DNA from: Podarcis tiliguerta
Taxonomy: Eukaryota
Reading direction: 5' to 3' (one strand)
NCBI GenBank assembly: GCA_965153285.1
Contig: OZ229119.1
Length of the DNA stretch: 64,000 nucleotides
The notes under the pieces are model-generated. The model had not been told where the DNA came from and did not search any database. It saw nothing but the letters and a program-made list of their open reading frames with translations. The position numbers and the translations under genes were made by a program. Positions 1-64,000 of the stretch are shown piece by piece (position 1 is the first letter of the stretch; every line of letters starts with the position of its first letter).

Positions 1-3000
1 GATTCTAGGGATTCCAGGCACTTCCCCTGGGTTTCATGTTTCCTTTTGGAAATGAAGCACAGCGGAGACTGTAGTGTCTTTTGGATAGATGGCTTATTTA
101 CACATATATACATCCTGAGCCTATGATGAAGAGGTTCACAGCATCAACACCCCAAAGAGGTCTTGCTTCTCCCAAAGCCACAGCCGTGGATTCAAACAGA
201 AATAAACCATTGTGCTCTGACTACAGCTTTATGCCATTAACCGCCTTGCTGAATCCAGGGATTCGATGTCTGGCTTTATTAAATTCTAGCACTTACTGGG
301 TCCAGGAATTTAGGGGAATCTGGCACCCCAAAACTCATAACTATATATAGGAAGTAGCCTGCTGTACAAAGAGAAATTTGACATTTCTTTTTGCTCCATT
401 CACTTTTGACTCTGTGCCTGCCCACTTTTGGCATGTGGTCCTAGATGGTTGCCCAGAAAGTAATGCAGCCGTCAGGCTGAAAAAAGATTCCACATTCCCG
501 TCTTAAATTAACCATGCAATTTATTTATTTATTTGATGTGTCGAACCTCTTGCTATTTTTAGTGGAATTTGAAGACATCGGCGTTCATTCTCTGGCATTA
601 GTCATCCGTGTTCAAAAGATAACAGCATTTTGAGAATACGTTATTACTTTGTCTCCAATTTTGGCTGGCAAATCCTGTGCTCCAATCCCAAGTATGCAAT
701 ATACAATTGTAGAATTTATTCCAGCACAATGTGTTTGGAATCAAAGGTTTATTTTCCCAAGGTCATAAGACTTATCCAATAGATATCCTATTTTGTTACC
801 TGCTATATAAAAACAGCACTGAATAGCTTGTTCATGTACATATATTGAAGTAATACAGGTGGTACTTAAAGCATGTTTAATGAACTTTTAAAAAATGGAT
901 AATTATTTTAACATGTATACACTTTTTGTGTACGATTTTCTTTATCAAAACTACCATATCATACACACTGATCTGAAGCTTAGGGATTCACTGAGCCCTA
1001 AATTGCTTAGGAAGTCAATGGCTAAATCATAATTTGATGTGATGTCTAATTTCGTTCCTTTCTGTACCAGTTTATGATAATCCTGTATTGTCAGTTGGTC
1101 ACCCCATTTCTGAACAGCTGTGGTGAACATTATGTACTTCCTTCTTGGCAGGCTATCAAGCTCTGGGTCATTCAGATGTTATGAAGAAGTACAATGTATT
1201 TGGTTTGGAATCAAAGCTGTTTGTGCTGACATCTACCTACCCTGTTCACAATATTCACCCAAGCCTGGTCAAATGAGAACATGGCAACTACTTTTGGCTA
1301 AAAACCTCAGGGGACTCGGCTACCAATTAAGTTTTTTTGGAAACAATAAATGAATTTCCATGAGGAGTCTTGGGAGCCATTATTTAACTCACCAGATCCT
1401 TTGTTTCCCAGTAACTACTACATATTTGTTTTAAATCATATTTCAGCATACAACTTGAGAGTTTTTAAGAATGATAGGTGGCCAACAAACACTGAGTCCT
1501 TAAACGGGGCTTGGCGTGAAAGGCAAATCTCAGGTTTAAATGAGGTGGCTTGGCACCAAACGGTGTTGAAGAAAACAGTGTGACTCGATCCACACCAACA
1601 CATCCAACACACATTTAAAGCACATGACTCCTCCTCAAAGAAGCCTGGGAAAACCGCAGCTCTGAGGGGGGGGGAACTACAGTTCCCATGATTCTTTGGG
1701 GGGGAATCACATGCTCTGAATGCACTTTAAATGTATTGTGTGGATCTGCTATTTGATAATACAAAATTAGGAATTCTATAGCATGAAAACATTTTTGATC
1801 ATTTCTGCAGTATTCAAAATGCGTTGGAAGCACTGTGGGTTTAAGAGGTTGCAAACCAGAACAACTGTCACAGGCAACACACACCACCAATAATTAGGCT
1901 TGAAATAAGTGGTTTTGTGGTGTTTTTTTTAGAAGAGAGCAAAACATATGCAGGAAGGTGGACTTATTTAGTGATCTACGTATAATGGAAAAACAGTAGT
2001 TTTGTTCCAAGCCTTGGTACAGTTCTTAGATAACCTAGTTCAAACAGAGCAAGTAAGCATGATCAGGTAGAGCAAGTAATACTGTACCTGCCATGACTCA
2101 CACACAGGAAACATTTGACATTTTTGACACTTGGTACATTAAGCACGGAAGCAAACACTGACATCCATTATGAAAAGAAATTGCATTTAATAGCATTCAA
2201 CGTACTGTGAGTCACAGATCTGTCATTTATTAAATACAACAATTTCAAATAGAAGGGTGAAGTAAATGGTGAGGGAGAGATGTTAATAATTTTTTTGACC
2301 TATTTTTGAGAACCAGAAACTGGCAGGTTAGAGATTGCTGGTATGGTGATACACATGGCATGTAAGCTGGACAGATTCTGGTTCATCCACATTGTTTTCA
2401 ATGGCTACTTCAGGTCCTTCCATTGCCTTCAGTGTGCATTTAATATTAATTGTCATTGGGACCACTGTGTTCAGTTGTTAAGTGGTTAGATGAGTCAGTT
2501 TTGACTGATTAAAAATGTATTCCCAATGAAAACAGACAATTTTTTTAAAAAGATATAAATGCTTACAAAAACCACACCATATTCAAAAAGACACTTTCCC
2601 TTTCTAAAGCCTCTACAGAGTTACTGGAGATGGTGAAAGGTTAGATGATATTTGCAGCAGGAGCTTCATAATAACTTCTTTTTTAAAGAGCTTGAAAGCA
2701 AGGCTAGAAGGGTGGAGAACAGCCAAACTGCATGCCTAATTAGGTCCTCCAGGCCTCCCCATTTTTGGCCAAGCCATGCCCCACAGCCCTAAACCTGACA
2801 TCATTTATGACACCAGGTGTAGATTTAGAAGAAAGCTGGTAGAAGCCAAAAAAGCATTTATGCCTGCAAAGCATAGTGCCCAGGGTTTTGAAAGACCCAA
2901 CAATCAGATCACACCTTAAGGCAGGGACAGGATAAGGTCCCAGCAGTCCTCTTCAGCATGGCCAATGGAAAGCGAAGGTGGAGTAGTGTAATACAGAGGG

Positions 3001-3027
3001 ACACATGTTTCCCATTCCTACCCTATA

Positions 3028-3254
3028 CAGTGGTAGCTTGGTTGTTGAACTTAATCTGTTCTGGGAGTCCGTTTGACTCCTGGAACAGTTTGAAAACCAA
3101 GGCACGGATTCCGATTGGCTGCAGGAGCTTCCTGCACTCAAGTGGAAGCCGCGTCAGATGTTCGGCTTCCAAAAAATGTTTGCAAACTGGAACACTGCGA
3201 TGTTCAGGAGCGGATTTGTTCCGGAGCCAAGCCGTTTGACAACCAGTACCACTG
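3028..3254. mobile_element. Tigger-like MITE
   Basis: ta-cagtggtagcttggttgt ... acaaccagtaccactg-ta. Confidence 0.82.
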
Positions 3255-3849
3255 TACAAGCTTTCTTCTGGAATATTATTATTATTATTATTATTACTAT
3301 TACTCCACCCATCTGACTGGATTGGCCCAGCCACTCCAGATGGCTTCCAACACATCTAAAAACATAATAATGGAAAGAAGTACATTTACTACTACTCCCA
3401 GTCTTTTGAACAAGTATCCATACTGTGATGTCGATTGTGACATTGCATTTCACCAATATAACCCTAAGAAGTTGACAGAATTGCCGTGACTTGTTTGTTC
3501 CAAGCCTGCATCTGATAATACCAGGTGGATTATGAGGACGCCTTGCCTCCAAACACAACGAGGCAATAGCATCACTACATCACAGCCTACGCTCTTTTCA
3601 GCCTCAATTTCAGCTCCGGACCACAATACTTGGAGTAAGCCAAGTACAGAGTTGCTGCGAGCCACTTTCATTGGGCTGCAGAGTGGTGATAAAACCACTG
3701 GACCACATTGCAGGAGTGTTGCAAACCACAAAGGCTGCGTTTCACCAGCTAATTTTGGGAAGCTGACAGCTGTGACTACTAGTCTCAGTCCGCATCTGCT
3801 CTGTGGAGATTCATGATCCAGGGTGGGTTTCTTTCACTCACAAACACAC

Positions 3850-4565
3850 TTAGACGCGCTTCCACCTCAAACGTGCCATATGAACAGCGGGCTGAGCGAG
3901 CTTGGAATCTTTCTGCAAATCTTGTGTTTGTGTGCTTTTAAATAAAACCACTGAAATGACTCTCCACTGCACCCCGCTCTCACACGAAATTAAAACCCAG
4001 TTTGAAGAACCGCGAACTCCTGCCTGCGCTTCCACCTCCTCCTTCCCCTCAGCTGGCCGAGGACGGGGAGAGAACACGCTTCTGCTGCTGCTCAGTCACA
4101 GTTTATGCAAAAAGCTTTGACATGAGCCATTATTTCCTACTGGAAACTGTCACGTTTAGGGAAATGGCGTCAAAAGTAACCAGGAACTTCCGTCTCCAGA
4201 CGATGCATTTTATCCTCCGTTTTACGTTTTGCCCTTAAGAAACATGGGCGGACAGCACTTCCTGTTTGGATATTTCGCTCTCAAGAAAGTTAGTGCTTGA
4301 AGAGCGAGCTGGGAATGCCTGAGCTTGATGATCAATAATCCCTGCGCTTAAATTTGTAAGTATTTTCACCGAAAACATACATCGCTTCCTCTCTCAGGTG
4401 GTCCGACTATACAAATTCTCTCGGCTTTTTCTGCAAAGCTTCTCCTGCGAGCTTCTGCCCTCGTTTCGTTTCATCTTTACGTACTCCTTTACACGCTTCC
4501 GGACATTTCTTCGCTTTTTTCTTTTTGGAGGGGTTTAATTAAAAACCAGTCATAGACATGTAGGT
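3850..4565 (+). promoter_or_regulatory. Probable CRADD promoter / non-coding first exon (CpG-enriched, TATA-less)
   Basis: Local CpG enrichment outside any recognisable repeat. YY1-type AAATGGCG (4162-4169) and ETS-type ACTTCCG/ACTTCCTG/CTTCCGG (~4186, ~4257, ~4496). Candidate donors TTT|GTAAGT (4356) and TAG|GTATGG (4564). The coding exon starts only 1 nt before the ATG, so an upstream exon is required. Confidence 0.6.
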
Positions 4566-5249
4566 ATGGCTCCCCACTGTGAATAGATCTTTATTTTTGG
4601 TTCTACAATTTGTGTTGCAGTTGTGGTATTTTGTATCTAGAAAATATGGTGAATCCTGAAACCTTAAGAGCAATGAACAATCTATTGTCGCCTGCCCTGC
4701 TCTTATTTAGTTAAAGCGGGTATGATAAGGATTGCTGCCTCCAAGAGCTTTACTACAACGATTCTGCTACACTCTGGCAGGTATCTAAGAAAAAAAAGAT
4801 TATTTCTTTCTAGATTGGACCCCAGGGCATGGTGTGAATGTACTTGGCTGAAATTAAGGAAATCAAGGTTTGCAGGTTCCTGTCAGGGAACCCTGTACAT
4901 ACTTTATTAACAGGAAGAAATGTAGAATATAAACAGAAGATGAGACACCTGTAATTTTCCCTAGGTCTTTAATACTTTTTTTCTCTGTTTTAATGTTGCT
5001 GCTGTGTCTTCCTGGATTGCAGCTTTGAACAGTTTTTTAAAAAAAATATTGTTTTACTGGTTGATTTTAGTTGTTGTTGTTTGAAAGCTGCCCTGGGAGA
5101 TATTGATTCAAATGCTTTTCTCTGACCTCTTCTGACTCAAACTGGACATACCTCCAAAGCTGTTAATGCCACAAGGCTGTTAACAGCAGGCAATATGCTA
5201 ATATAAGTAAAGCATAAGAAAAATGATAATGTAAGTGAAAGCAGGGATA

Positions 5250-5680
5250 AAAATCAGCTCTGTTGACCAGAAGCATGTTAAATTAGGACAGTTTTCACAA
5301 TGTGTCAAAGCATCATTGCTGATGGAGCTGACCTTCAGCAGAGAATTCCAAAGTTTTGATGCCACAGTGGAAAAGGCTGTGGCCTGTGTACCCAACCAAC
5401 TGAGCCTTTGCTGCTGATAGGATATGTAGCAAGCATTTGCTGAAGATTTTGGGTGACAGAATCAAATGGGGAGAAAGTGTTCCAAGTACCCTAATCCCAA
5501 ATCGTAAGGGTTATAAAGCTGATCACTTGTGCGCTGAATTTTCCTTTGAGACAAACCAGAAACTGGTGAGGCCGGGCCAGCTGTAAAGTCACATGGTCTA
5601 AAACCAAACGAACTCCAACCCCAGTCAAAACTCTTGCTGACACCTTTTGCGCCGCTTTTTGAAGGCAGCCCCATGTGACA
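5250..5680 (-). mobile_element. Ancient L2 LINE fragment
   Basis: AFSTVASKLWNSL resembles the L2 C-terminal AFSxAAPxLWNSLP motif. Confidence 0.55.
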
Positions 5681-5947
5681 ATGTGATTCTCTTTTCTTTT
5701 TTAAGAAATTGGAGATAGGTTACTGTACCAAAGGGAGTGTCCACCCTATGTTAAAGTGTCGGTTATCTTTGGGTGGGAACCAGTCCTAAATGTGAGTATC
5801 TGCTTCGTGCAAGATGCCCTGATAACTTAAATCAACAAAAGATGCAGCCTTTCATCAATTTGATGCTCACGTACTTCCAAAACACCTTGTACTCTTCATT
5901 TACTGAAACAGATCCAGCTAAAGTACTCTCAGGCTTTTAAAAAATAA

Positions 5948-6037
5948 CATAGCTGTCAACTTTTCCCTTTTTTAAAGGGAAATTCCCTTATTTCAAATAG
6001 GATTCCTCACAAGAAAAGGGAAAAGTTGACAGCTATG
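5948..6037. mobile_element. Tiny fold-back MITE (90 bp)
   Basis: Perfect 24-bp inverted termini catagctgtcaacttttccctttt / aaaagggaaaagttgacagctatg. Confidence 0.8.
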
Positions 6038-6358
6038 AAATAGGTCCGACCCTGCCTGGGCATAAAAGATGCATTTGGAAATCAAAGGACCTGGGGCGGA
6101 GTCCACTTCACGAAATAAAAACTTGCAGTGCTCAGAAGGCACCCCCCCCCAATAAAACCCCTACATAATCCCTGTAAGTATAACACAGGCAAATAATAGT
6201 AATACTGTAATCTAGCACCCAAAAACCTGCCCCTACCTTGGAAAGCATTTCTGAAAAAAAGAAATATTTGGAAGGATAAAGAACATTGGTGGGTGTTGCA
6301 GTCCCCACAGGTGCAACATATATAGCATTTAAGTTCTCTCTATTTATTTTCCTGCAGG

Positions 6359-6656
6359 ATGGATGCCAGGGACAAGCAGGTTCTACGCTCATTGCGCCTG
6401 GAGCTTTGTGCAGAACTGCTGGTGGAGGGCCTTGTCATTCAATACCTTTACCAAGAAGGCATCCTGACAGAAAGCCACATGCAAGAAATAAGGTCCCAAG
6501 TCACCAACCACAGGAAAACCATGTTGCTCCTTGACATCTTACCTACAAGAGGGCCCAAGGCTTTTGAGACTTTTCTAGATTCCTTACAGGAGTTTCCATG
6601 GGTGAGAGACAAGCTTGAGGCAAAGCGCAATGAAGTTATGCTAGTGGCACTTGATG
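6359..6656 (+). CDS. CRADD: CRADD/RAIDD first coding exon (CARD domain; codons 1-99 + 1 nt)
   Basis: Translation [44 protein letters not shown]...[31 protein letters not shown] closely matches the human RAIDD CARD as recalled. A polypyrimidine tract and cag acceptor end at 6357; the donor is G|GTAAG at 6657. The coding part is 298 nt (phase 1). Confidence 0.98.
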
Positions 6657-8069
6657 GTAAGATTTCAAAACTATTACTATATTGGGTTCATTCTTCCTTT
6701 GATCAAAGAGCTGCAACAGTAGAATTTACAGTTGGAAGGAGTGGACTGCACCTTTAATAGATGTGCGGAAGAGGGACTTTCAGTAAGTGCAGCTTGCCAC
6801 GCAAAGAGCTCTGCCTTCTCTTTCCATTTGGCACTGCAATCCTACATGTCTCTACATTGGAAGTAAGTCCGCTTGAGTTCAACAGGACGTGCTTCCAGAT
6901 AAATGCATGTTGGACTGTAAGCTTAGTCTGTTAGCTGGTTATTTTCTACACTGTTGTTTTGTTGTCATCTTCTAATTTTTAAAATCTTAACTGGACTTTT
7001 TATTGTGTTGCAGTGTGTTTTTGCTTTTCTGACTTGTTTTTTTTTGTGAGCTACAGTTGAAAGACTGGACAAGAAGTCATCTTATAAAAATAAATATTCA
7101 GCCATGTGAGCGCTTCACCCCCTTGGTGAGATCTAGGCTGTTGTCAGTCTAAGTAATTTGTTTGTGATGTGGAGTTAGCTGTTGCAAAATGTGATCCAAA
7201 GTCTAGAGTTCTGAGTAGTCAACTTGCTTCAAAACAGATGTCCAGACTGGTGTGTGTGTGTAAAATCCATTATCTATTTAAAGGGTTCATTTTTACCTTA
7301 TAGGAAATTGTATGTGCTGTACTGATAACTTGAGTGCTCTCTAAGTAACGGCCACCCCAGTTAGGCAACTCAGGGCATAGAGGATAATCTTGCCTTCAGC
7401 CTGGTCTTTGCAATTTTCTTATGTTGCAAGAGTTGTGGGGTGAAGCTTCGAGGAAGTGGCAGCCAAGCAGCTCCAGTAATGCAAATGGGCCTAGAAGCTA
7501 TTGGCATTACAGTGGTAACTTCTGAAGATAGCAAGACAAATGTATGTTTAAAAATATTGAGGTAGGGGAGGATATACTATACCCTTTAGATCAGTATTTC
7601 CCAAAGTGTGGTACACATACCCCTGGGGTTGCACACAAGGATTTCAAAGGGTGTATGGTATCTGCTAGATAAAATAGGATCATAATCATGTACCCCTATT
7701 GAGAGTTTATTCTTACTGGTGTACTCCGACCAACACATTATCTTCGTCTGAGCCCTTCTCAGAAGATAATTTGGTGGTTGGGGTACACTAGTAAGAATAA
7801 ACACTCAAAAAGGGTACATGATTATTGTAAGTTTGGGAAACATTGCTCAGTCTAGACAAATGAGGCTAAAAAGAGATTTAAGGCAGACTTGTGTACATTG
7901 TCATTCTAGATGATGTATTACATTTCTATCACACCTTTCCTTCTAGGAACTCAAAATGGTCCTGCCCCATCCCATTTTATCCTCACAACAACCCCATGAG
8001 ATAGAGACAGGGATTGGCTCCGTGAACGTCATGGCTGAGTGGGGATTTGAACCTTGGTCTTAGTCTAGC

Positions 8070-8400
8070 CAGGGGTGTAGCTAGCTGCTCTGGCACCCGG
8101 AGTAGCGGGGGCAAGGCGAGCCACCCACAGGGGTGCCACGGCAATCCGCGCACTGGGGGGCACCACAGTGATCCGCCCAGGGGAGTGGCGCAGCGCGGCA
8201 AGCTGCCCATGGAGTCCTCCTGAAACTGCAGAGTGGGGCCCCGAGCCACTGCTTCACTCCCAGGAGAGACGTGTGGCTTGGGCACACTGCAGGCCAGGCC
8301 CCGCGGTAAGTGCTGCCCCCCCCGTGATGTGCCATTTTGTCACCCCCCACATGGATGACACCCAGGGTGGACCGCACCCCCACCCCTTCCTACACCCCTG
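8070..8400. mobile_element. hAT-type non-autonomous element (331 bp, GC-rich) inserted in a SINE remnant
   Basis: 11-bp TIR CAGGGGTGTAG; perfect 8-bp TSD agtctagc (8062-8069 / 8401-8408). Confidence 0.9.
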
Positions 8401-11400
8401 AGTCTAGCCCTCTCACAGCTACACCAAACTACAGTGGAACTGATTTTACAGTTGAATTATTGTCTCTGTTTGCTTGCAAACGAAAAGGCATCTGTATGAA
8501 TGAGAGTCATTATAAACTTTTCCTCCTGAAAGATGACTAATTCTCATACAGTAAAATAAAGGGTGAATGGAAAGGGACAACAATAGGATAGCACTGTATA
8601 ATAGAGACGAGATTGTACAGTGATGGGTTGCTAAACTTGGAATATGTGGGTTTACATCAGATATGTTGTATTCCTTTTTGCAGAGGAAGAATGAGACATG
8701 GGGAAAGGGTTCTGAAGTTTTGCTTACATAACTGGTAATTTTCAGACAACTGCTCATCTCTTATTATCTGTTTTATATACATACACACACATCCTTGAAG
8801 ATGCCCTTGGCTTTAGAGTCTTGGGATCTCTTCACTTTAGGTTTTGTCTTGGGCTAAGGGATCCAATGGCCTCAGACTCATCACCCTAGTACTATTACTG
8901 TGGATTGATGAGCTTGGATGTTCATGGTTACTATGTTTTCGATCATCCCTGTTGAAGGAGAAAGGGCAACTTATATGTGCATAAATGTTTATGTTGTTTT
9001 AAGGAGGATAGTTACATTTCAGTAAGAATTCAGGAAGGCCTTTTTTGATAGAGGACAGTGTCCCGTCAACAGCATTGAAATAAGATTTAGGGGTCAGTCC
9101 ATTCGTCTTGTTTCGGTGGAATTGTGGTGGTGGAGGGGGCAAGCTGCAAAATGTCTTTGGCCAGCTCCACTGACAGTTTTCTAGCATGGATGTTAAATCA
9201 ATACTCCATATTTTTGGGATAGATTTATGAACAAGGATGACATAATCTTTAACAAGTTTCTGTTACACAATCCTTGAGGTTACGGAGATTGTAACCTTGA
9301 ATTACTTTCAAGTGATGCTTATGGGAACATTTTTAATAATAATAATAAATAATAATTTGATTATTTCACTTAGAATAATTTCTTTCTCCTCTGTCTCTGT
9401 TGACGTGACTCTTCATAATTGTAAAGTATGGCTAACAAAGTTTCCAGCTAGGTTTGGAGTGTTTTCTGGTCTGTATTGATATTGGTCAGTTCTCAGGCCT
9501 GGCTAAGAGTTGGGAATGGGTGGTTGTGAATAGGCTGGGGCATATAATACTACAATCCCACAGCCTCTTCCTGGTCCCATAGCCATAGTTAGTGCCCATG
9601 CCTGTGTTATTCTTGCACAGTTGTACAATTTTTTTGGGGAAGAGTAGGAAAAGCCTGGTTTGTTTATATTATTTTCTTTTTCCACTACGTGGGACACCTT
9701 GTGTTTGTGGACAGAAAGTTAAATACGTTATTCAGTAACTAATCTACTTCTAATGATTTGTACAATCCCTGTTGTAACCCAGGGTTAGCCAGCTGGCAGC
9801 GTAGAGTGGGAATTTATTACCAAAGCAGTTTAATCTGGCCTCTGGTAACCCCTATGTATATTAAAGAGATTGTTTCACCAAGGTGGAAAAGAAGCTCATC
9901 AAAAGATGTGTACATTTAAAAATGTTTCATCTTTTTTTACTGATGTCAAATGTGCAATGCGCAGGGAGCCCAGTGCAGTGTGGATTCCTCTCTTGAGCTC
10001 GGCAGGAGTCAGCCATTGAACCGCGCCACGCTGGGCTCCCTGTTTGGCCTCCTCCCAATGATGCAACTTCACACATGTGTCACATGTATGGCATCACATA
10101 CTCCCGACCCATGTCCAATGCATGATGTCACACAAAGATGATGCACACTGCCGCCCCAACCAAATCTTGTACTCAAGGCAGCCCCTCTGCTTCCACCTAA
10201 ATCTCCTTCCTGGACATCTGTTTTCCCAGCCGCCTTAAATTCCATCATGGAGGGGGCCCCCCTGTGTTCTCTGTGCTCTTTGCTCTGCTACATGCAAAGC
10301 TCATCCACTACCACACCTGCAGATGGAAAGCAGAACTAGAGCTGTGTGTCATCAGCATATTGCTAACAATGTACTCCAAAATTCTGGGTAATCCCACATA
10401 GTGGTTTCATGTAGATGCAGAATCTTGAGGAACTACACATTGGAGTCTCCACCAGGCGGAAGAGCATGCCCCAAACATCACTCTCAAAGGGCAGAACTGG
10501 AAAAAAGCAAATGGGGAGGCTGCTTATCAACCGTCCAGCGTCCTTTTTCTCTCTCCCCGCATCAAGCTTTCATGGTGTAATATGCATTTAGCAGTTGTTG
10601 TGCAAGCTTCTGGTGAAGCTCAACTCTTCACTTCCGTTTTTTTATTTTTATAATAATTAAGAAATAATACTTCCTGAGTACAGACACCTTAGAATGTAAG
10701 GTACATGGTATCATTTCAAATATAAAATAGTTTTTAACTTAAATCTGTTTATAAAATTACAGTGCGAATTTTGTAAAGTACTATGGAACGCTCCTTACCT
10801 GAGTCTTCATGTATCTGAAAGTTCTTGTCTAGATTCAAATCATTCATGTTCCACAGACAGCATTCCTGTTATAATGTACTTTTTGATTATTTATTTGACT
10901 TGGATGACCTCCCCAGGCTATTTAGCTAATAACCCCACCTTTTCTGGACTGCAGTGTGCAATCTGCTTGTTAGCTTCAGTTAGTAACAAAGCTTGGGCAA
11001 CTCTTTGTGGATTGCTAATCTTGTAGTTTTAAGTATACTGGTTGAGTTAGCAGGGTCTGTTCCTATATGTAGGATTTGGAAGCAATAGCTTTCTATCGCA
11101 GTCATGGGAGCCAACTCCTAGGGGCTGTGGGGGCTTCGGCCCCCACAATAAAATATTTGAGGGGGCTGGGCCCCCACAGAGTTGATGGGCATTCCCATTC
11201 AAATGGTGTGTGCGCACTGCGTCATGTGATTGATTATGCACGGCGGGGCTTACCTGGGCCACCACAATATTCTATTCAAGTTGACACCCCTGATCTCAGT
11301 TGTTCCCCAGCAACTGGTATTCAGAGGTATGCCTCCACAGTTGGGGTTCAGTTTTGCTATAGTGGCTGTTAGTACTACTAACAACTACTTGTGTAGCTCC

Positions 11401-11792
11401 CCTCCAAAGCCACCTATTAGAACATATGGTTTGGCTGTCTTGGTTTCTTGATGTATTTTTGCATTTAATGAAAGGTCTGACTCGGTTGGGTGTTGCAGCC
11501 TTCTTTTGAGGTTCTGAACAGTCAACAAATGCACGTACGCAGTGTTTTCTATCTTAATTATATTCCTGGAAAAACTCAAGCAGACTGCTGTGCGGTGTTT
11601 ACAGCAAGAGAGAACTGCTGTATGCAGAACATTATTCCATCCCAAAAGTTTGAAAAGGAAGGAAAGATTCTGATTTTGTGCCTTGCATAGAGTTAGTATA
11701 ATCAGATTCTATGAGGGATTCTCAAATGGGCCTGTTTGTTGAAGTGGGACAGATATGGGATTGTTTTATTCAACAGTGTGACATGATTTGTA

Positions 11793-12034
11793 CAGTGGTA
11801 CCTCAGGTTACATATGCTTCAGGTTACATACGCGTCAGGTTACAAACTCTGCTAACCCAGAAATAGTACCTCGGGTTAAGAACTTAGCTTCAGGATGAGA
11901 ACAGAAATCGTGCTCTGGCGGCACGGCGGCAGCAGGAGGTCCCATTAGCTAAAGTGGTGCTTCAGGTTAAGAACAGTTTCAGGTTAAGAACGGACCTCCG
12001 GAACAAATTAAGTACTTAACCCGAGGTACCATTG
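11793..12034. mobile_element. Tigger/pogo-like MITE (242 bp; CAGTGGTACCTC TIR, TA TSD)
   Basis: ta-cagtggtacctcaggtta ... taacccgaggtaccattg-ta. Confidence 0.92.
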
Positions 12035-12057
12035 TAATTTTATTTTATTTTCCTATA

Positions 12058-12299
12058 CAGTGGTACCTCGGGTTACATATGCTTCAGGTTACATATGCTT
12101 CAGGTTACAGACTCCGATAACCCAGAAATAGTACCTCGGGTTAAGAACTTTGCTTCAGGATGAGAACAGAAATTGTGCTCCGGCGGTGCAGCAGCAGCAG
12201 GAGGCCACATTAGCTAAAGTGGTGCTTCAGGTTAAGAACAGTTTCAGGTTAAGAAGGGACCTCTGGAACGAATTAAGTACTTAACCTGAGGTACCACTG
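12058..12299. mobile_element. Second copy of the same 242-bp MITE
   Basis: ta-cagtggtacctcgggtta ... taacctgaggtaccactg-ta; colinear with the copy 23 bp upstream. Confidence 0.92.
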
Positions 12300-12453
12300 T
12301 ATACCGCTAATTGTATATGTTTGTATGTTATGTAGTGACCAGGGATCATTTTCTGATGAAGAGCAAGGTATAAATTTGCAAGACCCACGTATGTAGCTAT
12401 AGGATCAAGGCATTCTTTAAGAACAACCACATGTAAATTGTATTACATAAGTA

Positions 12454-12704
12454 CAGTCGTACCTTGGCTCCCAAACGCCTTGGGAGTCAAACATTCTGGC
12501 TCTAGAACAATCAAAAATCGGAAATGAGTGTTCCAATTTTTTAACATCCTTTTGGAAGCCGAACATCTGGCACGGCTTCCGTATTTTTTTCCGGTGCGCC
12601 TGCACAATCTGAAACCAATCAGAAACTGCGCCTTGGTTTCCTAGCATTTCGGAAGTGGAACGGACTTCCAGAAAGGATTCCGTTCGACTTCTGAGGTATG
12701 ACTG
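12454..12704. mobile_element. Tigger-like MITE
   Basis: ta-cagtcgtaccttgg ... tgaggtatgactg-ta. Confidence 0.8.
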
Positions 12705-12857
12705 TAATTGTGCTCTACTTTATCAGGTTATAGAAGACATAATGTTACAAAATAATATGTATGTTGTTTCTATAACTTGTAATCTACAAACCGTTTCATA
12801 CAACTGCATTAAAAACCAGCTTAGTTCCATTACAGTCCCAAGAATTCGGAGCAAAGA

Positions 12858-13190
12858 CTGAGAGGTGAGATGATAGCCATCTTCAGATATCAGATGGGCT
12901 GTCACATGGGTGATGGCGCAAGCTGGTTTTCTGCAGTTCTAGCGGCTAGGACCGGAACCAATGGATTCCAGTCACAAGCAGTGAGATTCCGACTAAACAT
13001 TAGGAAGAACTCTCTGTTGGTTAGAACTATTTGACAGTGGAATGGAGTAGCTCAGGAAGTGGTGGACTCTCCTTTATTGGAGGTTTTTAAACAAAGGTTT
13101 GTTGGCCACCTGTCAGGGTTTTTTTTAGCTGTGATTCCTGGACTAGATGACATTTTGTGTTGCTTCCAGCTGTACAGTTCTATGAGTCTA
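12858..13190 (+). mobile_element. CR1 LINE 3' end (decayed)
   Basis: gattccgactaaacattaggaagaac...ggaggtttttaaacaaagg...gactagatgac...ttctatgagtct, typical of the CR1 3' terminus. Confidence 0.75.
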
Positions 13191-16100
13191 ACTTAGCTGG
13201 TTTGAAATTAAATGCAGTTAAAGTACTTGGCTTTAAGCTGATGTTTGTGAGATCAGGCAGTCCCTTGTTCATATGGGCAATTGTAAAGGAGATTTCTCTC
13301 CCCCCCCCCCCTTTTTAAGGTATGTGTGAGTGTTCAAACAAGAAGTAGCAAAAGGAAGTGGGATAGCTGTGTAGATCTCGATTTCAGACTACCTGCGTTT
13401 GTGCCGTGCTACACAGTAGGATTTTGATTGCAACAAAATTATCTCTAGGGTTGGATGAGAAGGCCCCAAAACTATTTCAATCCTGTTTATGTCATCATAG
13501 ATGTATTTACCTTGTGAATAACAATAATTTGTGCCAAATACTAATCAACCTCACAGCAGGATTACTTCCTTAGAGAATATTTCCAGTGTGGGCAATCATG
13601 ACAAAGAAATATAACCGTCTAAAAGCCTCTGCATAATATTTATGATTATCAGGAAAAGCCAAGGTTGTTGGCAGGAAAGTGGAGTTCTTTCTAGGAACAG
13701 CAGAATGTTACATGATGTGTGTTTCTATAATGCAGAAAATGTGTGCTATGGAATTGTGTCTTCTAGGATTGCTTTCTTAGGTAACTTCTTTCCAGAATCT
13801 TATCCTTTTCTCCTTTCTGAGTTCCACCTCTAAACCCCATTTATATAGATAAAAGTTAGATGCTGAGAAATAGCACATAGTCCCTGTACACAGGAATCTC
13901 GACATTGGTGAAAGGTTCTAACCCTTCCTCCTTTCTGACATAAAAGGTTTTTGGGGAATGTGGATGTTAACTGATGAGCATTCAGTCTTGTGAATCCTTT
14001 GTTGCAGTTAGTAGTGAAGTTAGGATGCAGCTTTCCTGCCTATTTGTTATTTGTGAATAAAAGTATTGTGGCGTTTGCTATATTTATTTATATGTAAATA
14101 TTCCTCCCATCAGTTTGCCCTAGTTTATCTTTTTCAAAAGTTCTCTTTATGCATTTTTCTTTTTTGGGGGGGAGGGACTGGGATTTCTATTAAATTAAAG
14201 TTACCAAAATAAGAATTGGAAGTTTAGTAACTGTGAATGTACATTTGTTTCCCACTTCATATTTTATTTTTTTGCTTTTGCCAGTGGCGTATAATTAGAT
14301 TGTGATTCTAAGACAGCAGTCCTATGTGCACTTACAAGGATCACAGTGAACAAATAAGACTTGCTTCCAACTAGACATGCGTAGGATTGCCATGCATGAA
14401 AGTGATCAGAAATAATTAAAAGCACATTTTCTTTGAACTATTTCCCAACCAAAGTTAAAAATATGGTTAAGTTCTCTTGAGTTCAGGGGTGATTTAAGTA
14501 CATACAGAGTTAAGGATTCTATCAGGCTTCTCCAGATATGGAAGATCTCAATAATTTTAGACCAGTGGCAAATCTCTGCTTCCTGAGCAGTCCTCAAGAG
14601 AGTGCCCTGCACAATGGATTGTGTCAGGAGACAGTCAGGGGAGTGTGACTCTGTTGATTTTCCTTTAGCTTTTTTGACCCTGTCCCAGCTTGCAATGCTT
14701 CTTCTCCTTCTTGGGTGGCTTTCTCCAGAAAGTGGTGCTTTTTTGGTGGGGCAGGGGCGGGATGAGTGCTTAGAGTCGAGATTTGTAGTCTAGTACCATC
14801 CGCAGTGCCACAGGTTCCCCATTCCTGCTCTCAAAGCATGCTTCCTGGTTTGGTCATATGGAGGTGATTCTTAGCCTCTGAGGCTATCGGAAGAGTGTCT
14901 GTTTACAGTTGTAGAACAAGCAGCTGTATTCGTATTTGCTTTTCAGTTTATACAGCCAGCAGCATAAGAGATGAGTTCTCCGGCTGTTAAGCCAAATAAA
15001 AGGAAAGAGCTAATGGTATCTACGAACACAGGGGAGGAGTAGTGGGTGGTGGTGTTTATAACAGAGTGAGTGTAATGAGGGGAGTATATTTCCTAATAAC
15101 AAGCATAAACCATCACACGCAACGTGCCTCCACTAGCCCTGAACTCTGATCTGAGTGGCCTTCCTGGATCACTGATGACGTAGAAATGCTTCTACAGTCG
15201 TTGGAGTCACTAGATGTTGGCTCAGTTCCTCAATTTTTAATCTGAAGTTTTGTTGTTGTTGGCCAGTTGATTGCAAACACAAATGTGAGTTTCTATTTCT
15301 GTTAATAAGATATTTTATCTTATTTGGGATAAATATTTTATCTTATTTGGGAACCTTTGCTCAAAACATTATTTAGTACTTGTTTGTTTCCATTTCTGCC
15401 TCCTCCACATTGGATATCTATATATCAGAATAGACTGTATAACGTGTATCGTTCTATTAAAAGCATGTTTTCTTAACGTTACGATTTCCGTTCCCTTAAT
15501 TTCTTGTTCGTTTTTCACTGCTATGGTTGGACATGAGGTAATAAGCTCATACCCAAATCTGATTTACTCATACAATCATCTCTGATCCTTTTGGGATGGA
15601 CAGCAGAGAATGGAAAGGATCTAGTTCCTTGTTCTTGTTCTTTCCTCAGATTCATCCATAGAGCAGTTGAATCTGTAGCACACAGATAATATCCCTCACT
15701 TCCAAGAAAAAGAAATCCATTTATGGCAGGCACCTGTTCCAATAGAATTATTAAAGCAGCAGATGAAACTGGAAAGTTTTGACATAGATTTCAAGGTTTT
15801 TTTTTATTACTACGTAGCTTACAGACAAGTTCTTGGTACTAAATTATTCAACAAGTCAAAGTGACCCAGTGGATTTCCTTCCCATCACTGCTTCTATTAT
15901 TTAGCCTTTTTTCCAATGCCAGCAATGCTAGACTATAACTGTCTGGTTTGACTTTCATGTGTCTGAATACTTTCCTTCATTGTGACCAGTATTTATTTCT
16001 TGGCTATTTTTCTATTACCTGTTGGCCCGTCTCTACCAGCTGATGAACTTTATTGAAGGAATGGTATATAAATGCCAGAAGTAAATACCAGGTGCATCTA

Positions 16101-18964
16101 AGTTCTTTGCAATACTGGGGTGCAGTTCATAAGTTGGATGTTCATAAGTTGGATGTGGCTGCACGTGATTCTCCATGGTGATGCAAGGAATCTTGTGGTG
16201 AACCTTCTGAACTGGAAGTCCCTTCATGGGTGCCACTAAAATAATGACCACTCCTTGGATTGTTTGTGCAAAGCAGAGGTGCCAGCTCATGGGGGCCAAG
16301 CTGTCCCCCCCCCATATCTTTTGTGAGGGGGCCGGCTCTTCCTCCTCCTGCCATGGAAGGAGGCCCGTTGTGGGAGAGGAGCAACTGTGGCTATTGAAGC
16401 AGTGCAGTGCTTGGCTCTATGCTCGGCCTCCTCCAGAAGATGTGACGTCATGCGCATGACAACACACACACGTTGTGCATCACACGGGCCCCCTAAATCT
16501 TCGGCACAAGTTGCTGCCTCTGCTCCAAGTTTGAATATTACTGCAAGAACTATGATACAACATGGGTTTTGATCAAGAATGAGCAACTCCCACTCCCATC
16601 ATCTTAAGCCAGGGTGGCCAGTGACCAGAGATGATGGGAGCTGTAGTCCAAGAAAACCTCAAGGGCCACATGACTTATTTAGAGCAAACAATGTGTTAAG
16701 TACAATATTATTAAAATGAATGGTTGCTTCGTACTTAAAGCTTATTCTTCATTCTGGAGCGTTATGCACCTCTCTCTTTCTCTCTTTCCCCATATCTCAA
16801 ATGTCCTCATAATGTCTCAGCATACATGCCTACAGGAAAAGTCCTAGTTTGTGTGGCACCCACTGTGCCAATATGAAGTTTGAATTGTTTTTTGTTTAAC
16901 TCAGAGAGGGCTGTGCCTGAAACTGTACATATGAAACTGTGAGGCAATATTTGTTTTGCAGCTGCCTTTACTTTTCTCTTGATAAATAGAGGATTCATGT
17001 TTCCCCTTGTGCTGTCAGTCTTCTGATCTTTCTGAATAATAGCAGCAGTTATGAAAATTTGCCTTGTAGATTAAGTGTAAAAGATGTCACAGATCTGAAT
17101 TAACAAGCAGCAAAAAGTCGATGTATATCCCTGTCCTCTCAGAAGAGTGCTCTTTTTCATAACTCAGGCAGCCTGGAATTTGTGGGGCAGCTCAGACGGG
17201 GTGGTGGGAGCAAAGATGGAAGAGGGAAGGAAGTTAAGGAAGAGTGAAGACAGAAAACACACCTTGCCTCCTCACCACCCTGAGACCTTCCTCTGCTGTG
17301 CTGCAAAGTGCTAAAGGACTGCTAGCCTTAAACAATTTTCAGGCTTTTAATACTTGTGAATTTTGGAAGCGAAAGCTCCAGAGGTCAAACATCAGTAACA
17401 ATCCCTAAATGTTTCTAGGGAAATAAAACCCTTTCATGCTGAATCACAGAACTGTACTGTTATGGTTTATAGCTTCATATATTGCTGTTAACTGTGAATA
17501 GTTGAGTTCTTCATGTTTTGCAATGAAGGCATACCGTCTTGTTGCAGCATTTCATTTTAATAGCAATCTTGCGTCTCTAGATCGAAGCGTTATATTCCTC
17601 TGTTTGATGAAATTTGGCTTCAGTTTTGCAGAGGTTTCTTTCTTCACAGCACTTTATTTTCATTGTTAAATTTCTGCTTTTGATTGCATTTTTTGTGTGT
17701 GTCTTTAAAGCATTATATATCTCATAGGTAAAGCATAATATTGTGCAAAAAACTATTTGAAATTTAGAGTGCTTCACTGTAGCTAGGCATAATGCTTTTA
17801 ATCCCTGTATACTCCAAAGCAAGTGGAACATGTCTCTGGCCTGAGGCATCCTGTGGCAAAAACGCACCTAAGGATTTGATAATTGCCCAGTTTGTGCTCT
17901 CATCATAACATACTGAAGTCCAACAATTGGCACCAGCTCCACACCAAATCATATTTCACTTGTGTTAAAAGTAAGGCAAGTTTTCATTAGGTTCCTGAGG
18001 TGAGAAAATGCCTTCATTTATATGCATGCTCAGACAGAAGAACATATGCCACATCTTTTGTATCACATCATTTTTATTCTTCCTCAGTTTTTTGATACTG
18101 CAAATTAATATATCATCGATTTCATCCAAGTGACAATGTGCAGGGACGTCTTCTTCCGAGAATAACCTGCCCCCTCACTAGTCTGGCACAACTTCTTCTC
18201 TGTCACAAAGAACATTCTTCAAAATAGCTTAAAAGGAGAGGGGTAGTGAGTGAAGACTGGAGTGGAGTGGAGACTTGAGGCTTATCCATAATTCTGCTTG
18301 TGCCGTGTCCAGAATCACAGTCTGAATGGTTTTCTGCTTGACCTGGGCTTTCTAGGCACAGGTCTGAGCAGATTCCCCCTTGCCCTGCTCCTTTCCAAGG
18401 AAAACCCACTCTTTAGAGATAGATCAGAACAAATGGCAATCCAAGGGAAACCCAAATTGTCGTTGGCTCCGCTTGAGTGCTAAAGAGTGTTTTTCCATGA
18501 ATAGGAAAACAGAACGACAAGAGGAATTATGAATAAGCCCTTACTTCCCAGAGCGCAATTGCAACGCAACTGGCAGATTAACTATATCAAATATTTGATG
18601 TTTTAGATATTCCTCTGAGTTCTTTAGTGCCATCCTCCTGAAAAAGAGAGCCATTAATACTGGAAACTTCCATAAACCAAAACTAACTCCTTCGTGGGAG
18701 CAATTGTGCTGTCACAACTGATGGGAGTTGTGTTTTGATTCTAGACTTCGATTTCAGCATTGCTTAAAATAATGTTTTAAGGCAGTACAAGATTTCTCCT
18801 CTTTTGTTTTTTCTGTGCTGAAGTTTTAAAGAATGCATTGCTCTGAATGTTTCTTTGAATTGCTTCCAGAACATAAACACAAGGCATGGCTTAATACCTA
18901 ACGTTTCTGGAATGTATTTTACATTACGAAGCTAGGAGTGCCTTTCATTATGGATTTCCAATTA

Positions 18965-19151
18965 CAGTGGTACCTCGGGTTAAGTACTTAATTCGTTCCG
19001 GAGGTCCGTACTTAACCTGAAACTGTTCTTAACCTGAAACACGACTTTAGCTAATGGGTCCTCCAGTTGCCGCTGCGCCACCGGAGCCCGATTTCTGTTC
19101 TTATCCTGAAGCGTATGTAACCTGAAGTGTATGTAACCCGAAGTACCACTG
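18965..19151. mobile_element. Same MITE family, inverted and internally deleted
   Basis: TA TSD and CAGTGGTAC TIRs; the interior is the reverse complement of the 11793 copy. Confidence 0.88.
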
Positions 19152-19227
19152 TAAATTATTCCCTGGTCGTGACTAAGATAATGAAATGGCTGTTGCCTTT
19201 CTGACTCTGGTCATCTTACCTCAAAAA

Positions 19228-19495
19228 GGATGCGATTCAGAAAAGGGCAACAAAAATGACCAAGAGGATGGATCAGCTCCCCTATGAAGGAAGATTACAA
19301 CTGTTGGGTTGGGGATTTTTTTGTTTAGAGAAAAGGCAAGTAAGAGGCAAAATTACGAATTTTCTGTAGAAAGTGGATAGATCTAGACTTTTTTCTCCCT
19401 CCCTCCCTCTCATAACACTAGATTCAAGGCATATAAAAGAAAGTACTTTTTCCCACAGCACATTGTTAAACTACGGAACTCACTCCCACAAGAGG
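19228..19495 (+). mobile_element. CR1 LINE fragment
   Basis: cagaaaagggcaacaaaaatgaccaagaggatgga...ccctatgaaggaagattac, matching CR1 ORF2 C-terminal DNA. Confidence 0.65.
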
Positions 19496-22400
19496 CTATG
19501 TCCTCTGATGGCTATGTTCTCCTACCACTGTCGGAGGCAGTGATGCTTCCAGTTTCTGGAAACTGCAGGAGTGGTGAGTGCTGTTGTGCTATGGTCTTGC
19601 TTGTGGGCTTCCCATAGGCTTTTTCAGACCCAAAAAAGCCAGTTTGTCTGGCCTCCAAAACCTCATTCGATGGTGGCGGCGGCAAAAAGAAATAAATCTA
19701 TAGTGCCCTGATGGGGATGCAACCCAGGCTCTCTCCAGTCAACAGATTCATAATTTAATGGGTGGAGAGAGGATGATAAGCTCTCTGAGATCAGCTAAGG
19801 AGGGAGACTGTGTGCTTGCAAGTGTAGGACGCTCCTCCCCAAACTGCTAGCATGTAGCTCTCCAGGGTAGGTGCCCAAGCCAGTGGCAAATTCCTCAGCC
19901 CAGAAATGGTTAGCCATTCCTACGATGGTCACATGAACAACTCCCACTAAAATTTGCTGCGGGGAATACAGGTATGCAGTTATTAAAGGGCAGGTCATCC
20001 TAACCTTAAGCAAGGCATTGTCTACCAGCAAGGAAGACTGTTATGCTAGATGTGCTTACTAGAGAGAGCAAGACCCACTGAACAAAGTGGGATCATTTCT
20101 AAGAAAACATGTAAGTTTGGGCTGCTGTTCTATTTCTACTGTAACTGTTAGTTAATTAGTATAAATGAAGTCTTCTGCAATGTTGCTCTTGCGATCAACT
20201 CAAATGGTAGCAGCGTAGCCTTGAAGAGACAGTTTTGTTAATGTGCAATCAGTTTTAGCGTAAAGGCTTGCAGTTGTCACAAAGCATTTCCTTGTATTGA
20301 AGAGTTAGTTAAGTATAAAGCTCTCAAGTTCAAGGGGGCAAGAGCTGTCTTAATGAAGAACAGCTTCAAAGGTTTTCAGTAAAGATAAAATTCCAGGAAA
20401 GGTGCGACATGTTTCCCTACTAAGAATTTTCTGTTTTGCATTTTCTAAGAAATCTTGATGTCGTCAGGAATGGTGAAGTTCCTCTCTCCCTTTTTGGAAC
20501 AGTTGCATGTAAGAACAAGTGAAAGATTTGGAGGCAGTCCAGGACTCATGGAAGTCAATGGCAAAATTCTTGTTAGGGTGTGTGCGTGTGGTTCTTGCTG
20601 TCATCCTTGAGCTGGTTTAATTAAGAACAAGTGCCTATTTATTTCTTTGCTTCTAGGTTGAGGCTTTTTGGGATGTCAGGCACACCTCAAAACTACATCA
20701 GACAGTAACAACCTCCACACTGATCTAGGTGGTTGGAATGACAAACCAGGGACTGTGAGGATCAGTGCAAGTAAGCATAGTTCAAAACAGTGATCTTTGG
20801 CACACAAGCACCACACTAAAGTTATACCTTTGCCATGGATGGTGCTATATACTGAATGTGAATACCCTACTGTAGTGGTTCCTGTCTGACAGCAAAATAC
20901 TGTCTTACTAAGAGTTCTAGTGAAATGCTTTATTTGAAAATGTTGAATCTTTTAGTATTTAGAGGTGAAGGAGCAAGGCAGCAAAAATGTAAAAAATAAA
21001 TAAATTGCTAAATGTAGGGAAATATGGGTTTTAATTATAGAGATAATGATCTTTTGAAGTACTGTTTCAAAACATATTTGGCTGTGTGTCAGCAATCCAA
21101 AGCCAAAACCTGTGTAATTGAGTCTTGTTCATATTTCTCTCCTGATAGGCATGCTTCTTTCATTTCTGTTCCATCCGTACTATTTACATTTTAGATTGCA
21201 AGCCTCTCGGTAGCAGAAACCAATGGGCTGTTTTTGTTTTTGTTTTGCTTTGTTTTGCAAAGTGGTGCTCCATAAATATCCTCTGCCATGTTTACTATCG
21301 AACCTCATAACATATTAACGTAGAATCATAGAATTGGAAGCTGACCCTGAGAATCACCTAGTCTAATCCCCTGCAATGCAAGAATATGCAGCTATCCCTT
21401 ATGTCTTCCTTATTCCAGCCATTTTTCTGTCAAATATTGGAGGGTGGGCAAATGCAGGCTTTCAGAATCATGGTAAACACGGATTTTAAAAAGAACACCT
21501 TCATGCTTGTTTAATGAAAACTAAAATTCTTCTGCAGCTACTGAACTGCTCACGTAATCCAATGTGTTCAACAGTGAGAGATTTCCAAGAAGGCAGGAAA
21601 CTGTAAAAGGGCAAGGCTTTCCAAGCTCTCCTGTTTGGTTTACAAAACCCTTGTGTTTTTAATGCTAGAGCTCCCTCCACCCCCCTCCTCTTTCTCAGAA
21701 TCTCATCTCTAGGAAATCCAGAGTGCTGCATAACTGTGAAGCACTTAGATTTGCAACAGACGACTCAAAGTCTCATGCTTGAAATAATCTGCTTTTCAAA
21801 ACTCAAACCCACCAAACAACCCTCTTACGTGTATATAGCCCTTCTTGCTCCCCCACCCCCCGCTTGCTCTGTAGAGTGACTTGATAAAGGCAAGCTTTGG
21901 ATAAAGGCGAAATAAAACTACTTAGAAAAAGATTGTGATCCTGGCATTGTGAGAGTTAGCTGAAATTTCTTAAATTAAAATCTAGACAGATGTGAAGCTT
22001 TCGGTGACAGCTTGAATCTGATCTCAGGCTATAAAGTGGAGTGTAGTATTAACACACTAATAAACTCACCCACATTCTCCTCCTCCTCTCTTTCCGCTGC
22101 CAATCGATTGCCCTGCTTTGCAGATCTTGCTATCACCTACTTTAATTATGGACAGTGGTGAGTGGAACTTCCTTTGTTCTGGTTGGTATTTGGTTTGCAA
22201 ATAATATTAAGCCACGGTTTGGTGCTATGAAATTGCCCTTTAGTTCAACAATTTTGGCAGGTTATTCTTCCAAATCCAAAATTTGCCCTTCTCTCTGTTT
22301 TTTGATTCTGATAATTGGGATTTGGGCCAAAAGAACTAATAACTTATCTGATAACTTTGACAAGGTGCACAATAGCCAAATTCAGAAGAACTTTGGATGC

Positions 22401-24050
22401 TGACCTTACGGCAGTTTGATATCAACAGCTCTTAAGGCAAGTTGACTAACCAACTTCAAGGCTGTAGGAAAATCCAAGACATGGGCAAATTCTATGCTGT
22501 TTTGTCAAGTTTTATTACATAAGCAGCAACTAAGGAATACTGGTACGGACCTCTGGGTTCTCATGGAAGCCTTTGGGAGGACACTTTTCAAAGATAGATA
22601 TGATGAGTGTAACTGCTTCAGGAGAACTGTGCGATGCACTTCCCATTTCAATAATTATGTGTTGTGTTGCATTGTTTGGTATTTGAAAAATGAATAAAAG
22701 TAAGTTGCATTAAAAAGCTGCTTGTAGAACTAGCACAAATCAGTTTTATGTGGCGACAGAGAATTTTATATTTAATGGTCTCCAGAGATTATGCATTGTA
22801 AGACAACGTGAATCACTATGGGTTTATATGTATATTGGTCAAAATTTAGTTTGGTCTTGGAAATGTGCAGTCTTCGATCCTCTGTGGTGAATTATTGCTG
22901 TGTTAAAACAGCTGTAAAATACAGTATTTCAAACAGAAAGAATTAATAGTAAAAATCAATAATCCGTGTAGGCCAGTAGCTTTAAAGTCTCAACCAGGAG
23001 GTTTCTCTGCTTATAGATTATTTTTCTGATTAGCTTTTTCCTTTATTAAAATTTTCTTTGGATGTTTTGTCAGTAAAACTTGTACACTCCGTTTTTAGTA
23101 TTATTTGTATTATTTAGAGTGTTGCATTTGTTTTTAGTACTATAAGTCCCATATTACATAAAATCTGTTAAACTGACATGAAAGTGGAGCAAGAAAATTA
23201 TTTGCTGCTTGACAGACATGCATGTATTTGTTAAGCCTGCCTCAACTTGTCAGAAGAAACTGCTTAAATAACTATAGTGGTTGTATAACTAGTAGTTGTA
23301 TTAAGTTTCCTAAGGCGCATGAAATCTGGCTTATTTGTGTTTGCAGCCCAATCCTGTACACATTTATTCAGCAGGAAGTTCCTCTGAATTTAAAAGAGCT
23401 TACTTGTAAGTAGTGTGCAGGACAATAGCCTTCATTTTATTGGTCAACGCAAACTCTACAAAGTTCAGGCATAAAATAATATAAAAGATCTTGGTATTGG
23501 TTGCTAGAAAAGCTCTTGCTTGGTACAATAGCTGTACCAAACTTCTCTCAAGTGTTTCTTACTCTCAGGGATACCACGGTCCTTTTATTTGCTTTTGCTT
23601 TGCAAAACCCTTCCTTTCCTATGGAACATCCTGTGGAATGCAGGCTATGTTTCTGTGAATTAGCTTACAACAGTACCAAATTGCTGATGATGAGGAACGT
23701 AGTCTTAGGTCATGTAGTGCAGACTTTTATTTTCATTTTTGCATTATTCAGGAGCTCCAAGCTTTCACCCGCAGTTTTATAGTACAACATGTGTTGGAAG
23801 AGATCATGCACTCAACGCAGGCAATTTGGAGCTTATTAAGAACAGCATGGTCTTCAAGGCAGTGGAGGGACTTAATTTGTATCCTAAATCTGCTAGACAC
23901 CCCTGCATTTCTTTTTCTATATCGCCTTTCCTACACGATTGCTCTTTCTACCTCTCTAGCCAGTGGCAGTAAATTGGACAAAGTACATTGCTTCTGTGTC
24001 TTTTACCAATGTATATATTTTTGTTGCTTATGTTGTGCCACTGTCATGTA

Positions 24051-24310
24051 CAGTTGTACCTTGTTTTGCGGTCAGGATCCATTCCAGAGCCCCGGCCACT
24101 AGCTGAAAATGATGCAGGGCAAAGTGCCACATCTGCGCATGCGCGTGGAGCGGTTTGTGCTTCTGCGCATGCGCTTCTGCGCGATTTAGCACTTCTGCAC
24201 ATGCACGAGCAGCAAACCCGGAAGTAACCCATTCCGGTACTTCTGGGTTTGCCACTGACAACTGCCAGAATGGACGCTAGACAAGGCCAACATTCACAGA
24301 GGTATTACTG
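24051..24310. mobile_element. Tigger-like MITE with TGCGCATGCGC-rich interior
   Basis: ta-cagttgtacctt ... gaggtattactg-ta. Confidence 0.75.
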
Positions 24311-24406
24311 TACTGTATTTGCAGCAAATTGAAATAAGTCTTATTTTTATAATGTGTACACTTGCACCCCATACAGCAGGGTATTGACAATTCTAACAAT
24401 GATTTG

Positions 24407-24665
24407 CCGTATTTTTCGCTCTATAAGACGCACCAGACCACAAGACGCACCTTGTTTTTGGAGGAGGAAAACAAGAAAAAAAATATTCTGAATCTCAGAA
24501 GCCAGAACAGCAAGAGGGATCGCTACGCAGTGAAAGCAGCAATCCCTCTTGCTGTTCTGGCTTCTGGGATAGCTGCGCAGCCTGCATTCGCTCCATAAGA
24601 TGCACACACATTTCCCCTTACTTTTTAGGAGGGAAAAAGTGAGTCTTATAGAGCAAAAAATACGG
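24407..24665. mobile_element. MITE, CCGTATTTT TIR family
   Basis: ccgtatttttcgctctataagac ... gtcttatagagcaaaaaatacgg-ta. Confidence 0.88.
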
Positions 24666-25689
24666 TAAATAACGCCGTGCCCCTTCTCTCCCACAAGCAT
24701 GCTGCTCCTTGCACATGTAGCTTCTTGTCTCCTATTGGACAGTGACACACACTGGGCAAGTGTGTAAACTTAAGGCTTTTCTGTAGAAGGAAGCAACTAC
24801 AGGAGGCCCATGAGCGACTGATAAATCACCTCACTGTTCATACACCTGTCTCTGTGTAAGGGAGTCATATTTCTGTCTTGAAAAGCTTGCATTTATAGGC
24901 CATAATTTATCTCATTTGTGTGGTCAGGGTGTATCAGCTGTGGAGTCGAGAGTTTCTTAAACTCTATTATTCACTTTGTGGATCTGCAGTTTCTTTTCAT
25001 GCTTGTGTTTTGAGTCCCTGTGGGAACCCCATCCATGTGCTGGTTAATTATTTATAAGTGGTCAATACTATACTAGGTTTACAGTAGGTTTGTTTTGGAC
25101 TGTGGTTTGCATTCCCTAGTATTGTTTTGCTTGAGAGCCAGAGCTCCATGAGAGTATTTTCATAGCAGGAACCTGTTTTCATGTGATGGGTGGGTGGGAG
25201 GATATGAACCCGATATACCAGCACTGCATAAACAAAACGGTTGACAAGCCAGATATCCTGAAATGGAACATGGCCTTTTAGATTGCAAGGATCAGTCTGA
25301 AAGAAAGTTGTTTGTTTTTTGAAAAAAATAAAAATAAAACCTAAGATTTTCACGGATGCTGAACTGTACTCTCAGTATCAATGTTTGCCACAGCCTCTGG
25401 GTACCTAAAATGCATAAACTAGATTAACTGTGGTGGGGTGTGTGTGTCCTGAGGCACCAGTGCTGCCGTCAGAAAGTCTTATGAAAGTTCTCAGCAAATA
25501 TCTCCTCAAAAATCCACAATGCCCATGTCTGTTTTTTTGCCCTTTTATATGTGGCAGCCACTTTGGGTTGCCATTTTCTGACTGGCGCCGCTCAAAATTC
25601 TAAATGTGCCCTTTGCCCCCCTAGAAAGTTGCCAGCCCCTGGTATAGAGTAAAATGGATTTTTCTTAACTCCTTCTCTCGTCTTTCTAT

Positions 25690-25970
25690 GTCCATTAAGA
25701 CCTCTTAATTGCACCGGGACCAGTTTACCTACAAGATCACCTCCCTTCATATGTGCCCACACAACTGATTTGGTTGGTGGAATTGGCATAACTACAGGTG
25801 CCACACAACACGTGTTCCCCATTTATAAGAACTCAATTGTTTCGTGTGGCAGCCCCTGCGCTGTGGAACTCCCTGCCTCTTGAGAACAAGCAGGCGACAT
25901 CACTTATACACTTTTCAGCGCCTGCTTAAAAACATTCCTGTTTAGACAAGCCTACCCAGATACTTAGAAA
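25690..25970 (+). mobile_element. Ancient L2 LINE 3' fragment
   Basis: gtggcagcccctgcgctgtggaactccctgcct...ttaaaaacattcctgtttagacaagcct, an L2 3' ORF signature. Confidence 0.6.
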
Positions 25971-26181
25971 GCTGAGGTAATATAAATCTGTTTTGATATT
26001 TTAACTTTTGTATGTTTTAAAGTAGGGTTGCAATTCTATTTTTTCTTGATTTCATTTATTTATCTTTTTATAAACTGCTTTGTCATCTCAATCAGCCTCT
26101 GTTTTTAGTTACTACTTTAGCTACTCCTAGGATTCAGTTTTGTAACAAGGCTGGTACTGACCTCAAAGGTCTATCACTGCA

Positions 26182-26989
26182 CAGTGGTACCTTGGTTCTC
26201 TTAATCCGTTCTGGAAGTCCGTTCCAAAACCAAAACGTTCTAAAACCAAGGCATGCTTCCCCATAGAAAGTAATGCAAATGGATTAATCCATTCCAGACT
26301 TCTAAAAACAACCCCTAAAACAGCAATTTAACATGAATTTTACTATCTAATGAGACCATTGATCCATAAAATGAAAGCAATAATCAATGTACTGTACTGT
26401 AAAATAAATAAGACAGTATTGTAGATGATAAAAATAAAAATTAATTTTTTTTCTTACCTGCACTGCTGATAGTCATTGGGGGGCTTTTATCCATTTCCGC
26501 AGTCACACAATCAATCAATCAATCAATCAGTAGCTGAACTGGGTTCCACACAGTCACAAAAATAAATTAACCAAAAAAGCCTCAAAAACAAAAATGCAAA
26601 ATAAATAGCAAAAAAAAGCACCAAATTTAATCCGTTCCAGAAGCCCATTTGACTTCCTAAATGTTTTAAAAACTAGGCGCAGCTTCTGATTGGTGCAGGT
26701 GGCCTGGAAACAAGAGCCGACAGTCACATCAGACGTTCGGCTTCCGAAAATCGTTTGAAAACCAGAACACTTACTTCCGGGTTTTCGGCATTTGAGAACC
26801 AAGGTACCCAGTGGCGTAGCGTGGGTTGTCAGCACCCGGGGCAGGGCAAGTAATTTGCACCCCCTAACCCGTGGATTTGCGCCCCCTAACCCGTGGATTT
26901 GCGCACCCTAACCCTAACCCCCAGATGTTGCGCCCGGTGCGGCCGGCCCCCCCTGCACCCACCACGCTACGCCACTGAAGGTACCACTG
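26182..26989. mobile_element. Longer Tigger-like MITE (CAGTGGTACCTTGGTTCTC TIR) with a hAT-type MITE nested in its right TIR
   Basis: Left TIR cagtggtaccttggttctc; right TIR gagaaccaaggtacc[insert]actg-ta. Related copy at 31957. Confidence 0.88.
26809..26977. mobile_element. hAT-type MITE (169 bp)
   Basis: Perfect 16-bp TIR CAGTGGCGTAGCGTGG; perfect 8-bp TSD aaggtacc (26801-26808 / 26978-26985). Confidence 0.93.
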
Positions 26990-27762
26990 TATCTGCCTAC
27001 AGAATAAGCATACAAAGATTCCAGAACCAGTAAACATTTTTGGAGGGGGTGCTGCGTGGACAAGGAATTGCTATAATACTCCCGTGACACATTATCCCGC
27101 CCCCCCTTTGACAATGCTACATGAATTCAGTGAAATCATTGTATTTATTTACTCTCTTATGTTGCCTTTGGAGTTTAATTTATGTCTCTTTTCAGGCCCG
27201 CCTTTTGATTTTTGATGTTGTTGTTTTTTACCCTTGACCTGGAAGTGAATCCCACTTTGATCTTGTGGCATTCTTACCAGCACCCACCCTTCCGTACCCT
27301 GGCAGAATATTTCACAAGATCCCTATCAGCAGGCCCATCGGAGTGTCCACATCAACTGTTTGCAAATCGCTACAATATAGGCTCAAGTTGAAAACCCATG
27401 ATTAGTAAGCAGTCTATAGCTCCCAGGTAAGTCTTGTTTGTTTATCCCCTAAACATCCTTTTGTAGTGAAAGGTGGAACAGATATCTATCAGCCAAGTAG
27501 ATTAAAAGGGAAGGAAACAGCAAAAGTAATTGAACTTGTCTTGATTGAGAAGCTCCAAATGACTAGGAATATAATTAGCTGTGAGAGTGGGATCATCTTT
27601 CAACTGAACTTTCGTTTCAGGGGCCAGGTGTGCTGAGTGTGGTTAGATGGTTTTACACTGACTCAATTTCAGTTCTGAAAGAAAGACAGAGGTTCCTTTC
27701 AGTGCTAGCTCCAGGTTTTGGCTGTTCTTTGGGCTTTGCTATTTTATTTTTAAATTTTTTAT

Positions 27763-28733
27763 TGGGTTACAGACGCTTCAGGTTACAGACTCCACTAGGC
27801 CAGAAATAGTACCTCAGGTTAAGAACTTTGCTTCAGGATGAGAACAAAAATCGCGGGGGGGGGGGTGACGGCACGGCGGCAGTGGGAGGCCCCATTAGCT
27901 AAAGTGGTACCTCAGGTTAAGAACAGTTTCAGGTTAAGAACGGGCCTCCAGAACAAATTAAGTTCTTAACCCAAGGTAACACTGTATTATTCTATCCCAC
28001 CTTTCCTCCAACTAGATTAAGGTATCATGCATGGGTTCCCCCCCCTCCTCTTTGCAGTGGTACCTCGGGTTACATACACTTCAGGTTACATACGCTTCAG
28101 GTTACAGACTCCGCTAACCCAGAAATATTACCTCAGGTTAAGAACTTTGCTTCAGGATGAGAACAGAAATTGTGCTCTGGCGGCACGGTGGCAGTGGGAG
28201 GCCCCATTAGCTAAAGTGGTGCTTCAGGTTAAGAACAGTTTCAGGTTAAGAACGGACCTCCGGAACGAATTAAGTACTTAACCCGAGGTACCACTGTATA
28301 TCCTGTGAATGTGAGGTTAGGCTGAGAAATGGTGACTGGCCCAAGGTCACCCCGTGTCTTGCATGGCTGGGTGGGGATTTGAACCCTGGTGTCTCAGATC
28401 CTTGTCGAACACACTAGCCAATATGCCACACTGGCTCTGGGAATCTGAGCATCATTCCTCCCTAAATAGGTCTACTAACCTTTCTACTACAGTGGTACTT
28501 CTGGTTACGGACACTTCTGGTTACAAACACTTCAGGTTATGAGCTCCGCTAATCCGGAAGTAGCTTCTCCTGGTTGCAAACTTTGCCCCAGGATGTGAAC
28601 GGAAATCATGCGCCAGAGACGCACACGCAACAGGAGGCCCCATTAGCGAAAGAGCACCTCAGGATACGAACGGTTTCAGCTTAAGAACGGACTTCCGGAA
28701 CGAAGTAAGTTCGTAAGGAGAGGCACCACTCTA
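27763..28733. mobile_element. Cluster of three related CAGTGGTACC MITEs (~27763-27984, ~28056-28296, ~28490-28731); the middle one interrupts a MIR-like/Squam3-type SINE
   Basis: Shared interior ggttaagaactttgcttcaggatg...ccccattagctaaag. SINE remnant ggcccaaggtcaccc...ggggatttgaaccc at 28300-28440. Confidence 0.85.
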
Positions 28734-29724
28734 TAGCCACTGGCCCTTCACTCGGTCTCTTCCTCTGAGCCCAAGCTGCATTTGCATGGAGAGAGCAAGA
28801 TAAGCAGAGGTTGCTTCTTCTCCGTCTTCCCATTGACAGGACTTGATAGGTCTCCAGGGTCCCCCAGCTGGAGGGTGGGTCTTTGCAAGAGCCAACCATT
28901 GGCCTTGGCCCCATTGCAAACTTATCCAGGCAACAGCCAGTTTGACAGATATTTGGAACATGTTGTAGTAGAGGGATATCTGCATATTTGCCCTGCTGAT
29001 GAGTCTCCCAGGGACATCTGCCTTGCCACTCATGGACTGGAAAGCTGAACTAGATGTATGCTAAGCTAGATGTTCTGATGAGTGTTTTTCTGTAACAAAG
29101 CAGCATTGGTTGTAATTGGAACTAAAAATAACTGTAACTGTTTTACTATAATCTCTGAGCTTAACTGCATTATATAACCGCCTCTCGTAAATGGCAATTA
29201 TTTTTATGATTGTAAGAGCAAACAGCTGTAGCAGAAATCCCAGATCCATGACCTCAGTTGTTGTGATGCTGCCTGTGCAAATTTTCTTCTTTAGAAATTG
29301 CCGTAATGAGAATTTTGCCCAGTCTAGTTGATTGTTTTGCAAGCATCCTATAGATGATACTTGACAGGCTTTGCGAAGAGAGAAAAAAGGAGTGAGATTA
29401 CCATGAGAGCTCCACTGTTTACCATAAAGACTGCATTCAGACTATCATATTTCAGTTTAAGCCAATATTTGAACAAGCCTTATGACCCCACAGTCAGCCA
29501 CTTTGTTCCTCCCTTCGCAAAAGCCATGAAACAAATCAGTTAAACTTAATTTCTCCTTATTTGTAAACCGTGAAGCTATGGTTAACAACTTCAGAACAGC
29601 TTCAAAGCATGGTTTCATAATGTGGCTTGTTTGGAAGCCTTGATGTAACAGAAAACTATGGTTAACTGAAGACTTCTCGGTTTGTTTGCCTGCCTACACA
29701 AAGGGGGAAGTGAAATGGCTGCAT

Positions 29725-30950
29725 TTAGGGTCCCAGGGCATGTTCCTGCTTCTTGAAGACGTTGGATACATGGGCGTAGGTTTTTTCTTTGGTTAAGGGT
29801 CTCCTGAGATAAATCCTGAAAGGCCAGGATGGGGTTTTCTCCATATCAGGAGGTTGGTTGAGTTTCTGAGGTTGTTCCATATTTCTTCTTTCTTTTTGTA
29901 GCAGGCGGAGCACATGATTATGTCTCATGGAGGGGCGTTGGCTTTTGGCATGGGTCTTAGAGCTCTATGTGCCCTTTCCAGATCGTCTACTTTGAGTATC
30001 AGGTTGGGAATTGTGGTTTTTAGCCAGCATAGGATGAGATCGGTCGGGTTTTGTCCTCCATTTTCTCGGGAAAAATTATGGAGGAGGATATTGCAGCGTC
30101 TACTGTGATCTTCAGGGTCTGCTAGTTTAATTCTCGCTTTCATGCTTTCTCTTTCTTGGCAGCTATCCATATCAGCTAATTTATTTTTCAGACATGTGTT
30201 TTCCTCTTGGAGTTGCTCTATTTGTTTTAGTTGCATCTGGTTTTCCTTTTCTAGAGTGGTGATGGTAATTTTGACTCACAGGCAGTTTTAATTTCACTGT
30301 GGGGACCATGGGACCTGGATGTTGGGTCCATGGGTTAGGGCTAAGGCAGCGGTCTTCAGTGGTTCAGGCCTCTTGCATGGATGCCATTACAGTTCTTCAA
30401 AGAAAATAATAATAATATAAATAAATAAATTCCAACAGGGGAGGGCCTGCGCCGCATTTCCCCCCCCCCCCCCGGGTTGGTCTCCGGTGTGCAGTTCCTC
30501 CCGGGTCCCGGCCTGCTCTTTGCACTAGCCGCCAGGGAGGTAGGCTAGGGGTCGGGCCTGGGCTAGGCTGAGTGATTCCTTGCAGTGTCCCTGGCACTCC
30601 CGGTACCCTCCTACCTCTCTTCATTGGCGATGGTGGCGGCAGTGGTTGCGGCAGCAGTGGCAGTAAGTTGGTGCTCGGCTGGGGGTAGGAGTGGCTCTGT
30701 CTTGCCTCCTGTTTTCCTTGTGTTTTGTGTTTGGCTCTGGAGGCCTCCGGGCCCAGGAGCTCCGCTAGGTTGTCAGTGGGGTGCTCTCGGTCCCAGCAGG
30801 ATTGAAGTGGTTGTGGGGGGGCTGGAGGCCCTGTGTGGCCTCCTCGGTTGTTGTGCTGGACACCCCTGATTCCCCCCAATCATGGCAGCAGCGGCGCAGG
30901 GACTAACCAGGTAGCGCAGTTGGTGCTCTGCGCAGCCATGTCCCCACTAA
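29725..30950 (-). mobile_element. LINE-1/Tx1-like 5' relic (GC-rich leader + degraded ORF1)
   Basis: ORF 29925-30236 has a coiled-coil stretch followed by EDHSRRCNI and DDLERAHRALRP, typical L1 ORF1p motifs. GC-rich upstream segment at 30440-30945. Confidence 0.72.
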
Positions 30951-31956
30951 TATAGTATTTTCAGCTTCTTGCCTTACCCCTCTGCTTGAATAAAATCTCT
31001 AGTTAGATAAATAGGAAAGCATCTACCATCCCTGTCCTTTTAGGAGTTCTTGGTTTCCATGAAGTCGAGTGAATCAGCGCCTTTGGTTATGTGTTTCCTG
31101 TTATGGCTGTTGAAATATTCAAATTGTACTGAAAATGTGACTGTTTTTACCTGTGTTGTCTTGATGAAACGAGCATCTGTTTCAAAGAGGACAAATTGGA
31201 GAATAGTTGTTTTAAAGGCTATTTCATTATGAATCTGCAAATCGTTACCAGTGTGTTACACAGATTTCGGCCTTGTGCCTTTGTTTGTGCTGCCAAGGGC
31301 ACCTAGCATTAAATCACCTCATGTCCTAATCTTTCAGCTGTTGTTTACGGCCATAATTTCTCATGGGGTTGACTTGGGGGCACAAAATGTAACCTGTTCT
31401 TTGTATTAAAACTGTAACATGGGTGACTTCAAAAATGATGCTCCTTGCCACATTTGCCAGTCGGTATATACTTACTCTTGTAAGTCATATTATGTGATCA
31501 ACTCCTAAAGCACCCCTAGTATGGACCCCCTGTTCTTCCTCTCTGCATTTGTTACAAAGCTGATTTTGCAGTTTTAGCATTTCACACTCCCAGCAGCAGC
31601 CACTCTAGCATTCAGGGCAGATTTATCACTTAATTCAGTGGGTGCTTTTGAATTTCTTGCTGAGGGAGATGAATGCATTTAACCTTTCATGGCTACACAT
31701 ATCCATTGCATGTCGGCCTTACGGGCTGCTGAATTCTCTCCTCCCTTGGAGGAGTTTATCTCCTTTGTTAGAGAAAAAACTGCATCAGTGACCTTACAGT
31801 TGTGTTATAAAAATAGAATTAAATAGACTTTAGAAAATGTGAAGAGAATTATTTTATTTGCGTTAGTTATTATTTCTGTTGGGACTGTGGACATGACAGT
31901 GGAACAATCTTTTGTTTACCTCTCTCCTAAGGCATTGCAGTGTAAAATTATAGATA

Positions 31957-32381
31957 CAGTGGTACCTTGGTTCTCAAACTTAATCCGTTCCGGAAGTCAG
32001 TTCCAAAACCAAAGCGTTCCAAAACCAAGGCGCGCTTTCACATAGAAAGCAATGCAAAGTTCCAGACTTTTAAAAACAAGTCCTAAAACAGCTATTTAAC
32101 ATGAATGTTACTATCTAATGAGACCCTTGATCCATAAAATGAAAGCAATAAACAATATACTGCAGTCACACAACCAATCAATCTGTAGCTGAACTGGGTT
32201 CCACACAGTCACACACAAAAAGGGGCCGCAAAAACAAAAATGCAAAATAAATAGCAAAAAGATACAGACCTCAGCGTAACACTCAAATCAGAAGCGTAAC
32301 ACTCAAGCACATTCAGCTTCCGGGTTTGCAGTGTTTGGGTTCCAAGTTGTTTGAGTACCAAGGCGTTTGAGAACCAAGGTA

Positions 32382-32386
<5 letters not shown>
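31957..32386. mobile_element. Tigger-like MITE related to the 26182 element
   Basis: ta-cagtggtaccttggttctcaaac ... gtttgagaaccaaggtactact, running into (CT)n. Confidence 0.85.

Positions 32387-32413
<27 letters not shown>
32386..32413. repeat. (CT)n microsatellite
   Basis: Direct reading. Confidence 0.95.
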
Positions 32414-32417
<4 letters not shown>

Positions 32418-33801
32418 CTCACTTTACTGAATATATATATAACATAGAACATAAAAAGAGCCTGCTGAACCAGGCCAAGGGTCCGGCATCCTAGTCTCAT
32501 AGTGGCCACCCAGATGCCTTTGGGACGCTCCCAAGCAGGACCTGAGAGCAACAGCACACTACCCACCTGAAATTCTCAGCAACTGGTATTCAAATACATA
32601 CTGCCTCTGTTCCTAGAGGTAGCATCTAACTATGATGACTAGTAGACTTATCCTCCTCTAATTCCATTTTAAAGCCGTTTAATTTGGTGGCTAGTAGCCA
32701 CGGATAGCCTTATTCACCACCGATTTGTCTAATCCTCTTTTAAAGCCAAAATCCATTTGTTATGTACAGTATGATTAGATACGTGTATTTACCACTCTTG
32801 AAATATGCCTTGTATTTTTTACACATCTCCACGTAACATTTTTCTAAATTAATTGCCCTTGTATTATTATCTTCATTGTTCCTGAACAAATCACAAAACA
32901 CTTCGTTTGCCTAGTTCCCGCGATTTTAAAGTGGCATTCGCCATATGGAACTGTAGAAGAAGCAGCCACTGTGATGCCGTAGCAAAGTGTGGAATTCCTA
33001 TCTGGAGGAGTTTATAATCTAATAAAAAGGCTTGAGCAAAACCAGCGCTGAACAGTGCTTTCCTGGAAACAAAGCAAGTGGCGAGCGGTTGCTATAGCTG
33101 CAGTGCTTCGAGGAACATATGGCCTTTTAGGAATCACTGGAGACCTTCCCGCTGTGCTCCATCAACAAATTGTTGCTTCAGTACAAGCATAACCTCTGCA
33201 ATGACCTGCTTATTCGCGTATGTCCGCTGTGCATGGAAATCCTGTCTTGATCACAAACAGGGAACTAGAAGAAAATGCTGAGAGAGGGGCAAAAGCATTT
33301 CCCCCAATCAGAAATAGCTTAACTAAATTTATCACACTGTTTCCTCTCTCTCAGCTCCGTTCCCATCAATATTCCTTAATGCAGGGCAAACATTTTGGAG
33401 CTCCTTAAGATCGCCACATTTATTTCCCATCATACAGCCCTCTGAAAAACCACTTCTCTATTAAAATATGCCAGTTTCTAACAGGACACATCCACTGCTA
33501 CTTCCATGCCAAGCTACTGCTTGTCTGAATGGTAGAGCTGGGTATAGCTGGGCACTGTTTGCCAGTAGCAGGCAGTGTGGTGGGTTGGCAGGACACACCT
33601 CTGACCTCCTGTTGCTCATGTCACTGCAGCAGACCGAGTTGGAGAAGGGGAAGCAGTGAGGAGGTGGCGAGGATAACGTGGTGCAAATGCAATAGTGGAA
33701 CCAATCCCCTCTCCATCCCAATGTGCAGCAGCAACGCAGAAGGTCAGATGGCCACCACTGGCACACCTACTGGCCACTACTAGTGTTTATTCTGCCACAA
33801 G

Positions 33802-34219
33802 TGTTGTTGTTGCTTAGTCGTTTAATCGTGTCTGACTCTTCGTGACCCCATGGACCAGAGCACGCAGGCACTCCTGTCTTCCACTGCCTCCCACAGTTTG
33901 GTCAAACTCATTCTGGTAGCTTTGAGAACACTATCCAACCATCTCGTCCTCTGTTGTCCCCTTCTCCTTGTGCCCTCCATCTTTCCCAACATCATGGTCT
34001 TTTCCAGGGAGTCTTCTCTTCGCATGAGGTGGCCAAAGTATTGGAGTCTCAGCTTCAGGATCTATCCTTCCAGTGAGCGCTCGGGGCTGATTGCCTTAAG
34101 AATGGATAGGTTTGATCTTCTTGCAGTCCACGAGACTCTCAAGAGTCTCCTCCAGCACCATAATTCAAAAGCATCAATTCTTCGGCGATCAGCCTTCTTT
34201 ATGGTCCAGCTCTCACTTC
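33802..34219 (-). mobile_element. Bov-B (RTE LINE) 5'-truncated 3' fragment
   Basis: Encodes MRREDSLEKTMMLGKMEGTRRRGQQRTRWLD..., the Bov-B C-terminus; (CAA)n tail. Confidence 0.92.
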
Positions 34220-35952
34220 TGCCGCTAGGAACTTCTACCTTATCTCTTTTCTCAGGCTAGAAGGCCTAGTCAACTGAAGCTTCAGTGCTTTAGCTTGTTT
34301 ATTTCGCCGTGGTAGGATGTCTCACCGTTGCCACGAAGTGTGCCCCAGGTTTTGGGTGTCAGTGAGGTTAGAACCCAAAAACCAACCTCTCAGATTTGCA
34401 GCTGTAGCAGGAAGAGACTTCATACAACCATTTCTCATCTATCTGATGGTGATAACCCCTGTATGTAGAACAACCTCTTTCTTGCATCAGCAGAGTGCTT
34501 TAGGATCTTTGCCTCTGACTCGAAGCTGTCATAGCCAAAGCCACCCATCTGAATCCAGAACTCCATGGTCCAAGCCAAGTACTCTTATTTATGCCAGCTG
34601 GGTCTCATGGGAGTTGTAATGTAAAACATCTGGAGGGAAACAGGTTGGGGAAGGCTTTGGTAGAGCACACAGGGGTTTGGGGAGTGACTTCACTGAACAG
34701 CTGTGTGGTAATGCCTGCTTCATACAATGTGATGATTGCAACCAGTACAAGAAGCTGTAGTTTCTGAATTGGACGTAATAACATACCTCTCAGGCCTTCT
34801 ACAGTATTGTGTTCCCTTCCTATATAGATTTTCTTTTGTCTGCCTGACAGCTTCATTATATTTCCAGTCAAGTAAAAATGAAAAGAGCATGGCTATAAAG
34901 TACTTAGCATGGAAAACTAAATTGTTTGGCTTTCTCAGTTATAGTAATGATTGACTACTTAAAGAACACTAGCAAAATGCTAAATTGCTATTCTGGTGGT
35001 ATCTTGAAAGGGAGTAAGGATAAACTGCTTTAAGATAGTTGTGATTATTATTCTTCCATCTCTCTCTCTCTCTCTCCCTCCACACACACACACTTACACT
35101 TCTGCATGTGATAGTGAAATATTGCTTGTGGCAAGGGTCTTATCTGTTATATCCACCACAAAGAGATGTTGAGATTTTTGCATGATGTCATCTAGTTCAA
35201 AAGGAACCAGCCAGCAGTAATGGACCCCTTAATGGGCTATCTACTATTGCAAAAAAGTAGAACACTTATTTTTAACATCCAGTATGTTCCCCTTTCAAGC
35301 AAGAGCTTATTCCTTTGAAATGTGTACATGTTAGACTTTTAAGACAATCTGAATTGGACCAAAAAGATCTACCTAATCCATCATCTTGTTTGCATCTGCA
35401 GCCACGTGCCTCTGAAAAAGCCACAATCCCTCTTGAGCATGAAGGTTCCATTAGAAATTGTATCTCATACCATTAATAGCAAAATGCATGTAGAGTGGTG
35501 CTGATCTTTTTTAAAAGACATGTAGGCTAGAAACCAGCACCCCAACTTGTGGGAACAAATTCTATATTAATTATGCACTACATAGCCAATGGTCAGGGAT
35601 GGTGAGAGATGTCGTCCAAACTGTGGGAGACTGGTCTGCAGCCTTTCTGGAATTCAGTATTCCAAGAAATGAATAAAATAACAAAACAGCAATTGGAAGT
35701 CAAACCAGAGTTAGCTTTATTAAATATATTTCAATGCAACAATCTTGATTTACATAATAAATAATTAAGAATCCATTAATTACAAGCAGCGAGGCGTAGT
35801 ATACACTGGAAAGACCTTTCTGGCACAACGATAGGCAGAACAGTTTAGGAAACAGCTCTCCTTCAGACATTAACAAATAAGCTGCAGTTGATAGGTGGAA
35901 AGATAAAGAAAGATTGCTTTACTCCTGTGTGATTAAATTTTATAACATATGC

Positions 35953-36185
35953 TAGTCATACCTTGGCATTCGAATGGAATCCTTTCGACTTCCAAAATGT
36001 TCAGAAACCAAAGCAGGGCTTCTGATTGGCTGCAGGAAGCTCCTGCAGCCAATCTGAAGCTGCGGAAGCCCCATTGGATGTTCAGGTTCCAAAGAACATT
36101 CACAAACCAGAACATTCCCAGGTTTGCAGTGTTCAGGAGCCAAAACATCCGAGTATTAAGGCGTCCGGGATGCAAGGTACAACTG
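35953..36185. mobile_element. Tigger-like MITE
   Basis: agtcataccttggcatt ... atgcaaggtacaactg-ta; central gattggctgcagg hairpin. Confidence 0.78.
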
Positions 36186-36447
36186 TATTCCAGAAAACGA
36201 AGAAGCTCCACCACCAGTATTTGGCTCAATCTGGTTGATATAAACATAAATTACTATCTTCGCTTTCAACCCTTTTCCCACATTTGTAAATCTACCAACA
36301 CTTTATATTGTTTCACTGGTAATTTAAAGGAAAAAATGACTATTACTCATAATTAATCTAAGCACAACCATAAGGGCTCATGATAAGGTGGTTTAGCTAT
36401 GCGATGTTGAATGTTATATGTTAACTATGTTCTATCCTGTTTCCCCT

Positions 36448-36931
36448 TTGTTGTTGTTGTTGTTGTTTAGTCGTTCAGTCGTGTCCGACTCTTCGTGACC
36501 CCATGGACCAGAGCACGCCAGGCACTTCTGTCTTCCACTGCCACCCGCAGTTTGGTCAGATTCATGTTTGTAGCTTCGAGAACACTGTCTAACCATCTCG
36601 TCCTCTGTCGTCCCCTTCTCCTTGTGCCCTCCATCTTTCCCAACATCAGGGTCTTTTCCAGGGAGTCTTCTCTTCACATGAGGTGGCCAAAGTATTGGAG
36701 TCTCAGCTTCACGATCTGTCCTTCCAGTGAGCACTCAGGGCTGATTTCCTTAAGAATGGATGCATTTGATCTTCTTGCAGTCCATGGGACTCTCAAGAGT
36801 CTCCTCCAGCACCATAATTCAAAAGCGTCAATTCTTCGGCGATCAGCTTTCTTTATGGTCCAGCTCTCACTTCCATACATCACTACTGGGAAAACCATAG
36901 CTTTTACTATACGGACCTTTGTTGGCAAGGT
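36448..36931 (-). mobile_element. Bov-B (RTE LINE) 3' fragment
   Basis: TLPTKVRIVKAMVFPVVMYGSESWTIKKADRRRIDAFELWCWRRLLRVPWTARRSN...; (CAA)n tail. Confidence 0.95.
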
Positions 36932-37980
36932 GTTATTGTTATTATTAAAACCACTCCATGAACCAAGAACTTGTACATGGACCACTAATAATGAATATAT
37001 GTCATAGATATTACTGCAGATTTATTATGCTATTTTTGTGATGTACAAATGGCATGAGAATCAGTATTATTTATATCACTTATTATTCCTATGATCCCTG
37101 TTTATAAAGCCCATTAAAAAGTCTTTTTTAAAAAATAGAAGACTGAATCCCACAGAATGCTATGTTTTTGACAGAAGATCTGTTTTCAAGTTCTTACTGT
37201 TTGTGTTGGATAGTTCTTGTTATCTGAAAAATTGAATACTGTTTTTTTTTTAAATGGTTGTAATAGTAGCTGCCTTTTCCATCTAAAAAGAACTTTGTAA
37301 TATTCTTATACAATCTGTTCTGAACAATCCAAATTATCTGCTAAGCCTTGCATATCTATCTATACTCTTCCTAAAAAAAAGAAAGAAAATGAAAACTTTT
37401 GACAATGACGTAGGAGTTGTATTTTTATTATTACTATTGTGCTGCTTTGATGTGCGGTTGCCGGCATGATCCTGGAGTTCTGAAATATCTTTCAGAATAA
37501 GGCTGTTTCCCTCCTTCCCACATTCATATCCTATCATTATAATTAGTGCCCATTGAATGGTGTTTATCACCCATTTTGATACAATTTCCAAGGCAACAGG
37601 AGCGAAGGACCAGTCCTATAATTGGAAAAGGAAGCCAGTACTAACACTTGCATTCTGAGCTTCGAGAAGGATTACTGCTTCTAGGTTCAGGTGTAGTAGT
37701 AGCAGTGGAACTTCAGTTGGTTCTTAGTTCACCCTCTTTAAACAAACTTGGGTATTCCTCTACTTTGAAACTTTTACCTTTCTATGTCACCACACATGTC
37801 CAGTAGACCTAACCTGCACAATATAGATGGATCAAGCTAACCACATCTCTCAAACGCTACTTCTTGACAGGCTCAATTCAGTAGCAGTTGAAAATGTGAA
37901 ATTGCTATGTGCTTCTTACGGTATTCATCAGCACTGGTACATTTGTATATTTTGGAAACTTTGAGTTGTGGGGACACTTA

Positions 37981-38340
37981 AAAAGGTAAAGGTACCCCTG
38001 CCCGTACGGGCCAGTCTTGACAGACTCTAGGGTTGTGCGCCCATCCCACTCAAGAGGCCGGGGGCCAGCGCTGTCCGGAGACACTTCCGGGTCACGTGGC
38101 CAGCGTGACAAAGCCGCATCTGGCGAGCCAGCGCAGCACACGGAAACGCCGTTTACCTTCCCGCCAGTAAGCGGCCCCTATTTATCTACTTGCACCCGGG
38201 GGTGCTTTCGAACTGTTAGGTTGGCAGGCGCTGGGACCGAGCAACGGGAGCGCACCCTGCCGCGGGGATTCGAACCGCCGACCTTTCGATCGGCAAGCCC
38301 TAGGCGCTGAGGCTTTTACCCACAGCGCCACCCGCGTCCC
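37981..38340 (-). mobile_element. Full-length, young Sauria SINE
   Basis: The minus strand starts GGGACGCGGGTGGCGCTGTGG (A box), contains GGTTCGAATCC (B box) and ends in an (ACCTTT)n tail. Perfect 15-bp TSD ttgtggggacactta (37966-37980 / 38341-38355); CpGs retained. Confidence 0.93.
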
Positions 38341-38542
38341 TTGTGGGGACACTTACTGGACTCTATTTTGGACCCATGGACTCCTGAAGTGCACATATTT
38401 TGACTCTATTACTGAATGAGATTTATTTATGATGCCTATCTAATGATATTAGTTGGTTACTAGCTGATTGTTCCCCAGTAACAATGTGGCATTAAAAGTG
38501 GTAACAATTTTTCATAGCGATGTACATTTTCTTTTATTCTAG

Positions 38543-38844
38543 ATGATGAATTACCTGGAATTCCTCGAGACGCTTTGAAGAGTCCACCAACAGATCAGCA
38601 GATCAACAAGCTTGCTAGGAGACTTGGACCTGAATGGGAGTGCATCGTATTGTCCCTGGGATTGACCCAAAATGACATTTATCGTTGTAAAGTCAATCAC
38701 TCCTACAATATCCAGTCACAGATTGTGAGCGCATTCATTTTATGGAGGCAGCGTTTTGGGAACAAAGCTACCGTGGAGAGCCTGTGTACTGGCTTGAAGT
38801 CAGGAGAAGTGGATTCTTCTGTGATCCAGCAGATGTTCCAGTGA
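38543..38844 (+). CDS. CRADD: CRADD/RAIDD last coding exon (death domain, to TGA)
   Basis: Acceptor ttttcttttattctag ends at 38542. The phase-1 join gives [33 protein letters not shown]...[19 protein letters not shown]...QMFQ*. 298+302=600 nt, i.e. 199 aa + stop, the same length as human CRADD. Confidence 0.98.
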
Positions 38845-39145
38845 CCCCCCAGTGTGACTGGAGGCTCAAAAGCCCCCTCTGTATGAAATTGAATCCAACA
38901 TGCTCACAGACCTGGAAAATATTTGGCGTGCTTCAGTCCCTTTTGAAATGGATATAAGCATGCAGTTGAAGTAGCCACTCATGAGGTAGCACTACAGGTA
39001 GGAAGAAACTGCTGCCATTGAGCAGCAATTGGGGTAGAGGAGCTCCCACAGCCTTTGATCCATTTTCATCATCAGCGGCAGTGGTCAGGGATGATTTAGT
39101 CCAGCAACCTATGTGTGGGAAACCCAGCCAGATGGGCAGGGTATA

Positions 39146-39150
39146 AATAA

Positions 39151-39184
<34 letters not shown>
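39146..39184 (+). repeat. (AAT)n microsatellite preceded by AATAAA (first candidate poly(A) signal after the CRADD stop)
   Basis: aataaa at 39146-39151, ~300 nt after the TGA. It lies in a repeat-like tail, so its use as a poly(A) signal is unproven. Confidence 0.5.
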
Positions 39185-39401
39185 GCCACAAGTTCCCATC
39201 CTTGCATTAGGAAATGCAAAGTGACAGAGGCAGCAGCCAGAGGCAGTGCTTCATGAAGTGCTCCCAACCAGTGAGCTATCATGCACCTGTGTAGTGCCAA
39301 GTCTAAGCACTCCTTGCCTTGTTTCCAGCCTCTCATCTCCTGTCAGTGACGTCCTGGAGGCTCCTCTTCCACACAGCTGACACCCAGCGGCTGCAACCAT
39401 C

Positions 39402-39623
39402 GTTACCTCAGGTTACAGACGCTTCAGGTTACACACTCCGCTAACCCAGAAATAGCACCTCGGGTTAAGAACTTTGCTTCAAGATGAGAGCAGAACTCGT
39501 GCTCTGGCGGCGCGGCAGCAGCAGGAGGCCCCATTAGCTAAAGTGGTACCTCAGGTTAAGAACAGTTTCAGGTTAAGAACGGACCTCTGGAACGAATTAA
39601 GTTCTTAACTAGAGGCACCACTG
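39402..39623. mobile_element. 242-bp-family MITE downstream of the CRADD stop
   Basis: Same interior sequence; ends gaggcaccactg-ta. Confidence 0.85.
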
Positions 39624-39719
39624 TACTAACAACTGCAGCTGTCAACCTTTTGTTTAGAAAGTAGAAGGGCTAACAGAAATAGGCATCCACCTGTAGGAGC
39701 TTATGTGCCAAAGCTACTA

Positions 39720-39949
39720 CAGTAGTACCTTGGTTTTCGAACGTCTCCGTTAAGAAACATTTCAGTTTTCAAACACTGTAAATGCTTCGGTTTTCGAACA
39801 CGCCTCAGAAGTTGAACATGCCACGCGTCTTCCGCTGAGTGCAAGATCCTGAGGCCTAGCTGTCGGCTATTGAGTTTTTCGTTTTCGAACGTTTCAGAAC
39901 TCGAACAGTTTTCCGGAATGGATTACGTTTGAAAACCGAGGTACCATTG
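39720..39949. mobile_element. Tigger-like MITE
   Basis: ta-cagtagtaccttggttttcgaacg ... cgtttgaaaaccgaggtaccattg-ta. Confidence 0.85.
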
Positions 39950-40353
39950 TATACATTACTTAGCCTTTTTCAGGCATTCAATTTACTGATGTAAATACAA
40001 TCACATGAGGAAAAAGAGTAGGGGCAAATTTTGCCTTCCAACGTAATGCCTTCCCCCTTTTTTTATGGCTGTCTCCCGTAAGGATGCAGGTCTGAAGTGG
40101 TATACAAGTACAAAAGCCTTGCCACTTAAGAACTTCACTTTTGAACTCAAGGAGGGCTATAAAGAAGGGGGAAACAATACCTCAGAGAGAGCAGGATTTG
40201 CCAGCATGCCTCTAATGCCCCATCCTTGGTTGTCTTCAGATAAGTAAGCTGAACCTGTGAGACGTGAGGAGAAATGTCCTAGTGTCTGAGCTAGATCATC
40301 AATGGGAGAACCTGCTTGAGGTGCTAGCAGGTACTAGGGGTGTGCTAGTACCT

Positions 40354-40637
40354 ATGTAAATAGCCGTGTCTTAGGACAGAGACTTGATATCCACTCACAC
40401 TTGCTGAAGGTCCCTTCAAACCCTGTGAAGATTAACACAGGCAAAGAGAGCTCTGTTTTGGAAGCAGTCACACAGCTTCTTCTGGAATAGAATTTAGTTC
40501 CATCCAGTCAAGAAGACAGCTTCCTGTTGATTCATATTGTCAGTATAATAGAATCTGAGGTATATCCCTGAAACAACACTCTGTGGCAAGTTGTGAGTAG
40601 ATATCAAGTCTCTGTCCTAAGACACAGCCATTTACAT
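40354..40637. repeat. Long inverted repeat (arms ~51 bp: 40354-40404 / 40586-40637)
   Basis: atgtaaatagccgtgtcttaggacagagacttgatatccactcacacttgc pairs with gcaagttgtgagtagatatcaagtctctgtcctaagacacagccatttacat with few mismatches. Confidence 0.9.
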
Positions 40638-40639
40638 TT

Positions 40640-40797
40640 AGTGGTCCATAAAACTGAATGAAATGAATGGAACGAAACAGCTCTCCAACTTGAAAGGGCC
40701 ATGCAGTAGGAAGGGCAAATGGAATTTGCTGCTTCTCAGGTGACTGTGTTGGAGAGCTGTTTCATTCCATTCATTTCATTCAGTTTTATGGACCACT
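40640..40797. repeat. Long inverted repeat (50-bp arms: 40640-40689 / 40748-40797)
   Basis: agtggtccataaaactgaatgaaatgaatggaacgaaacagctctccaac matches its reverse complement with one mismatch. Confidence 0.92.
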
Positions 40798-40849
40798 TTT
40801 CTGCTTTAATATCTACAAAAGCTTAAAAGGAAATACTAAAATCCTACTA

Positions 40850-41214
40850 CAGTGGTACCTCAGGTTACGTTACCTTCAAGTAACGTAATTTCTAGTTATG
40901 AGCGCTACAAACCCAGAAGTGTATACTTCCAGGTTTCGCTGCACGTGTGTGCACAGAAGCAGTGCCTCCAGATACGGACTTTACGGGGTACGTATGGACC
41001 CCGAAATAAGGGGACGACAGAGGACGAGATGGTTGGACAGTGTTCTCGAAGCTACAAACATGAGTCTGACCAAACTGCGGGAGGTAGTGGAAGACAGAAG
41101 TGCCTGGCGTGCTCTGGTCCATGGGGTCACGAAGAGTTGGACACGACTAAATGACTAAACAACAACAACATGGACCCCCGGGATATATTAAGTTTGTATC
41201 CGGAGGGTCCACTG
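40850..41214. mobile_element. Tigger-like MITE hosting a Bov-B fragment
   Basis: ta-cagtggtacctc ... gagggtccactg-ta. Confidence 0.78.
41008..41170 (+). mobile_element. Short Bov-B 3' fragment nested in a MITE
   Basis: RGRQRTRWLDSVLEATNMSLTKLREVVEDRSAWRALVHGVTKSWTRLND + aacaacaac tail; atggacccc repeated on both sides. Confidence 0.9.
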
Positions 41215-43160
41215 TAATACATTTATAAAGAGAGCAGCAATATAGAATGGCCAATATTTTTGAAATGTTTTGGACTTGTTGAGGCTCAAAATATCCATTA
41301 AAAGGCATGGTTGAAAATAATGGTTTTAGTCTGGTACCTGATTAGTGCTCATGTGGGTGTTTCTCTGTATGGTTGAAGGTAGTTTCTCAAATTCTAAGTG
41401 CCCAGATGTGCCCAGTTTGTGTATAATGTGTTTGTGGGAGGGGGGGAGCGGGTTTTGGTTTGTGGTTTCTTGGTCTTGTTTTTAACATGTTCTTTGTGTT
41501 TTTATATTGTGAACTGCCCTGAGATCTACAGATGAAGAGTGATATATTAAATAAATGAAATGAATGTTGCTATGTTCTGTATTCATGCGAAAGTTATGAA
41601 CACCTACCTTTTTTGGCCCAATTCCATTGCGAAAATTAGGGTGCGCATTAGATTTGATGGCACATTAGATTCGAGTGAATACGGTAATTCAGTTCCATAC
41701 ACAGATGGAGGAGATTAACTGGAAAATGTTCTAATGTCCTAGAGCCAGCGGTGGAGAACCTTTGTGGCTCTGGAGGGCAGATCTTTACCTGGCTTCACCT
41801 TGTAGGCCAATTTTGACAGGTGGGTGGGGCAACCCACATGTCAATCAAATAACGCCACATGACTTGACAGGTGGGTTGCCCCACCTGTCAAAATCCCTTT
41901 CAGTCCCTGTTATAGCATTTAAGCAGGGGAGAGTGAGGGCTGTACGTTCTCTCTGCAGCAGTTTCTCCCACCATTTTAAAGATCACTGCTATAGCAATCT
42001 TTGAAAGGGTGGGAGAAACCTGCTTTGAGTCAGTCCCCACTCTCCCATCTGAGGGCAGAGGAATGGGGACCGAGCAGTGAGGCAAGCACATGTTTCTTCA
42101 TTGCAGTGTGATGGAGCAGCCTCTCTCAGAGCAGAAGCCTAAAACAGACACCAACAGCTTTAGGCACCCTATTCTGTCATATAGCAATGAAGAGGAAAAC
42201 CAGGTCTGCTTTCAGGTTTGCTGTACATGCAGCAAGGAAAGCAGACCTGCTCTTTTTTTGGAAAGCCTGTCCCATGCTAATCCTTTTCAGAGGTTGAGTG
42301 GATCAGCATGAGGTAGGTTTTCCAAGAAGGTTTTGTTCTTCAGTTGATGTCACCAGTGACACCAGCTGATTGGCAGTTGGGCATCATTTGGAGGAAATGG
42401 CCTTGCTGGCCAAACTGGACCCCGTGATGGTCCCATGTTGGCCATGGGTCAGAGGTTTCCCACCCCTCTCCTAGGGTGTGATCTAATTTTGCATGCTTGC
42501 TTTGTCTGTCTCTACTAAACAAAGCTACAGAAACTGCTAAGCTTGTCCAATACTTTATTTGCAGTTGGTCGCCATTCGGTGTTGCTAATAAACTTAAGAA
42601 ATGGAAAGTTTTCTGTGAAAAAAAGGAAGATCTGGAAAGTGTTCTTCCCCTACATCACAGGCTTTCTGCTGTGATAAATAAATCCAGCAATAAAAAATGT
42701 ATTTTAGATTGGAAATGCTAGATTTCCATAGTAATGCCTAAACATTTTCTCTAGATTAAAAAAAATAATGCTGCAAAAAACGTTTGACTAAATATTTTCA
42801 GTCAGAAATATTTTGCAGCCATGCAGTTGACTCTGTGGGTTATGTCTGTCAGCCCAATTTCCTGCCCGCAGTTCCAAGAAACACACCATCAAGTATTTAT
42901 TTTTGATTCTCTATAAAGCAGCGCTGCGCCACTTGAAGTAATTTATGCTCCAGTCAAATTTTAATTTTATCCTGATGATAATTATGTAAGAGTATCTGCT
43001 TCCCAAATGTGTAATCAGTAAGCCAGTTTGGCCTTGGGGTCTTGTTTCTCATCTGTCAATCTTTTTTGAACACCATGGGAATGTATATTTGAACTGTCAA
43101 CAAATGAAGTGTAATCTGGTAGGGGTGCTATTCTGTAAGTACCAAAGAAATGATGTAGTA

Positions 43161-43421
43161 CAGTGGACACTCGGGTTGCGAACGTGATCTGTGCGGGAAG
43201 CACGTCCGCAACCCGCAGCATCCACAACCCGCAGCGCTGCATCTGCGCACGCACAGGTTGCGATTTGACGTTTCTGCGCATGCGCAAAGCATGATTTATT
43301 GCTTCTGCGCAAGCGCAAGCACCGAAACCTGGAAGTAATCCGTTCCGGTACTTCCAGATTCAGTGTGATGCGCAACCCGTAATCACACAACCCGAAGCGT
43401 CTGTAACCCAAGGTATGACCG
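43161..43421. mobile_element. Tigger-like MITE with TGCGCATGCGCA interior
   Basis: ta-cagtggacactcgggttgc ... gtaacccaaggtatgaccg-ta; interior related to the 24051 copy. Confidence 0.78.
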
Positions 43422-44797
43422 TATAGTGGTAGTTTGAATTACCAGTGGAGTTTGAATCTCATCTGAGCTCTAGAATGGCTTTGTCAAGCCACTATCACTC
43501 AGCCTGGGCTCTTCCCCTTGGGTACCATGAAGAAAATACTAGCTTACCTTACAACTGGGGACTGAGACCAGCGTACTGGACTAACCTTTTGGGAAACACT
43601 TCCACTTCATATATATGTGCACAGGACAGAGAGCGCAGGGCTGGAGAGGCACAGAAAATATTTGCCTACCCTCTGATCTGGCCCCATCCACCATTGGCTG
43701 TGGCCCCTCAGTTGACCCTGTGTAGGTCAGCTTCATAGGAAAAAGTTTCTCCAGCCTTCCTTACAACACTGTTCTAAATTGCGGTGTCTAACCTGTGGCC
43801 CTCCAGATAAGGAATACAAGCAAATAGTAAAGAAAACCCGCACAAGCGACACTGACACAAAACCCCACACATACACGAAGTAGAATAGAAGCATTGCCAC
43901 CCAACCCCAACCACCATGCCCCCCTCCACCTCTTTCCCCCCTTTCTTCCTAAGGTAACACTAATGTCTCAACAAATGAAACTGACCTGTAGAAAATGTAG
44001 CTTAAATAAGAAACATTGCACATACTTTTGTAAACCAAGAAAACTTTAATAGAAAATACGTTATTAAAAAAATTCACAAGGGCTTTTAACACAGTCAGAG
44101 GATTTCTGGATCATTGGAAAAATAGTTTTCTTCTGGCATGAAAGAAAAGGAACAGAAGGTTTAAAAAAAAAACCAGAAAAGAAAAAAGGTACAAATAACA
44201 TGATTTGCAATTCTGACAAGCATGCAGGTTTGACACCCTTCCTTGCCCAGGACTTAACGGACTCACAACCTGTTTAGAGCAGCCTGTAAATAATTGCTCT
44301 CAGGCTTTACAACACTCTTCTGCTACTGGTCTCTCATCACAGTTGAAAGGATTATGCTAAAAGGAAACCAGGACGATATGGATGCAGCAAACTCTGTAAC
44401 TCTGGCAACAGTTGCTAAAGCACACTGCTTTCATGCTTTGCATGTTAATTACGCTTGAGCAGAGTCAGGTTTCGTACCCATGGGTCCATTATAACCTGGT
44501 TTCTTGAAGCACAAGACTAGTCTCCCTTGGAAGAATTGTTCTGGGAGGAAGTTTAGAACTTTGAGTGACATTTTCAGTTGAAATGAGACTTGCTAGGACA
44601 TTCCTAGATAGTCTAATTTTAAAAAGGTGAATCAGGTCATACAGTCCTGAGAGTAAGTCTCATGGAATTCGGTGGGCGCTCTTCCGGATAGACATGCATA
44701 GATTTGCACACTTACATACTCACAAGCCAAGAGGGCAGCACCAGTTCAAACAGCAAACAAAAAACTTGCTCAGGTAGAGTACTGGTAGGTGTGCAAA

Positions 44798-46670
44798 AAT
44801 CAATCAATCAATCAATCTTTATTATGGTCCATAGACCCAACAAATCATTACAAAGCAATGCACAATTCAGACAGCCTACCTCCAGGTTAAACAAGCATTT
44901 TGTTCAGACTTAAATATAGGGATCATTGGTTCTTGCAACCACCGATAAAAACTTTGCCACTGCTAATGTTCTGGCATTCGTCCGGTCTTCCAACAGGAAC
45001 CTGACATAGTGAGCCTCTGATTTTCCCGGGAAAGGTACCAGCAAGGGTAATATCAGTTCAGCCCTGGCTTGCTCATATTTTGCACAGTGCAGCAAAATAT
45101 GCTTTATAGAATCGATGTCTTGAACACACGAGCAGAGTCTGTCCTGGTAGGGAACTCCTCTCAACCTACCATCCACCACTGCAGAAGGAAAGACGTTTAG
45201 TCTGGCTTTGGTGAATAACATTGGATAATTTGGTACTGTCAGGTTTTTAATGTAAGGTGTTAACTTAAAGACATGCCCATATTGTACTCCTACTGCCAGC
45301 AGACTACAGACTGCGTGTGATCGAGATCGCAAGTCACTGTGTGTATTATCCCATAATGTTTGCTTTAGTGTCTTTAGGGCACCTTCATAACCCAGGTAAT
45401 AAAGTTGGGGGGGTGACAGACCAATAGAGGTGGCTTTTCTAGCCATGGTTTTGCTGACAAACTCCTCATTGGTCAGGTGTTGGTACAAACCCTTCCCTAG
45501 ATCAAATATTGAAATCCTGAGCCAATGTTCTAGGGCAGCCCACCATGCTTTAGTTGAAATTGGGCATTCACCAGCTTCTAACAGAAGTATGGAGTTGGGG
45601 ACACAGTTGGGTACCTGCAGCAGAGATTGTAGAAATTTTGCTTGAAAGCCATCTAGCTTAGGCAGGTCCCCATTATGCCAGACATTTGCAGCGTACAGGA
45701 GTTGGGAAACGGATTTTGCATTGAAAACCCTTAAGGCTGCTGGAACATATTTGCCGCCCTTTGTGAAAAAGAATCTGAGTATGGCTAGCTTTGTGATCTC
45801 CGCCTTTTGAAGGGAGGTTTGCCAGTGGTGCTTCCAAGATCCTATATGATGGAATGTGAGTCCTAGATAACTGAAGTATTTAATCTGTTCAAGGTTATGG
45901 CCATCCAGCACCCATTTAGACCAGGAGAAGCTTCTTTCGAATACTAAAATTTTAGATTTTTCATAATTACCGTATTTTACGCTCCATAGGGCGCACCTGA
46001 CCATAGGGAACACCTAGTTTTCAGAGGGGGAAATCAAGGGGGAAAATATGATTCCTCCCCCCCCAGCTCTGGGAGCAGCGGACAGGCTGCAGGCAGCCTA
46101 TGCGCTTCTCCCAGACCTTCTCCCTGCTTTTGCGGGAGGTGGGGGAATTCCCCACCCCCCACCTGCAAAACCAGCAGAAGCCGTGCGCTCTTTAAAAGGG
46201 CTGTGCGGCTTCTCCTGGCTTTTCTGGGAGGCGGGGGAATTCCCTCACCTCTCGCAAAAGCCCGCAGAAGCCGCACGCTCTTTAAAGGGTGTGTGGCTCC
46301 TGTGGGCTTTTCTACGAGGTGGGAGAAGGGACTGATGCGGCTAGTCAGTCCCTTCTCCCTCCTGGGGAAAAGCCCGCAAGAGCGCACGGAGCTTTTCTTG
46401 GGGGCTTTTCCCGCCTGCCTCCCCCCTGCATTCGCTCCATAGGACGCACACACATTTCCCCTTGCATTTTAGGAGGGAAAAAGTGTGTCCTATAGAGCGA
46501 AAAATACGGTAATGGATAAACCATTTCCAAAACAGTAATCAGAAAACTTCCTCGGCAGATATTTCAAACCCGGTCTGGAACATGAGATTATGGCCACGTC
46601 ATCCGCATATAACAACAAGTGGGTCCTTCTCTTTCCTATTTTTGGAAGGTGTCCATCTGGGTCCATTAAG
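44798..46670 (-). mobile_element. 5'-truncated non-LTR retrotransposon (RT C-terminal half + CCHC region; RTE-X/Daphne-like), split by a MITE
   Basis: LLLYADDVAI...GLSI|NYEKSKILVF...LEQIKYFSYLGLTF...DRLCSC...HILLHCAKY; AATAAA followed by a (GATT)n tail on the minus strand. Clade assignment is tentative. Confidence 0.85.
45970..46509. mobile_element. Tc1/mariner-pogo-type MITE (CCGTATTTT TIR, TA TSD)
   Basis: ta-ccgtattttacgctccatagg ... cctatagagcgaaaaatacgg-ta; GC-rich interior with internal repeats. Confidence 0.9.
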
Positions 46671-47416
46671 CTCTCTTCTAGCAAAAATACAGGTGTGTAT
46701 TCTTCACAGTGATCTGGTTCGCACATAACAGGATCTTCTTGGTAACATTCCCACACTTATGGAATGTCCTCCATGGTAAGGTGCATTTGTCTAAACCCTA
46801 AAATGCTTCTCTTTGCATCTCAAAGTTTAACAAGACTTTATGTATGACTGGATTTAACTGTCAGGGGTCCTTTACCTTTTTAGAGTTGTCAAATTGTACA
46901 AGACCCTTTATAATGCTCCGTCTCTCCCATACCACGATGAAACATTTCAAAAATCCTTTTAAACATTGCTTTTAGGCTTTTGCTCTTAAATGAGGGGAAG
47001 CACAGGAAACAGTCGGTTCATCTCTGGGTTGCATAATGTTACCACAGCATATCTGTTACATTTCTGGTTTATTTTCCCTTTCAAGATATAGCATAATTAT
47101 TTCTTCTTTTTGTGGCAAACCAGCCTTAGTGACTGAAAGTTACAGAAACGATGAGTGTAGCTCTTTCGTTTTCTCTCTACCCATAAACCTGTTTCAAACA
47201 TAATTTGTCATGCTGATTCAACATCCTTTTTCTCTGTGCTGGGATTTTCTGCGTGTTGGGGTTTTTGACTGCCGGTTACTGCCTTGAGGATCCCATTGGT
47301 GGTACAAAGTGAGGAATATAAATATTTCAATAAACAAATACATGGCTGGCGCTATGCTTCTTTATTATGGTAACATATAACCTCCTTTCCTTTCCTTTTT
47401 TTTACACTGCCAGGGT

Positions 47417-47522
47417 AGAATAATAGAATCATAGAGCTGGAAGGGACCACAAGGACCATCTAGTCAAGCCTCCAAACCCATGATCCTAAGATTAATGGTC
47501 TCATGCTCTACCAACTGAGCTG
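47417..47522 (-). mobile_element. Short SINE: tRNA-Lys-like head + CR1 tail
   Basis: The minus strand reads agctcagttggtagagcatgagaccattaatcttaggatcatgggtttg, then gactagatggtccttgtggtcccttccagctctatgattct. Confidence 0.68.
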
Positions 47523-48375
47523 TAAGTTAGGGGCTATCAGCAATATGGTCTCTGAAGCAACATGGATAAAACCCACTACCGCCCACCTCCAGAATCCTTG
47601 GGCCAAGTTTGGTGACAATATCTCAAGAGGTGGCCAAGTCTATAGAGTACAAACAGAACACCGAAAGAATTTAAACAAGTCTTCTCTTAAATTAACATTA
47701 GCTTTTCATTTTCTCTGTACTGTTTTGATAACTTCCTCATAAAATGTCATTGCATATAACAGGGAAGCAACTGTGCTGGCAGTGTCAGGCATCTGTTCCC
47801 TCTTGTTTGTATTCTTAGAATGTCAGGCCATTGCCTGAATATTTTGGTGCACTGTGTGCGTCAGTGTTTGTTTCTTTGGGCACTGCATGCAACGAGCACT
47901 GGAATCTCACCCACCAGCTGCACAAACCAAACGGAGATGCAGATAAAGCCTAAATAAGAAGGCTCTTTCCAAACTGCTTCAAGATGCCAGCTGCTGCAGT
48001 ATGTAATGCACCAACACTGGTGGTTAAACATCAGGTGATGCTAAGACAGAAGGAAAGGAAAGGGAGGAAATGTTCAAGGAATTATTGACCCAGCCTTGTA
48101 TATTCAACTTTACTCTGGTCAACTGCAAAACAGCAACAAATTTTCACAAGTCACAACCAGCATATACCCAACCACATCCATGCTGATAGTAGCAAACTGC
48201 AAAACTGTTGGAAATTTTCTCCTTGCTGTTTGCTGTTTGTTATTCTCCCAGTATAAATTAGACTTTTAACATAAGCAACAATACAAATCCTTGCGCTAAG
48301 GTGCTTACCGTTTACATTTTGTCAGTAAAGGGACAACGAAGGGAGAAAAGATGATTATCAACAAAGCCATTGCAA

Positions 48376-48826
48376 GTGGTGGTGGTGGTGTTGTTTAGTC
48401 ATTTAGTCGTGTCCGACTCTTCGTGACCCCATGGACCAGAGCATGCCAGGCACTTCTGTCTTCCAGTGCCTCCTGGAGTTTCATCAAACTCATGTTGGTA
48501 GCTTCGAGAACACTGTCCAACCATCTCGTCCTCTGTCGTCCCCTTCTCCTTGTGCCCTCAATCTTTCCCAACATCGGAGTCTTTTCCAGGGAGTCTTCTC
48601 TTCTCACGAGGTGGCCACAGTATTGGAGCCTCAGCTTCACGATCTGTCCTTCCAGTGAGCACTCAGGGCTGATTTCCTTCAGAATGGATAGGTTTGATCT
48701 TCTTGCAGTCCATGGGACTCTCAAGAGTCTCCTCCAGCACCCTAATTCAAAAGCATCAATTCTTCGGCGATCAGCCTTCTTTATGGTCCAGCTCTCACTT
48801 CCATACATCACTACTGGGAAAACCAT
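48376..48826 (-). mobile_element. Bov-B (RTE LINE) 3' fragment
   Basis: Uninterrupted 143-aa Bov-B C-terminus (48395-48826); TSD ccattgcaa (48367-48375 / 48823-48831). Confidence 0.95.
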
Positions 48827-50014
48827 TGCAAATACTTAGCCTTTAAATCAGACCTTGATTTAAAAGGGTGGAGAACCTCCAGTCCATGCAGTTTTGTTCC
48901 TGCACTAGTCTCAGTTTGGCCCATGAGGCTGTTTTCTCTGAACTATGCCTACCTGCCCCCATACCTGAAGTCACAAGAAATGTCAGGTGTGGGGCACGTA
49001 GAGACACAGCTAGATCAGCAGTGTAACATAGTTGCCCACAGGCAACTCAGCTGTATGACCAATCATTGCAGAAGACAAGGCGAAAGTGGGCAGCGAATTA
49101 AAGCCTGCCACAGCTGCTCCACAACCAAATTCCCCACAGTTTGTAATAGTTTGTCAGTCCCCTGTTGTTGTTTTCACTGCGCTAATTGTTTACCGTTTAT
49201 CCTGTTTGAAGGATTTGACTGTTCTGGTTGAATTTTATAATGATGCAGCCTTGCGACTTGGAATCCATTGAAATGAAAGGTGAGTTATAAATACACCTAA
49301 CTTAACAAAGAGCCAGTTGAGTCTCTTAGGAGCAGAACACATGTGCTGTTTAATACATGAATGCATTTAACATGCCTCTCCCCCATACCTGTAATAATAA
49401 CAGCCATGGAGGGTCAGTACCACAGCCCACAGGGAGGGGGAGTTTGTCCTTTCCTCCATGGGATGCGTCCTGAGAGACGGGGGCAATTGGCAGCCCCCAG
49501 CTGGCTGCAGCCCACCGGCTGGCAGCCGTTCTTGGAACAGCATCAAAACTGCGACTCAAGCCTCAGAAACCTTTAGAGGCTAAGCACGCAAGCCAGCAGA
49601 GATAAGAACCCTTTGCAATGGAAGAGCGGACAGAGGCATATGTAAGCACATTTACAAGCATTTATTCAGCATTAGGACAAAGGAAAAACATGTCTGCTCC
49701 CCTTAGTGTCCAAGCAACAGAAAGAACAAAGCAAAAACAATACACAAACGAAAGTTCCCAGCAAGCTGTGCTGGAATGTAAACAGACATGTGACATACAA
49801 CAGCTCCACACATCTGTTTAGGTGGAACAGAACATCAATATCCTAATAACATTGCCCCCATCAATCCCCCCTAAAGCTCCTATTAGTTCACATCATAAAA
49901 CCACACATAGGTCTTAGTAAGCAGGGGTACTCTTGACCCATGCTAGCAAATACAGAGTTTTACCCATGTGACCCTAGGGTACCATTTTTTTAATCTGTAA
50001 TTAATGTATTCCAT

Positions 50015-50152
50015 CATAGACTCGTAGAATTAGAAGGGACCCTGAGGATCTAGTCCAACCCCCTGCATTGCAGGAATATGCAGTTGTCCTTTAAGAGGAT
50101 CAAACCTGCAACCTTGGCATCATCAGCACCACACTCTAACCAAATGAGCTAT
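50015..50152 (-). mobile_element. Short SINE: tRNA-Ile-like head + CR1 tail (Squam2-like)
   Basis: The minus strand reads tagctcatttggttagagtgtggtgctgatgatgccaaggttgcaggtttgatcc, then gggggttggactagat...cccttctaattctacgagtctatg. Confidence 0.72.
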
Positions 50153-50931
50153 CCAAGCTTGATCAACCGCACTCAGTGGAGGTAGGTCCATTAGAGTAGA
50201 TGCCTACTCTCACCAGTCCAGGGGGTTGAGCTGCTGTCGGCTTCCTCCTTGTGTTGCCCTGGTAGAACTCAGCAGAGGGAAACTAGAATTAGTTGGCTCT
50301 GGCTCCACCTTCTGTTGGTCTCCCTGACTTCCACCCCACCAGGTCCAATTAGCATCAGCTGCAACTGATGGCACTGATTATTATTTTTTAAATCACTAGT
50401 GCTTTTTATCTTCACTCTTTAGAAGACTCTTTTGTACAATCAAAACATTTAGTCAAAAGTATTATTTGGTATGCATGGAGAGTGAATTTCTGCAGAAGGC
50501 ATTTCTCCTGTAAATCTGGATGCAGAGAAGAGCATGGAAGGCCGTTCTGTTTTGTTTTGTTTCTTCAGCTCTTTGATAATTCCCATGTCATTTAGTGCTG
50601 CTTGCATAAGAGACATTCCTGCTGTATGTATCACAGGATATAATAATTCTGACTTATAATAATGCTAGTGGTTGTAAGGAATACAAGAAGATAATTTACG
50701 TGAAACACTCTGAACATTTGGAGGTGCTATGCAAATGTTAAAATAATGACGATGGTGTTACTGTTCCGCAAATGCAAGCCATCATTCAGAGTGCAATCCT
50801 ACGCATGAAAAGTAATCTGTCTCACAGATGTGACCAACTAAGATACAAAGCTTATTTATCTACTTATTCATTCTGATATACAAGCTGTTGCCTTTAATGG
50901 CAGAAAAAAATCCTCTCATGGTTTCTGAGAA

Positions 50932-51193
50932 NNNNNNNNNNNNNNNNNNNNNNNNNNNNNNNNNNNNNNNNNNNNNNNNNNNNNNNNNNNNNNNNNNNNN
51001 NNNNNNNNNNNNNNNNNNNNNNNNNNNNNNNNNNNNNNNNNNNNNNNNNNNNNNNNNNNNNNNNNNNNNNNNNNNNNNNNNNNNNNNNNNNNNNNNNNNN
51101 NNNNNNNNNNNNNNNNNNNNNNNNNNNNNNNNNNNNNNNNNNNNNNNNNNNNNNNNNNNNNNNNNNNNNNNNNNNNNNNNNNNNNNNNNNNNN
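50932..51193. other. Assembly gap (262 N)
   Basis: Run of N. Confidence 1.
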
Positions 51194-51375
51194 CAGTGTG
51201 AAGAATGTCAGAAGTATATGCCCGAACATAACATTTACAGTCCTTTGGGAGCGGTGGAGACAGTGACACATCCATTCCACATGGGAAGGAACAGAGAACC
51301 TGCCACTGGTTAATAAACTGAATCATCATTGTTGCTCTGAAGTATTATCGTTTATGAGTGCTTGCAGTTTTTTTC

Positions 51376-51376
<1 letters not shown>

Positions 51377-51431
<55 letters not shown>

Positions 51432-51432
51432 T
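51377..51432. repeat. (TTTC)n microsatellite
   Basis: Direct reading. Confidence 0.95.
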
Positions 51433-54400
51433 CCAGTAATTTGCACTCTAGCAACTAACCTTAACATTGTTGATAGAACCTAATTGCAGATTGATGTGTT
51501 TATGATCTGCTCTATGAGGTATTATATTATAAATGTCTGAGTATTGATGGCAGCAATGCAGTTGTAGTTCTGCAGCCAGAAGGGAAATAGGACTTAAGAA
51601 ACGCGGATTGGGACAGGCCAAATTCTGCTGGTCGTCATTTGTTTGAGGTTGTGATATGGCAGAATCTAAGGAAATGAGCTGTACTGGAGGTTGTGCATAT
51701 TGTGCAGAACAAGGAACAAGATCTGTTCAGCTCTATCAGTCAACACTCTTTTCCAGAAGATGACCTATTGAACATTTCCAGGAATAGCCCTGCCAAGCTT
51801 CTCAACTGCTTTCTTGGCAATGCACTCAAGAAAAATGGCTTCGGGCCAACAGAGATGTACAGAAATCCTGGACTGGATTGAGCACTATACTCAGATGGAG
51901 AGAAGTCTGCCTTTCATAGCTGCTGTTTCAGGATTCAGAAATTTCATACTTCCATGTATATTTGCTGCACTGCAATTATTTATTGTTTATTATGGAGGGG
52001 GGGTTGTCATGGAGATAGGACAAAAGAAGGGAACGTTTCCTTTACCAAGGTCTGGAGGGCAAGGGTGCTGCTCTCTCATTCTAAATGAATTTAGAGAAGT
52101 AGTGTATTTTAGCATTTGCCTATATATAGAAAAGGTAGTAGATTTTAAACTATTTTTGCAGTGCAATCTAATACACATCTATTCAGCTGAGTTCAATGCA
52201 AATGATTTTGAGGTAACTGAGTCTTGGTTGCCTTTCAGTGGAATTCTTAGAGCTGCTTAGAGCAGAACACCACACCCACCCACCCACACACACACACTAT
52301 AGAAATCAAGCAGAACAATAAAAACTAAGCAGAAAACTTGCTAAACAGATGGGTGCATCATGCCCAAATGTGCACATTCACATACAGTACTTGCAAATAC
52401 AATAATACACACTCACAATAACTCAGACACTTAAAAACAGAATTTTAAATATGAAATGTTAAGAGAGGTTCAGTCAGCAGGGTTGCAAATGATCAATGCA
52501 TTGGATACAAACATCAGGTTCTGTTAAACTCCTCACTACAATTTAGTACCACTGTTGATATCATTGTGTGGTCTGGGCTGAGAACAAATGTACAACCTTA
52601 CCATCTGGGGAAACTAAACTTGGTGGAAGTAATTAGAAACCAATTAATTGCTGACATTGGACAGCAGACATTTATTTGGCAGTAGATGGCAGATAAATGT
52701 CCCGGCAGCTCACTATCAGCTCCTCCTCAGTTCACTATCATCTTCCTACTCCACCCATATTGATTTTTTATTGATTTGGTTTCTCTTCAGAAAAATAATG
52801 TAGTTGGCAAATGTAGACACCTGCAGATTTGGTGGGTGCTTTGGTGTGCTTGTGGGTTTTGTAGACTTTTGGAGAGGATGGCAGCTTTACAAACATATTC
52901 AGCTGACGTAAACAGGAAAGTCTTTGTGGGATTTTTCATTGTGCTTTTGAGCTTCTTGCCCATTAAGAAAAAAAACACTACCTGGGAATCTGAAGACTGA
53001 TACAACGCACACAAAAAAGAACTTAATAGATATGTCAAGCTGATCAGATCTGAACTATGGGTTCAACACCTTTGGTTGACTCCTAGCTTTTCTGCTGCAG
53101 GTTCTTAGGATGTCTGCTTAGAGAGGTGGCATCTACAGCCTACAGCATGAGCCCTGCAGCTCTGGTTGGGCGTCGGCACCTGGATAAGGGTAAGCCGGAA
53201 AAAAGGGGGGAGGCTTCGTTGGACTTCATTCAGTGAATGAATGAACTAAAGGCACATTAAATAAAAATGATTTGTCTGCTGGCTCTCACCCTTAGCAAGG
53301 GATGCAAGCCCACAATCTCACAAGATTTGCAATCTCCAACTAAGACTTATTCCAGTCTTAACTGAATAATTTAAAAGTCACGTAGACATGTTTTTCATAT
53401 AATATTACTTCCCAGTAAGCATTCCAAAGTTGGAGGAAGATGCTCAGATATTTGGAAAGCAGAACGTTTGAATAGTTCCTGAGAAGGGTAGGGTTGTGAG
53501 CTTTCCATTTCCCAGAGGCTTATCATTGAGCGTTTCGGATTTCATTTATCAAAATAATTGTACACCGACAGACAACAGACAATATGGAGCTGGTGAGTAT
53601 TTTTAAAAGTGGTCTTTTGATAGAAAATCTGGCTCCTGTTACAGACAAATGATAACTGGATAGGAGTTTGTCACAGCAATTATTCATTTTCTACACCTGA
53701 ATTTTTCATTCAACTTTTTTTTTAAAGCCATAATATGAGTTTTAAATAAAAACTACACTGACTTCCACAACAATTATACCACCATGGATGGCCATCTGTT
53801 ATGGATGCTCTAGCTGAGATTCCTGCATTGCAGGGGGTTGGACTAGATGACCCTCACGGCCCCTTCCAACTCTATGACCATACACAGTCTTTGAAATATT
53901 TCAAAGACTGGATGAGTGGTAAAAGTGGTGGTTTTCAGATTGCATATGGAACAGAAGAGCAGCATGTTGAACAACCAAATAGGCAAAACACTTCAGGCTT
54001 TGGACTTATTTTATAATACACTCCATCTCTTTGAATCTTTTTGCCTCTTTCTCCCATCTTGCTTTTCACTGGCAGCCCCGATCAAATAATACCTAGTACA
54101 TTTGACACTGGGGCAGTCTCTTACTGACAGTGCTGTGCAAATGGCTCTCCTGATCATAACATTGCAGCCATCTCTGTCCTTGGCTCTCGCTTGATTCAAG
54201 TTCCTATTATATATTCATGATAAAATATTGTTACCAGAAGTGCACTTAGTAAATTTAGACTCTTGGGGAGGGGAGGGTGGAATAGTCTGTATCACGTCAA
54301 ATGGTCTTGAGTGTTGCCTGCCTCCTGAACACACAGTAATGTGTATGTGCATTTGACTTCTTCCAAAAAAAGAAGCCAGTCCTGCTGCGTTTGGGGTCTC

Positions 54401-55491
54401 TCCTGCTCCTTCTTCTGCATGGACTTCTGACCCAAAGGCCTGCCCTGATTGTTACACTCTCTCCACTTCTCAAATAGCCTAAAACATTATAAGGCAGCTT
54501 CACTTGTTCATCAATGTGTGTAGGCTGCTCCCACACACAACTATGCTCCATGTCATAGGACAAATGGGTGGGGCTTCTCCCTTTTCACCTCCCTGCCATG
54601 TAGGAGAACAATATTCTCGAATTTGATGTGGGACAATGGTTGTCTGAAGGAGTGTTTAAGCTAGCTCTCCACTTATGTTTGTTCAGCTTGTATATTTATA
54701 GCTAAATCAAATATTATTAAACACCATTAGTCTCCAGTGACTTATTCCAAAGGAAGCGAAACCTAGTTGAGCACTGCTCACCTGGAACTTCCACGTTGTT
54801 TTGAGCAATATAACAATATCCGCATCATTGCTTTGCTTTATGAACACCAGTTCCTTTTGAAATAGAAGTATCACAAGTATGTTGCTGGCATTTTTGCGTG
54901 TGCACAGTTTGCATTGCAAAGCTTTTTTTATTATTTAAAGATGCCCATGTTTTAGTGTGATAATAATAAACATAGTAATAAATGATCGTATTGATCTGAA
55001 AAAGAATAGTAGGCATTAGTTCTGAGTTAGATCAAATCTCTTAAAAAACAGTTTCCAGTTGGCACACAGTAAGTGAATTATTTGTGCTATTTACAGCAAT
55101 AGTGCTTCTAGGCATGTTCCACTGCTGGAATTTAAAACCGTGTATTTTTAGACAAGCTTTGAACAGAACTTCCCTTCCACTATTTATTTTGCTGTCTTTG
55201 TCTTTAAAGAGCAAGCGTAGCCAGTAGTGCCGTTGATAATTTTCTGGAGATCATGGGTGGGGTGGGGGTGTCTATAGATGGTTATGTGTATGACTTACTT
55301 CAAAACATGGTAACCAGCCTGGCTGCATTTGGTGAGGGGGAACCTGCCCATTCTGCCCTAACGTTCTACCCTAAATGCACCACTCAATTGAGTTATACAG
55401 TGAGCGCATAGCATGTTGGGACAGGGGCACAGAAATATACTATACCTGAACAGAAGAGTCACTCTGTACACCAGTTCTGATTCTTCCCTAT

Positions 55492-55493
<2 letters not shown>

Positions 55494-55526
<33 letters not shown>
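55494..55526. repeat. (GT)n microsatellite
   Basis: Direct reading. Confidence 0.95.
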
Positions 55527-55527
<1 letters not shown>

Positions 55528-56221
55528 TCCCCCGATACATGCCACTCCACTCTCTGACCAGCAGGAGATTTCAGGGGTTCCAGTGCTAGTCCAGAGTTCA
55601 GTTTCCTTGGAATAACGGTCAGTGGAGACTGTGGCGTCTTTAAGATATATGGTTTTATTTTCACATATATCCAACCTGAGCATGGATTGTGGATGTGACT
55701 TAATATGGTTTCTATTTTCAGAAAAGAATAACTTCTTTGCCTAAGCTCATGGGCTGCACAAACTTGCAAAAGCCAGATCTGATGGGAAATTTCTATGCCA
55801 CAGAGGACTTAATAATGCTAATGTTAAAGAACCTTGTACTAGAACACAAGGCCAGTCCACAGGAGCCAGCTATGTTTTTTAATTGAGTTTCTAGCATATT
55901 TTATAATTAGAAAAGCCCTAAGGATAAAATAAATTTAGCTGTAATTATTTCTTTATTGGTATTTTACCAGATGGCTGCTATTATGGCTTCATAAGCAAAA
56001 GACTAGCAGCATTATACTTGGCCTGCATATCCTGAATTAATTTAGTTGCAAACTCAAATGTCCTCAGGTGGTAAAAATTACAAGGCTTAGCCTATGAGGC
56101 TGTGCCCACTTCCCTAGGAGTAAGCCCTGCTGAAGGCACTGGGACTTACTTCTGAGGGGACATGTGTGGGTTTGCACTGTAAAACTATGATACTGCTGCC
56201 AACTGTTGTTTAACAGATCTA

Positions 56222-56634
56222 CCGTATTTTTCGCTCTATAGGATTCACCCAACCATAGGACGCACTTTGTTTTAGAGGGGGAGAACAAGGGAAAAAAATT
56301 CTCCCCCTCTCTGCTTAGCGCCCCTTCAGCGAAGCGGCAGGAGAAACGGAGCCCCTTCCATTTCTCCTCCCGCTTCGCTGAAGGGGTGCTGCACAGCGCG
56401 AGTTCCCGCTGCGCTCCAAAGGCTTCAGGGATAACTGACCCCTCTCGCTCTCCAGGCTTCAGCGAAAGCAACGCGAAGCCTTAGAGCATGGAGGGAGTGC
56501 AACCTCTGCGCTTCGGAGGCTTCGCATTGTTATCGCTGAAGCCAAGGAGCCTGCATTCGCTCCATAGGATGCAAACACATTTCCCCTTGATTTTTGGAGG
56601 GGGAAAAGTGTGTCCTATAGAGCAAAAAATACGG
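56222..56634. mobile_element. MITE, CCGTATTTT TIR family
   Basis: ta-ccgtatttttcgctctatagga ... tcctatagagcaaaaaatacgg-ta. Confidence 0.9.
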
Positions 56635-57449
56635 TAACTAGCAACAACACATGCTTGGTGAGATGCATTGAAAAGTATGGGAGGAACACATGACTGTTGG
56701 GAAGACTATGAATACTCCACAAGCAAATCAGGTTGAATGCTTGTTGTTGTATAACCTCTCTGCAAGCAGAACAAATGCTCAATAAAGACCAGACATAAAA
56801 TCTAACCTCCACCTAAGCTTTGTGCAAGCAAATCAGAACGAAGGCTGAATAAATAGGTCATTGAAGGAGCCCTTAGTGCAAAGGGGGAATAATGCACAGT
56901 GCTTGCTGGATGGCATGGAGCTGCTTCTTTGAATGTCTTGTCAGCATGATGTGAAAAGAATTGAATACACAAAGCGAAAGCAATCAGAGTTTACATCTTA
57001 ATCTTTTGTTTGGCTTCCCAAATATTCTTCAAGCTGCCTCTGCTGGATGCGTAAGTACAGAGAGGAATGTCCAAAAATAACTCTTTGTGTTCAACATGTC
57101 AGCCAGAGGTTACCTTGTGTGTTTCTTAGACAAGGAAGAAAGCAAAACAAAGGCATTAGGCTGTCATGTGTGGACTTACATTTCTTTCAATATGAGTGAA
57201 AACCTCATGTGGTATAACACTGAAGTATTTGGGCAATTCTGAAACATTGAATCATTTCTGTTTATTCTTTGGATTGCTACTTCCTATAGGCAAAATAGAC
57301 CATCTGTGTGCATTAGGCTTTGAAAGGAATATATTTCAGTTATCAAAATGCATATTAAGTCGTATAGATGAACACGTGTCTACTGCTTTTGTCAAATGTG
57401 AGCTTTCTGACTTCTTGTTTACAATGCTATGTGATCTGAAAATTTGCCA

Positions 57450-57720
57450 GTAAACTGAAGCTCAGTCAAGACAAGATGGAGTTTCTTTTGGTGGGTGGTT
57501 AAGTTGTTCAGATGAGTAGGGTTCACCCAGTTCTCGATGGGGCTGGACTCCCCTGAAGAACAAGTTTGCAGTCTGAGAATGCTCAGTAATCCATCTTTGC
57601 AACACCTCTCCATGGCATGGTGCATCTTCTACCAGCTTAGGCTGGCACACCAATGATGACTGTACCTGGACAGAGATTGCTTGGCCTCCATGCCTTGGAA
57701 ACCACCGTATTAGAATACTG
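57450..57720 (+). mobile_element. Ancient L2 RT fragment
   Basis: Decayed DNA for PVLDG..PLKEQV.SL...FYQLRL. Confidence 0.5.
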
Positions 57721-58509
57721 TGGTGCAATAAATACCAAGTTGCCTTTGAAAAGGGTTCAGAAACTGTAACTTGCTGTGGAATGTTCTCCTTGGGGAGGTA
57801 CTTATCCAGGTTTTAGATCCTCCTCCCTGATGTTCTGCCTCCTGAAATCACAGATTGCCCTGGGCCAATCCAACCTGATTTGCAGCAATCCATGGTTGTG
57901 TATACCCTTCTCACCCAAGGCCCTCCAAATATATCCCATTTTGCTCAGGACTTGGTCAAATCCAGTGCACAGCCTTAGTTCGTATAGCAAAGGCCACTTA
58001 TCTTGCTCGTTTTTTTCTTTCTTTCTTTCTTTCCCTGTCTGTTTCTCCTAAAACAATATCTATGCCAATTACTATAAAGATATAATTTGGCACAATTAGC
58101 TACTGGCTGAAACAGGAGTCTCGTAATTCTGAGAGGCTTCCCAAATTGTGTTATTTGGAGCAAGTTCAAGCAATTTGCTGCTCTTTGGGATGAAAAGCTT
58201 TTTCATCCACTCGACATGGATGCTCTCCAAGAGGGCTCCATTCCAGTTAAATGCAAAAGATGCAAAAATCTTCATTTACACAGATCAGTAGGATCTTTAG
58301 TAGGGATAAGGTATCCAGATGCACTGCATGGCTTGGATTTGGTAAAACCTCACATAGATTTGAAAACATTTCACTGATGAGGGGGTATAGCTCAGCAGCA
58401 GAACACATGCTATGCAGAAGGTCCCAAATTCAATCTCTTTCAGGTTCAGGTAGAGCTGGGAAAGATCCCCATCAGGAAACCCTGAAGAGCTGTTGCCAGT
58501 CATTATAGA

Positions 58510-59368
58510 CTGGGGTCAGCAAACTTTTTCATCAGGGGGCTGGTCCACTGTCCCTCAGACACTGTGGGGGGGCCGGACGATATTTTGAAAAATATAAATA
58601 CCCTGCAGGCCTGTCCCGCAGCTGCCTCCGGACCTGGAGGAGGAACGCACTCTGCACGTGCCCAGGAGCGCATCTCGGCACCGCCCACTCACTAGGATTG
58701 TTGACGAGCAGCAGCTGCTCCATCGGCCCATTCCCGCAGAGGCCAGGTTGGCAGGCAGGCCGCGTACATGGAGCACTGGGCAGTCAGCCACAGCTCGCCC
58801 TCCAGCTGCTCCAGCATGGCCACAGAATGCACCACCAGCAGCAGCACGAGGCCAGGCGCCAGGCATGGGACCAGCAGGTGCGCCAAGCTCTGGCTGAAGT
58901 CCTGAGACGTGCCCATCATGATGTCCATGGTGCAGCCCAGACTGGCCTCTCCATCCATGGCTGCACTGGGTTTACCTCAGCTGTGGGCGGCAAGGCTTCG
59001 GATTGGCTGCAGGAACTTCCTGCAGCCAATCCAAAGCCACACCAGTGTTGCCGCCTGCCCAGATCTGCCTGTGGCTTCGGATTGGCTACAGGAGCTTCTT
59101 GCAGCCAATCCGAAGCTGCGCCAGCATTGCCGTCCCCCCAGAGGTGTCCGCGCTTCAGACTGGCTGCTGGAGCTTCCTGCAGCCAATCTGAAGCTGCACC
59201 AGCGTTGCTGCCCGCCCAGAGCCGTGCCAGCTTCATGGAAGTCAGTCCCTGCACAGCGAGGCGTCTGCAGTGCGCAGGGACTGGCCAAGCAGGCGGCAGG
59301 GTCCGCAGGCTGGATTTACGAGCCGGGGGGAATGCATCTGGCCCCAGGCCTTAGTTTGCCAACCCTTG
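58510..59368. mobile_element. Non-autonomous hAT-like element (Pack-type, SPR cargo)
   Basis: Imperfect TIRs ctggggtcagcaaact ... agtttgccaacccttg. Degenerate 8-bp flanks ttatagac / ttgtagag resemble the NNNTAGAN Charlie-type target (boundary uncertain by 1 nt). The element interrupts a SINE whose two halves rejoin across it. Confidence 0.8.
58693..58958 (-). pseudogene. SPR: Degenerate copy of sepiapterin reductase exon 1 carried inside a DNA transposon
   Basis: Joining three frames gives MDGEASLGCTMDIMMGTSQDFSQSLAHLLVPCLAPGLVLLLVVHSVAMLEQLEGEL / ADCPVLHVRGLPANLASAG / GPMEQLLLVNN. Recalled human SPR reads [54 protein letters not shown]...GLRVVRVPADLGAEAG...GLQRLLLINNAG. GCAGCCATGG start context; GTGAGT donor right after the NN codons. 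Two frameshifts and an internal deletion. Confidence 0.88.
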
Positions 59369-59439
59369 TTGTAGAGAATACTGAGCTAGATGAGCAAAAA
59401 AGACAGGTTCCTCTGTTCCCATGAGCCCATTGGTTAATC

Positions 59440-59810
59440 ATGCAGGTGGCATTGTGGTCTAAAGCACTGAGCTTCTTGGGGTTGCCAATCGGAAGGTCAG
59501 CAGTTCAAATCCCCACAAAGGGTGAGCTCCTGTTGCTCTGTCCCAGCTCCTGCCAACCTAGCAGTTTGAAAGCATGCCAGTGCAAGTAGATAAATAGGCA
59601 GGAAGGTAAACGGTGTTTCCGTGCACTCTGGTTTCCGTCACGGTGTTCCGTTGTGCCAGAAGCAGTTTAGTCATGCTAACCACATGACCTGGAAAGCTGT
59701 CTGTGGACAAACGTCGGCTCCCTCGGCCTGAAAGTGAGATGAGCACCACAACCCCACAGTCTCCTTTGACTGGACTTAACCATCCAGGGGTCCTTTACCT
59801 TTACCTTTTT
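59440..59810 (+). mobile_element. Sauria SINE, older CpG-decayed copy
   Basis: Colinear with the 62993 copy; tail tcctttacctttaccttttt. Confidence 0.85.
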
Positions 59811-62800
59811 CATGCATTAAATGATATGGGAATGGTGGCTGAATAAAATGCCTTCAGAATCCCACAGGCATCTTGTTGGCCACTGTGAGAACAGGATATG
59901 AGACTAGATGGGTCACTCACCTGATCCAGTGGGCTTTTCTTATGTCCTTATGAACTGGGCTGGCTCAGTTTGGACAATTTGGAATGACAACCCTCCACTG
60001 AGAGGGAGGGCATTCTATACATGCTCAAAAGCACTCTGTCCGGTGTTGGGAAGGTTGAGTCCTTCAAGGGACAAGAACATGAAATCAAGAAACAAAGTTG
60101 CTCAGAGACAGGTTCTTCAGAACCCTGGACAGGTCCCAGGGATCAGGCAGATTGTTCCACCAAGTGCATAATGTTAAGTTCTCATTTGGGCCTGATTACC
60201 CCTTGCAGACTCCGCCTTCTCGCTGCGAAATGGAATGCCTTACAGGGCCATTGCCTGTAATAACTCCATATTACAGCACTGACTTTTACTGGACACGCTC
60301 CCTGTAGTAGCAAGCAGGCTCAGCGGAGTGTGAGAATGCTGGGAGTGAGGACCCCACACCTGCACCCTGATAGTTTCCAGCTTCAGGACTGCAGTGTCTG
60401 GGGATTCTGGTTTACGGCTCTCTGGTTCAAAGGCTCTAGCATTCCCTGCTTGCTGGACTTCAGAGCCTTGACAGTGCCCTGATCCTTCACCCCTTCACTA
60501 TGTGCTACTAGCCTACTTGAGTTGACTGGCTCTCTCTGTTTGAGTCCAATGTCCAGGAAACTGCTGGCCAACTAGGGTTGCTTCTATGTTATATACAGTA
60601 TATTTTTCTGGAATTGCCATCTTTTGTTCATTCCAAGCTGGGACCAGACAAGCCAATGTTGGGGTTTGCTCTAGCTATAGATTTCATGCACCGAGCAGAA
60701 GGTTGGACTAGGTGGCCTGCAAGACGTCTTGCAACTCTATGGTTGTTTGTTTCCCTTTTACAGAGCATCCAGATGGCACTGGCTGTTTGGTGCTTCCCCC
60801 CTCCTGTGTATTTCCAGACCTGCTATGTGGCAAATGGTTTTGAAATAAAATGCACTTCAGCCTATGCAGGCTGGAGTGAGAAAGCTGTATTAAGGCTTTC
60901 AGGGTGCTTTATATTAAACACTTCCTCTTTATAGTTTCAGCCCATTTTTATTACTTCCTATTGATCGGGGCTGGAGGATTAGGATGTAATCAACAGCCTC
61001 TCTGGATTGTTCCAGAGTCCACTTTTGTCTCCATGTGGAAAATTTAATTACTGATTTCTATGGGGCTCCTTTGCTTTGGGGGCGGGAGAATGAATCCAGA
61101 TCAGAATATACAACCAGATTACAAACAGAATGGGAAGATTTCCTGTGCCAAGGGAATACCCATTAAATACAGTACTGAGGCTTTTAAATCTGGGCTATAA
61201 GTTATTGTCTGCTGCCTCTGAGCAATGAGGATTTTGTTGTCCTACACACACATACACTCACCAGCTCCAGTATACTTGCTAGAATTGCCCCACAGTGTTC
61301 AGGCCAATACTACTCTTCAAAGGAACTCAGCATAAAATATGCAATATGAAAAGAAGCAAGATTTCAACTATGTTGAGATAGATGGATGGGAAAACTGAAT
61401 TCAAAATTGAAATTGCTTTGTAAATCAATGTGTGTGTGTGAATGTATTATCCAGCTATAAAATAGTTCATTGGCTAAACTACAAAAAAATCAGTCTATTA
61501 AAAAAAAACACCCAAGCCGTTCCGTCTATACTAAAAACAGTGAATGGACCTTATATAACTGGAACGACATAATCCATTTGTAATAGGAAGGCATCAAGGG
61601 AACCTTAAAGTTTGCAGAAGTACAAATTCTGCAGGTGGGGAGGGGTGACCTTTAGAGGACCTCCTCCCAAAAGAGCTCTATCAGGACTGAATATGTCCAC
61701 AGACTGCTGTGTCCACAGAATACTAACTGTCTGTCGTGCATACACAGGAAATGACAGAAAACTGGGGTGGGTTGAGGGGGAATGGAATGGGGTGATTAGC
61801 ATCCTGAACAGTAGCCCTCCATACTGCAAGATTTTGTTGCAGATCCCACTTATTTATCTGCCCTTGTATTCATATAGGAAAATAAATAAATCTGAGGTAG
61901 GCTCATGTCTGCCTGAATTGTCATGGTATGAAAACTTTAATAGCTTGAGTGGCTTCCATACAGAAAATTAGTTCAAACCATGGTGCCACAATATATATTT
62001 AAAATGAGGGTTCTTTGCTGGTTGAATTTGATGCATAATTTTCTTTTTTCTTTTTCCAACGTAATTGTAGTCACTCGAAATTGATTAACCAACTGATGTT
62101 TATGTGGCTGCTTTGGGCACTTTCAATTATTTGTCCTGTATACAATTGCTTAAGTAGGACCTTGTGCAGAGATCCAAGGTCATTAGCTTCAGACTATGAT
62201 GAAGCATAGATTTGGTAATTAAAATACTTATTTTACTAAACAACTGCATGTTGGCACAGAGGGTTTCTCACTGCACTCTTGGCAAAAGCACCATGTATAA
62301 TTAATGAACAGTATACTTATTATTTTGTGTAACACCGGCTTGAGTCCAGAAGCTAAGATGCAGTCGGATCTTCAGTTTCCAGGAATTTTGCTGTGGGGTT
62401 TCGTGTTTCTATAGAGACAGTATTCGTGTTGCTTCACAAAAATAGGCCTGAAAATTTGTAACATCTTTCGTTTTCTGTAATAGGCGTTACTCCCTAGATA
62501 AACTGCAGAAGGCATCATAAATTGCTTCTTTCCATGATACAATTTATGTGAAATACTAACCATTTATTTGGGTCAGCTGTAAAACTTGCACACTTTAATT
62601 GGTCTCTCTGTAGCAAAAGCTACTTGGAGGCTGTTTGACTGCAATAGTGCCTATGGTGGAATATTTTGTTTGCATTGATTTGAATTATACTTCGAAGCTA
62701 AAACTCAGGCTCTAAACATGGTATCACCATGCAATGAAATTGCTTTGAATTTGAGAAGAAAAGCCTTGTACAATAGTTATTTGAGCAAATGGGGATGCTG

Positions 62801-62992
62801 CCAAGCCTACCAACTTCTTTGGCATCTGTGGCTGAATACACACTATTGTTCAAATTGTATGTTGACCATTTCTAGGTATTTTGAGAGTTCTAACCAGAAC
62901 CCTGATTCTTGTTTATAAGTTTCAGTGCCAGGAACAGCTAAAACAGTGCTTCCACTTAGTATTAAGATATAACATGAGGTTCATGCCCAAAT

Positions 62993-63339
62993 GGGGATGC
63001 GGGTGGCGCTGTGGGTTAAACCACAGAGCCTAGGGCTTGCCGATCAGAAGGTTGTCGGTTCGAATCCCCGCGACGGGGTGGCCTCCCATTGCTCGGTCCC
63101 TGCTCCTGCCAACCTAGCAGTTTGAAAGCATGTCAAAGTGCAAGTAGATAAATAGGTACCACTCTGGCGGGAAGGTAAATGGTGTTTCCGTGCACTGCTC
63201 TGGTTTGCCAGAATCAGCTTAGTCTTGCTGGCCACATGACCCAGAAGCTATACGCCAGCTCCCTCGGCCAATAAAGCGAGATGAGCGCTGCAACCCCAGA
63301 GTCGGTCACGACTGGACCTAATGGTCAGGGCTCCCTTTA
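62993..63339 (+). mobile_element. Sauria SINE
   Basis: ggggatgcgggtggcgctgtgg...ggttcgaatcccc...ccctttac; near-perfect TSD catgcccaaat / catggccaaat. Confidence 0.9.
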
Positions 63340-64000
63340 CATGGCCAAATACAGAGTGATGCCATATAACATACGTGACCATAAGGCATTTCCACCAACC
63401 ATCGGCTGTGACCAGGGAGCTTCAAGGCATTCTTTTGGCCATTGCACACCCTTCCTCTCACTTCTCAAAGTCAAGGTCCATAGCACCTCAAGACTAATCA
63501 AAGGGGTTTTGTTTCTTACCTAAAGCAAAAAAAAAAAAAACAAAAAAAAAACCCACACAGGACTCTCCTCCCCCCGGCACTAAAGATTAATAATAAATTA
63601 GATAGATGAACAATTTGCTGCCATTTCATGACAGCTAATTCACTTGGCCTAATAGTAGGACCGGTTTTATTGGCTTTTTTGGCAATGGGATGTGTGATAC
63701 ACTGCAGGTGTAAAAGGTCACAAAGTCTTGCCTCTGGCAACTCTCTTGAGGTACAAATGTATCTTGTAGTTCTAATGGATACGTTGAGTTTTGGGTTCTC
63801 CATGGGAAGAAGGATGAAATCTGGTTATAAAGGAAGAGTTCGTTGTGAATTTCCATTTCATTATACATTATACATTATAAATGAAGTCTGGAGTATTAGC
63901 ATTGATGCTCCATCTAGAATTTCACACCTAGGAGGACCACTGTAATGAGATCTCACTGACTCTCTGGACTCATGCTTTTCGCAGTCCAGAAAACATGTTT

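Follow-up and report, generated by a model that had tools for sequence, protein, structure and literature searches.

How the 5' end of the sepiapterin reductase gene (SPR) comes to lie at a place where no other SPR exon occurs within 64 kb is the question raised by this locus. The stretch of DNA that was analysed, called the window below, comprises 64,000 nucleotides of contig OZ229119.1 of Podarcis tiliguerta. The segment in question occupies positions 58510-59368 and carries the remains of SPR exon 1 on its minus strand, between short inverted ends. From the sequence comparisons described below, we consider it probable that this segment is the old and no longer active remnant of a non-autonomous TIR transposon, belonging in all likelihood to the hAT superfamily, the inside of which was replaced by 5' DNA of the lacertid SPR gene and which was then amplified.

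In the following sections, we describe the SPR-derived cargo, the element that surrounds it and its insertion site, and then turn to the copies found in other genomes and to what they imply about the origin of the family.

The SPR-derived cargo

Read along the minus strand, the cargo consists of the following parts:

58959 to 58994, minus strand: 36-nt leader 5' of the ATG, possibly SPR 5' UTR, including the Kozak-like GCAGCCATGG
58693 to 58958, minus strand: decayed SPR exon 1 coding sequence, identified by phmmer against PDB, by tblastn with the true Podarcis SPR, and in the tree
58600 to 58692, minus strand: candidate donor GTGAGT (58692-58687) and intron-1-like DNA, directly after the exon

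The Kozak-like GCAGCCATGG is located at 58967-58958 on the minus strand. From there, the SPR reading runs through three frame pieces on the same strand: 58958-58791 (MDGEA...LEQLEGEL), 58782-58738 (CPVLHVRGLPANLAS) and 58732-58694 (GPMEQLLLVNN). The frame changes near 58783-58790 and again near 58733-58741, and the second of these places also has a deletion of about 15 codons. A preliminary description of the segment had proposed just such an SPR N-terminus with two frameshifts, ending in LLLVNN and followed by a donor and GC-rich intron-like DNA, and all of these features are present.

The identity of the cargo was examined with several types of search. When the 88-aa ORF was compared with all PDB chains by phmmer, all eight of the matches obtained were sepiapterin reductase, the best being the mouse enzyme (1sep, E 1.6e-5), whereas a Pfam search with the three ORF pieces gave no meaningful match. 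Aligned with residues 1-61 of the true Podarcis muralis SPR (P0069), the window copy is 57% identical and has the lacertid-specific MDGEA start. As judged by these comparisons, the SPR homology of 58958-58693 is beyond chance. The assignment to SPR exon 1 made in the preliminary description thus agrees with the PDB matches and the P. muralis alignment, and also with the tree presented below.

The alignment of P0069 to the window is limited to about its first 107 residues, and tblastn with this protein found no match to residues 120-268 (exons 2 and 3) anywhere in the 64 kb. The NNA(G) point is also where retained-intron transcripts of squamate SPR (P0160 and P0081) and a large number of gene models break. 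No poly(A) and no separate TSD were found around the SPR cargo in the window copy. Since the donor directly follows the end of exon 1, and since exon 2 and a poly(A) are lacking, the cargo was copied from DNA and not from mRNA. Capture at the DNA level rather than retroposition, as had been argued earlier, is further favoured by six copies elsewhere that have the same post-donor sequence (see below). A processed SPR pseudogene or a chance ORF would account for the coding similarity and for nothing more, and we regard the probability of either as close to nil: the retrocopy is ruled out by the end of exon 1 with its GT donor and by the lack of exons 2 and 3 and of poly(A), and the chance ORF by the unanimous PDB matches.

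The intron-like piece at 58600-58692 has 70% G+C and a CpG obs/exp of 0.64, and its flanks have 44-50% G+C; in the SPR exon piece, CpG obs/exp is 0.37. Where arginines of true SPR are aligned with the window copy, eight out of nine are now C, Q or H. These are the residues that CGN codons yield when their CpG undergoes a transition, which indicates CpG decay of the window copy.

Ends of the element

The element is a dead cut-and-paste transposon of 859 bases (58510-59368). Note that its right end and the exact borders of the cargo were read from the window copy alone, while the other copies were read as protein read-throughs. Outside the cargo, it consists of the following parts, listed together with the candidate TSD:

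58503 to 58510: left copy of the candidate 8-bp TSD, TTATAGAC, 6/8 against 59369-59376
58510 to 58525, plus strand: left TIR, CTGGGGTCAGCAAACT, 12/16 against the reverse complement of 59353-59368
58526 to 58599: left subterminal region, 50% G+C, the inner part of which (58559-58599) is common to P0006 as read-through translation
58995 to 59235 (241 bp): three tandem units of 78-79 bp each, 76-80% alike, between the leader and the right end
59236 to 59352: right subterminal region, which has 65% G+C and contains a 13-nt hairpin (59243-59283)
59353 to 59368, minus strand: right TIR, reverse-complemented CAAGGGTTGGCAAACT, 12/16 against the left TIR
59369 to 59376: right copy of the candidate 8-bp TSD, TTGTAGAG, 6/8 against 58503-58510

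A match of 12/16 between the two TIRs has a p of about 8e-5 for a random pair of sites in the window. TIRs of hAT elements are about 10-25 nt long and start with C/T-A-R-N-G. The right arm starts with CAAGG; the left arm starts with CTGGG and is off the hAT motif at the second base. The central mismatches, CA in one arm and TG in the other, are the two decay products of one CpG, so that the original end was probably CAGGGGTCGGCAAACT. We take such an end to be typical of hAT-Charlie MITEs, and mammalian hAT-Charlie MITEs with CAGGGGTCGGCAAAC-type ends presumably resemble the undecayed TIR reconstructed here together with the T-run that follows it. As for the target site, the agreement of 6/8 between TTATAGAC and TTGTAGAG has a chance of about 0.004 in one register, the left octamer overlapping the first TIR base by 1 nt, and comes from the one copy examined.

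The element is most likely a hAT, with the decayed 16-nt TIR and the 6/8 candidate TSD as the sole basis for the choice of superfamily. The ends could instead resemble those of hAT elements by coincidence, the true vehicle being a member of another TIR superfamily or something different, such as a Helitron. The modest TIR match (only 12/16) and the one-base register problem of the 6/8 TSD would fit this alternative, as would the negative results that neither a transposase within the element nor an autonomous partner was seen and that no second element with these ends occurred in the 64-kb window. However, the ends lie exactly at the break in a SINE (see below) and at a jump in base composition, with G+C going up between 58500 and 58600, from about 46% to 67%, and dropping again after 59370; moreover, the central TIR mismatches are accounted for by the decay of a single CpG, and the left subterminal sequence is common to P0006. 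We therefore hold a vehicle other than hAT to be quite improbable.

Tandem repeats upstream of the ATG

Each of the 78-79 bp units contains a palindrome of 43 nt, in which two inverted CCAAT boxes are included. The palindrome is also found at 36013-36066, with 87-92% identity over about 45-50 nt, and there is a weaker match at 3102-3157. In the same parts of the window, 3020-3270 and 35950-36190 are TA-flanked MITEs with CAGTGGTA-type inverted ends, in which the CCAAT palindrome is central. The 241 bp of tandem units are thus akin to another mobile element and resemble a MITE palindrome, not a gene. Because the palindrome is thus a module of unrelated MITEs, the 78-79 bp repeats need not be the SPR promoter; on this sequence evidence, that reading of the repeats is weakened, not rejected. 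Palindromes of this type could stall replication and so favour template switching.

Insertion site and surroundings

The element interrupts a SINE, whose two parts are as follows:

58370 to 58509, plus strand: 5' part of a tRNA-derived SINE, with a tRNA-like head, split by the element
59377 to 59440, plus strand: continuation of the SINE 3' of the element

When the flanks were joined and compared by BLAST, the SINE match extended through TTATAGAC/TTGTAGAG. No second copy of the interrupted SINE was found in the window, and a full-text literature search with the SINE motif found no paper.

Far upstream, the window contains a plus-strand ORF at 6359-6757 that we take, by eye, to be the CARD domain of CRADD. 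With the CARD exon of CRADD on the plus strand at this position, the element lies downstream of it, either in an intron or beyond the gene, and is antisense to CRADD. Nothing suggests any function of the window copy.

The surrounding DNA is rich in other repeats. A second SINE family adjoins the element at 59440-59700 and has two more copies in the window, at 62997-63241 and 38139-38335 (73-76% identity). ORFs resembling the C-terminal part of a LINE reverse transcriptase are present on the minus strand at 36674-36985, 48395-48826 and 44910-46013; by their look, they comprise two near-identical Bov-B-like pieces and one ORF of 367 aa. Positions 50932-51193 are 262 N, which represent an assembly gap or masked sequence.

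A probable multicopy family in lacertids

To collect further copies, we searched all 1.8 billion representatives by HMMER with the 88-aa ORF as query and then used a profile of the lacertid proteins. The scan with the ORF found six short proteins, which came from Podarcis lilfordi, P. muralis and Phrynocephalus forsythii. HMMER and the profile together identified at least 13 annotated proteins that are cargo fragments in the lacertids P. lilfordi, P. muralis and Zootoca, whereas a metagenome scan with the fragment profile gave no match. The lacertid copies are as follows:

Podarcis lilfordi, on at least seven chromosome-scale contigs: P0001, P0005, P0156, P0157, P0158, P0161, P0163, P0166 and P0167
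Podarcis muralis: P0002 and P0006
Zootoca: P0051 and P0162

The likeness between these copies and the window extends beyond the exon. The read-through that follows the donor, ...ERAAPR.APEHVQSAFLLQV..., is common to the window and to P0006, P0156, P0157, P0158, P0166 and P0002. For P0006, the match to window positions 58741-58559 comprises 44/61 residues (72%, E 7e-28); it crosses the donor and the intron-like DNA and then continues through about 40 bp of the A+T-richer left subterminal region. P0006 thus has the same junction between cargo and transposon, which argues that cargo and element moved together.

The sharing of this junction bears directly on how the cargo was acquired. In a survey of 100 animal genomes, gap filling is the process mostly credited for single-copy Pack-TIRs (PMC8277862), and a resident hAT at the present locus could in the same way have been repaired locally with SPR DNA, or an older element could have received a secondary insertion of SPR. 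Against this, the cargo is found on many chromosomes and in three species, P0006 contains the junction, and the cargo has no TSD or poly(A) of its own. The presence of the same junction at one or more other loci rules out local, single-copy repair, and we consider local filling and secondary insertion, taken together, to be very unlikely. The case that the preliminary description had named as decisive against its own view, namely a fragment present only once and having a TSD or poly(A) of its own, does not agree with the data; the amplified family that it proposed is supported by the fragments on at least seven P. lilfordi contigs, in P. muralis and in Zootoca, and by the junction of P0006. 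The evidence at hand supports the reading of the annotated copies as carriers of the same cargo as the window, in a loaded hAT of the Pack-TIR type.

Pairwise identity amounts to 55-76% among the lacertid copies and to 65-77% between a copy and the true gene, that is, their relationships are star-like. We read this pattern as the trace of a burst of copying, after which the copies decayed independently.

These observations suggest the following course of events. About 390 bp of the genomic SPR 5' end, consisting of a short leader, the whole coding exon 1, the donor and about 90 bp of intron 1, would have been taken into a hAT element in a single event, by template switching or through repair of a gap where the element was broken. 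The loaded element would then have been spread in a burst by a hAT transposase acting in trans, as suggested by the roughly equal distances among the copies and between each copy and the true gene. The window copy would have been inserted in the SINE downstream of the CARD exon of CRADD; after insertion, it was presumably methylated, lost most of its CpGs and acquired two frameshifts and a deletion, and it would have no coding function now.

Origin of the cargo and other squamate lineages

To determine from which gene the copies are derived, we constructed a maximum-likelihood tree of the exon 1 region from 18 true SPRs and 24 fragments, in which the window copy was entered with X at the breaks. 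Eleven lacertid fragments, including the window copy, form one group (100/96), and this group is sister to the true Podarcis SPR (100/99). The true gene is located on chromosome 9 in P. muralis (PMC6431182).

The tree also contains fragments from two other squamate lineages. In Rhineura floridana, a single CpG-decayed copy of SPR exon 1 was found (P0159, n=1); it groups with the Rhineura SPR (98/97), with which it shares the start MEAEPGGGGLG, and it is located on a different chromosome-scale contig from the true SPR gene of this species. In Phrynocephalus forsythii, there are at least 12 dispersed, CpG-decayed copies (P0003, P0004, P0007 and P0009-P0017) on at least eight contigs. The 12 Phrynocephalus fragments in the tree group with the Phrynocephalus SPR (100/99), and Pogona falls outside. 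In all three sets, that is, in lacertids, Rhineura and Phrynocephalus, the fragments read through into the intron after NNA(G) with G-E, i.e. GTGAG. In lacertids, about 90 bp of the intron were copied; in P0004, P0011 and P0014 of Phrynocephalus, the read-through extends beyond the donor for at least about 85 codons, which corresponds to about 260 bp or more.

Since each set groups with the SPR of its own species, the sets have separate origins in lacertids, Rhineura and Phrynocephalus. On the evidence of the tree and the read-throughs, SPR exon 1 is dispersed at the DNA level as the outcome of at least three separate events in squamates, of which the Rhineura and Phrynocephalus sets are newly described here.

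A problem arises when the number of captures within lacertids is to be read from the tree. The stem below the lacertid copies has a length of 0.17, part of which may reflect CpG decay that occurred in parallel at identical sites, so that a single lacertid capture is likely, not proven. For the same reason, we set aside the shared stem as a proof of single capture, because parallel CpG decay can mimic it.

The repeated involvement of SPR brings in another explanation, in which transposon ends, or a palindrome prone to breakage, flank the SPR 5' end at its native locus, and copies leave this locus again and again by macrotransposition or end bypass. The occurrence of copies of exon 1 and the start of the intron in three squamate lineages, each with its own (Rhineura 98/97, Phrynocephalus 100/99, lacertids 100/99), is what such a locus would produce; the Phrynocephalus copies radiate from the true gene without a shared stem, and in P. 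muralis indels of 1.4 kb and 2 kb are located just upstream of SPR (PMC6431182). However, the copied unit is not the same, with about 90 bp of intron in lacertids versus about 260 bp or more in Phrynocephalus, and the lacertid copies are separated from the true gene by their shared stem of 0.17. As an explanation of the present element we regard repeated launching from the native locus as unlikely, and we prefer the uptake of SPR DNA into a hAT element followed by amplification.

Several of the copies are annotated as 'sepiapterin reductase-like' or as chimeric proteins. In P0051, P0162, P0001, P0003, P0009, P0012, P0016 and P0017, the SPR fragment passes into unrelated sequence exactly at the captured donor; P0162, from Zootoca, runs on into an RPL27-like part. 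In P0161, from P. lilfordi, foreign exons are present upstream of the SPR fragment. Judging from the predicted proteins, the cargo may serve as a portable first exon in such chimeric gene models, or the models may be annotation artefacts.

Comparison with known Pack elements

Gene-fragment capture by DNA transposons is a main route of exon shuffling in plants. The Pack-MULEs of rice and the Pack-TYPE elements of plants are similar to the lizard family in that they carry intron-containing genomic fragments, prefer G+C-rich 5' ends, are amplified, and often give rise to chimeric gene models. In contrast to the lizard family, Pack-MULEs belong to the Mutator superfamily, have a TSD of 9-10 bp and long TIRs, and are found in plants.

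In animals, Tan et al. (2021) identified 370 Pack-TIRs in 100 genomes, 208 of which are hAT (PMC8277862). Multicopy Pack-TIRs account for only 4/370, three being in frog and one in alligator (PMC8277862), and the text of that paper makes no mention of lizards (PMC8277862). The closest counterpart, Pack-hAT-N8_XT of Xenopus tropicalis, carries the 5' UTR of CAPSL (PMC8277862) and is likewise a non-autonomous hAT loaded with a short and G+C-rich fragment from the 5' end of a host gene. Both this element and the lizard family are found on several chromosomes, far from the parent gene. However, Pack-hAT-N8_XT has three copies, whereas the lizard family has at least eight loci annotated as genes in P. 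lilfordi alone; in addition, the lizard cargo, unlike that of Pack-hAT-N8_XT, comprises one coding exon in full, together with the splice donor. In the literature that we searched, neither lizard Pack elements nor SPR fragments have been reported, and the earlier suggestion that an SPR-carrying hAT family of lizards may be undescribed holds for the literature searched.

Significance

Animal Pack-TIRs are thought to be almost always single-copy. With at least eight loci per genome and a presence in several lacertid genera, the lizard family would rank with the largest known from any vertebrate.

The identity of the captured gene is also of practical importance. The orange morph of the common wall lizard is underlain by cis-regulatory variation just upstream of SPR (PMC6431182), and dispersed look-alikes of the SPR 5' end can mislead both read mapping and gene annotation.

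Finally, the separate SPR exon 1 families of Rhineura and Phrynocephalus raise the question of why SPR has been struck repeatedly. One possibility, which we put forward tentatively and consider less than probable, is that mobile copies have arisen from the SPR 5' end again and again in squamates owing to some property of the native locus, for example a transposon end residing there or a palindrome close to the promoter that is prone to breakage. The copied cassette, with the first exon, the donor and possibly some of the promoter, might then seed chimeric first exons elsewhere in the genome.
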